The notes under the pieces: generated by a model
The model's database searches: none
The model's input: only the letters and a program-made list of their open reading frames with translations
Told to the model about the DNA's origin: nothing
Shown: positions 1 to 34,563 of the stretch, in pieces
Layout of the letters: each line of letters begins with the position of its first letter
Position numbering within the stretch: position 1 is the stretch's first letter
Virus record (IMG/VR): IMGVR_UViG_3300020369_000012
Span: 1-34,563 of that record
From: a virus
Taxonomy: Duplodnaviria > Caudoviricetes
DNA length: 34,563 nt
Reading direction: 5' to 3' (one strand)
Position numbers and translations under genes: made by a program

Positions 1-72
1 ACGGCTACCGGGACAGCGAATTCTTTTTCATGAAGATCAAGAATGACTTTCCCGGTAATCCGTGAAGAACCT

Positions 73-104
73 AAAAAAAGGGCTACGCTGAAGCGTAACC
101 CTTT
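73..104 (-). terminator. Rho-independent terminator downstream of the tRNA 3' end (host side)
   Basis: On the minus strand AAAGGGTTACGC-TTCA-GCGTAGCCCTTT followed by further Ts, directly after the tRNA CCA end. Confidence 0.8.
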
Positions 105-112
105 GATTTGTC

Positions 113-158
113 TGGTGCCGGCACCAAGAGTCGAACTCGGGACCTACTGATTACAAGT
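113..158 (-). repeat. Prophage att core: 3' half of tRNA-Thr(TGT)
   Basis: Minus strand ACTTGTAATCAGTAGGTCCCGAGTTCGACTCTTGGTGCCGGCACCA contains the TGT anticodon loop, T-arm GTTCGA and CCA end. The D-arm and 5' half are absent, as expected for an integration duplication. The partner copy is expected beyond the integrase, outside the window. Confidence 0.9.
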
Positions 159-177
159 AAGGCAGATTGTAATTATA

Positions 178-261
178 AATCAATTATTTAATGCGCAAAA
201 TTGTACGTCTTCGCCTGCCTCAAAGCCACCATTTACAAGGCGTCCCGCTCCTATTGTACGT
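178..261. promoter_or_regulatory. att arm: IHF-like site and putative integrase arm-type repeats
   Basis: AATCAATTATTTA (178-190) fits WATCAAN4TTR; direct repeat ATTGTACGT at 200-208 and 253-261. Confidence 0.5.
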
Positions 262-273
262 GGCAAAAGCTAC

Positions 274-308
274 AAAAAAAGCCGCGCGAGGTTAGTCCTC
301 ACGCGGCT
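274..308 (-). terminator. Rho-independent terminator closing the XRE-ImmA-peptide unit
   Basis: Minus strand AGCCGCGTGAGG-ACTAA-CCTCGCGCGGCT followed by a T-run. Confidence 0.8.
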
Positions 309-326
309 GCATTACATCACTCAGGT

Positions 327-458
327 CTAGGCTCGCACCAAGAAGCACCAGGCTTCATGGCCGTATTCCCACGCGTCGAGTACACGATCGGAGTTCTTAA
401 CCCGACGGTAGCGACAGCAGACCCAGCGATAGCCTTTCGGCGCTGGTTTCTTTGCCAT
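327..458 (-). CDS. 43-aa basic/aromatic small protein (MAKKPAPKGYRWVCCRYRRVKNSDRVLDAWEYGHEAWCFLVRA)
   Basis: Perfect SD AAGGAGGT (469-476) 10 nt before ATG; followed by its own terminator. Confidence 0.7.
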   Translation of the reverse strand: MAKKPAPKGYRWVCCRYRRVKNSDRVLDAWEYGHEAWCFLVRA

Positions 459-597
459 TTCGCATATTACCTCCTTACGAGAAGGAATTTTTCTTGCTTT
501 CCACAGCGAAACGACTAACATTTCGGCAGCAGACCGACTGCAAGGGCGAGCCCCCTTCCCGAATAGCTCACCTGGTGAGCTGGAGCGCCAACTCCAG

Positions 598-1149
598 CTA
601 CACCAAAATTCTTTTCAACACCTGTTTTTTGTAGAGTTTCCTAATCTGCGTCTGAGCAGCTTGAGTACTAACTCCAAATTTCACGCATACTTCTTCCAAG
701 CTTTGACAGCTAGCTACGCCTTCTGCGGGCATTAGCAACGCGGCTGCAAACTCATTAGCCTGCCACTCACTATCCACATACGCTTTCAAACCACCGCTCA
801 CGGCACGATGGTATTTGAGAGGTACATCACGATGCAGCAGGTAATGGCCGAGCTCGTGGGCGGCAGTAAAACGATCTCGCCCCACACCATCACAAGCCCC
901 CAAATACACATCATTCCTCAACATCACGGTGTTCTGAGAAGGAATAGTTAGACCGTGATTCATCCCCATTTCATCAGTCTCGCCTGACTCAAACGAGAAC
1001 CCGGGGTAGATGATCGGCATTGCCAGCTCCAGAAACTCAACGATAGGAAACCAGCCGCCATCGAGCCTGATATAGCTGCGGACACTCGAAGCCACGTGGA
1101 CAATTTCGTTATAGCTTCTTGGTGGTACTTCAAATCGCGGTCCGCTCAC
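598..1149 (-). CDS. ImmA/IrrE-family zinc metallopeptidase (Peptidase_M78)
   Basis: RDRFTAAHELGH (HExxH) and EWQANEFAAALLMP motifs. Confidence 0.9.
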   Translation of the reverse strand: MSGPRFEVPPRSYNEIVHVASSVRSYIRLDGGWFPIVEFLELAMPIIYPGFSFESGETDEMGMNHGLTIPSQNTVMLRNDVYLGACDGVGRDRFTAAHELGHYLLHRDVPLKYHRAVSGGLKAYVDSEWQANEFAAALLMPAEGVASCQSLEEVCVKFGVSTQAAQTQIRKLYKKQVLKRILV

Positions 1150-1160
1150 TATGGTTTACC

Positions 1161-1529
1161 TCACTTCCCTTTGACCTGTTTTAGTAACTGCAATACTTTG
1201 TCGATATCCCCATCACCCATTTCGTTAAATTGCCGAGCAAACGCCAGCGCGGCTTCCTTGTGCTTTTCTGAACGACCTTTCATTTCAATTTCGATCTGCT
1301 GCCGAGACATCTGCGCAGCATGCTCTAATTCATAAAACTCGTTGGTGCCTCTTGCGTAGCCCATATAGCTACACAGCCTCGCAAAAATATCATCCGTAAG
1401 GGGGCGCTTGCCGGTTTCGATTGTGGACAGATAGGCAGGCGATACGCCGATACCTTGAGCCATGTCCTTGAGCAAGCTCCCCCGCTCAATGCGTTCCTTA
1501 CGCAAGAATTTACCGATCTCTGTAAGCAT
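1161..1529 (-). CDS. XRE-family HTH transcriptional regulator
   Basis: IGKFLRKERIERGSLLKDMAQGIGVSPAYLSTIETGKR; SD AAGGAG before ATG 1529. Confidence 0.9.
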   Translation of the reverse strand: MLTEIGKFLRKERIERGSLLKDMAQGIGVSPAYLSTIETGKRPLTDDIFARLCSYMGYARGTNEFYELEHAAQMSRQQIEIEMKGRSEKHKEAALAFARQFNEMGDGDIDKVLQLLKQVKGK

Positions 1530-1564
1530 GATTATCTCCTTTTGAGCGATAAAACTACTCACTC

Positions 1565-1600
1565 TGCTAAACAGTTTAGCATATTTTGTAAATTTGTCAA
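1565..1600 (-). promoter_or_regulatory. sigma70 promoter of the xre-immA operon with overlapping operator palindrome
   Basis: TTGACA(1600-1595)-16 nt-TAAACT(1578-1573) with extended -10 TG; perfect palindrome TGCTAAAC-A-GTTTAGCA at 1565-1581. Confidence 0.75.
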
Positions 1601-1648
1601 GCCCTAAAAAGCCCTCCCCCCAGCAGTCTTCTGGGGCAGACCATCAGT

Positions 1649-1960
1649 GGTGACTTGCTGCATCGCATTATCTCGCCCCGCCACCTGACCGATTACGAAC
1701 TTAACTATGAGATCGAAGGCGCGTGGGACGCGGCTCTGGAAATTGCTGACGGCAATGAAGATGTTGCCAACGCAATCATGGCACCGGGCTGCGAAACACT
1801 CGACGATTGCGAGCCGGAAGATGTAGCCGATCAGGGCTGGGAGTTTCAACGTCTGCGCGGCCAACTGGCAGCCCGCCTTGGCTACACCAGCGTTGAGATG
1901 CTGGACGAGCACGGCACCACCTACCTCTGCCTGCCGGGCTGCACAATCGAGGTGATTTAA
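1649..1960 (+). pseudogene. acrIF11: 5'-truncated AcrIF11-family anti-CRISPR (ADP-ribosyltransferase)
   Basis: LHRIISP..LTDYELNYEIE.AW..AL....GWEFQRLRGQLAARLGYTSVEMLDEHGTTYLCLPGCTIEVI closely matches the AcrIF11 C-terminal part as I recall it. The N-terminal ~38 aa (..LFHGS..) is missing, there is an in-frame stop at 1589-1591 and no SD/ATG. Confidence 0.8.
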
Positions 1961-1984
1961 ACCCGCCCAGCGCGGGTTTTTATT
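1958..1984. terminator. Bidirectional terminator between convergent acr and Rz genes
   Basis: AAACCCGC-CCAGC-GCGGGTTTTTT. Confidence 0.7.
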
Positions 1985-2537
1985 GCTCGTTCGGCTGCAA
2001 CCCCGAAACCACCAACCGCGCCCAAGCCTGCAACGCAGTTAACCTTACACGACACTCATCCGCCCGCCCCGTCACTCGGACAAGACCTGCTGCAGTTGCT
2101 GGGTGTATGTCTGCTCTGGTTCCGGCTCCATCATCCACGCCGGCGGTGACGGTACCGGCAGGCACTCCACCGGCAGCGGCTGCGGGGCTGGCGATACGGA
2201 CTGACAACCGCCGCTTAGCAGCAGCGAGATCAACAGCCAGCTGAACATTGCTTTTCTGTACATTGGTAAGCTCCTGATTGTGCTGTTTGTCCTGCTCGGC
2301 CAGCTGCGCCTGCAGCTCTAAATAGCGATCCTGTTGCTGCCGCAACTGCTGCGACCCGGCTCGGGCAATCTCGCCCAGCGTGTCCGAGTGCAGCTTCTCA
2401 GCTGCAGCCACGTCTGCTCGACCGTTTGCGCCGTTCCAGCTCCAGCCGGCCCAGAAGCCTGACCCGACCAGACCGATCAGCAGCAAGACGGTGAGGCCGA
2501 TCTGCGCCGCCAGCTTGTACTTGCCAAATAAGTCCAT
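1980..2537 (-). CDS. Rz-like i-spanin
   Basis: N-terminal TM helix, coiled coil, RLSVRI and LTALQAWAR motifs; follows endolysin. Confidence 0.85.
   Translation of the reverse strand: MDLFGKYKLAAQIGLTVLLLIGLVGSGFWAGWSWNGANGRADVAAAEKLHSDTLGEIARAGSQQLRQQQDRYLELQAQLAEQDKQHNQELTNVQKSNVQLAVDLAAAKRRLSVRIASPAAAAGGVPAGTVTAGVDDGAGTRADIHPATAAGLVRVTGRADECRVRLTALQAWARLVVSGLQPNEQ
2072..2263 (-). CDS. Rz1-like o-spanin lipoprotein embedded in Rz
   Basis: Signal peptide with lipobox LLSGGC, Pro-rich PVPSPPAWMM, nested in an alternate frame. Confidence 0.8.
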   Translation of the reverse strand: MYRKAMFSWLLISLLLSGGCQSVSPAPQPLPVECLPVPSPPAWMMEPEPEQTYTQQLQQVLSE

Positions 2538-3028
2538 CACGCGTCGACCGCTCCATAACGTAGGTTGCCAACCACCCGCCGTGCCCAACCCTTGCCGAAC
2601 TGAGGCCAGGTGGAGAGCTTGGTGTAGAACTGCAGGCGCTCCGCATTGAAGCGCATCAGCACATCCGTGACGGTCATCGCTCGCACTGCATTGAGCGTGA
2701 TGCTGCCCACGTCACCGTCATCGGCAACATCAACTGCGCGCTGCAGGAACCGCACCGCGTTCTCAATGCCGTGATTCACTGCAGCATCGAACAGCTGGAA
2801 CCCGATAGCGCCGTCATATTCGTCGGCCCGCGCTCGGCCCCAATAGGCGACCCGGTAAATCTCTTTGGCCTGACTGCGGGTCAGCTGCCGCATGTCATCC
2901 AGGTACCCATGCGCCCGAGCCACCCGCTCAGTGATACCGAAGTTGGTGGCACCGCCCGGGTCAGCGGGGTGATTGACGTACCCGCCCTCATGACCGATCA
3001 GCCGGTCAAAGGCTTCATCAAAATCCAT
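2537..3028 (-). CDS. Endolysin, glycoside hydrolase family 108 with peptidoglycan-binding domain
   Basis: EGGYVNHPADPGGATNFGIT and FGKGWARRV motifs. Confidence 0.9.
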   Translation of the reverse strand: MDFDEAFDRLIGHEGGYVNHPADPGGATNFGITERVARAHGYLDDMRQLTRSQAKEIYRVAYWGRARADEYDGAIGFQLFDAAVNHGIENAVRFLQRAVDVADDGDVGSITLNAVRAMTVTDVLMRFNAERLQFYTKLSTWPQFGKGWARRVVGNLRYGAVDA

Positions 3029-3042
3029 TGGAACCTCGACAT

Positions 3043-3067
3043 GAAAAAGCCGCACTGCGGCGGCTGT
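3043..3067 (-). terminator. Terminator-like hairpin between tail genes and endolysin
   Basis: Minus strand CAGCCGC-CGCAGT-GCGGCTTTTT. Confidence 0.55.
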
Positions 3068-3186
3068 TGTGATGGGGTTATCATTTGCTGGTTTTTGCCA
3101 GCGACAGCGCCATAACTGGCAGGCACTATCGTGCTGGCTCTACACGGATGTGGGCTGTTCCAGCCGGGTTTTGTAGTACCGGCAAC

Positions 3187-3867
3187 TTATACAGGGGTAA
3201 TAGTTATCGTCACCGGACCGTCTGGCCAGAGCTGGCCAGGCATCACTGGCCCCGCCATGATTCCGAATGCAGGCTCTCCGGGCACCTGCTCTACAACGAC
3301 GGAAACACCCTCAAAGCCCGGCGCATCCAGTGTGAACGCCAGGCCGCCAATATCGCCACTCGCAGAGCCTGAGATCATAAGCGCAGCGGCGCCATCCATC
3401 GCCTGCACCGCAATTGCAGCGAAAGAAACCGCAACGCCGCCCAGCTCCGATGGAGCAGCGACCAAAGAACCTGCATCGCCACCAAGCCACCCGCTCAGAG
3501 TCTCATCGAAAGAGGGCACCTCTGACACAATCTCAAACGTCAAGCGCCCAGAGACAATGGCCTCAAGTTCGTCGACACGCGCCTCAAGCGCATCAAGGCG
3601 GCTAAAAAGACCCTGCATAATGTCGGCGGTTAACGTGCAATAAACAACACTCCCTGCGCCCCAGTCAGAATCCTCCGTGCCCTCTTGAGCGCGCAGCAGC
3701 TCCGCTGCCCCCGCGACAACAGTAGCGGTTACAATCTCCCATTTTTCCGCAGCCGTTTCGCTGTCTGCGATCGTCAGCGTGTATGCCCCGTCGGGCAGGT
3801 CAAGCGCTACACTCGTCTGACCTGCGGCGAGAGTAATCGGCCGAATCCAGTTGTTGGCGAACTTCAT
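3187..3867 (-). CDS. Putative tail fibre / distal tail protein
   Basis: WEIVTAT..RAQEGT..W..GS motif typical of tail-fibre N-termini; last gene of the tail cluster. Confidence 0.6.
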   Translation of the reverse strand: MKFANNWIRPITLAAGQTSVALDLPDGAYTLTIADSETAAEKWEIVTATVVAGAAELLRAQEGTEDSDWGAGSVVYCTLTADIMQGLFSRLDALEARVDELEAIVSGRLTFEIVSEVPSFDETLSGWLGGDAGSLVAAPSELGGVAVSFAAIAVQAMDGAAALMISGSASGDIGGLAFTLDAPGFEGVSVVVEQVPGEPAFGIMAGPVMPGQLWPDGPVTITITPV

Positions 3868-3876
3868 TTCCTCTCC

Positions 3877-5547
3877 TCACGTAAATCGGACTGGGGCGCG
3901 CTGAGCGATCAGCAGTTCGCCGGTAACGGGCTGATATGCGCCGTATTTATGTGTTATCGGGTGATAGTCGCCAGCGCCCTTGATGCCTCCAGGGGTGAGC
4001 ACGCGGCCCACGGCAATCTCGCTACTGTCGCTACCCCGGCATACCGCGCCAAACGCTTTGTCGCACCAGCGCGCCACCGTCGGCCAGCTGCCGATGGTGC
4101 ATTCGTAGGCGCTGCTGGACGACTCTGCCGGTGTCGCCGGCAAACCTGCAGGGGCGTTTGCTGCCGACAGGTTCGTTGACGTCGGCCCCTCGGTTATGAG
4201 CCCTGCCGGCGTCTCGCGGTCTACTTGATATGTGATCCCAAACAGATCGGGGCCAGTGCCCGACGGGAAATTGCCATTCTCGGCCTTGTAGCGCCAGTCA
4301 TACGTGATCGTGCGCGTATGCACCACCTCATCAGACAGCGAGCTATCGCCCCATGTCAGGGTGATTGCAGAGCGGTTAATCTCGGTCACAACGCGCGTTG
4401 CTGCACCCTCTGCAGTACCCTCATAGCTCCAACCACCAGAGCTGTCGGTGATCTCTTTGAGCGTGTCGCTGATGATCTGCTCGCTGTACGTGCTCGATCG
4501 CTCGCGAGTGGCCTCGCGTGACAGCGTGACCGGCAACGGCACGCCCTGCTCATCAAACCAATACCCGACCACTTTGCCGGTTAGCGTGCGCGTCTCTGTG
4601 CCAATCTCCTGCTCTGTGAGATACGCGCGGGACACGATGGGCCCCGGCGTGACAGATGGCTGCGGGTACGGCCTGGGTGGCCAGTCGATCGTAAAGCCCT
4701 GGCGGTCCCACGCCGTAAACACATTTGTCATTACCTGTGCTGTTGGCATCGGCGTATACGACACGCTACCGAGACAGTCGGTGCGAGATGCCAGCTCGGT
4801 TGCCTGCAGCTCAAAACTCAGCCCCCCGGCAAACGGGCTGCCGGTGATCTCCAGCAGCCAAAACCCCAGCGCCGTGACATCGTTGATCGTCAGGGAGTCT
4901 GAGCGCTCTCGGAAGTTGAGGTTGACTCCGTTATAGACCCCGATGATGATCTTGCTGCCGTCGGGTACTGCGTCGACGACGCTATAACGCAACAGCGTGC
5001 CCTGCCAGCCGCTGCGGGAAAACTCGGCAGTTTGCTCGGCAGTCAGCCGCACCGTTTTCTCAAAGCCTGCCCACGGCTTGAGGATAAAACCCGATGGGTC
5101 GGCGCTGACTGTCAGATCGTATGTCTCGCAGTCAAACGCGTTGATTGAGCCGATACGACGGACCGAGAGATTGAGTTTCCACGGCCATCCCATCGCCGCG
5201 TCCCAGTAGTACCAGCCCCGCGAACCCAGATTTTTGTCATGCACCTCGCTCTGGAGCCCGCCTCCGACCAGCGCGTAGTCACGCCACTCCATGCCCTGCG
5301 CGGCCAGCTCTGGCGGGGTTTGCGGATCAGTTGCAGCCCCAGGCAGGCGCTGCATGAATGATGTGCCGATGTGCGCGATGTTGCCCACGCTGCTCGATAT
5401 GCTGGGCCAGTCAATCTCAGATCCGTCAGACAGCTCAAGGGTACGCGTGCTGAGCAGGTACTGGTCTCCGCTCAGCTCGCCGAATGACCAGCGAATAACG
5501 CCGTGCCATGGGCAGCCCCACAGCGGGGTGTTTGTCTCGTCTGTCAT
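3877..5547 (-). CDS. Putative tail tip protein
   Basis: 556 aa beta-rich protein, WGCPWHG N-terminus, in tail operon. Confidence 0.6.
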   Translation of the reverse strand: MTDETNTPLWGCPWHGVIRWSFGELSGDQYLLSTRTLELSDGSEIDWPSISSSVGNIAHIGTSFMQRLPGAATDPQTPPELAAQGMEWRDYALVGGGLQSEVHDKNLGSRGWYYWDAAMGWPWKLNLSVRRIGSINAFDCETYDLTVSADPSGFILKPWAGFEKTVRLTAEQTAEFSRSGWQGTLLRYSVVDAVPDGSKIIIGVYNGVNLNFRERSDSLTINDVTALGFWLLEITGSPFAGGLSFELQATELASRTDCLGSVSYTPMPTAQVMTNVFTAWDRQGFTIDWPPRPYPQPSVTPGPIVSRAYLTEQEIGTETRTLTGKVVGYWFDEQGVPLPVTLSREATRERSSTYSEQIISDTLKEITDSSGGWSYEGTAEGAATRVVTEINRSAITLTWGDSSLSDEVVHTRTITYDWRYKAENGNFPSGTGPDLFGITYQVDRETPAGLITEGPTSTNLSAANAPAGLPATPAESSSSAYECTIGSWPTVARWCDKAFGAVCRGSDSSEIAVGRVLTPGGIKGAGDYHPITHKYGAYQPVTGELLIAQRAPVRFT

Positions 5548-5972
5548 GGGGTCGGTGCCGATGCGCCTGCAAAGTAAATTTCAACCGGGTCGCCGTTTGC
5601 ATCTTCAAGCTGCAGGCGACTCAGCAGCGGGTAGATAAAAAGCCCGTCCGTGCTGGGGATGCCGTTTGTGTGATACAAGCGGTTGCTATAGCTGACCTCC
5701 TCGAGCGGGCTGGCGATGCCGCCGCCGGGGCCTGTGCTGCTGCCGGGCTGGTAGTTGTACTGAGCATATCCGCGCGCAGACGGGATGCCGCCGCGTGGTT
5801 CTTCGCGGCGCAGGGTTGGTGGCTCGGTCTGCCGGGTAATGATCTGCGACAGATCACGAATCAGCCCCTGCGCAAGCGCCTGCCGGCGGCTGGTAAGCTC
5901 TGATCGAATGCCGCCGCTACGCTCTTGCAGCTTGCCCCGGATTCCTGCCGCTCGATCATCAATCGTACTCAT
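5544..5972 (-). CDS. Putative tail protein
   Basis: Translationally coupled within tail operon; GGIASPLEE motif. Confidence 0.6.
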   Translation of the reverse strand: MSTIDDRAAGIRGKLQERSGGIRSELTSRRQALAQGLIRDLSQIITRQTEPPTLRREEPRGGIPSARGYAQYNYQPGSSTGPGGGIASPLEEVSYSNRLYHTNGIPSTDGLFIYPLLSRLQLEDANGDPVEIYFAGASAPTP

Positions 5973-5973
5973 G

Positions 5974-7680
5974 CTACAGCTCCAGTTCGTCTGCCGTTGG
6001 AGCAACCCTGTACACAGCCGGTTGCTCTGCACGGATCTCGTTGCGCCATTGCTCGGGAATCTCGGGTGTGATCAACATAAAGCGCCGAGGGAAACGCAGG
6101 GCGGGGTCGCCATTCCCAATCGAATAGTTACCCGCAAAGCCTGGTAGCTCATCGTCGTACAGCGGGCTGGTAGTCCGCAGACCGAGCTGCGTCGGCAGAG
6201 CCCCAGGTACAACTGGGCCCGGCTCGTCTTCAAACTCGGGCGGCTCCGGCAAAGCCAACGCATCATCAACGCTCCCCGGCTGGCCAACGCTAACCGCAAG
6301 CGTGATGGTGAGCATCGCGAGGCCAGTGGTGATATCCATCTCTTCCTCCAGCGCGGCAGGCACACCCGTCACCGCAACCTGATCATCAGCCAGCCGCACG
6401 CCCTTGCCGAAGTCCACACCGAGCGCATGGGCCAAGGGCGTTTGCCAGGTCACCTGGTTTGCTCGGTGAGATGCCAACAGCATCGTGCGGCCAACTCCGA
6501 GCGCGCATTCGGCTGCGGCCGCAAGGCGGGATGGCTCCCTGCTGCTGCCACTGTTGATTGGCAGGTCTCCGACCGCAACACCATCAGCACCAGTGCTGCG
6601 ATCCCATGCCTGGTCACCGGCGCTGTCTGTGTCGAGCACGACCCGCGCACGCTCGATGACTTCCCCCACAGCTGCAACGGAGTCATCAACCTGCAGGCGC
6701 AGGCGGTATTGCTCAACTGCACGCTGGCTCCAGCGGATGCTCGCCGACCAATTCGCACCGAGCAGCAGGTCGGTGTTGTCGTTGTACCAAGGCTGCGGCA
6801 GGTCTGGCAGGTCGCCGTAAAGCCGGAACCAACTGGCCGAGCGCAGATACCAGCCCGCGGACTCGGTTGCCTCGGTGATCATCTGAATGTCTGGCAGTTC
6901 GGTAGAGTCAGCCCGCCAGGCGTTGAAGCCGGTGAGCGACGTGTTGCCGCCAGTGCCCGGGTGCAGCCAACTGTAGGACTGGTTGCGTTGGCGGTAGCGG
7001 GTGAACCGGTAGTCCAGCTCAAGCTCATAGACGTTTGGCGTATCACCAAGCGGAGCCAGGTTCACATCCAGCGATTCATAGACGGTGGTGCCAGACCCGA
7101 ACTCGAAAGCCAGCGAGGGTTGCCAGCTGGTTACCCGTGGCATGCCAGAGCGATCGACATTCAAGCTGGCTGGCCGCGTGCTCATGCGCTCTTGCGCGTA
7201 TTCCCACCGGGATCGCCCAGCCGTTTCCTCAAATACATCAGGAGACCATTGACCGCCGGTTAGCTGGTCAATTTCTGCCAGCTCCATGCGCTCAATGCTG
7301 TCCGCAAGCCGGGTGGTTGCCTCACAAAACATCACGCGACTGAGCACATCGAAGGACGGCTGCACCAGATACCCGGTGAACCGGCGGCTGGAAAAGTCCG
7401 TCTCACCCAGGACAATGAAGTCGACAGTCAGCGCAGCCCCAGTGTAGGCAGCAACATTCACCGGGCCCGCACCGAGGTACACGGCAAAGCGCGCGACGGC
7501 GTCGCCATCCTCGGAGCGACTGATAACAACCGAACCGGTCAGCACGCTGGTAACATCAACACCGCCCAGCAGCACCTGCAGGCGCCATACGAATGACCCG
7601 CCCTGCTCGATATGCTGAACTGCGGTCCCAGACGCCAGCCCGTTGAGTGGGACGCTATTTAGGGGGTACGCATTAAACAT
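5974..7680 (-). CDS. Putative tail tip/hub protein
   Basis: 568 aa, second gene after tape measure. Confidence 0.65.
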   Translation of the reverse strand: MFNAYPLNSVPLNGLASGTAVQHIEQGGSFVWRLQVLLGGVDVTSVLTGSVVISRSEDGDAVARFAVYLGAGPVNVAAYTGAALTVDFIVLGETDFSSRRFTGYLVQPSFDVLSRVMFCEATTRLADSIERMELAEIDQLTGGQWSPDVFEETAGRSRWEYAQERMSTRPASLNVDRSGMPRVTSWQPSLAFEFGSGTTVYESLDVNLAPLGDTPNVYELELDYRFTRYRQRNQSYSWLHPGTGGNTSLTGFNAWRADSTELPDIQMITEATESAGWYLRSASWFRLYGDLPDLPQPWYNDNTDLLLGANWSASIRWSQRAVEQYRLRLQVDDSVAAVGEVIERARVVLDTDSAGDQAWDRSTGADGVAVGDLPINSGSSREPSRLAAAAECALGVGRTMLLASHRANQVTWQTPLAHALGVDFGKGVRLADDQVAVTGVPAALEEEMDITTGLAMLTITLAVSVGQPGSVDDALALPEPPEFEDEPGPVVPGALPTQLGLRTTSPLYDDELPGFAGNYSIGNGDPALRFPRRFMLITPEIPEQWRNEIRAEQPAVYRVAPTADELEL

Positions 7681-7683
7681 CTG

Positions 7684-8190
7684 CTATACCTCCAGGCATA
7701 CAAGCTGCCAGTCATTGCTGCCGGCTTCACTGCTCTCGGTTGGCCGGCGGCACCGGACAGTGAAACGAGGCAGCCAGCCAAGGCTGTAGAGCGCGGCTCC
7801 CGCCACCGGCGTGATGGTTGCGCTGCGATCAACAACGGAAACCGGCGTGCGCTGGTGCGTACCGTCGGGGAACAGCGCATCGCACCACACCGGCACATCC
7901 GGGCGCGGCTCGGTTGTCAGTGTTACCTCAAGGCCTTCGGTGTTGAGCCGCAACGCCTTGGTGCTCCACAGGTCCAGATCCGAGCGGAAGTCCACACCAT
8001 CAAGCCCAGGGCCCATTAACCCGGAGCCAGTGATGGTGATGCGCATCTTTTCCCAGTGGGTCATCTCTACCAGTGCGCCATCACTCATGCGCACTTGGCT
8101 TGTGCCGCCATCAGTTTCATAGCTGACAGACGGCCAGCCGCTGAGCGGCATGATGGGCACACCGCCCAGCTTCAGCAGAATCATGATCAA
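7684..8190 (-). CDS. Putative distal tail protein
   Basis: Immediately follows tape measure. Confidence 0.6.
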   Translation of the reverse strand: MIMILLKLGGVPIMPLSGWPSVSYETDGGTSQVRMSDGALVEMTHWEKMRITITGSGLMGPGLDGVDFRSDLDLWSTKALRLNTEGLEVTLTTEPRPDVPVWCDALFPDGTHQRTPVSVVDRSATITPVAGAALYSLGWLPRFTVRCRRPTESSEAGSNDWQLVCLEV

Positions 8191-10226
8191 CCCTTTTTAA
8201 GTCTGGATAGCCGGGCGAAGTCGGCCAGTTCCTCAAGGCCGCTGCGCTGCGCCATTACGGGAACAGAGCGACCGCCCGGCAACTGGATCAGCGCCGCAGA
8301 AGAGAAGTCGCTGGCGGCACCAGCCAGCGCCGCGTCAGTCAGGCCTGCGCCTGCTTCGGACTCACGCAGGCCGCTAAGTACGCTGGCAAGGCGCCGCGAT
8401 GCGTCAGCAGTAAACACACGCTCACCGCCCCCAAACGCAACCAACTCCGGGCCGCGCTCACCCACCCAGGCAAGGCCTGGCGCAGCGCTGGGCGTGCCTG
8501 TCGCGTGACCTGGTATACCGCTGCCAGAGCTACCCGGAATGGGCGTCCAGCCAGCAGAGGCCGGCACCTCCGGTACGTTAAGGGTTGGAGTGATGACCAT
8601 CTCTTTACCAAGCGCCACACCCAGGGCAACGACCTTGGCTCGCAGATCCTCAATGGCTTCTGGGGGCATGAACGGCTTGACCTCCACCGAGGCCAGCTCT
8701 TTGACGCGCTGAAGCTCTGCGGTGATCGATGCCAGCTTTTTATCTGCATCCGTCTGCTGCAGGCGGTTGGCCTCCAGCTCGATTTGCTGCAGCTCTTTGG
8801 CGAAGCCGGTAAAACCGTAAGTGTTCTCTCCTGCCCGCTCCAGCTCCAGCAGCATCTCCAGCGCCTGCTGGGCTTGCCGCTGCGCACCTTCAAAGTCACC
8901 GCCGGCCAGAGACTGGCGGGCATTCAGCTTCAGCGCTTGCGCGGCACCGTAGCTTGCGCCGCCTGCCCCGCCCTGCAGCTGGGCCAGTGCATCGGCATAA
9001 CGCTTTTCAATTTCCAGCCGCTCGTCGCGGAATTTCTCTACGTCTCGGTTTGCCTCGCGCTCTGCCGTTTTCAGCTCGCTCAGCTTTTCCTTGGCGTCAT
9101 CAACCAGCTTTTTGTATGCATCCTTGATGGCTTGAGAGGACGTGACCACCGCGTTTTCCATCCGCTCGGAGCTGGCCTCAACCTCTCCCGCAACGCGGGT
9201 CACTGTTTCCCCAACGCTTTGGTATGAGCTGTCCCATAGCTTGCGCACCCGATCCATAGCGATGCCGGTATTGCGGGCGTTATCCTCACCCACCATGCGC
9301 ATAATGTCGGCAGCCTGGGATAGCTCACCACTGGCAACAGCAGCGGCCGCAGCGGCAGTGCCACCGATAAAGCGGCCCAGCGCGCCGAACCCATCGCCGA
9401 CAATGATCACGGCACTGGCCAGCACCTTCATCACGAAGCCGAGGACATTGGCAACCTGGGTTGCGGTCTGCCCCTCTCGCGACACATCAACAAGCAAGCC
9501 GGTGAGTTGGTTCATTGACGGCAGCAGCTCGGACGTAATCTGCTGCCCCACGCCTTGCGATACCGCCCCCAGCGTGTTGGCCGAGCGCTCGAAGGCTTTG
9601 GCGCCCTCAACGACATCATCGCTCATCACCAGGCCAAGCTCTCTGGCCTGCTCGGCCAGGCGCTGATACTCGGCACCGTTATCGCGCAGCAGCGGCAGCA
9701 GCAACGCGGCATCACTGGCAATGGCCTCCATGTAGAAGGTCATTTCATTCTGAGAGACGTTGGCCTGCTCCAGACTCTTAACGTAGAGCTGCAGAGCATC
9801 AGGACCGCTAAGCTCGCGAAACTGCTCAGCCGTTACCCCTACCTGCGGCGCGATGTTCTCGAAGAAATCGGCCAGCGGCCCGCCGCCTGTCTGCAGGAAG
9901 TCGCCAACCTTGTCGCGCACATCCTTGAAGATATCGCCCAGCTTGTCCTGCTCAATACCCATCGTCCGAGAGGCAAAGGCCCAAGTCTGAAACTTCTGAG
10001 CAGTAGTGCCAGACAATTCAGCCATGCGCACCATCTGAGCGGTAGCCAGGGCGCTCTCTTTCACAAAGGACGCCACCGCACTGACCGAGAACGCCCCCAG
10101 CAACGCCAGGCCCGCTTTCTTCGCCCCGGCGCTGAACCGTTCAAGCTGGTTGTCTGCCTGCTTGAAGGCGGGGCCGGCGTTGTTCTTGCCGTCTACCACC
10201 AGCTGCACGCGGGCCTTTTTGCTCAT
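8187..10226 (-). CDS. Tail tape measure protein
   Basis: Ala-rich helical, LSGPDALQLYVKSLEQANVSQ and C-terminal HATG..AWVGERGPEL motifs. Confidence 0.9.
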   Translation of the reverse strand: MSKKARVQLVVDGKNNAGPAFKQADNQLERFSAGAKKAGLALLGAFSVSAVASFVKESALATAQMVRMAELSGTTAQKFQTWAFASRTMGIEQDKLGDIFKDVRDKVGDFLQTGGGPLADFFENIAPQVGVTAEQFRELSGPDALQLYVKSLEQANVSQNEMTFYMEAIASDAALLLPLLRDNGAEYQRLAEQARELGLVMSDDVVEGAKAFERSANTLGAVSQGVGQQITSELLPSMNQLTGLLVDVSREGQTATQVANVLGFVMKVLASAVIIVGDGFGALGRFIGGTAAAAAAVASGELSQAADIMRMVGEDNARNTGIAMDRVRKLWDSSYQSVGETVTRVAGEVEASSERMENAVVTSSQAIKDAYKKLVDDAKEKLSELKTAEREANRDVEKFRDERLEIEKRYADALAQLQGGAGGASYGAAQALKLNARQSLAGGDFEGAQRQAQQALEMLLELERAGENTYGFTGFAKELQQIELEANRLQQTDADKKLASITAELQRVKELASVEVKPFMPPEAIEDLRAKVVALGVALGKEMVITPTLNVPEVPASAGWTPIPGSSGSGIPGHATGTPSAAPGLAWVGERGPELVAFGGGERVFTADASRRLASVLSGLRESEAGAGLTDAALAGAASDFSSAALIQLPGGRSVPVMAQRSGLEELADFARLSRLKKG

Positions 10227-10468
10227 TTGGAGAGTTCCTGCAGTATGCCTTTGAGGCGGTTTGGTTTAGCCCTGGCCGCGGCCGCAGCCAGAATGGCGTC
10301 ATGCCTTCGGCGCCGGTCTCTGGTTTCGATGGCCCGCTGGAATCCCTCAAGCTGATCGAGCGTATAGCCCTTCACATCAGCCAGCGCATGGCCAGTCTCA
10401 ATCAGTTGCTGGACGACGTAGAGCCAGCCAGCTGGCTTGCCGCCTGTACCAGGGCTTGGTCGAAAAAA
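10223..10468 (-). CDS. Tail assembly chaperone gpT part, reached by -1 frameshift
   Basis: Slippery T TTT TTC at 10468-10462; the -1 frame is open (..GWLYVVQQLIETGHALADVKGYTLDQL..LSK*) to a stop overlapping the TMP start. Confidence 0.75.
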   Translation of the reverse strand, partial: FFRPSPGTGGKPAGWLYVVQQLIETGHALADVKGYTLDQLEGFQRAIETRDRRRRHDAILAAAAARAKPNRLKGILQELSK

Positions 10469-10764
10469 GAGGAGTTAACCTGGATCACCGCAAACATCAG
10501 GCTGACCGCAGAAGCCGCAGGCATACGCCTTCGCTGGCGGCGGCTCAGACTGGTGCAACTACCCAGCACGGCATCCAACGCGCCGGACTGGCGGGCATAG
10601 GCGTAGATCTCTGCCGGGCTGGCATTTTGCAGCATGCTGATCAGTGCGCCTGAGGCTTTGCCGAACGCTTCAAAGTGTTCCAGGGTGACCGGTTTGACCT
10701 CTACCCGCCCGGTACCGAATGGCACCGAGACAGGTTTCGGGAACAGAACACTCAGCTCGCTCAT
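10402..10764 (-). CDS. Tail assembly chaperone gpG-like
   Basis: Between tail tube and TMP; ends with ..VNSSFF.. slippery site. Confidence 0.75.
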   Translation of the reverse strand: MSELSVLFPKPVSVPFGTGRVEVKPVTLEHFEAFGKASGALISMLQNASPAEIYAYARQSGALDAVLGSCTSLSRRQRRRMPAASAVSLMFAVIQVNSSFFDQALVQAASQLAGSTSSSN

Positions 10765-11546
10765 GCATCCACCGCTTCGTGCTCAATGGTGAAGAACGCA
10801 GCATCGCCAGGCTCATAAACGTTCGGATCTGGCAGCAGGCGGATACTGACCGGGATCGAGCCAAACTCAGCGCCCTGGGTGATCGGCATACCGCCATTCA
10901 GGCTGATGCGTGCATAGAAGCACTTGATGCGCCGCTTTTCGTTTGCACCGCCTTCGTTGACCTGCGCGAACATCACCCGATAGAACTTGCGGCCTTGCGT
11001 GAATGGCTTAATCAGATCCACGGTCGGGTAGCTGTAGCTCACAAGGATTGGCAGCTTTTTGCGGCCATCAACGCCTGCAGTCTCGGCATTGATATCGGTA
11101 GCCAGCGCGCCGCCCGGCAGCACGCGGATGCCACCCGGCAGCACAGCGTAATCAGTACCTCGGGTGTACTCGGTCACACCGTCGTCACTGGTAACAGCGG
11201 TGACCGCCAGCGGGAGGTGCTGCAGCACGATATCGCCTCCCACGTATGCATCATGCGGCTCATCTTCCTCAGAGCCGCTGGGCACGCGCTCGACCGAGCC
11301 GTACAGCGCGATGCCTGCCGCGCGCGGGCTGAAGTCCACCGCTTCGCCAGTGATGTTGATTGAAGACGTTGAGGTGACGCCATCCAGCTCGGGCAGGCCG
11401 ATTCGGGTCGGATTGGGGATCGAAATCTCGGACGATTCCGGCTCAGCGTTCACGTTCTGCAGTTTGAAAATCTCTTCCAGGCCCCAGCTCGGGTAAGCGC
11501 CTACGCTCACATGGCCACGGAAAAGCTGAGTGTAAAGTTGGTCCAT
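10761..11546 (-). CDS. Major tail tube protein
   Basis: Size, position and YTRGTDY beta-rich motif. Confidence 0.75.
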   Translation of the reverse strand: MDQLYTQLFRGHVSVGAYPSWGLEEIFKLQNVNAEPESSEISIPNPTRIGLPELDGVTSTSSINITGEAVDFSPRAAGIALYGSVERVPSGSEEDEPHDAYVGGDIVLQHLPLAVTAVTSDDGVTEYTRGTDYAVLPGGIRVLPGGALATDINAETAGVDGRKKLPILVSYSYPTVDLIKPFTQGRKFYRVMFAQVNEGGANEKRRIKCFYARISLNGGMPITQGAEFGSIPVSIRLLPDPNVYEPGDAAFFTIEHEAVDA

Positions 11547-11570
11547 TTCGTGCTCCTGGCCTGCGGCCTG

Positions 11571-12002
11571 CTAGTAGGTTTGGGTGTACAACACAGCGAT
11601 GCTGATGATCAGGCGCATGGTCGTTACACCATCCACCGGGTACTGCGGTTCGGCCTCGTCTTCTTCGTCGTCGAGACCAGGGAAGCGCTTATCAACGTCA
11701 GGCTCGTGAAAGCCCAGCGCGCGCAACACATCCACGTGTGCACCATCCAACTCGGCCGCACTCGCTCCCTTGGAGAAGGTCACCTCGATGGCGTACTCAC
11801 GGCGGCGAAGCGCCTGCCGGCCCGCTGTATCGGACCGGCCATCTCGCACCATGCGGAACTGGATATAGGGCGTTTGGGCCCTGTCCCGGATCTTATCCAG
11901 GGGGCCATACACCTCGGCCACATCCGTCAGGTAGCCAGCCGCTCGGGAAATACCAGACAGCCGCGCGTGCAGCGCTGCGTCCAGCTCTGTGGCCTTAATC
12001 AT
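11571..12002 (-). CDS. Tail terminator/completion protein
   Basis: RLSGISRAAGYLTD motif; acidic; upstream of tail tube. Confidence 0.7.
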   Translation of the reverse strand: MIKATELDAALHARLSGISRAAGYLTDVAEVYGPLDKIRDRAQTPYIQFRMVRDGRSDTAGRQALRRREYAIEVTFSKGASAAELDGAHVDVLRALGFHEPDVDKRFPGLDDEEDEAEPQYPVDGVTTMRLIISIAVLYTQTY

Positions 12003-12018
12003 GGAAGCTCCGGGCAAT

Positions 12019-12041
12019 AAAAAACCCGCCGAAGCGGGTTT
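12019..12041 (-). terminator. Terminator of moron gene
   Basis: Minus strand AAACCCGC-TTCG-GCGGGTTTTTT. Confidence 0.8.
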
Positions 12042-12055
12042 GGTTGGAAGCGTAG

Positions 12056-12526
12056 TTAACGCCCTGTTGCTGACTGGTAGTGCGATGTAGCACACCCGTT
12101 TTCATCAAAATCTACGCTACGGTAAGGGTCTCGCCCTTTTGAATACCAGGTCCAGCTCTCTCGGCCGTTATAGTTGCTGATTCGATCCGGGCGCCCATAC
12201 TCGCCACGGAAGAAACCTTGAGACAGGCCGCCACCGGGATGGCGGCCGCGATACTTCTCGCAGGGTGATTCAGGCTCACCAACCACCGTCACCCGAGCTG
12301 GCCTTTGCTGACGCGGGTACAGATCAGGCCCCGCCATCGGCACCACTTCGCTACCACCGCTGGGCGGCACGTTGCGTGCGTCGTATTCCTGATCGACCGA
12401 AGGGGATGCGCCGCAGCCCATCTGGCTGAACGTCGTCTTACCGCTTTCATCAACGCAGCGGTAAATCGTTTGCCCACTCGCAAACGACGCAAAGCCTAAA
12501 GCCAAAACCAGTGCAATCCAGTGCAT
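12056..12526 (-). CDS. Moron: exported DUF4124-domain protein
   Basis: Signal peptide MHWIALVLALGFASFASG, then IYRCVDESGKTTFSQMGC; SD GGGAG; own terminator. Confidence 0.75.
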   Translation of the reverse strand: MHWIALVLALGFASFASGQTIYRCVDESGKTTFSQMGCGASPSVDQEYDARNVPPSGGSEVVPMAGPDLYPRQQRPARVTVVGEPESPCEKYRGRHPGGGLSQGFFRGEYGRPDRISNYNGRESWTWYSKGRDPYRSVDFDENGCATSHYQSATGR

Positions 12527-12587
12527 ACCCAATCTCCCTGCCAGACCAAGGCATGATAATAGCGCAGCACAGCAGCATACTTGCAAG

Positions 12588-13211
12588 CTAACGCCTGCGC
12601 CTCGGCGCCCGAATTCCTTTTGCGATCTCGGCCGCCAACCGCCGATCAAACTCTGCGAGCATGAAGTTCTGGATACGCCGGAGCCTGGAGCCGGTCATCA
12701 GGATGTGAAACCAGTACGCTACGCTCGGCCCCAGAGCCGCTTCTGGCTTTGCGGTCGAGTATCGATACTCACGCATTGCCCCGCCCAGCTTGGCGACCTT
12801 GGCAGCACGTGAGCTATGTGTTCGCAACGGCGCACGCTTGGAGCCCTTTGGATTCACGAAGCCGGCGGCAATCTTGCGGCCTGTAACCCCCTGCACCCAG
12901 ATAACGCCCCGCGTTGGGTCAACAGCACCAAAACCCCAGCGCTTGTACTGCTCTACCTCAACGCCAGATGACGAGGGGATAAGGCGTGCGTTGGTACGCT
13001 TGCTACCGGCGCGCTTGATAATCAGGCGACGGTTCAATTCGCGCCGGCCGCCAGCAATGATCCGCGACAAATCAGGCATTACTTCTGCCTTGCGCGTGTT
13101 GGTCACCGTGGTGTTCAACGTGCCACGAATAACTGGCTCGACACGGCGATTCAGCTTTGCCAGATCCTGCCGCGCCTGCTGCACGTCGTGAGCAGTCAGC
13201 GAGAGTTTCAC
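12588..13211 (-). CDS. Minor tail/neck protein (gpZ-like)
   Basis: Basic protein with GPSV motif in the head-tail joining region. Confidence 0.6.
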   Translation of the reverse strand: MKLSLTAHDVQQARQDLAKLNRRVEPVIRGTLNTTVTNTRKAEVMPDLSRIIAGGRRELNRRLIIKRAGSKRTNARLIPSSSGVEVEQYKRWGFGAVDPTRGVIWVQGVTGRKIAAGFVNPKGSKRAPLRTHSSRAAKVAKLGGAMREYRYSTAKPEAALGPSVAYWFHILMTGSRLRRIQNFMLAEFDRRLAAEIAKGIRAPRRRR

Positions 13212-13756
13212 GGCACACGCTCCAGCCACACGCCACGCACAATGCCGTCATCACTACGGTCGTCGTAGTCGACTACCTGATAGCCGACCCCGGCAACCTG
13301 CAACACATCGCCAGGTTGAGCGCGGCCAACCTCAATCAACGCCAGCTCTGCCCGCGTCTTGTAGTCGATCACCTGGCCCATTCGATCAATCACCGGCGCT
13401 TCATGCTGCAGGAATACGCGGCAGCCGGCGGGATCACCATCTGCCGGCAGGTACTGCGCAGGCTGGCCGATCAGCTCGGTGGCAGCTATCTGCACCTCAA
13501 CCCGCGTGCCCATCACATCGCGCACGTTGTCGATATGCAGCAGCCGATCATCGGCCACCAGATAGCGCCCCTGCTGCAGGCGGTCATCCCACCAGGCACG
13601 CACCGTAACCTGCGCGCTACTGCGCAAGCCGGCAGGTGCAGGGGTTGTGCCTTCCTTGGCACGGATGCCCACCCACAGCCAGTCAATTGTGACCGGCTGC
13701 AGATCGGGGTCCAACTCGACGAGGTTGGCCGGGGTGTCTATTACTCCAATTCGCAT
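13208..13756 (-). CDS. Head closure / head-tail joining protein
   Basis: Position after connector; beta-rich. Confidence 0.6.
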   Translation of the reverse strand: MRIGVIDTPANLVELDPDLQPVTIDWLWVGIRAKEGTTPAPAGLRSSAQVTVRAWWDDRLQQGRYLVADDRLLHIDNVRDVMGTRVEVQIAATELIGQPAQYLPADGDPAGCRVFLQHEAPVIDRMGQVIDYKTRAELALIEVGRAQPGDVLQVAGVGYQVVDYDDRSDDGIVRGVWLERVP

Positions 13757-13758
13757 AG

Positions 13759-14298
13759 CTACCTCGGCACAACAAAGGGGTTAAGCAGGTCATCAACGAA
13801 GCCCATGCGGCCCGAGATAGTGCCGATCACTACGGCGTTCGGGTTCGCATAAGCATCCGCGACATGAACCAGCATCCAGTCACAGAGGCTTGCTGGCACT
13901 GCTGAAGGCTCTGCGCCGTAGCCGGCGCGGAACTGCACCACGACTTCCTCACCCGGCCAGCTGCCAGACTTAGCAACCACACTGGCCTCATCACCAAGGT
14001 TCACGCGGTATGCGCTTGGATCGAGCAATACACCGTCCACATGAACCGACAGCACTTCCTGCACCGGCCAGCGCTGTAGCGGGATGCTGCAGTGCGCACC
14101 AGGGCATTGCGTCTGCTGCCAGTCTTGCGTGATCAGGGCCCTGCGGGTGCGAGCCTCAACCTGTTCTCGCGCAGAGGCAATCAGCCGCTCAAGGCGCGTA
14201 TCAGCAGAGGAGTGCCGCACCCTGCACTGCTCCTTTGCCTGATCGACCGTGACCGGCTCAACCGCAGGCGCGGTAGTGCGATTCAGTCGAATGTGCAT
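13759..14298 (-). CDS. Head-tail connector protein
   Basis: EPVTVDQAKEQCRV, TRRALITQDW and FRAGYG motifs. Confidence 0.85.
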   Translation of the reverse strand: MHIRLNRTTAPAVEPVTVDQAKEQCRVRHSSADTRLERLIASAREQVEARTRRALITQDWQQTQCPGAHCSIPLQRWPVQEVLSVHVDGVLLDPSAYRVNLGDEASVVAKSGSWPGEEVVVQFRAGYGAEPSAVPASLCDWMLVHVADAYANPNAVVIGTISGRMGFVDDLLNPFVVPR

Positions 14299-14304
14299 AG
14301 GTGA

Positions 14305-14622
14305 TTACTCTTCGGTGGCCGGGCCTTCGGTGGAGCCGTCTTCGGTACCGGCACCGCCCTGCTCTGAACTCTGAGGCTCAGTGGCACCGCCATCTGCAGG
14401 CTTGGCCGGTGCCTTGCCGCCCGTCTTGCCAGCAGCCTTGCTGCCACCCTTGGCCTTCGCCTTGGGCTCGGCGTCTTCTTCATCCTCAATCAGCGCAGCC
14501 TTGCGGATGCGTACCAGCAGCCTGGCGTCAGCCTCGCTCAGGTCAGCCGGCACCGAGTAGGCCTCGCCCTTGCGGATATCCACGCCAGAAGCGGAAGTGT
14601 TGCGCGTTGCTTTGATCTTCAT
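14305..14622 (-). CDS. Hypothetical head-associated protein with low-complexity C-terminus
   Basis: SD-preceded ORF after capsid. Confidence 0.6.
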   Translation of the reverse strand: MKIKATRNTSASGVDIRKGEAYSVPADLSEADARLLVRIRKAALIEDEEDAEPKAKAKGGSKAAGKTGGKAPAKPADGGATEPQSSEQGGAGTEDGSTEGPATEE

Positions 14623-14680
14623 GTGTTCACCAGTCAACAGGCTGCAGGGAGCCCCTGCAGCCATTGGAGGGAACCGAGCA

Positions 14681-16060
14681 TTACTCGGTGATGGCGTCCT
14701 TCATGGCAGCGAACGACTCTGCGTGACGCAGCGCGAAGTCCACAGACTGGAAGGCCACAACCCGTACTTTGCCGGAGCTGGCACCAGTGAACGGGTCAAC
14801 CAGCAGGTCCAGGCCACCCCAGAGGCCCATCACCAGATCGGCCCAGTTGCCGAACAGGATGGCGCTCAGGTCGGTGCCGGTACCCTTGGTCAGGTTGCCC
14901 GGCACCTGATTGCTGATCGCGGCGCGGTAGCCGTTCAGCGGGGTGTTCGGGCTCATGCGATCCCAGACAAACATGCCGGAGCCGTCGTCGACCTTGGTGG
15001 TCTTCAGCTTGCCGCGCACCTTGGCGTTGGCCAGGTAGCCGAGCGAGCCGATGTCAGCGTTATCCACCGCCACCTCGGTTTCGAGCTGGACGATGTTTTC
15101 CCAGGTCGGAGCCGCACCGTTTGTACCGCCCACCACGCTGCCGATCCCGGTCTGATTCAGCACACCACGCGGCTGGTTGGCGCTGCCAGAGCCAGCGATG
15201 CCAGCCAAATCAATACCCAGCGCCAGAGAGCGCATCAGGTCCATGCGCACAAACGCCTCAACGCTGATGCTGGACTGCATCATCAGCTGGCGACTGTAGT
15301 CAGTCAGAGCGCCGATGGTCTTCGGAGTCAGCGGCACCTGCCCAACAGTTCCACCGTCAGGGGTTACATCGTCATCCTCGGCCAGCCAGTAGGTTTGCGC
15401 AGAGCCGGTTTTCTTCGGGATCTGCACATTGCCCACCAGCCCAGACAGCGTGGTGATGCCCAGGCCGGTGAGAGCCAGCTGGTTCTCCAGGCTGTCAATG
15501 AAGCTACCGCTGAGCAGATCGGTGGCAACAAGGTTGCCGCCAGCAGTGGGCGTGCCCACGTTGAGCTGCGAGCGGTGCGACAGCACCTCAACCGGGATCA
15601 GCATCGAGCGGCCTTCACGCTCCAGGCGAGCCATCACGCCCGGTGCCATGCCCATGTCAGACGGGATGACAATGCCGCGACTGGTGCGCCCCTGCAGCTT
15701 GGCCGCTTCCTGGCAGGCTTCAATTTCAAAATCTGCATCTTTCTGAGCGCGCGTGTCCTGCGGGTTGGACAGCGCACGGATCAGGCGTACCACACTGAAG
15801 CGGTTGATCTCGCGCTCTTCCATTCCCAGTTCGGAGCCGGTGACACCCTTACCAGCCTGCTGGCGGCGATGCTCGGCCAGTTGTTCGTGGCGCTTGATGT
15901 CAGACCCGATGGTGTCGGCATCCTTCATCAGCGCATCGAACTGGCCGCGCTCTTCTTCACTGAGTTGACGTTTAGCGGATTCAGCAGCATCAACGATGCC
16001 TTGCGCTTCCTCCAGTTTCTGGTTGCGCTGGTTGCGCAGTTCTTTCAGGTCTTTAGACAT
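14681..16060 (-). CDS. Major capsid protein, HK97 fold with N-terminal delta domain
   Basis: Coiled-coil N-terminus, GGNLVATD, GSGSANQPRGVLN, LFGNW motifs. Confidence 0.95.
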   Translation of the reverse strand: MSKDLKELRNQRNQKLEEAQGIVDAAESAKRQLSEEERGQFDALMKDADTIGSDIKRHEQLAEHRRQQAGKGVTGSELGMEEREINRFSVVRLIRALSNPQDTRAQKDADFEIEACQEAAKLQGRTSRGIVIPSDMGMAPGVMARLEREGRSMLIPVEVLSHRSQLNVGTPTAGGNLVATDLLSGSFIDSLENQLALTGLGITTLSGLVGNVQIPKKTGSAQTYWLAEDDDVTPDGGTVGQVPLTPKTIGALTDYSRQLMMQSSISVEAFVRMDLMRSLALGIDLAGIAGSGSANQPRGVLNQTGIGSVVGGTNGAAPTWENIVQLETEVAVDNADIGSLGYLANAKVRGKLKTTKVDDGSGMFVWDRMSPNTPLNGYRAAISNQVPGNLTKGTGTDLSAILFGNWADLVMGLWGGLDLLVDPFTGASSGKVRVVAFQSVDFALRHAESFAAMKDAITE

Positions 16061-16077
16061 ATAGTCCTCGCGGGCAC

Positions 16078-16099
16078 AAAAAAGCCCGCAGAAGCGGGC
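16078..16099 (-). terminator. Terminator-like hairpin between protease and capsid genes
   Basis: Minus strand GCCCGC-TTCT-GCGGGCTTTTTT. Confidence 0.55.
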
Positions 16100-16120
16100 C
16101 GGTATGGGTTTAGGGTAGGC

Positions 16121-16723
16121 TTAGCTCGCGCGCTGCAGCTGCAGGCGCAAACGACGGTGTTCGTCGTGGATGATTCCCGGATCTGGTGGCTGAGCGCCTG
16201 CCGCCTTGGCTTCCTTCCAGCGATCCATGCTGCGAGCTGAAATAGTCGTCTGCCCGTAGGCCGGGAAGGTGACCGGGCTGACTTCGTACAGCTCGACCTC
16301 CAGCAGGGTTCTCACCCACACATCACCGACCTTTTCCCAGTGGTCCTGCAGGGTGAGAAAGCCGAACGACATTTCTCGCACGTCGCCGCGCTCCATGCTG
16401 ACCAGCAGGTCGCGGGCATAGCTGGTGTCGGGCGTATCAATCTCGACGTTCAGCCCGGTATCGTCCTCAGCCAGGCGCAGTGTGCCGGCAGAGGTACGGC
16501 CCAGAATCAGATCACTGTTGTGATTCATCAGCGCCCGCACATCCCGTTCCAGGCTGCTCTTGAAGGCGCCCGGCGCGATCTGCTCAACAAAGCCGCCCAG
16601 ATCCTCGGAGCGCTGGTTGAACACGGCGGCATGGCCACCGATCAATGTGGTGCTGCCACCTTCCGGTGCCTGCAGGCGCATTTCCTGCGGCTTGTAGAAG
16701 CGGCGTTCAAAGTCTTTTTTCAT
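16121..16723 (-). CDS. HK97-family prohead protease
   Basis: FVEQIAPGAF, ALMNH, MSFGF, LYEVSPVTFPAY motifs. Confidence 0.95.
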   Translation of the reverse strand: MKKDFERRFYKPQEMRLQAPEGGSTTLIGGHAAVFNQRSEDLGGFVEQIAPGAFKSSLERDVRALMNHNSDLILGRTSAGTLRLAEDDTGLNVEIDTPDTSYARDLLVSMERGDVREMSFGFLTLQDHWEKVGDVWVRTLLEVELYEVSPVTFPAYGQTTISARSMDRWKEAKAAGAQPPDPGIIHDEHRRLRLQLQRAS

Positions 16724-17949
16724 GCTCCCCCCTCTTTGGGCTGGCTCTTGTAAGCAGCCGGGTCAACAAACTCACTGAGCCCATCACGAGCATTCAGGTC
16801 TTCAAGCGCTCGCACTTCATTGCGATCCATCCAGCCGGGGCCGTTATTGCCGCCAATCGCCGCCTTGTAGTACTCGGCCTTGCTCTTCAAATCGACGCGC
16901 AGCAGAGCGTTGTCGGTGAAGCGCACATAGTGCCCAGTATCCAGGTCACGCAGACTCAGCAGGTCGCGCTGCATAGCCTGCTCGACCATGCGTAGCACCG
17001 GCGACAAGGTGAACGTCAGGTGGCCGATGGTGATCTGCTCAACCCCGGTTCCCCAGGTCGACGTTTTATCGCCGTGGCCGATCAGCAGCGGATTCATCCG
17101 CCAGATGCTGCACACCTCCGAAACCTGATGCACTCGGGTTTCCAGCATCTGCACTTCGTCTGCATTGAGGCTGAGCTTTTCAAAGGTCATGCCCTCCTCA
17201 AGCAGGATCGGCTTGTGGTGGTTCGCCAGCCCCACATACTTCTCGGCAAAACTAGACTGCAACCGGTTGTAGGCCGGATCGCTCAGCGTCTTGGGGTGGC
17301 TCAGCAAGCCAGTGCTGATGGCGCCGTTCTTGAACACCCGCGCCCCGTGCTCCAGAGCAGCCATCGATAGCCCGATGGTTTCTGCATGCAGCTGAATTGG
17401 CGAGGGCGCCCCCAGCAAGTCGCCACCAAACGCGCGCCAGTGGTGAACCTCCTCACGCAGCAGGATCTCTGCCGGCCCCCTTGAGGGCTGATAGTGATAG
17501 TAAATATCGCCGTCATCACCAAAGAACGGGGTGGTGCGATCCGGGTGCATCGGGATCAGTTCATCAACACCGTTGCGCTGGCTGATGATGCGACTGTAAC
17601 CATTGCCCCGCAGCAGCATGTGGCCGGCCATCATGCGCCGCCACTCAAAAGAGGTTTGCCAGCGATTAGGCCGGTGCTTGATCAGGTTGTATAGCGGGTT
17701 GCGGCGGGCCAATACCGCGTTCTTCTGGTCGTTGTCGGAGTCATCCTGGTACAGGTTCAGCGGCAGCATTGCCACGCTGTCTGCCAGATGCGAAACGCAG
17801 GCGTAAACCACGGCGACCTTCAAGGCCAGGTCCGGCGTCACAGTCACACCAGAGGCCGTGCTGGCTCCAATCAAGCTGCGCCAAACTTCCTTTGGCACCA
17901 CCGTAACCGCGCGCTGCTCCGCGCGCCGCAGGCTGTTGAAAATACCCAT
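16720..17949 (-). CDS. Portal protein, HK97 family
   Basis: VYACVSHLADSVAMLPL, PNRWQTSFEW, LLRGNGY, NEVRALEDL. Confidence 0.95.
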   Translation of the reverse strand: MGIFNSLRRAEQRAVTVVPKEVWRSLIGASTASGVTVTPDLALKVAVVYACVSHLADSVAMLPLNLYQDDSDNDQKNAVLARRNPLYNLIKHRPNRWQTSFEWRRMMAGHMLLRGNGYSRIISQRNGVDELIPMHPDRTTPFFGDDGDIYYHYQPSRGPAEILLREEVHHWRAFGGDLLGAPSPIQLHAETIGLSMAALEHGARVFKNGAISTGLLSHPKTLSDPAYNRLQSSFAEKYVGLANHHKPILLEEGMTFEKLSLNADEVQMLETRVHQVSEVCSIWRMNPLLIGHGDKTSTWGTGVEQITIGHLTFTLSPVLRMVEQAMQRDLLSLRDLDTGHYVRFTDNALLRVDLKSKAEYYKAAIGGNNGPGWMDRNEVRALEDLNARDGLSEFVDPAAYKSQPKEGGA

Positions 17950-18140
17950 CAGCTTTGCTCCTCATCCAGCGAGGCCGGCGCAGCCGGAACACCGGCCATA
18001 CGCCACGCGAAAGCCAGCAGCAGGCCGCCCAGAACGATGAAGCCAGCAGGCTGATAAACCAGCCATGCGCCATAAGACAGCAGGCCAGCACCAGCCAGCC
18101 CGACAGCATCATTGGCAAAATCACGCACATTGATCTTCAT
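17949..18140 (-). CDS. Small two-TM protein between terL and portal
   Basis: Hydrophobic 63 aa; translationally coupled. Confidence 0.7.
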   Translation of the reverse strand: MKINVRDFANDAVGLAGAGLLSYGAWLVYQPAGFIVLGGLLLAFAWRMAGVPAAPASLDEEQS

Positions 18141-19891
18141 AGTGAACGGACTCCTCGGGTCTCGTAGACAGAAGGGCCGTCAGATTCATCCTCTCGGATC
18201 GTGAGGCCGGTGGCCATGATCGACGCCACGATGCCGTCAACCCGGCCAGTGGCCTTGTCTTTGGCCACCTTGCGGTTGCCCGCAGGGTCACTGGTTGTTA
18301 CCGCGTTGGCAGCGTTCCAGGTCAGCACCGGGTTGCCGTTATGCTTGACCAGCTCATTCACCAGACGAATCTCAAACTCATCAAGCGCCGGCCCCATGTC
18401 CTTGAAGCCCTGACCAAACGGCACTAGCGGAGGCAGGCTGCAGCCCTCCTCATCAATCAGCATCTTGAGGTCTTCGATCCGCCAGCGGTCGTAACCGATG
18501 CCCTGCAGGTCGAACTGATCAGCCACCTCAACCAGCTTGTGAATCACATGCAGCTTGTTGATCGCCTTGCCGGGCGTGGTCAGCAGCCAGCCCTGATCCT
18601 TCCAGGCCAGATAAGGCACCCGGTCGCGCTCGGCTTTTTCGTAAAGCCCATCCTCGGGCAGCCAGAAGAACGGCAGGATGCGCCAGACCGGATCGCTCTC
18701 GGTCGGCTCAAAGGTCAGCACCAGGGAGGTCAGATCCTGCGTACTGGACAAGTCCAGCCCACCCCAGCAGCGACGGCCCAGCAGCTGCTCGATAGCAACC
18801 GGCTCCTGCGCGGCCTCCCAAGGCTCGCGCCCAATCCAAGGGCTGGCCGACTCGACCCACTGGCAGAAGTTCAGGCGGCGGACGGTGGCAACCTTGCTCG
18901 GCATACCCTTCGCTTCGGTGACCTGCTCTCGCAGGTACTTGAGGCCAGGAATCCCATCCATCAGGCTGGGGTTCACCTTGTACCAGCAGGCCTCATCCTT
19001 GAACGGGTCGTCACCGTCATCCAGATCACAGATATACGCAAAGAAGCTGTCATCGAAGTGGCCGTCGTTTGGGCCTGCGCCGGCAGCCCCAGCACGACAG
19101 ATCCGCGTGCCGTACTCGTGATACTCCCAGCACACACTGTGCTTGTCGGTACCGCTGTTGGTGATCATCAGGATCAAAGCCTGACGGCGGGACTTGGTAC
19201 CCGCTCGCATCATGCCAACCACGGTGCCGTTCTTATGCTCGTGGATCTCATCGAGCAGAGCGATGTGCGGGCGCGGGCCTGACTGCCCGTCATCAGCACT
19301 CACCGGGCGGAAGAAGCTGGCCGACTCATGGTGCGCCAGGTTCCACTCACGCCCCGGTGCGCCTGACTTGTCGATCCGGCAGGCCAGCAACGGCGACTGA
19401 TCAACCATCGCCACCGCATCCCGAAACAAGATCTGCGCTTGGTCCTTTTTGGTCGCAGCCGCATAAACCTCGGCGCGCGGCTCACCATCAGAGGTCAGCC
19501 CATAGAGCCCAATACCCGCAGCCAGCGGGGACTTGCCAGAGCCCTTGGCCGTTTCGATGTAGCCGGTACGAAAGCGCCGGAAACCATCCGGGCCTTTCCA
19601 CCCAAACAGCGAACCAATAACGAAAGCCTGCCAACCCAGCACGCGGAAAGGCTTACCCTCAAACTCACCGCCGTTGAGCCGCAGCACGTCCTGAAAGTAC
19701 CCAATGGCGTGGTTGGCTGCATCCAAGTCCCAGCGCAGGCCACGCTTCGGGCCTAGCTCCAGATCCTTCAGGTGCCGGCGGCAGGCATTGCGAACCGCAG
19801 GCCCCGCCACCACCTGACCCGAGTCGACCGCTCGGGCAAACGCCGAGCAAGGGTCAGCCGAAGTACTTCGCTGCTGCGTCCTTTTGCTCAT
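18137..19891 (-). CDS. terL: Terminase large subunit
   Basis: Walker A AKGSGKS, Walker B LLDEIHEH, nuclease GGLDLSS and RVDGIVA. Confidence 0.95.
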   Translation of the reverse strand: MSKRTQQRSTSADPCSAFARAVDSGQVVAGPAVRNACRRHLKDLELGPKRGLRWDLDAANHAIGYFQDVLRLNGGEFEGKPFRVLGWQAFVIGSLFGWKGPDGFRRFRTGYIETAKGSGKSPLAAGIGLYGLTSDGEPRAEVYAAATKKDQAQILFRDAVAMVDQSPLLACRIDKSGAPGREWNLAHHESASFFRPVSADDGQSGPRPHIALLDEIHEHKNGTVVGMMRAGTKSRRQALILMITNSGTDKHSVCWEYHEYGTRICRAGAAGAGPNDGHFDDSFFAYICDLDDGDDPFKDEACWYKVNPSLMDGIPGLKYLREQVTEAKGMPSKVATVRRLNFCQWVESASPWIGREPWEAAQEPVAIEQLLGRRCWGGLDLSSTQDLTSLVLTFEPTESDPVWRILPFFWLPEDGLYEKAERDRVPYLAWKDQGWLLTTPGKAINKLHVIHKLVEVADQFDLQGIGYDRWRIEDLKMLIDEEGCSLPPLVPFGQGFKDMGPALDEFEIRLVNELVKHNGNPVLTWNAANAVTTSDPAGNRKVAKDKATGRVDGIVASIMATGLTIREDESDGPSVYETRGVRSL

Positions 19892-20381
19892 TGGGGAATA
19901 ACTCACCTTGCGGCGGCGCAGTCACTCGCAAGTTACGCCGCGCCATCGGGGAAAAGCCGAACTGCGCGCCAGCCGCATTCGCGCGTTTTTCCGCATCATT
20001 GCGCAGCTGTCGCCAGACACTGATCTGCTTGGCACCGGTGGAGAAGGTCTGCACGTCGCCGCTGCCGCGCATGGCGGCGTTGCGCTCGGCAATCAGACCG
20101 GAGAATGTGCGGTAGTCCGCGACCGCTTCGCAGTACGAAGTCAGCGCCATCATGTCCAGCGTGGCCACCAGGCCAAGGGTCATCAGATCCGGCAGCACCC
20201 GATCCCACTCCTCAGCCGCGAACGGCGTCAGCCAATCAGGCTTGGGCGGGGCACCAACCGGCACCGCAGGTGCATCAAGCGCGTCGTGCAGCGCAGCTTT
20301 GCTTTTGCGGCCCGGATTGCCGTTGATCACATGGACGATAGCCGGCTTGCCGGTACGCCCGGAGTTCGCGTTTCCGGCCAT
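19854..20381 (-). CDS. terS: Terminase small subunit, P27 family
   Basis: GNPGRK, PDWL..AAEEW and FGFSPMAR motifs. Confidence 0.9.
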   Translation of the reverse strand: MAGNANSGRTGKPAIVHVINGNPGRKSKAALHDALDAPAVPVGAPPKPDWLTPFAAEEWDRVLPDLMTLGLVATLDMMALTSYCEAVADYRTFSGLIAERNAAMRGSGDVQTFSTGAKQISVWRQLRNDAEKRANAAGAQFGFSPMARRNLRVTAPPQGELFPNEQKDAAAKYFG

Positions 20382-20399
20382 AAATCACCTCAGATTTCA

Positions 20400-20523
20400 C
20401 ACAGGAGCGCATCCCTCAGCGATACCCCCCCTACCCATTTTTCGCGCTCTTGCAAACGAGGTTCCCCCCGTCGTTCGAGAGTGCGTTGGTTGGGGACTTT
20501 TGGGTGCCCCCCACCCTGCCGCG
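20400..20523. other. Probable cos packaging region
   Basis: Non-coding gap with G-runs between HNH and terS, the usual cos position in HK97-like phages; exact cut site not determined. Confidence 0.5.
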
Positions 20524-20892
20524 TCACTGGTTCCAGTGGTGGCTGGCGTTGTGCGGAATGCCATCGGCCGAGCACCCAGGCTCGCCGGACTTCTCGACCC
20601 GCTGCTTGTAGCTGTCGTGGCATGGTTTGCAGAGTGATTGCCAGTTCTTCCGATCCCAGAACAGCTTGCGGGCAGCGGCGATAGCAACCTTGCAACCACT
20701 GGCCAGTGCATGACCAAGCCGATGCGGCACCTTGTGGTCGACCACGCTTGCTGGCGTCACCCGGCCATGCCGCTTGCACTCCGCACACAGCGGATGCTCG
20801 CCCAGCCACACCAGCCGCGCCTTCTGCCATCGGTAGTCGTAACCCTTGGCCGCGCTGCTGGTGATCTTACTGGTCTTGGCCTGCTCGCCCAT
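20524..20892 (-). CDS. Terminase-associated HNH endonuclease
   Basis: HPLCAEC, VVDHKVPH, NWQSLCKPCH. Confidence 0.9.
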   Translation of the reverse strand: MGEQAKTSKITSSAAKGYDYRWQKARLVWLGEHPLCAECKRHGRVTPASVVDHKVPHRLGHALASGCKVAIAAARKLFWDRKNWQSLCKPCHDSYKQRVEKSGEPGCSADGIPHNASHHWNQ

Positions 20893-20902
20893 TGCCTGGC
20901 AC

Positions 20903-21238
20903 CTAACATACCCCAGCCCGCTTAGCGGCCCAGCGCTCGAACAGGCTGCTCGCCACATCACCGCCCAGCATGGCCGAGAAGATACACAGCGCCGCGCTCA
21001 GGTACGGGTGCACCGCCAGGGCGAAAGCAGCCATGAATACCGCAATGCCAACCAGCCCGGCAGCACCGAAGCGCATGCCGATACGGGCAGCGATCTGCCG
21101 CCAGCTCAGCTCGATCAGCGCGGACGCCCGCAGCATCTCGCCGCTCAGACCCGAAGCCAGGGCCAGCAGGATCGCCATCCACAACGGGATCTCGGCAATC
21201 GCCTTGCCGATGGGTGCAGGGTTGCTCGGATCAGACAT
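20903..21238 (-). CDS. Holin (pyocin-locus/AlpB-like type)
   Basis: Three TM segments, SGEMLRA and FERWAAKRAGV motifs; first late gene. Confidence 0.8.
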   Translation of the reverse strand: MSDPSNPAPIGKAIAEIPLWMAILLALASGLSGEMLRASALIELSWRQIAARIGMRFGAAGLVGIAVFMAAFALAVHPYLSAALCIFSAMLGGDVASSLFERWAAKRAGVC

Positions 21239-21260
21239 GCGGCCTCCAGCGCGTTAGAAT

Positions 21261-21286
21261 AAAAAACCCCAGCCGGCTGACTGGGG
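21261..21286 (-). terminator. Late-leader terminator 2
   Basis: Minus strand CCCCAGTC-AGCC-GGCTGGGGTTTTTT. Confidence 0.75.
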
Positions 21287-21360
21287 AAGAAGCCCAGCGG
21301 GCTCCGATGGTAGGTGGCGCTGTTCCGTGGCAGGGTGACCACCCGCCGAGCGCCAGAAAC

Positions 21361-21386
21361 AAAAAACCCGGCGCGGTGGCCGGGTT
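21361..21386 (-). terminator. Late-leader terminator 1
   Basis: Minus strand AACCCGGC-CACCGC-GCCGGGTTTTTT. Confidence 0.75.
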
Positions 21387-21428
21387 GTGCTGCATCCCAT
21401 CGGGACGCACGAATACAAAGATGACACC

Positions 21429-21457
21429 TTTGTACCCTTCCATTGACATGGCAGCAA
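21429..21457 (-). promoter_or_regulatory. Putative late promoter
   Basis: TTGCTG-17 nt-TACAAA upstream of two terminators and the holin. Confidence 0.5.
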
Positions 21458-21547
21458 GTGAGACTTAACGCCATCGGCCAATAACCCCAAAAAGCACCAG
21501 AAAAAACCCGGAAACATCGGAGCAACACACACCGGCTTTAACTGCTG

Positions 21548-21807
21548 CGTCCTGCCTTGCAACTCTGCGCCCGATTGTTGGACGCTGTAACCTACTGATA
21601 TTTATATAAATGTCTGACTGTCTAACTATAAATATAATTATTGCGCGTAGGGGAGCGCGTGCGCGTAAGCGCGACCGTGTGCAGGTGTATGCACATGCGG
21701 GGAAGCTGGGGAGGAAGTAGGACAGCAGGACAAACCCAGCAACGGCGCTGCATAGCGCTGACCCACCGGGCAAAAGCCCGGCAGGACAAACGCGATGCAG
21801 TTGGACG
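21548..21807. repeat. Putative replication origin with 8-bp iterons
   Basis: Eight GY(A/T/C)RGACR octamers in both orientations around an AT-rich core (21597-21642) and an alternating purine-pyrimidine tract. Confidence 0.55.
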
Positions 21808-21819
21808 GGTTAAGACGCA

Positions 21820-22194
21820 TCAGGCTGCCAGCCTCTCGTGCAGGGCCGCCCTGATGTGCTCGTGTGCTGTATCCAGCGCACGGTAATAGGTGCGCACACA
21901 CCCATAACCAAGCTCTCGTGCGTTGCCAGTGTAGCGGCCCGGATACAGCAGGTAGTGGTGCTGAACCACTCGCTGCAGGTCATAGCGCAGCATACTAACC
22001 ACCAACTCGGTCACAGGGAAGCGCGGATCACCCTGATAGCTGCCCCGCCGGGTTGACGGGATAACCACCCCCTTGGAATCAATGGCCGCCGCCAGGCTGC
22101 ACTTCACGGCCTGCGGCCCCACAGCCTCACCGCGCAGCAGACGCCGGTGCTCCTCTGCCCACTCGTGCAGTAGCTCGTCAATGGCATCGATCAA
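21820..22194 (-). CDS. Putative late-gene regulator/antiterminator (PA0613-like)
   Basis: IDELLHEWA N-terminus and C-terminal HTH (RELGYGCVRTYYRALDTAHEHI); Q-gene position. Confidence 0.65.
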   Translation of the reverse strand: MIDAIDELLHEWAEEHRRLLRGEAVGPQAVKCSLAAAIDSKGVVIPSTRRGSYQGDPRFPVTELVVSMLRYDLQRVVQHHYLLYPGRYTGNARELGYGCVRTYYRALDTAHEHIRAALHERLAA

Positions 22195-24425
22195 AACGGC
22201 TCCTCCTTCTTCCGCTCCGCCGCTGCTGCATCAGCAACTGCCGCAGCAGCACGCCAACTGGCTGGCTTGGCATAGCCCCAAGGTCTGCGCCCGCTGCGCC
22301 CTGGCGTGCTCAGCCGCTTACGCCGCCAGCCAAGCCGGTGCATGATGTGGCCAACGCGCATCTGCTCCGGCCTGCCCCAGTGCCCAAGATCCAGCCCCAG
22401 CGCATCGCGGAAGATCTGATCCCCGGTTACCACATCATGCCGCTCTGGCTGCTCCAGCCAGTCCTGAATGGGGTACTCCCACACGTCGACCATGTAGCGT
22501 GCATCCTGCTGCTCGGCAAACTCCTCGGCCTCATGCTTCTCAACCCACCAGCGCTCGCCAGCACGGTACCGGGCAAGCGCCTCGGCCCACAGCTGGTCGC
22601 GTATTTCTCTGAGCAAGGGAATATCCACCGAGGTACACAGCACCGGCCAGTAGCGACGGTTGCCGGTGGTATCTTTGAGGTATTCGTCCTGGTTGGTGGT
22701 GCCCGCGAAAACACACTGGCGTGGCACGTCGACAGTACGCCGGCCATAGCTCTGACGGTAAGTATCCACAAACGCCGAGAAGAACTGCTTGGCCTTGGTG
22801 CTCTCGGCCTTGTTGAAGCTGTCCAGTTCGCCCAGCTCGATGATCCACTTACCCCGAATCGTCTGATACGCCTCTTTGTCACCGAGACTGAATGGCGAAT
22901 CCATGAACCACGGCCCACCCAGGACAGACAGCGCAGTAGACTTACCCTCACCCTGCCCGCCTTCCAAGATCAGCACGCTATCCGCCTTGCAGCCGGGCTC
23001 CATCACCCGCGCCACAGCACTGATCATCCAGCGCGCAGCAACCTTCAGAGAGTACGGCGTCACCTCAACCCCCATTGCTGTGTGCAGCCAGAAGTCCAAC
23101 CGGCTCTGCCGATCCCACTCCAGCCCCTCCAGGTACTCACGCACCGGGTGCCAGGCGTTGTGCGCGGCAACCACCGCAACAGCTTCCACCACAGCAGTGG
23201 ATCGCACGCGCAGGTTGTACTGCTCGGCCAGCCAGCTGACCACGCACACATCATCCAGATCGCTCCACTCGCCAGCGTCACCACCATAGGGCGGAGTGCG
23301 ACGCTTCATGATCTTGCTGCTGAATGAGTTGAAGGCGATCACGCCCTGCCAGCGCTCATCGTTGCCCAGAATCAGCTGCACGTTGTGCATGTGCGGGTGC
23401 AGCGCCCCGCTTTCGGCCCGCTGCAGCTTGTCCTTCCAGCCGCCTGCTGCTGCAGGGCGCACCACAGCCATCACCTGCCGGTTCACCTCATCCAGCCCGG
23501 CCGACTGCTGCAGATCGTTGAAGTCGGTCTCTTTATCGCCCCGCTCACCGATCCAGCGCGGCACAACGCATTGACCACCAAGGATGGCCGCCGCCTTCTC
23601 AGCCTTTTCAACGCCCGGATTCCACGGGTCGCCCTTGGCGTTGGTGGTTTTCCAGTCATCATCAGCGCAGAACAGCAGCTGCCGCCCGGGGAACAGCTCA
23701 CGCATGACCTTACCAACCGGCAGCAGGTTGCCCGCATCAAAGCAGATAGCCGTGGCCAGGCCGGTGGCCGTGTGCAGTGTCGCGCCAGTGGCATAGCCCT
23801 CGGCAATCAGAATGGTGTCACCCGGCTCTGGGTGCGGGCCGATCAGGTGATACGCACCTTCTTTGGCCACACCATACGGCCAATACGTCTTGTCGCGCCC
23901 AAGCTTCTCCTGCACCTCGGGGTAGATCACCTGCAGGCCAACAATCTTGCCCTTTGCGTTGCGCATTGGCACCAGGCAGGCGCCTGATTTAGGTGCATAT
24001 CGCACGCCATAGCCCACGATATTCTTGCGCTGCAGGTACGCGCTCTGGCCCTTGGTTGGCATGCGCTCAAACATGCCGGCGGCGCGCTTGGCAGCACGAG
24101 ATGCTGCCCGCTCCTGCGCCTCGGCCTGCTTGGCCTTGGCCTGCTCGACGCGCGCCTTCATCAGCTGCCGGTCTTCGTCGGTCAGTTTCACGCCACGCGG
24201 CTTGATCTTCTGGGTTTCACCATAACGCCAGCAGCCGAATGAGCCGAAGATGATCGTCTCACCGCTGTCGGTGCGCTCATCGTATGCGACATACCAGCCG
24301 GTCTTATTACCCGGCTTGTCGTCTTTCATCTTCACCCGGGTCAACTTGCCAAACACCAGCTTGTCACCCACCACCATGTCATACGCCTCAAGCTGCGCAA
24401 TAACGTCGCTCAGCACCTTATCCAC
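22191..24425 (-). CDS. Primase (TOPRIM)-helicase (VapE family) replication protein
   Basis: IAEGYATG, FDAGNL, CADDD, DFNDL; Walker A GGQGEGKST; GTTN..YLKDTTGNRRYWP. Confidence 0.9.
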   Translation of the reverse strand: MDKVLSDVIAQLEAYDMVVGDKLVFGKLTRVKMKDDKPGNKTGWYVAYDERTDSGETIIFGSFGCWRYGETQKIKPRGVKLTDEDRQLMKARVEQAKAKQAEAQERAASRAAKRAAGMFERMPTKGQSAYLQRKNIVGYGVRYAPKSGACLVPMRNAKGKIVGLQVIYPEVQEKLGRDKTYWPYGVAKEGAYHLIGPHPEPGDTILIAEGYATGATLHTATGLATAICFDAGNLLPVGKVMRELFPGRQLLFCADDDWKTTNAKGDPWNPGVEKAEKAAAILGGQCVVPRWIGERGDKETDFNDLQQSAGLDEVNRQVMAVVRPAAAGGWKDKLQRAESGALHPHMHNVQLILGNDERWQGVIAFNSFSSKIMKRRTPPYGGDAGEWSDLDDVCVVSWLAEQYNLRVRSTAVVEAVAVVAAHNAWHPVREYLEGLEWDRQSRLDFWLHTAMGVEVTPYSLKVAARWMISAVARVMEPGCKADSVLILEGGQGEGKSTALSVLGGPWFMDSPFSLGDKEAYQTIRGKWIIELGELDSFNKAESTKAKQFFSAFVDTYRQSYGRRTVDVPRQCVFAGTTNQDEYLKDTTGNRRYWPVLCTSVDIPLLREIRDQLWAEALARYRAGERWWVEKHEAEEFAEQQDARYMVDVWEYPIQDWLEQPERHDVVTGDQIFRDALGLDLGHWGRPEQMRVGHIMHRLGWRRKRLSTPGRSGRRPWGYAKPASWRAAAAVADAAAAERKKEEPF

Positions 24426-24654
24426 GGCGCACCCCCAACTCAGCGAGCGCAGCATCCAGGTGCACAAGCTCAGCACCAGCCGGCACTCCGGCCAGCACAG
24501 CTGAATCGTTCGTTAGCATCAACGCCCCGCGAGTGATGGGCTCGCCCACCGCCCATGCATCAACCACCTGCGAGCAGCCAAAATGAGCCCGCAGGCGCTC
24601 GGCATTGGAGGTCTTGCCCTTTCCCTGTTCCGCATAGATGATGATTGTTCTCAT
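24418..24654 (-). CDS. Small protein with Walker A-like motif
   Basis: IIIYAEQGKGKTS; SD GAGGTG; overlaps primase start. Confidence 0.7.
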   Translation of the reverse strand: MRTIIIYAEQGKGKTSNAERLRAHFGCSQVVDAWAVGEPITRGALMLTNDSAVLAGVPAGAELVHLDAALAELGVRRG

Positions 24655-24677
24655 TGTTTCACCTCAAGGAGCTGACT

Positions 24678-25010
24678 ATGTTGCACGGAGAGCTGCGTCT
24701 CACCCACTTCCCCTACTGCCTCCAACGCCAGGAGGACGGGCGCTATGTGTTGCTGAATCGCAACTACAAACCGGTCGGTTTTTTCACTGGCGAGTGGATC
24801 ACCTACGGGGACTACCCCATCGGCGTTAAGGTCAAAGGCCTGACCGCCGCTGTTGCGGCCAGACTCGACTACCAGGGACGCGAGGATCTGGACAGGATCT
24901 ATCTGTACAACGATGGATGCGTGCCGACTGCCAGTGACGCCAACATGCAGCAATACCTCAAGCGCCTCGGCATTCTGATGAGCCTGCGAACAGACGAGGA
25001 AGAGCGCTAA
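24678..25010 (+). CDS. Hypothetical protein encoded antisense to the early right operon
   Basis: SD AAGGAG before ATG 24678; globular-looking sequence (PYCLQRQEDGRYVLLNRNYKPVGF). Confidence 0.75.
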   Translation: MLHGELRLTHFPYCLQRQEDGRYVLLNRNYKPVGFFTGEWITYGDYPIGVKVKGLTAAVAARLDYQGREDLDRIYLYNDGCVPTASDANMQQYLKRLGILMSLRTDEEER

Positions 25011-25011
25011 C

Positions 25012-25227
25012 CTAGCCACGGCGCACCTCCCGTTTCTGATAATCCACTTGGCACGGCATGCAGCGCTTGCACCCCGGAGCAGCTGCGCGCCGCGCCTCGG
25101 GAATGTCCTCACCGCAATCAATGCAGATAGTCAGGGATGGCCCTGCAGGGGTAGATGGGCGGGCAGCTAGTTGAGCCTCAAGCCACTCGGTTTGGTAATC
25201 AGTCGCGCGGTCGACGGTATCAGTCAT
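25012..25227 (-). CDS. TraR/DksA C4 zinc-finger protein (PtrB-like)
   Basis: DTVDRA and CIDCGEDIPEARR...CKRCMPCQ. Confidence 0.9.
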   Translation of the reverse strand: MTDTVDRATDYQTEWLEAQLAARPSTPAGPSLTICIDCGEDIPEARRAAAPGCKRCMPCQVDYQKREVRRG

Positions 25228-25747
25228 TAGATGCGCCCTCCGCCTCACGCTCCAGCACTCGCTCCAGCAGCATCATCGCTGCCATCGAGCGCCGCAGCTG
25301 CAGCTTGCACCGGGCCAACTCTTGCTGATCAATCCGGCCATCATTGGCCAAGCTGGCAGACACCTCACGCATCAGTAGGGACTGCTTGTCCAACGCCCCA
25401 CTGGTTGCGTTCAGCACCGAGCTGACCGACTGAGAGCCAATGCTTTGGCCCTCGGTCAGCTCCCGTAGATCAATCCAGCAGGCATCGCCAAACGCCTCAC
25501 AGATCGAATCCAGAATGCGGCCGTCGCGGGTGGCGTTGGTCACCTCTTCAATGTCGTCTGGGTTGGCAGCGTGCGTTGGCTGGGTCGGGCTCAGCTTGTG
25601 CTGCAGGGTGGACGCACTGCGCCCGAAGATCGCGGCGATTGCCGCTGCACCGCCGGGGTAGTCCCGGCTGGCGTGATACAAGGCCAAACGCAGAGGCAAA
25701 ACCTCGCGCTTGGCCCGTTCCGTACAACTCATGGCGGCTCGGCTCAT
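25220..25747 (-). CDS. CII-like phage regulatory protein
   Basis: DYPGGAAAIA, TLQHKLSPT, DGRIDQQE motifs; position after cro. Confidence 0.8.
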   Translation of the reverse strand: MSRAAMSCTERAKREVLPLRLALYHASRDYPGGAAAIAAIFGRSASTLQHKLSPTQPTHAANPDDIEEVTNATRDGRILDSICEAFGDACWIDLRELTEGQSIGSQSVSSVLNATSGALDKQSLLMREVSASLANDGRIDQQELARCKLQLRRSMAAMMLLERVLEREAEGASND

Positions 25748-25766
25748 GGCATTAGCTCCGTAACTC

Positions 25767-25799
25767 TGCCGTGCCACGCCACAACCGTTTTGCTACAGT
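25767..25799 (+). promoter_or_regulatory. PRE-like promoter (antisense to cro, pointing to cI)
   Basis: GTGCCA(25771-76)-17 nt-TACAGT(25794-99) with extended -10 TG; TGCC/CGCC tetramers flank the -35 as CII boxes do in lambda. Confidence 0.55.
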
Positions 25800-25805
25800 T
25801 GCACC

Positions 25806-26118
25806 GTGAGCACTGCTGTGGTGGTCACAAGTAGGGGCGGTCTTTGGTGGAAAGCCCCTGCACCGGGAGCCAGGCGCTTACATGCACCCGGCTCCCAAAA
25901 CAGCCAGCAACTCTGTGGTGGAGAGGCTGGCAAACCCGGCATCCGTGCCGGGCAAAGCGTGCGATAGGCGGTAAAGCTCTGTGGTGCCGCCTGTCACACA
26001 TGCAGCGGGGAAAAGACTGTGGTGGTCACCCCTGCTGCACCCAACGGCCGATCACTCTGTGGTGGAGAGACTGGCAAGCCCTGCGAAAGCAGGACGGTGA
26101 TAGCCGGGCTAGCCCGGC
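25806..26118 (+). ncRNA. Candidate structured ncRNA: array of ~10 hairpins, six with TGGTG(G) seeds
   Basis: Back-to-back stems; CTGTGGTG(G) at 25816, 25913, 25979, 26017, 26057 and TTTGGTGG at 25843; UCCG and GAAA tetraloops on + strand. Strand is inferred. Confidence 0.65.
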
Positions 26119-26124
26119 AGTCAT

Positions 26125-26352
26125 TCAAGCCGCCTGAGGCTGGTCTGCCTCTGGCGGGAAAACGTCATCCAGTGTGCAGGCACCACAATGCCGAGAAAGC
26201 ACCCCGACAATTGCGCGAGACTCGGCCAGCCCAGGCACACGCCGGCCAGACTCATAGTTACTCCAGCGCCCCTGCGACCAACCAAGCTCATCAGCCAAGA
26301 CAAGCTGACTCACTTTGGCCGCACGCCGAATTTCAGATATTCGATTGCCCAT
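26125..26352 (-). CDS. cro: Cro-like HTH repressor
   Basis: SQLVLADELGWSQGRWSNYESGRR; divergent from cI. Confidence 0.9.
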   Translation of the reverse strand: MGNRISEIRRAAKVSQLVLADELGWSQGRWSNYESGRRVPGLAESRAIVGVLSRHCGACTLDDVFPPEADQPQAA

Positions 26353-26380
26353 GCTGCCTCCTCAAATGGGATCTGACGCA

Positions 26381-26450
26381 AACATAACGACGAATCGTTG
26401 TTTTTGCAAGACGTTTAGTTGTCATTAAAGTTAACGATGCGTGATATTTT
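26381..26450. promoter_or_regulatory. OR region: pR (minus), PRM-like (plus) and operators
   Basis: Minus TTGCAA-17-TATGTT (26409-26381); 18-bp imperfect palindromes ATAACGACGAATCGTTGT (26384-26401) and AAGACGTTTAGTTGTCAT (26408-26425); no SD before cI, suggesting a leaderless mRNA. Confidence 0.65.
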
Positions 26451-26456
26451 TGACCC

Positions 26457-27131
26457 ATGGAAACCTTAGGCAAGAGAATCGCGCGACTGCGCAAAGCAAA
26501 AGACTTATCCCAGGCAGAGCTGGCAGCAGCTTGCGGTTGGGAAAACGGCCAAGCCCGCATCGGAAACTACGAGCTCGATAAGCGCGAACCAACACTATCG
26601 AACCTGCGCACCATCGCTGACGCCCTGGGCACTACCCTCATGCAACTGGTCGAGGGCGAGACTGACCAGGCACACCAAGAAACCAACCACACGCCATCAG
26701 CGCACGACTACGCACTGGTGCCGCAGTACACCGCCAAGGTTGCAGCCGGCAACGGCCAGATGAATGAGCACGTCGAAGTAAAAGGCGGGCTTGTCTTCAA
26801 ACGGGCGTGGCTAAATCGAATGAGCCTCAGAGAGCGAAACCTCCACGTCATTTACGTTGAAGGCCACAGCATGGAGCCGACAATCAGCGACGGAGACGTG
26901 CTTCTCTTTGATGAAAGCCAGACCTCCCCGAAGGACGGCCGGATTTACGTGCTAGCCAAGCCAGACGGCCAGCTAATCATCAAGCGATTGATTCAATCCC
27001 TAACCGGCGGCTGGATCATCCGAAGCGACAACGAAGACAAGCGAACATACCCGGATCAGCCCGTAGCCGACTCAGACATCGAACACATAAGCATTGTCGG
27101 GCGCGCAGTATGGCACGGGGGAGCGCTATAA
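26457..27131 (+). CDS. cI: CI/PrtR-like repressor (HTH + S24 autopeptidase)
   Basis: HTH N-terminus, AAG cleavage site, GHSMEP Ser and IIKRL Lys. Confidence 0.95.
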   Translation: METLGKRIARLRKAKDLSQAELAAACGWENGQARIGNYELDKREPTLSNLRTIADALGTTLMQLVEGETDQAHQETNHTPSAHDYALVPQYTAKVAAGNGQMNEHVEVKGGLVFKRAWLNRMSLRERNLHVIYVEGHSMEPTISDGDVLLFDESQTSPKDGRIYVLAKPDGQLIIKRLIQSLTGGWIIRSDNEDKRTYPDQPVADSDIEHISIVGRAVWHGGAL

Positions 27132-27168
27132 ACGCCCAGAGGAAAGTAGCAAAGCAAAGGAGAGCAAC

Positions 27169-27804
27169 ATGGTCGACTTGCACCAAGAGTTCGAGAATAG
27201 CCGGATATTCCACCAAGCCCGTATTGATCGGCGCTCAGCAGACGCACTGATAGGCCTTGCTTCCGGGATCACTGCCGATGGAAAGATAAACCAGCAGGAA
27301 GCCGAGTTCCTGAAGCGCTGGATCGAAACCAACATGAACCACTATGCCGATCCAGTGGTTAACCTGCTCTATCGGCGACTGGCGGACATGCTCAGCGACA
27401 ACCACTTGGACCAGGACGAGGCCGCAGAGCTACTGGATATGCTCAAGCAATTCACAGGCATCGAACTGGCAGCCGCCACCCCACTTCAGCGCCCTACCAC
27501 ACTCCCACTTAACGACCCCGCCCCCGATCTGGAATGCACCGATAGAGCGTTCCTTTTCACCGGGGTAATGGCATTCGGCCCAAGAAAGGATTGCGAGGCC
27601 ATAGTTATCAATCTCGGCGGACGAATAGCACCATCGGTCAGCAAGAAAGTGGACTTCCTTGTGGTTGGAACTATCGGCAACGACCAGTGGCTGCACAGCA
27701 GCTACGGCACCAAAATCAAGAAGGCCGTTGAACTAAGAGAAGCCGGAAACCCTATCGCAATAATCAGCGAGGAGCACTGGCAAAACACCCTGCTGGGAAA
27801 ATAA
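27169..27804 (+). CDS. TerB-like/BRCT-domain accessory protein
   Basis: GITADGKINQQEAEFL N-terminus; FLFTG..GG..SVSKKVDFLVVG..KIKKA..IISEEHW BRCT motif; SD AAGGAG. Confidence 0.8.
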   Translation: MVDLHQEFENSRIFHQARIDRRSADALIGLASGITADGKINQQEAEFLKRWIETNMNHYADPVVNLLYRRLADMLSDNHLDQDEAAELLDMLKQFTGIELAAATPLQRPTTLPLNDPAPDLECTDRAFLFTGVMAFGPRKDCEAIVINLGGRIAPSVSKKVDFLVVGTIGNDQWLHSSYGTKIKKAVELREAGNPIAIISEEHWQNTLLGK

Positions 27805-27848
27805 AACAACAAATCGTCATTGACCGTATAACAACACTGCGTTATAAA
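27803..27848 (+). promoter_or_regulatory. pL-like early promoter with two operators
   Basis: TTGACC(27820-25)-17-TATAAA(27843-48); AAAACAACAAATCGTCAT (27803-20) and ATAACAACACTGCGTTAT (27828-45) resemble the OR palindromes. Confidence 0.75.
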
Positions 27849-27882
27849 TTGCCTCGTCTACCACCACAGACGAGGCAATGTC

Positions 27883-28047
27883 ATGTCTACCACCACAGTC
27901 CATGCACTCCCATCGTGCGACCACCACCGCATCTTTGAGATCCGCCGCGCACTGACCGGCACCAACTGCAAGCTGGTACTGGCCAAGCGCAAACCCGTCA
28001 GCCGTACCACCACCCAGGGCAACCCGTGGGGAGGTGATGCAGCATGA
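27883..28047 (+). CDS. 54-aa basic first gene of early operon (below ORF-track cutoff)
   Basis: MSTTTVHALPSCDHHRIFEIRRALTGTNCKLVLAKRKPVSRTTTQGNPWGGDAA; SD GAGG; stop overlaps next ATG. Confidence 0.7.
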   Translation: MSTTTVHALPSCDHHRIFEIRRALTGTNCKLVLAKRKPVSRTTTQGNPWGGDAA

Positions 28048-28619
28048 ACCACCTGAACTTCACCCTCCCGCAGAACAGCATCACCCTGCTTGGTGCTCAA
28101 CTCGCTTTAAATGGCAGCTTCCACCACAAGCTGCAGGCCGAAGGCGGCGGATTTATCCCCGTTGATGTGATCTTTGAGCAAGGCGACAACCATGCCGAGG
28201 TCACTGTGCGCGTTGGCGACTCAGTTAACAGCGCGACCTTTGAGCGGCACATGCACTCCCGCGCAAAGCTGGTGCGCTTCATCGAAGACGCCGTGAACGA
28301 GCGGCTGGATAACGCCCGGCTTGGCCCCGTGCCGGTGATCAACCTGCAGCACCACCACCCGATGCTCAGCCGCCAGCAACAGCTGCAGCTGGCGGATCTG
28401 GCCGAACGCGGCGGCTTTGCTGACTTCCAGATCGACCACCTGCTGATCAAGGTCGCGGTCAACCCCTGCCCCGTACCGCCGCTGCCCCACGCAATCATCG
28501 CGTGCGAGCAGGTGGTGGTCTCCGTGGTCACCAGCCACAACCACTCGGCCTGCAGTGCGCGCTTGGTCAGCAGCATCAACGACTTGGCCAACGCCATGCT
28601 CAGCCAAGCGGCAGCGTAA
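28044..28619 (+). CDS. Hypothetical phage protein
   Basis: SD GGAGGT, ATGA-coupled. Confidence 0.7.
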   Translation: MNHLNFTLPQNSITLLGAQLALNGSFHHKLQAEGGGFIPVDVIFEQGDNHAEVTVRVGDSVNSATFERHMHSRAKLVRFIEDAVNERLDNARLGPVPVINLQHHHPMLSRQQQLQLADLAERGGFADFQIDHLLIKVAVNPCPVPPLPHAIIACEQVVVSVVTSHNHSACSARLVSSINDLANAMLSQAAA

Positions 28620-28630
28620 GGGGGTGATCC

Positions 28631-28915
28631 GTGATCCGCGACCTCAAACACGCTGCCGAGCAACTGGGCACCACTCGGCCAAAGCTCATCACCATGATGA
28701 AAAAGGCCGGGCTGCTGAACGCCCAAAACCTGCCCATGCACCCGCAGCGCGACCGCTTCTACCTCATCGAGCACGAGGGCAACTGGTACCACCCCGTCTG
28801 CGGCATGCAGTACAGCAAGAGCACCAGGGTGACGCAGGCCGGTATCAACTGGCTGGCCGACAAGCTGGGGCTTGAGCGCCCACCTGTACCAGAGGATCGG
28901 CGCGGTGTGGCCTAG
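28631..28915 (+). CDS. Antirepressor KilA-C (ANT) domain protein
   Basis: LKHAAEQLGT..KL..M...GLL..QNLP..TRVTQAGINWLA. Confidence 0.75.
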   Translation: MIRDLKHAAEQLGTTRPKLITMMKKAGLLNAQNLPMHPQRDRFYLIEHEGNWYHPVCGMQYSKSTRVTQAGINWLADKLGLERPPVPEDRRGVA

Positions 28916-29063
28916 ACAGTACGCGGCACAGATTCTGGCGCTGGAGAACAAGGAAGCGCGCCAGAAGGCGCTGACCGAGGTGCCAGACGAATACCGCGAG
29001 CTGGTTAAAACCCATGTGATGACGGCCTGGCACCACCCCAGAGCCAACAAGAAGAGCAAGTGA
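28872..29063 (+). CDS. Hypothetical phage protein
   Basis: Fills operon gap; stop overlaps next start; start uncertain. Confidence 0.55.
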   Translation: MSAHLYQRIGAVWPRQYAAQILALENKEARQKALTEVPDEYRELVKTHVMTAWHHPRANKKSK

Positions 29064-29392
29064 CCATGAGCGATGCCGACAACCAACGGCTCCTGCCGTT
29101 CAAGCCAGCGCCCGCCGCCGACACGCTGGAACGCCTGTTCCGCGTGTTCGGTGACGAGCTGATCCCTACCGAGGAAGTACGCGCCAAGTACTTCCGCACC
29201 ACCAACAAAGACACCTTTGGCGCGGCCCTGGGCACCGAGCGCATCCCGCTGCCGGTGACCACGCTGGACAACAGCCAGAAGGCCGCGAAGTTCATCAACA
29301 TCCGCCACCTGGCCGCGTACATCGAGCAGCGCGCCTGGGAAGCGGACCAGCAACTGGCAGCCCGGTGCGAACCGGACAGCCAAACCGCCTGA
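29060..29392 (+). CDS. prtN: Pyocin activator PrtN-family protein
   Basis: LIPTEEVRAKYF, IPLPVTTLDNSQKAAKFINIRHLAAYIE. Confidence 0.85.
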   Translation: MTMSDADNQRLLPFKPAPAADTLERLFRVFGDELIPTEEVRAKYFRTTNKDTFGAALGTERIPLPVTTLDNSQKAAKFINIRHLAAYIEQRAWEADQQLAARCEPDSQTA

Positions 29393-29430
29393 CTGCCACC
29401 ACCAGTCAGACCACCACAGAGGAAGCAACC

Positions 29431-29862
29431 ATGAACCAAGAGATTGTTATGGCGGTATCCATCGGCATCTGCCTGCTGTCGTACCTGTTCGGCATCCTGA
29501 CGGGCAAGGTCGCAGCCAGGGAACACTGGCGCGGGCAGATTGAGCAGCAGCGCAAACAGCTGCTCAGCCAACGGCGCGAAACGCATCAGCTGGAAGTGGA
29601 GCACAAGCGCCTGCAGGCCGAGCACGCCGCACTGGTGAGCCGAGTCCAGCACGAGCGGTACACCCTGCTGCGCGGCGCTCATGAGCTGCGGCTGGCCAGC
29701 AACACCTTCAACGCGCTCAACTCCCCAGAGCACGCCCAGACCGCCATGCAAGTTGGCCTTGAGCTGCAGGCGATGGCTAACAAAGGCATCACCACCGAGC
29801 AGGCCGCGAACGTGGAGCCTGAGCTGCCGAACCAGTGCGAAGAAATGGGGGTGGCGGCATGA
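29431..29862 (+). CDS. Hypothetical protein, N-terminal TM plus coiled coil
   Basis: SD GAGGA; hydrophobic N-terminus. Confidence 0.7.
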   Translation: MNQEIVMAVSIGICLLSYLFGILTGKVAAREHWRGQIEQQRKQLLSQRRETHQLEVEHKRLQAEHAALVSRVQHERYTLLRGAHELRLASNTFNALNSPEHAQTAMQVGLELQAMANKGITTEQAANVEPELPNQCEEMGVAA

Positions 29863-30221
29863 ACCACATCCACCAAGCAGCCATCAGCGCTGCAGCACAG
29901 GCAATCGCCGTGGCCGACGCAGCACACCAGCAAGCCCAGACAGAAGGGATGCCAGCACTGATCCGCCTTGTCGACATTGCTCGCAAGCGCACCGGTCAGA
30001 GCGCCGTGATCGGCCGGTTTCTGCTGGGCCTGTACAACGGCCCGGAGAACCCATTTGATCTGACCGAACTGCGCTGCCTTGATCATGAGCTGTTCAACGA
30101 CTGCCTGCGCGTTCTGCGCATGGACAACCAGCCCACGCACGAGGTGCACGAGTACCTGCCCAACGGCTCCAGCATCTTTGCCGAGCTGCACCAAGCCTAC
30201 GGTAAAGGGGGTGCGGCATGA
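29859..30221 (+). CDS. Conserved hypothetical phage protein
   Basis: TGQSAVIGRFLLGLYNG..FDLTELRCLD; ATGA-coupled. Confidence 0.75.
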   Translation: MNHIHQAAISAAAQAIAVADAAHQQAQTEGMPALIRLVDIARKRTGQSAVIGRFLLGLYNGPENPFDLTELRCLDHELFNDCLRVLRMDNQPTHEVHEYLPNGSSIFAELHQAYGKGGAA

Positions 30222-30772
30222 CGTGGATTCTCACCCGTTCCGGCATCCCGTTTGACCTGCTGGAGCCTGCACCCGACATGGTGCAGCCGATGGACATTGC
30301 CCACGCGCTGGCCCACCTGTGCCGCTTCAACGGTCACACCCTGCAGCACTACTCGGTAGCCGAACACAGCATTCGTGTTGCCCAGCTGGTACCAGCAGAG
30401 CACCAGTTGGCCGCACTACTGCATGACGCCACCGAGGCTTATGTGGGGGATATGGTGCGCCCGCTTAAACAGGTCCTACCCGGTTATCAGCAGATCGAGC
30501 AGCGAGTATGGAAAGCCATCTGCCAGCGCTTTGATCTGGACCCTGTACTGCCCGAGTGCGTGCATCAGGCCGATATGGTGATGCTGGCCACTGAGCGCCG
30601 CGACCTGATGCCAGACCACCCAGCCCAATGGGAGTGCCTGGACGGCGTGGAGCCGCTGCGGGCGCGCATCGTGCCTTGCAACGCAGTCACTGCGCAGGTG
30701 CAGTACTTCAACCTGCTGATGGAGCAGCTGGCCACCACCCACCGCCGCCGCGCTACTGGGGGTGCCGCATGA
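30218..30772 (+). CDS. HD-domain phosphohydrolase (YfbR-like)
   Basis: DIAHAL..CRFNGH..YSVAEHS..LLHDATEAYVGD. Confidence 0.9.
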   Translation: MTWILTRSGIPFDLLEPAPDMVQPMDIAHALAHLCRFNGHTLQHYSVAEHSIRVAQLVPAEHQLAALLHDATEAYVGDMVRPLKQVLPGYQQIEQRVWKAICQRFDLDPVLPECVHQADMVMLATERRDLMPDHPAQWECLDGVEPLRARIVPCNAVTAQVQYFNLLMEQLATTHRRRATGGAA

Positions 30773-30966
30773 ACACGACCATCATCAACGCGCTGCAGAC
30801 AGAACGCCGCGCCCACCTGGCTAATATCCAGCTGCTGGAAGCCACCCTCCCCGACCTTGAGGCGGACAACGCCGACCGAGCGCACCGGACCATCGCGCAC
30901 CTGCGGAGCCGGGTTGAACTGATCAATGCCAAGCTGCAGCGGCCCAGCACGAGGGCGGCAGCATGA
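30769..30966 (+). CDS. Small coiled-coil hypothetical protein
   Basis: ATGA-coupled at both ends. Confidence 0.65.
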   Translation: MNTTIINALQTERRAHLANIQLLEATLPDLEADNADRAHRTIAHLRSRVELINAKLQRPSTRAAA

Positions 30967-31223
30967 CCAGCAGCACCGCAAAAGCTCCGGTCGAGATGCT
31001 GCCCGACAGCCCGACAACAAAGAGCCTCTGCCCCGCAGGGGCAGGCCTTATTGACCAGTGTGAAGCCACGAAGGGCGCGCATACCCCACCACAAGCGTGC
31101 GCCGCGCCCGCCATTGATCGAGCTACCGCAACCACCCCAGCAACGCCGCATGCGCAGCTTGCCAAGGGGTATAAGCACCCCCTGCCCGCCACCACCGGGC
31201 ACACCACAGCAGAGGAAGACGCC

Positions 31224-31619
31224 ATGACCACCACAAAAGAAACCAAAGCCGCCAAAGCAACCATCAAAGACCTGCAGAACCTCATCCGCACCCAGCACGA
31301 ATACACTGAGGGGCTGGCCGGACTGCTGCGACAGATCCGCACCGAAGGGCTGACCGACAGCCTCACCCAGCAGATTGACCAGATCCTGCAGAAGCACACC
31401 CCTTGCAGCACCTGCGGCGGCAGCGCACCGAACTGCCCGGACTGCGACGGGGCGAGCACCCAGCAGGAAACGCTGCTCCCGATTCGTCACCCAGGAACAG
31501 AGCAGCGAGCACGCGAGCTGATGGCGGCGAACCCACGATTGAGCGCCAAGAAAGCCGCCATGCAAGCCAAACGGGAAATCACCGAGGCAGGCATTCGGAA
31601 CGGAGGTGCCGCGCAATGA
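31224..31619 (+). CDS. Hypothetical protein with CxxC-x5-CxxC zinc ribbon (frame also open from 30963)
   Basis: SD GAGGA before ATG 31224; CSTCGGSAPNCPDC. Confidence 0.65.
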   Translation: MTTTKETKAAKATIKDLQNLIRTQHEYTEGLAGLLRQIRTEGLTDSLTQQIDQILQKHTPCSTCGGSAPNCPDCDGASTQQETLLPIRHPGTEQRARELMAANPRLSAKKAAMQAKREITEAGIRNGGAAQ

Positions 31620-32557
31620 CCACCAATCCCGAAACTCATACCTGCCCGGACTGCGGCTACACCTGGCAACACGGCCAGCATGGCGGCCACAGCTGCGCCA
31701 CCCACCTCGCGGCACAGCTGGAGCGGCTCAGGATCGCAGGGGAGCAAATGGTGTTCTCGCTGTGCCACGTCTCGCCAGCTCTGTTTGAACTGCATGGCCC
31801 GCGCCATGACCTACGAGCGCTGATCGACTCGGTGCGCTGCGGACTGGAGCACGCAATCACCGCCGACCCGACATGGTGCGAAACCGCAGCCAGTGAAGGC
31901 GTAACCCTCTCTGATGGGAATGTCTGGATTGCTCGCCCGACCAGCCCGCCAGTGCAGCTCAACAACATCCCAGCCAGCCCCGAGTGGAGCGCACTGCATT
32001 CGCTTGCAAAGTTGGCAGCGGACGCAAACGAGTACTGCCAGCAGATCGGCTTGGGCAAATGGGGCGAGAGCGCCACTGCGGCGCTGATTGCTGACCACAA
32101 GCGATTGAGCCAAGTCAGCCAGAGCGCAGAGGACTGCACAGAGGCAGGCGCGCAGCCGCTAACCTGCGAATGCGGCGACAGCTACCCGTCCAGCAGCTAC
32201 GGGGCAGGCTTCATCGAGGGCCGCGGCCATTGCCCGAACTGCGCCGCGGGAGCGGGTGAAATGGCATCGCTGCTGGGGGTGAGCCCTGCACCAGTTGTAA
32301 ACCAGCAGATGACAACTGAACCGGGTCCCGTTGCCCCGCTGGCACCCAAACACCAGGGCATGCGCATCAGCGCCGCCGGCATGCTCAACCGGGTTGGCGG
32401 CCGCCTCCAGTTCGGCGCACGCGAAATGCTCAAGCACCTCGAAGAAATGGCCGACCGTTACTACGCCGGAGATATCGCCGTGGTGGATGAGTTCCTGCAG
32501 ATGTACTGCCTGGACGAGAAGCGGCCGGAGCAGCAGACCGAAGGGGCGCAGCGATGA
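31616..32557 (+). CDS. Mosaic hypothetical protein with Cys/His zinc-binding motifs
   Basis: SD GGAGGT; CPDC..HSC, CEC..CPNC. Confidence 0.65.
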   Translation: MTTNPETHTCPDCGYTWQHGQHGGHSCATHLAAQLERLRIAGEQMVFSLCHVSPALFELHGPRHDLRALIDSVRCGLEHAITADPTWCETAASEGVTLSDGNVWIARPTSPPVQLNNIPASPEWSALHSLAKLAADANEYCQQIGLGKWGESATAALIADHKRLSQVSQSAEDCTEAGAQPLTCECGDSYPSSSYGAGFIEGRGHCPNCAAGAGEMASLLGVSPAPVVNQQMTTEPGPVAPLAPKHQGMRISAAGMLNRVGGRLQFGAREMLKHLEEMADRYYAGDIAVVDEFLQMYCLDEKRPEQQTEGAQR

Positions 32558-32838
32558 GCATCGACATCCCCCGCGCCTGGGAGATCGCTCGATCTGTATC
32601 TCCCGAGTATCACCACAACGCATGCAGCTTCAACGTGACCAACGGCGGCGTGTTGTGCGACTGCGACGTTATCTATAAGCACGCCGAGTATCTGGACAAG
32701 GCCAACTTTTACGGCAAGGACGGGGCAGTGCTGCAACCGACACAGCCCACACCGTGCAAAGGCTACTGCCTGACTCGGAGCGGCAACCGCACCACCGGCC
32801 AGATCCAGTGCGCAGACTGCGGGAGGCCGAAGCCATGA
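32554..32838 (+). CDS. Cys-rich hypothetical protein
   Basis: ATGA-coupled; HHNACS..LCDCD. Confidence 0.6.
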   Translation: MSIDIPRAWEIARSVSPEYHHNACSFNVTNGGVLCDCDVIYKHAEYLDKANFYGKDGAVLQPTQPTPCKGYCLTRSGNRTTGQIQCADCGRPKP

Positions 32839-33710
32839 CCACTCCCATCATCAACTCCTACTTCTGCGGGGGCGGGCTGATGGATATCGGCCTGATGAAA
32901 GCCGGCGTCACTATCGGGCAAGCCTTTGAACTGGATGGCGAGGCTTGCCGGACGTACCGCCACAACCTGGGCAACCACGTTGTGCAGTGCGATCTGGCCC
33001 ACGAACTGGTGCTGGAACAGGACAACTGCGACGGCATGGTGTTCACCTACCCCTGCACCAAGTACAGCGCCATTGCCGACATTCACGGCACACGCACCGG
33101 CGATGAGCTGTTCCTGCACGCCCTGCGCCACCTGGCGCTGGCGCGGCCGGAGTTTTATATCGTCGAGAACGTACCGGGCATGCGCGCCTTCCCCGTCGTG
33201 ATGGAAGCCATGAGCAAATTGCCTGACTACTACGTGCAGGTGCTCTGCCCGATCAAGTCGGAGACATGGCTGCCGCAGCGCCGCCACCGCCTGATCATCA
33301 TCGGCACCAAACGTCCATTTGCCGTCCGCCCCCCCGTCGCCACAAAGCCACTGACACTCAAGGACGTTCTTGAGCGAGATCCGCAGATCACCGTACCAAA
33401 GGCAGTACGCATCCGTATGACCGGCGGCTACCGTGATCGGCCAATCATTAGCGACCCGGCCAAGGGGGACATTGCCCCCACCTGCGTGGCCCACTACGCG
33501 AAGGACAAGAGCACCCGGCTGGTCGCGGACAAGCGATTCCCGCTGGGTGTGCGCCCCTACTCCGTGCGCGAGTACGCCCGCCTGCAGGGCGTGCCGGACT
33601 GGTTCACGTTCCCCGTATCGGACACCGCCGCCTACCGCCAGATCGGCAACGGAGTGAGCACCGTTGTAGGTGAGTGGGTTGGCCGGGAAATAGTGAGGTA
33701 CATGGCATGA
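32835..33710 (+). CDS. DNA (cytosine-5) methyltransferase
   Basis: FCGGG (I), YPC (IV), ENV (VI), QRRHR (VIII), REYARLQG (IX), YRQIGNGV (X). Confidence 0.9.
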   Translation: MTTPIINSYFCGGGLMDIGLMKAGVTIGQAFELDGEACRTYRHNLGNHVVQCDLAHELVLEQDNCDGMVFTYPCTKYSAIADIHGTRTGDELFLHALRHLALARPEFYIVENVPGMRAFPVVMEAMSKLPDYYVQVLCPIKSETWLPQRRHRLIIIGTKRPFAVRPPVATKPLTLKDVLERDPQITVPKAVRIRMTGGYRDRPIISDPAKGDIAPTCVAHYAKDKSTRLVADKRFPLGVRPYSVREYARLQGVPDWFTFPVSDTAAYRQIGNGVSTVVGEWVGREIVRYMA

Positions 33711-34015
33711 CCTGCCACCTACACCGCTGCACCAACCTGCCAGAGCCCGGCTACATCGAGCGAGGAACGCGCCCCAAGAAGCCAGTTCAGTGGCGGGTGA
33801 ACTACCTGATCAAAACCCCTGACGGAAAAACCCACATCGAGAACACAGTCATCAAGCAGCCGGTCACGATTCCCGAGCTGCTGGCGATCATGGACAAGAT
33901 GATCGAACGCTTTGGTGATGAAGTGGGGAACATAGCGACTCAGGTCACCTGGGACGCTTTCTCGCGGGGTGGGCATGGCAACAAGAAGAAGGGAAAGCGG
34001 AGGGCCTCAGCATGA
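33707..34015 (+). CDS. Hypothetical phage protein
   Basis: SD GAGGT; ATGA-coupled. Confidence 0.65.
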   Translation: MTCHLHRCTNLPEPGYIERGTRPKKPVQWRVNYLIKTPDGKTHIENTVIKQPVTIPELLAIMDKMIERFGDEVGNIATQVTWDAFSRGGHGNKKKGKRRASA

Positions 34016-34218
34016 GCGCCGCCAAGGTACTAGAATTTGAGGAGCTGCAGCGGATCACCGGCTATACCCGGCGCGCAGATGTGGAAAAGTCGCTACGCCG
34101 GCAGGGAATCAAAACCTTCGTTGGCCGCAATGGGCCATGGACGACCATCGATCTGGTCAACCAGGCAGGCGGGCTACGCCCAGCGGATAACGACAACTAC
34201 GGACCAGACATCGTATGA
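34012..34218 (+). CDS. xis: Excisionase-like DUF4224 protein
   Basis: LEFEELQRITGYTR..LRRQGI..GRNGPWTT; directly before integrase. Confidence 0.8.
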   Translation: MSAAKVLEFEELQRITGYTRRADVEKSLRRQGIKTFVGRNGPWTTIDLVNQAGGLRPADNDNYGPDIV

Positions 34219-34563
34219 GACGCGGCCGCAAGCGGAAGCACAACCCGCTCATTCCCAAGCACATCGATCAGAGCGCCCTGCCAAAGGACGTCTACTTTGA
34301 TCACCGTGGAGAGGGCCGCTGGTACCGGCTGGCCTTCAACGAGGCGGGCCGACGCACCCGCCAGAACCTGTGCAGCGCCAAGGTCACCCTGGCCGAGCTG
34401 CACAAGTTGATCGAGGAACTGGACGGCCACGACACCGCCAGCCTTGATTACCTGTTCGAGCAGTTCCACGCCAGCCCGCAGCTAAAGCGTCTGTCCCTCA
34501 AGACGCAGGAAGACTACGCCTACTGCCGCGAGATCCTGTCCAACCTGCCAACCAAGCTGGATA
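34215..34563 (+). CDS. int: Tyrosine integrase, N-terminal part (truncated by window edge)
   Basis: MRRGRKRKHNPLIPKHIDQSALP..LSLKTQEDYAYC, phiCTX-like integrase N-terminus; coupled to xis. Confidence 0.85.
   Translation, partial: MRRGRKRKHNPLIPKHIDQSALPKDVYFDHRGEGRWYRLAFNEAGRRTRQNLCSAKVTLAELHKLIEELDGHDTASLDYLFEQFHASPQLKRLSLKTQEDYAYCREILSNLPTKLD

Follow-up and report, generated by a model that had tools for sequence, protein, structure and literature searches.

An array of hairpins fills the gap between cro and cII in the phage genome studied here, which raises the question of what kind of element it is, from which strand it would act and on which targets. The window, by which we mean the whole stretch of 34,563 nt that was analysed, carries terminase, capsid and tape-measure genes and represents a temperate Pseudomonas-family phage. 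Its cI and cro genes are divergent, and a VapE/Toprim primase-helicase gene is located 1.3 kb from the array. The cII product matches Pfam Phage_CP76, which we take to be the family of phage 186 CII, and the closest relative found is the CII of a Halopseudomonas prophage (77% identity). The initial annotation had spoken of a lambdoid switch; the gene order is indeed lambda-like, whereas CII and its promoter follow the type of phage 186. The features of the region are as follows:

25220–25747, − strand: cII (Pfam Phage_CP76, E 5.7e-20; start codon taken from alignment with homologues)
25747–25771, no strand: predicted CII operator, an inverted repeat of TGGCA (25747–51) and TGCCG (25767–71), with centres about −57/−37 from the predicted start
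25771–25799, + strand: pE-like promoter, GTGCCA, 17 bp, extended −10 TG-C-TACAGT (fixed-offset TAnnnT in homologues)
25806–26124, + strand: predicted ncRNA of ten hairpins (fold; family-model match, E 2.5e-14; homologue abundant in RNA-seq)
25816–26065, + strand: six seeds, (C/U)UGUGGUG or CUUUGGUG, in H1, H2, H4, H6, H7 and H8
25940–25947, − strand: H5 loop on the cro–cII mRNA, CACGGAUG, a predicted RsmA/CsrA-type ANGGAN site
26125–26352, − strand: cro-like HTH gene (domain match)
26457–27131, + strand: cI repressor gene, HTH and S24 peptidase (domain match)

Other genes of the window lie outside this region. A BRCT-domain accessory gene (27094–27804, +) between cI and the leftward promoter has a weak PADLOC PDC-S48 match (E 2e-7, 62 aa) and is possibly defence-related, a DNA methyltransferase gene (32754–33710, +) is part of the leftward operon, and a 121-aa ORF (24645–25010, +), reversed within the rightward operon after the DksA/TraR gene, has no match in Pfam, PHROG or PADLOC.

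Minimum free energy folding of window positions 25800–26125 on the + strand yields the ten hairpins with which the initial annotation had tiled the gap: H1 (25806–28), H2 (25831–61), H3 (25865–96), H4 (25903–31), H5 (25935–52), H6 (25959–99), H7 (26001–39), H8 (26047–75), H9 (26080–93) and H10 (26103–18). The array has a folding z-score of −6.5 on the + strand and −5.1 on the − strand, and none of 100 shuffles folds as well on either. The seed motif YTKTGGTG occurs on the + strand at 25816, 25842, 25913, 25979, 26017 and 26057, six times within 250 nt, against an expectation of 6.2 over the whole 34.5 kb on both strands. All six seeds are therefore where they had been placed, but those of H1 and H6 are mostly paired in the + strand fold. 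Similarly, the 24-nt repeat said to unite H4–H5 with H8–H9 is present at 25910 and 26054 on the + strand, but it spans only the seed hairpin and linker and not H5 or H9. As also described before, the array begins 7 nt past a −10 box (TACAGT, 25794–99). Because no U-tract terminator was found past H10 in the window, transcription may continue through cro, in antisense, and on into cI, and the RNA may then double as a cI establishment message. Small ORFs in the gap (e.g., 25844–26137, +) were set aside in view of many out-of-frame indels in the homologue alignments, and readings of the array as Chi-like or as iterons were dropped.

Homologous loci were collected through cII: one search gave 12 loci, and from 125 genome and 492 viral loci the best 80 each were taken, some contigs being included twice. 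Of the resulting 173 oriented sequences, the window among them, one with cII at the contig end (L111) was left out; the other 172 cluster at 80% identity into 43 representatives, 34 from a Pseudomonadaceae clade and 9 from a Halomonadaceae clade. A chain of seeds precedes cII in all 172 of these loci, with 1–3 seeds per array in the 9 Halomonadaceae-clade and 1–10 in the 34 Pseudomonadaceae-clade representatives, while the cro family of the window is found in only 39 of the 173 loci. Among 26 aligned P. fluorescens-type arrays the seeds are nearly invariant and the stems covary, with double-sided changes at 31 of 71 pairs compared to 13.7 in shuffled and 5–9 in slid controls, kinship inflating the contrast with the shuffles. 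A model built from 26 homologues recovers the array on the + strand (E 2.5e-14) as its sole match in the window. Array and leader are also found in the cultured phages Haddon, vB_Pae_U5 and Halomonas phage vB_HmeY_H4907, with a partial match in LPPA36, and the array (presence only) in Logan contigs X1 and X12. One locus with a diverged cII start region (L151) carries an intact promoter-plus-array copy far upstream of it, ~655 nt before cII.

The initial annotation recognised no described family in the array, and Rfam agrees: the scan of window positions 24500–27500 gave no match to C4 (RF01695) at E ≤ 10, and eight homologous loci gave 0 matches at gathering score. The only Rfam match in the scanned 24500–27500 segment, mir-9318 at E 9.9, was rejected as chance. 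The element is undescribed in the literature searched, which included few subscription papers; the motifs of Weinberg 2010 include c4, c4-a1b1 and TwoAYGGAY, and the accessible text of that paper contains no description of the array. A conserved, multi-seed + strand RNA without an Rfam family is supported.

The promoter ahead of this RNA is predicted, from its sequence and that of its homologues, to be a CII-activated, pE-like promoter. In 36 of the 43 representatives a TAnnnT −10 box is found at a fixed offset, 49–53 nt from the cII start, and 27 of these 36 carry the TG extension; the 7 representatives lacking a −10 box at the usual offset have duplicated arrays with an internal promoter copy. 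Both TGGCA/TGCC halves of the operator are present in 40 of 43 representatives, spaced 20 bp apart in 35 of the 40, and they are positioned at −58/−38 ±1 in all 33 representatives that have both halves plus the −10 box. The accessible text of PMC6593788 describes the CII sites of 186 pE as an inverted repeat centred at −58 and −38, two helical turns apart, and pE itself as converging on the lytic promoter with negligible basal activity. The array promoter shares the −58/−38 inverted-repeat geometry and has a 186-family CII encoded beside it (PF06892, E 5.7e-20). Unlike at 186 pE, the first ~300 nt downstream constitute a structured RNA, with a terminator in 23 of 43 representatives. U-tract terminators are found on the GUGGUG strand in at least 23 of 43 representatives versus 5 of 43 on the other strand. 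A sigma-70 consensus scan of the window did not list the array promoter. In L012, L023 and their relatives, a GTGGTG copy 47 nt before cII overlaps the extended −10 and therefore lies outside the antisense RNA; within the leader of the cII mRNA it forms a CACCAC loop that might serve as a target for feedback.

Expression of a homologous array was analysed in two raw-read RNA-seq runs from one unstranded study, with L123 as the reference and read substitutions that fit L124; about 12,000 of 11–12 million reads map to L123. The read depth, which is unstranded, reaches ~11,000 over the homologous array compared to ~30–80 over cII, a difference of about 200-fold. The signal forms one continuous ~200-nt plateau with no sign of cleavage into individual hairpins, and the suggestion that the array is possibly processed into separate small RNAs draws no support from this plateau and its one sharp edge. 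Most molecules end abruptly at 9920/9924, 16–20 nt past the predicted start and where the first long hairpin begins to pair, which could reflect processing or library end loss; the opposite edge is ragged, with loose ends running on into the terminator. Because the sharp edge lies on the promoter side and the ragged edge at the terminator, we infer that the 5' end of the RNA is on the promoter side. The same ~200-fold excess over cII depth (unstranded) bears on CII dependence: since a high level of the RNA goes together with very low transcription of cII, strict CII dependence fits poorly, and the data suggest either basal promoter activity, unlike the negligible basal activity of 186 pE, or great stability of the RNA.

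The + strand had originally been favoured on account of tetraloops and G–U pairs, and this argument did not survive. G–U and A–C pairs are balanced at 64:72 in 41 arrays and at 35:28 at pairs common to both strand folds, and the z-scores of the two strands are equal (−4.0 vs −3.9). An earlier, looser G–U/A–C count was rejected because its extension reached into A/C-rich linkers. It is the promoter, terminator and operator evidence that favours the GUGGUG strand, and from promoter, terminator and RNA-edge pattern we therefore infer a + strand RNA.

Complementarity to the seeds places the likely targets of such an RNA, which escaped the initial annotation, at CACCAC sites on the ribosome-binding sites of the leftward-type operon. 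This operon is encoded on the + strand, begins at the promoter at 27820–48 and includes KilAC antirepressor, PrtN/excisionase-like and YfbR-like genes. Its relevant features are:

27820–27848, + strand: PL-like promoter TTGACC-17-TATAAA (from sequence; TTGAC.. plus a −10 block ahead of the leader in most homologues listed)
27848–27879, + strand: candidate target 1, a leader hairpin with a ACCACCAC loop (CCACCACAG, 27861–69), whose 3' arm contains the Shine-Dalgarno sequence GAGG
27883–28047, + strand: first leftward ORF, 54 aa, leader-like, stop overlapping the next start
27889–27900, + strand: candidate target 2, ACCACCACAGUC, codons 3–6 of the 54-aa ORF, 12 nt complementary to H7
28631–28915, + strand: KilAC-type antirepressor gene, same operon, downstream of candidate targets 1 and 2
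29390–29433, + strand: candidate target 3, a CCACCAC-loop hairpin, then GACCACCACAG directly ahead of the Shine-Dalgarno sequence AGGA and the ATG at 29431
31181–31236, + strand: candidate target 4, a CCACCAC-loop hairpin, then CACCACAG ahead of AGGA and the probable start, with a further site in the first codons

Of all hexamers at the leftward starts of 41 representatives CACCAC ranks first, being present at 86 of 275 compared to 10 of 221 rightward and late starts, a contrast whose p value kinship inflates. It occurs at leftward starts in 39 of the 41 loci, and within the arrays GTGGTG is one of the two most widely shared hexamers (40 of 41); CACCAC[AG] is found in 97 of 7117 random leftward windows. 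The leftward sites lie on Shine-Dalgarno sequences and first codons, are often unstructured and do not precede terminators. Net of opening costs, H7 is predicted to form a 12-nt duplex with 27889–27900 at −16 kcal/mol and 11-nt duplexes with two distal sites at −13 and −14.5 kcal/mol; at the cI and ant starts of the window no complementary run was found. The ORF at 30963–31619 (+) probably has its true start at an internal ATG near 31223, following the CACCAC pair and an AGGA Shine-Dalgarno sequence. Because the 54-aa ORF is poorly conserved among homologues and its stop overlaps the next start, we suggest that it is a coupling leader; it has no Pfam family, an atlas search returned only unnamed clusters below 0.8, and tblastn against cultured phages gave no match. 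Part of the leader's inverted repeat (27848–27879) precedes the predicted start site; complete masking of the Shine-Dalgarno sequence would therefore require transcripts that enter by read-through from the cI side (−18.7 vs −5.0 kcal/mol).

Evidence that seeds and targets change together is weak overall; rare changes in the core are telling. Leaders are complementary to their own array over 12.3 nt and to arrays of other groups over 11.7 nt (p 0.43; 119 unique pairs from 151 loci), whereas by group the comparison of own and other arrays gives 20 versus 16 of 36 groups (p 0.015). A wobble-direction test was neutral (47 vs 57), and the association of TTCC leaders with GGAA units was not significant (p 0.31). 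GUGGUA is found in 3 of 119 arrays and UACCAC in 3 of 119 leaders, and the two coincide in L095 and L085 (~0.001, hypergeometric, calculated by hand); L003, which is the contig of L095, and L085 are divided by a 100/100 branch in the cII tree. The array with GUGGUA that lacks a matched leader retains a GUGGUG unit, and the unmatched UACCAC leader can pair by G–U. One more leader has AACCAC, without a matching seed.

A second type of loop draws attention to the opposite strand. The loop of H5 had been described as a UCCG tetraloop of the + strand, but it behaves as ANGGA on the other strand, and a UNCG tetraloop was rejected since the fourth base is variable and the closing pair is not C–G. From its sequence, H5 more likely presents the loop ACGGAU, of RsmA type, on the cII mRNA; the accessible text of PMC3791407 gives ANGGAN within a hairpin loop as the motif of RsmA/RsmN. 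GGA loops on the cII strand are present in 34 of 43 representatives, namely all 34 of the Pseudomonadaceae clade and 0 of 9 of the Halomonadaceae clade. There are one to four per array, with A at −2 in 52 of 75 and N, which is free, being C49/U14/G7/A5, whereas the other strand yielded just 1 ANGGA loop. The hairpins thus resemble those of the RsmY/RsmZ type in their ANGGA loops, here on the cII mRNA strand, but the loops are few, lie in an mRNA leader rather than in a dedicated sponge and are absent from 9 of 9 Halomonadaceae-clade representatives.

The P. putida-type phages carry promoter and array in two copies (16 unique loci). The tandem duplication comprises CII operator, promoter and array and is located ~700 nt before cII in L008–L011, L025, L038, L048, L139, L147–L153, L158 and L161. 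In the distal copy the −10 box and terminator are retained together with three seeds that are invariant in 16 of 16 loci, but a TCC loop remains in 4 of 16 and the first TCC hairpin has been lost. The cII-proximal copy, by contrast, has both TCC loops in all 16 loci and most seeds and has lost the −10 box and terminator; no other consensus promoter was found within 300 nt of cII in the proximal copies. Read on the cII mRNA, the TCC loops are ANGGA loops. The duplicated arrays apparently share out two roles between them, and both strands seem to be under selection, which would explain the neutral G–U result. As the promoter-less copy keeps most seeds and, in many relatives, the −47 seed lies upstream of the −10 box, the CACCAC loops would also be selected on the mRNA strand.

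In order to rationalise these observations, we favour as the probable explanation that a + strand RNA made from the pE-like promoter pairs at dual CACCAC sites, blocks leftward early translation and covers the cII leader. Either CII or a basal level of transcription from the extended −10 promoter would drive synthesis of an RNA antisense to the cro–cII message. Loop–loop contact at GUGGUG/CACCAC would then spread over 10–13 bp into weak upper stems, and the several seeds would let one RNA cover both sites of a target, the hairpin loop and the site adjacent to the Shine-Dalgarno sequence or in the first codons. With the 54-aa leader ORF blocked, the coupled downstream genes, including the antirepressor-like and excisionase-like ones, would be silenced, and a silenced leftward operon would favour or stabilise lysogeny. 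Being fully complementary to the cII leader, the RNA would in addition damp cII. It is likely that an RNA brake is in this way added to the decision between lysis and dormancy.

The same loops might instead be read on the sense strand, the CACCAC loop of both early transcripts being recognised by a protein or RNA polymerase, with the array serving as a multivalent platform or sponge and the antisense RNA only masking it. Selection on both strands keeps such a protein site alive as an explanation. The antitermination elements nutL/nutR of lambda and putL/putR of HK022 are placed like the CACCAC loops on both early transcripts; they too have one sense-strand copy in the leader of the leftward operon and another in the cro–cII interval, so that position and strand fit. 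Moreover, the leftward leaders share the 15-mer CUCUCCACCACAGAG with the − strand of the array, where CACCAC loops are also more open than on the + strand, the promoter-less duplicates and the −47 copy retain them, and the hairpins are strand-neutral. However, no candidate binding protein is apparent, the first leftward ORF being poorly conserved and without Pfam family, and the leftward sites coincide with Shine-Dalgarno sequences or first codons, often unstructured and not before terminators. The invariant seeds belong to the copy bearing promoter and terminator, and the abundant RNA ends short of cII, where depth is ~200-fold lower. We therefore regard recognition on the sense strand as unlikely.

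An RNA acting only in cis, either an OOP-like antisense of the cII leader or the 5' end of an attenuated pE transcript, would have its full complementarity to the cro–cII mRNA built in, and the exact pE geometry as well as the weak overall co-change with the leftward sites agree with it; the leftward CACCAC would then be ordinary C/A-rich translation enhancers. We think this improbable, as CACCAC is scarce at rightward and late starts (10/221) and in random leftward windows (CACCAC[AG] 97/7117), an invariant loop sequence is needless for a cis-antisense RNA, and two matching core changes were found. That the hairpins function at the DNA level, as iterons in replication or as single-strand signals to the primase-helicase encoded nearby, seems very improbable. 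The absence of a G–U bias and the VapE/Toprim gene 1.3 kb away speak for it, but the array gives rise to a discrete and very abundant transcript, is flanked by promoter and terminator, and has its complements at ribosome-binding sites.

The preferred reading, trans-acting antisense control by the + strand RNA, has close known counterparts in the C4, P4 CI and N15 CA RNAs. In P1 and P7, C4 (RF01695) is an RNA of about 77 nt, released by RNase P from a longer precursor, with stem-loops P1–P3 and two distinct loops a' and b', which pair at the ribosome-binding region upstream of the antirepressor gene and maintain lysogeny (accessible text of PMC5320573). The loops of the array likewise have their complements at ribosome-binding sites in an operon that contains an antirepressor gene, a likeness of complementarity only. 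The array differs in its ten serial hairpins over ~315 nt (a ~200-nt plateau in the homologue) instead of a 77-nt three-stem RNA, and in being its own transcription unit antisense to cro–cII, whereas C4 is cut out of its target transcript. In place of loops a' and b' it repeats one seed 1–10 times, its second loop type fitting ANGGA on the other strand, and it would have several target genes. The array RNA likely works like P1 C4, although model match, size and shape, and loop design show that it is not a C4 member. According to the accessible text of PMC12197685, OOP, aQ and sar represent antisense control of switch genes, aQ being made from a CII-dependent promoter. The array RNA resembles lambda OOP and aQ and P22 sar in this respect, but these have a single target and no repeated seeds, whereas the complements of the array RNA lie 1.8–5 kb away. 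The array is real, and it is probably a new variant of loop-mediated antisense control in phages.

The gap between cro and cII has been much studied, yet widespread temperate phages of Pseudomonas and Halomonas appear to carry an abundant, undescribed RNA there. As the array persists through exchanges of the cro and cI families, it could confer cross-immunity on phages whose repressors differ, and the array may explain what CII activation produces where a terminator separates pE from cI. Because cultured phages carry the array, the model is directly testable. Tentatively, and with some doubt, we further propose that the array has two faces: a CII-linked, multi-guide RNA from the + strand would silence a whole early operon via paired sites at several of its genes, independently of the cI immunity type, while the cII leader on the − strand would read the Gac/Rsm state of the host through its ANGGA loops. 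If this is true, duplicated arrays would have divided both jobs between their copies, and the choice between lysis and lysogeny in a large group of Pseudomonas and Halomonas phages would be governed by an RNA circuit connected to the lifestyle signalling of the host.

Follow-up and report, generated by a model that had tools for sequence, protein, structure and literature searches.

The cro-cII gap of the phage genome described here carries an array of hairpins, several loops of which are complementary to sites at the starts of early (pL) genes, raising the question of what this array does to the early operon. The window, i.e., the whole stretch of 34,563 nucleotides that was analysed, is a temperate phage genome, and the closest named relative of this phage is a Halopseudomonas prophage. 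A first-pass annotation had recognized at three early-operon starts a hairpin with a CCACCAC loop accompanied by a second complementary site, and offered two readings, loop-loop antisense silencing of the operon containing the antirepressor, prtN, and xis, or a set of boxB-like protein-binding elements read on the pR mRNA. Judging from sequence, the array probably specifies a multi-loop antisense sRNA that would block ribosome entry into the pL operon. The array is complementary to the pL operon, the matching sites are placed at starts, the arrangement is conserved, and loop and site change jointly among related phages.

The cro-cII gap was filled by the array in all 157 of the 157 usable related loci (Pseudomonas and Halomonadaceae), with at least two seeds per array. 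The kin number more than 500 (519 cII relatives in IMG/VR alone), and cultured examples of the array-bearing group are Haddon, LPPA36, U5, and H4907. In the window, UGGU-cored loops are located at about 25818-22, 25844-48, 25915-19, 25978-86, 26019-23, and 26059-63. The fold z-score of the other strand was -5.1 as compared with that of the + strand (Table 1), and the consensus fold (-99.5 versus -75.8 kcal/mol) was counted in favour of an antisense sRNA.

Table 1. Genes, predicted signals, and target sites around the hairpin array, in coordinates of the window.
Feature	Position	Strand	Evidence
cII-like gene (CP76 / phage 186 CII family)	25220..25747	-	Pfam PF06892 E=5e-20; phrog_101
CII-type inverted repeat, half-sites ATGGCAT (25746-52) and CTGCCGT (25766-72)	25746..25772	.	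sequence
Predicted pE-like promoter: GTGCCA, 17 nt, extended -10 TGcTACAGT	25771..25799	+	
Predicted multi-hairpin antisense sRNA (array)	25806..26120	+	fold z=-6.5
Hairpin, UCCG loop on +, CACGGAUG (RsmA-like) on pR strand	25936..25953	.	
cro-like HTH gene	26125..26352	-	Pfam HTH_31; PHROG
cI-like repressor (HTH plus S24 peptidase)	26457..27131	+	
Predicted pL-like promoter: TTGACC -35, -10 at ~27843-50, start at ~27855-57	27820..27850	+	sequence
Target 1 hairpin, 12-bp stem	27848..27879	+	
First pL gene, conserved ~57-aa protein	27883..28047	+	phrog_35204
Target 1b, ACCACCACAGTC, codons 3-6 of first pL gene	27889..27900	+	
KilAC-domain antirepressor-like gene	28631..28915	+	Pfam ANT, phrog_63
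PrtN-family gene	29060..29392	+	PF11112
Target 2: hairpin 29389-409 and second site 29409-21	29389..29421	+	
Target 3: hairpin 31183-201 and sites 31202-12, 31225-35	31183..31235	+	
Fourth site, 9 nt, across ATG at 31616	31617..31625	+	
Excisionase-like gene, end of the coupled chain begun at target 3	34012..34218	+	phrog_1266

The array is preceded by signals resembling those of pE of phage 186. The two half-sites of the inverted repeat are centred at 25749 and 25769, with a spacing of 20 bp (about -57 and -37 relative to the predicted start), next to a gene for a CP76-family CII, and this geometry agrees with 186 pE, whose half-sites for CII have their centres at -38 and -58 (PMC6593788). 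The 19-nt offset from GGCA to TGCC was kept in 35 of 46 clusters, and CII is predicted to bind this repeat. A TAnnnT -10 element in the pE-like register was present in 40 of 46 clusters, and its TG extension, which may confer basal promoter activity, in 28 of 38. For the predicted pL promoter, 35 of 46 clusters have a TTG hexamer, which lies at a median distance of 42 nt 5' of the CACCAC core; the position of the -35 element was used because the strict -10 pattern fitted only 6 of 38. A promoter consensus scan picked up neither of the two predicted promoters. An intrinsic terminator follows the array on the + strand in 27 of 46 clusters and on the - strand in none of the 46, and a U-tract terminator is lacking after the array in the clade to which the window belongs.

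The three hairpins, ACCACCACAGTC, and the second sites listed in the first-pass annotation were all recovered, and its extended pairings are exact complements, of 12 nt between H7 (26015-26) and 27889-900, and of 11 nt between H4/H8 (25911-21 and 26055-65) and 29411-21, 26017-27 and 29409-19, H1 (25813-23) and 31202-12, and 26018-28 and 31225-35. In addition, the loop of the target 1 hairpin is complementary to the H1, H4, H7, and H8 seeds (10 nt), and the pairing of H7 with target 1b is predicted to gain a net -16.2 kcal/mol after opening costs. Besides these three hairpins, one more + strand CCACCAC loop with a stem of at least 6 bp was found, at 28121 inside a gene. Since the longer pairings involve the second, unstructured sites, the hairpin loop probably serves only for entry into pairing. 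Hairpin 1 had been thought to cover the SD sequence, and its stem is present; its 5' arm, however, overlaps the predicted pL -10 element, so that only read-through RNA is predicted to form the complete stem that covers the SD sequence.

The second site of target 2 reaches into the SD sequence of the gene at 29431, the head of an ATGA-coupled chain (29431-29859-30218-30769-30963). At target 3, the site 31202-12 precedes the SD sequence and 31225-35 spans the ATG at 31224 (an in-frame internal start) at the head of an unbroken ATGA-coupled chain, of which the last gene is xis. The first pL gene is also ATGA-coupled to the following gene. The sites are thus situated within the antirepressor/prtN/xis operon as had been proposed, but the targeted starts are the heads of coupled gene blocks and not the starts of these three genes, and the start of the antirepressor-like gene is without a direct array-complementary site.

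The occurrence of these sites exceeded chance by several measures. The window contains 24 copies of CCACCAC where 7.4 are expected (reached in 0 of 100 shuffles), and 12 copies are present in the pL operon versus 4.5 in synonymous-codon shuffles (0 of 1000). Array complements of at least 10 nt were present at three of 16 early-operon starts, while the mean of 1000 synonymous-codon shuffles was 0.63 and six of these reached three. Among 46 clusters, exact complements of at least 10 nt numbered 197 on the pL mRNA strand, whereas the opposite strand had 88 and shuffled arrays gave 85, and 123 of the 197 were near starts, although near-start regions make up 17% of the sequence. At 58 loci, CACCAC was enclosed in a stem of at least 5 bp in 55 of 220 cases upstream of starts versus 16 of 403 elsewhere. 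Array matches were detected at 89 of 545 uncoupled starts as compared with 10 of 302 coupled starts; the targets are mostly at uncoupled starts heading translationally coupled gene blocks. The rightward operon showed no target enrichment (98 sites versus 104 on its opposite strand). Plain duplex energies set the three target starts (-23.1 to -25.6) apart from the background (-18.7 +/- 3.0) only weakly, and the value at the prtN start (-25.8) lies beyond all three.

Seed and target were expected to co-vary across related phages, and this expectation was borne out in a survey covering 46-58 phage clusters. The cognate array scored 32.0 as compared with 29.5 for the three nearest cII relatives (30 higher and 14 lower, p=6.5e-5, a value that is optimistic because the loci are related and the start calls heuristic) and 27.5 for the 15 farthest relatives (44 of 46). 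The cognate array was best or tied in just 9 of 46 columns, since the arrays have the core seed in common. For seeds found at a single locus only, a complement was present at the starts of that locus in 33 of 338 cases, and elsewhere in 1.3%. Paired changes of loop and site at the tips, picked by eye, were found in L146, L195, L207, L099, L108, L006, and L156; several are compensatory and some span the AUG. In L207, L099, and L140, several targets in one phage had switched to the same new seed. Within a single phage, co-variation ties different loops to different targets, over 10-18 nt and with stem bases included. The array and target 1 are common to three cro-cI types among 22 P. aeruginosa-type prophages. 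As a separate candidate, UCC loops as anti-SD seeds in general were rejected (cognate 15.9 versus 15.8, p=0.89, 37 loci); L005 and L010 nevertheless contain UCC-loop/SD matches of 8-10 nt.

The strand in use was approached through G-U versus A-C counts, and no polarity was detected in array stems (28:32), in consensus structures built without G-U pairs (20:11, 6:7, 6:9, 3:2, and 29:26), in duplex flanks (48:68, equal to background), or in internal mismatches (8:5). A hint of an RNA came from one of eight RNA runs compared with the relative L171, in which a 151-nt contig lying wholly within the array reached a depth of 9,897 versus 174 and 64 for the flanks, although contigs cannot give strand or level. 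The array was not resolved in runs X2, X5, X6, X9, X10, X11, and X15; X5, at low depth, gave no array peak. The antisense reading of the first-pass annotation is backed by the + strand promoter and terminator, by loop-specific co-variation, and by sites across the AUG, and not by G-U polarity, which is neutral.

Of the nut sites of lambda, nutR lies between cro and cII and nutL in the pL leader, and the N protein of lambda is arginine-rich; the decoy RNAs CsrB and RsmZ carry a repeated motif in hairpin loops. The CCACCAC hairpins could be protein-binding elements of the same sense, with the array on the pR mRNA being nut/boxB-like or a CsrB-like decoy titrating a protein that recognizes the pL leaders, and the GGA hairpins being used by RsmA. 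The array between cro and cII and the site in the pL leader match nutR and nutL in position, the minus strand of the array folds well, the polarity counts are neutral, and loops bearing CANGGANG occur on the pR strand of 22 of 46 arrays and never on the + strand, where the same loops read UNCG-like. The CACGGAUG and CANGGANG hairpin loops on the pR strand resemble the RsmA/CsrA consensus, and these hairpins showed no co-variation with pL SD sequences. A shared protein site fits poorly with loops that follow separate targets over such lengths and into their stems, and many sites are single-stranded across the AUG. Furthermore, no intrinsic terminator was found on the minus strand at the cro end in the 46 clusters, the first pL protein, the candidate for an N-like role, contains just 5-9 R+K in 41-67 aa (34 first-gene homologs) and is not arginine-rich, and the dedicated + strand promoter and terminator are left unexplained. 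We consider this reading, including the boxB-like proposal of the first-pass annotation, unlikely.

Alternatively, the + strand array could be the leader of a pE-to-cI transcript, in which pairing with pL or pR RNA controls terminator read-through or activates the targets. According to PMC6593788, pE of 186 transcribes cI. The terminator between pE and cro, absent from the window's clade, suits such control, and in one Halomonadaceae-like group the terminator loops carry a seed with a target in five of six cases. Initiation should, however, be blocked at sites that span the AUG or fall within codons 1-6, and the long site-1 stem that could be opened is predicted to be absent from the pL transcript, making this model quite improbable. 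Very improbable is the guidance of a protein to DNA by the array loops (R-loop formation or RNA-guided transcription control) instead of mRNA pairing: the loops are multiple, exchangeable, and guide-like, and site 1 lies just past the pL start point, but the sites follow ribosome-binding regions of uncoupled genes and not promoters, and 23 neighbouring proteins scanned include no candidate nuclease-fold or recombinase partner. That the matches are non-functional, arising from leaders rich in C and A and from local copying among inverted repeats, can hardly be credited. CCACCAC is generally frequent on the + strand (12 in the operon), which speaks for this view, but the codon-shuffle and positional controls, the conservation in 157 of 157 loci, and the joint switch of targets in L207, L099, and L140 stand against it.

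For the antisense sRNA, the following course is proposed. The pE-like promoter, which CII probably strengthens and which may be active even in the absence of CII owing to its extended -10, would produce a multi-hairpin RNA of ~250-310 nt, ending at the terminator in most clades and forming the 5' part of a longer pE transcript in the window's clade. First contact would be made between an array loop and the exposed CCACCAC of a target hairpin, and other array loops would then pair over 10-18 nt at the SD/AUG site, blocking 30S entry. Because the targeted starts head translationally coupled chains, three such blocks would turn off most of the pL operon (antirepressor-like, PrtN, methylase, and xis), probably joined by polar termination as for P1 icd/ant and P4. 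The RNA would also be cis-antisense to the cII leader, so that pR transcription and the sRNA would titrate each other. The predicted outcome is an RNA layer beside CI, favouring lysogeny or dormancy.

If true, an RNA layer would be added to the classical CI/Cro/CII switch in many Pseudomonas and Halomonadaceae prophages, and the pairing can be tested directly with the seed-target pairs that have changed in a compensatory way in nature. Should the RNA act across repressor types, superinfection exclusion would be expected that is missed by comparison of CI, which is relevant to phage host-range work. The array would also be a compact natural design by which several genes are silenced by one RNA. 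More tentatively, one RNA driven by a CII promoter might be a row of separately evolving seed hairpins, each matching one ribosome-entry point of the opposite operon, and might represent a widespread phage 'multi-guide' class that, together with the pR transcript, makes up an RNA switch and provides cross-immunity across CI types.

Literature searches turned up no description of the array RNA, though large unnamed candidate-RNA lists and sRNA catalogues in supplements could contain it, and the terms sRNA, antisense, and non-coding do not appear in the H4907 genome paper. Neither the window nor six relatives had an Rfam hit at the gathering threshold, with C4, c4-2, and isrK unmatched, and none to C4 (RF01695) was obtained up to E=10 in 25000-32000; a match to mir-341 (E=5.4) was set aside as chance. 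The RNA is likely undescribed, and in its predicted action it resembles P1 C4 and P4 CI but, having no Rfam hit, is outside their family. C4 and its targets come from one transcript, whereas the array has its own predicted pE-like promoter, is separated from the targets by 2-5.5 kb that include cro and cI, and has 3-6 similar UGGU loops in separate hairpins for at least three target starts. The small first pL gene coupled to downstream genes resembles icd of P1, which is coupled likewise. PMC8201110 describes C4 of P1/P7 as a phage RNA repressor with short loop seeds controlling an antirepressor operon; the array shares such seeds against an early antirepressor-containing transcript, and their co-variation with targets, but differs in seeds and fold from the C4 rows available from the PMC2864571 supplement. 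Like P4 CI RNA and seqA, the array RNA is predicted to be an immunity factor on early transcripts, upon which P4 CI acts with termination tied to translation (PMC10111431). P4 CI arises by processing of RNA from inside the eta gene and has a nearby site, whereas the array sits between genes of a lambdoid cI/cro/cII switch and is without the C4 or isrK match of the P4 CI relatives. With 186 pE it shares a CP76-family CII, inverted half-sites 20 bp apart, and a promoter facing pR (PMC6593788), but pE of 186 makes cI mRNA and here a hairpin array follows, usually then a terminator. Lambda OOP, aQ (from paQ, which works with pRE and pI), and P22 sar (which blocks ant translation; PMC12197685) are comparable in being antisense RNAs of the lysis-lysogeny circuit, as predicted for the array. 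Those three each have one overlapping cis target, and the array has repeated seeds for distant targets. The cro-cII position, the repeated loop motif, and the GGA hairpins on the pR strand recall nut/boxB and CsrB/RsmZ; unlike in these systems, the first pL protein is not arginine-rich and the loops and stems of the array co-vary with individual targets.

The complementarity that the first-pass annotation had described between the array, a row of hairpins with UGGU-cored loops in the cro-cII gap, and three CCACCAC hairpins with their second sites at starts of the early pL operon is exact in the window sequence in all strings and pairings. CCACCAC is found 24 times in the window against 7.4 expected, and 12 times in the operon against 4.5 in codon-shuffled operons. 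Array complements of at least 10 nt are located at three of the 16 starts (mean of codon shuffles 0.63, with three reached in 6 of 1000), and four of the five clustered 11-nt matches within the window's operon fall at starts, which make up 14% of the operon. Site 1 is at the operon head, and sites 2 and 3 each head a gene chain, of five ATGA-joined genes for site 2 and unbroken with xis last for site 3. The predicted net binding at these targets is -7 to -16 kcal/mol after opening costs, the second, unstructured sites being the strongest, and duplex energies by themselves separate targets from background poorly.

By gene content, the window, a complete contig of 34.6 kb, is a temperate phage whose switch is lambdoid, and the nearest named cII relative among the matches listed (76%) is in a Halopseudomonas genome. 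The 110-aa open reading frame within the replication operon is an unannotated accessory gene. The first pL protein (about 57 aa) is conserved; in most relatives ATGA/GTGA coupling joins its gene to the one that follows, and a role as an icd-like leader cistron is possible. At target 3, a 218-aa open reading frame has an internal start in frame (31224), which suggests two products.

Features of the phage switch region and early operon in the window
Feature	Position	Strand
110-aa open reading frame	24678-25010	opposite to replication operon
cII-like CP76 gene	25220-25747	-
Inverted-repeat half-site centres	25749 and 25769	
Hairpin across pE-like promoter	25771-25811	
Array	25806-26120 (as predicted RNA)	+
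CANGGANG-loop hairpin	25936-25953	
cro	26125-26352	-
cI	26457-27131	+
BRCT-domain accessory gene, after cI	27169-27804	
Site 1	27848-27900	
First pL gene	27883-28047	
Site 2	29389-29421	
218-aa open reading frame	30963-31619	
Site 3	31183-31235	
Early operon: KilAC antirepressor-like, PrtN, DUF7673, YfbR-like, methylase and xis genes		+

Searches with cII yielded 163 loci plus the window, the two larger searches contributing the best 80 of 519 and the best 80 of 124. After exclusion of seven loci that had no correctly oriented cI match, 157 remained and were grouped by intergenic sequence into 46 clusters; a further 23 loci were inspected and 12 of them added, giving 58 loci for the private-seed test and the tests of CACCAC stems and internal mismatches. 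At least two GTGGT[GA] or TTGGT[TG] seeds, the loop sequences of the array, are present in the cro-cII gap of all 157 loci. Over the 46 clusters, the pL mRNA strand holds 197 exact complements of at least 10 nt. The strand opposite to it has 88, shuffled arrays give 85, and the pR operon contains 98. Near starts were 123 of the 197, and with starts called heuristically, matches were found at 89 of 545 uncoupled and 10 of 302 coupled starts.

Co-variation of seed and target across related phages, proposed as a check in the first-pass annotation, was also observed: starts were matched better by cognate arrays than by those of the three relatives closest in cII (30 higher and 14 lower; p=6.5e-5, a value that exaggerates independence because the loci are related), and better than by arrays of the farthest relatives in 44 of 46. 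Of 338 cases of seeds confined to a single locus, 33 have a complement at starts of their own locus; elsewhere the figure is 251 of 19,266 (58 loci). Among examples picked by eye, the target of the common seed CATGTGGTGTGC is present in 19 of 20 loci and that of ATTGGTTTGC in 9 of 9, and both seeds and targets are altered in L146, L195, L207, L099, L108, L006 and L156, which are tips within other-seed clades of the cII tree; in these phages, other loops retain a seed and target of the common type. The wobble polarity of the duplexes (48:68, as background; second count 8:5) gave no support for pairing.

An alternative is that the CCACCAC hairpins are boxB-like or decoy elements bound by a protein. 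Loop-specific tracking over 10-18 nt with stems included is, as read from sequence, a prediction of base pairing and not of a single binding protein. The protein model is nevertheless retained as an improbable one, mainly because the pR strand (the minus-strand cro/cII transcript) folds too and carries RsmA-like GGA hairpins in 22 of 46 clusters; these GGA hairpins do not co-vary with the Shine-Dalgarno (SD) sequences of pL. In the cII leader, within the arrays of the window and relatives, CANGGANG-loop hairpins are formed on the pR strand in 22 of 46 clusters and on the + strand in none. These loops, RsmA-like by consensus, may give the host Gac/Rsm system an influence on cII or may be UNCG-like sRNA loops.

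In its sequence, the array resembles an RNA gene on the + strand. UGGU-cored loops are formed on the + strand in all 46 arrays, on the other strand in two and in control stretches in eight. In 40 of 46 clusters the array is preceded by an in-register TAnnnT box, which a TG extends in 28 of 38; upstream of the box lies an inverted repeat, of constant spacing in 35 of 46. Its half-sites in the window are centred at about -57 and -37, and at pE of phage 186 the half-sites bound by CII are at -58 and -38 (PMC6593788); transcription of the array would be under CII control. On the + strand, 27 of 46 clusters have an intrinsic terminator at the end of the array, and on the - strand none has; in the window's clade the U-tract is missing. 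The + strand folds better in 37 of 46 clusters (consensus -99.5 vs -75.8; window z -6.5 vs -5.1), G-U pairs favouring G-rich strands in this comparison and strand-symmetric tests being neutral. At L171, a related locus, one of eight public RNA runs gave an internal 151-nt array contig at a depth of 9,897, against 174 and 64 beside it; since neither strand nor ends nor level can be read from contigs, and the array was not resolved in the remaining runs, this is taken only as a hint of array RNA.

Several variants of the array were noted. Tandem duplications including the CII-type box occur in the cro-cII gaps of L012, L013, L055, L063, L074, L096, L109 and L119, in which the TACACT/TAAACT -10 is kept by the inner copy and absent from most first copies. 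In the window and homologs the pE-like promoter lies within a hairpin, and in 25 of 46 clusters the cII leader carries a CACCAC-type core there, possibly a feedback target on pR mRNA. The terminator hairpin loop itself contains a UGGU seed in L188, L195, L196 and L197, and this seed has a complement of 10-13 nt in a pL leader in 5 of the 6 loci that carry it. The second hairpin of L004, L084 and L279 has, in place of the seed, CGCTCTTA on the + strand, similar to the lambda boxA consensus, perhaps by chance. In 22 Haddon-like prophages (L164-L185) with three cro-cI types, the array and target 1 are common to 21, indicating that the RNA module crosses repressor groups.

At site 1, where a hairpin covering the SD had been described, the sequence stands but the predicted transcript differs. 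A TTG -35 hexamer lies at a median of 42 nt upstream of the CACCAC core in 35 clusters (among them L003, not a first gene), which places the predicted pL start about 6 nt upstream of the loop, so that the pL transcript would retain the stem top only. The modelled cost of opening SD-AUG is 7-9 kcal/mol on this transcript against 20.8 with the full stem, and the long stem probably silences the start on read-through RNA from cI.

The conserved target set is real, and it is likely that of a multi-loop antisense sRNA, which would pair with and repress pL starts, influence lysogeny, and add a new version to the known RNA controls of phage immunity. No motif like that of the array was found in the available parts of PMC2864571 (text and supplement) and PMC5737381, and no description of the array RNA was found in the papers searched, whose supplements may hold it without a name. 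The array is reminiscent of lambda aQ/OOP and P22 sar (PMC12197685), and would work like P1 C4 (PMC8201110) and P4 CI (PMC10111431), but is unlike the latter two in both the Rfam test and the locus test.
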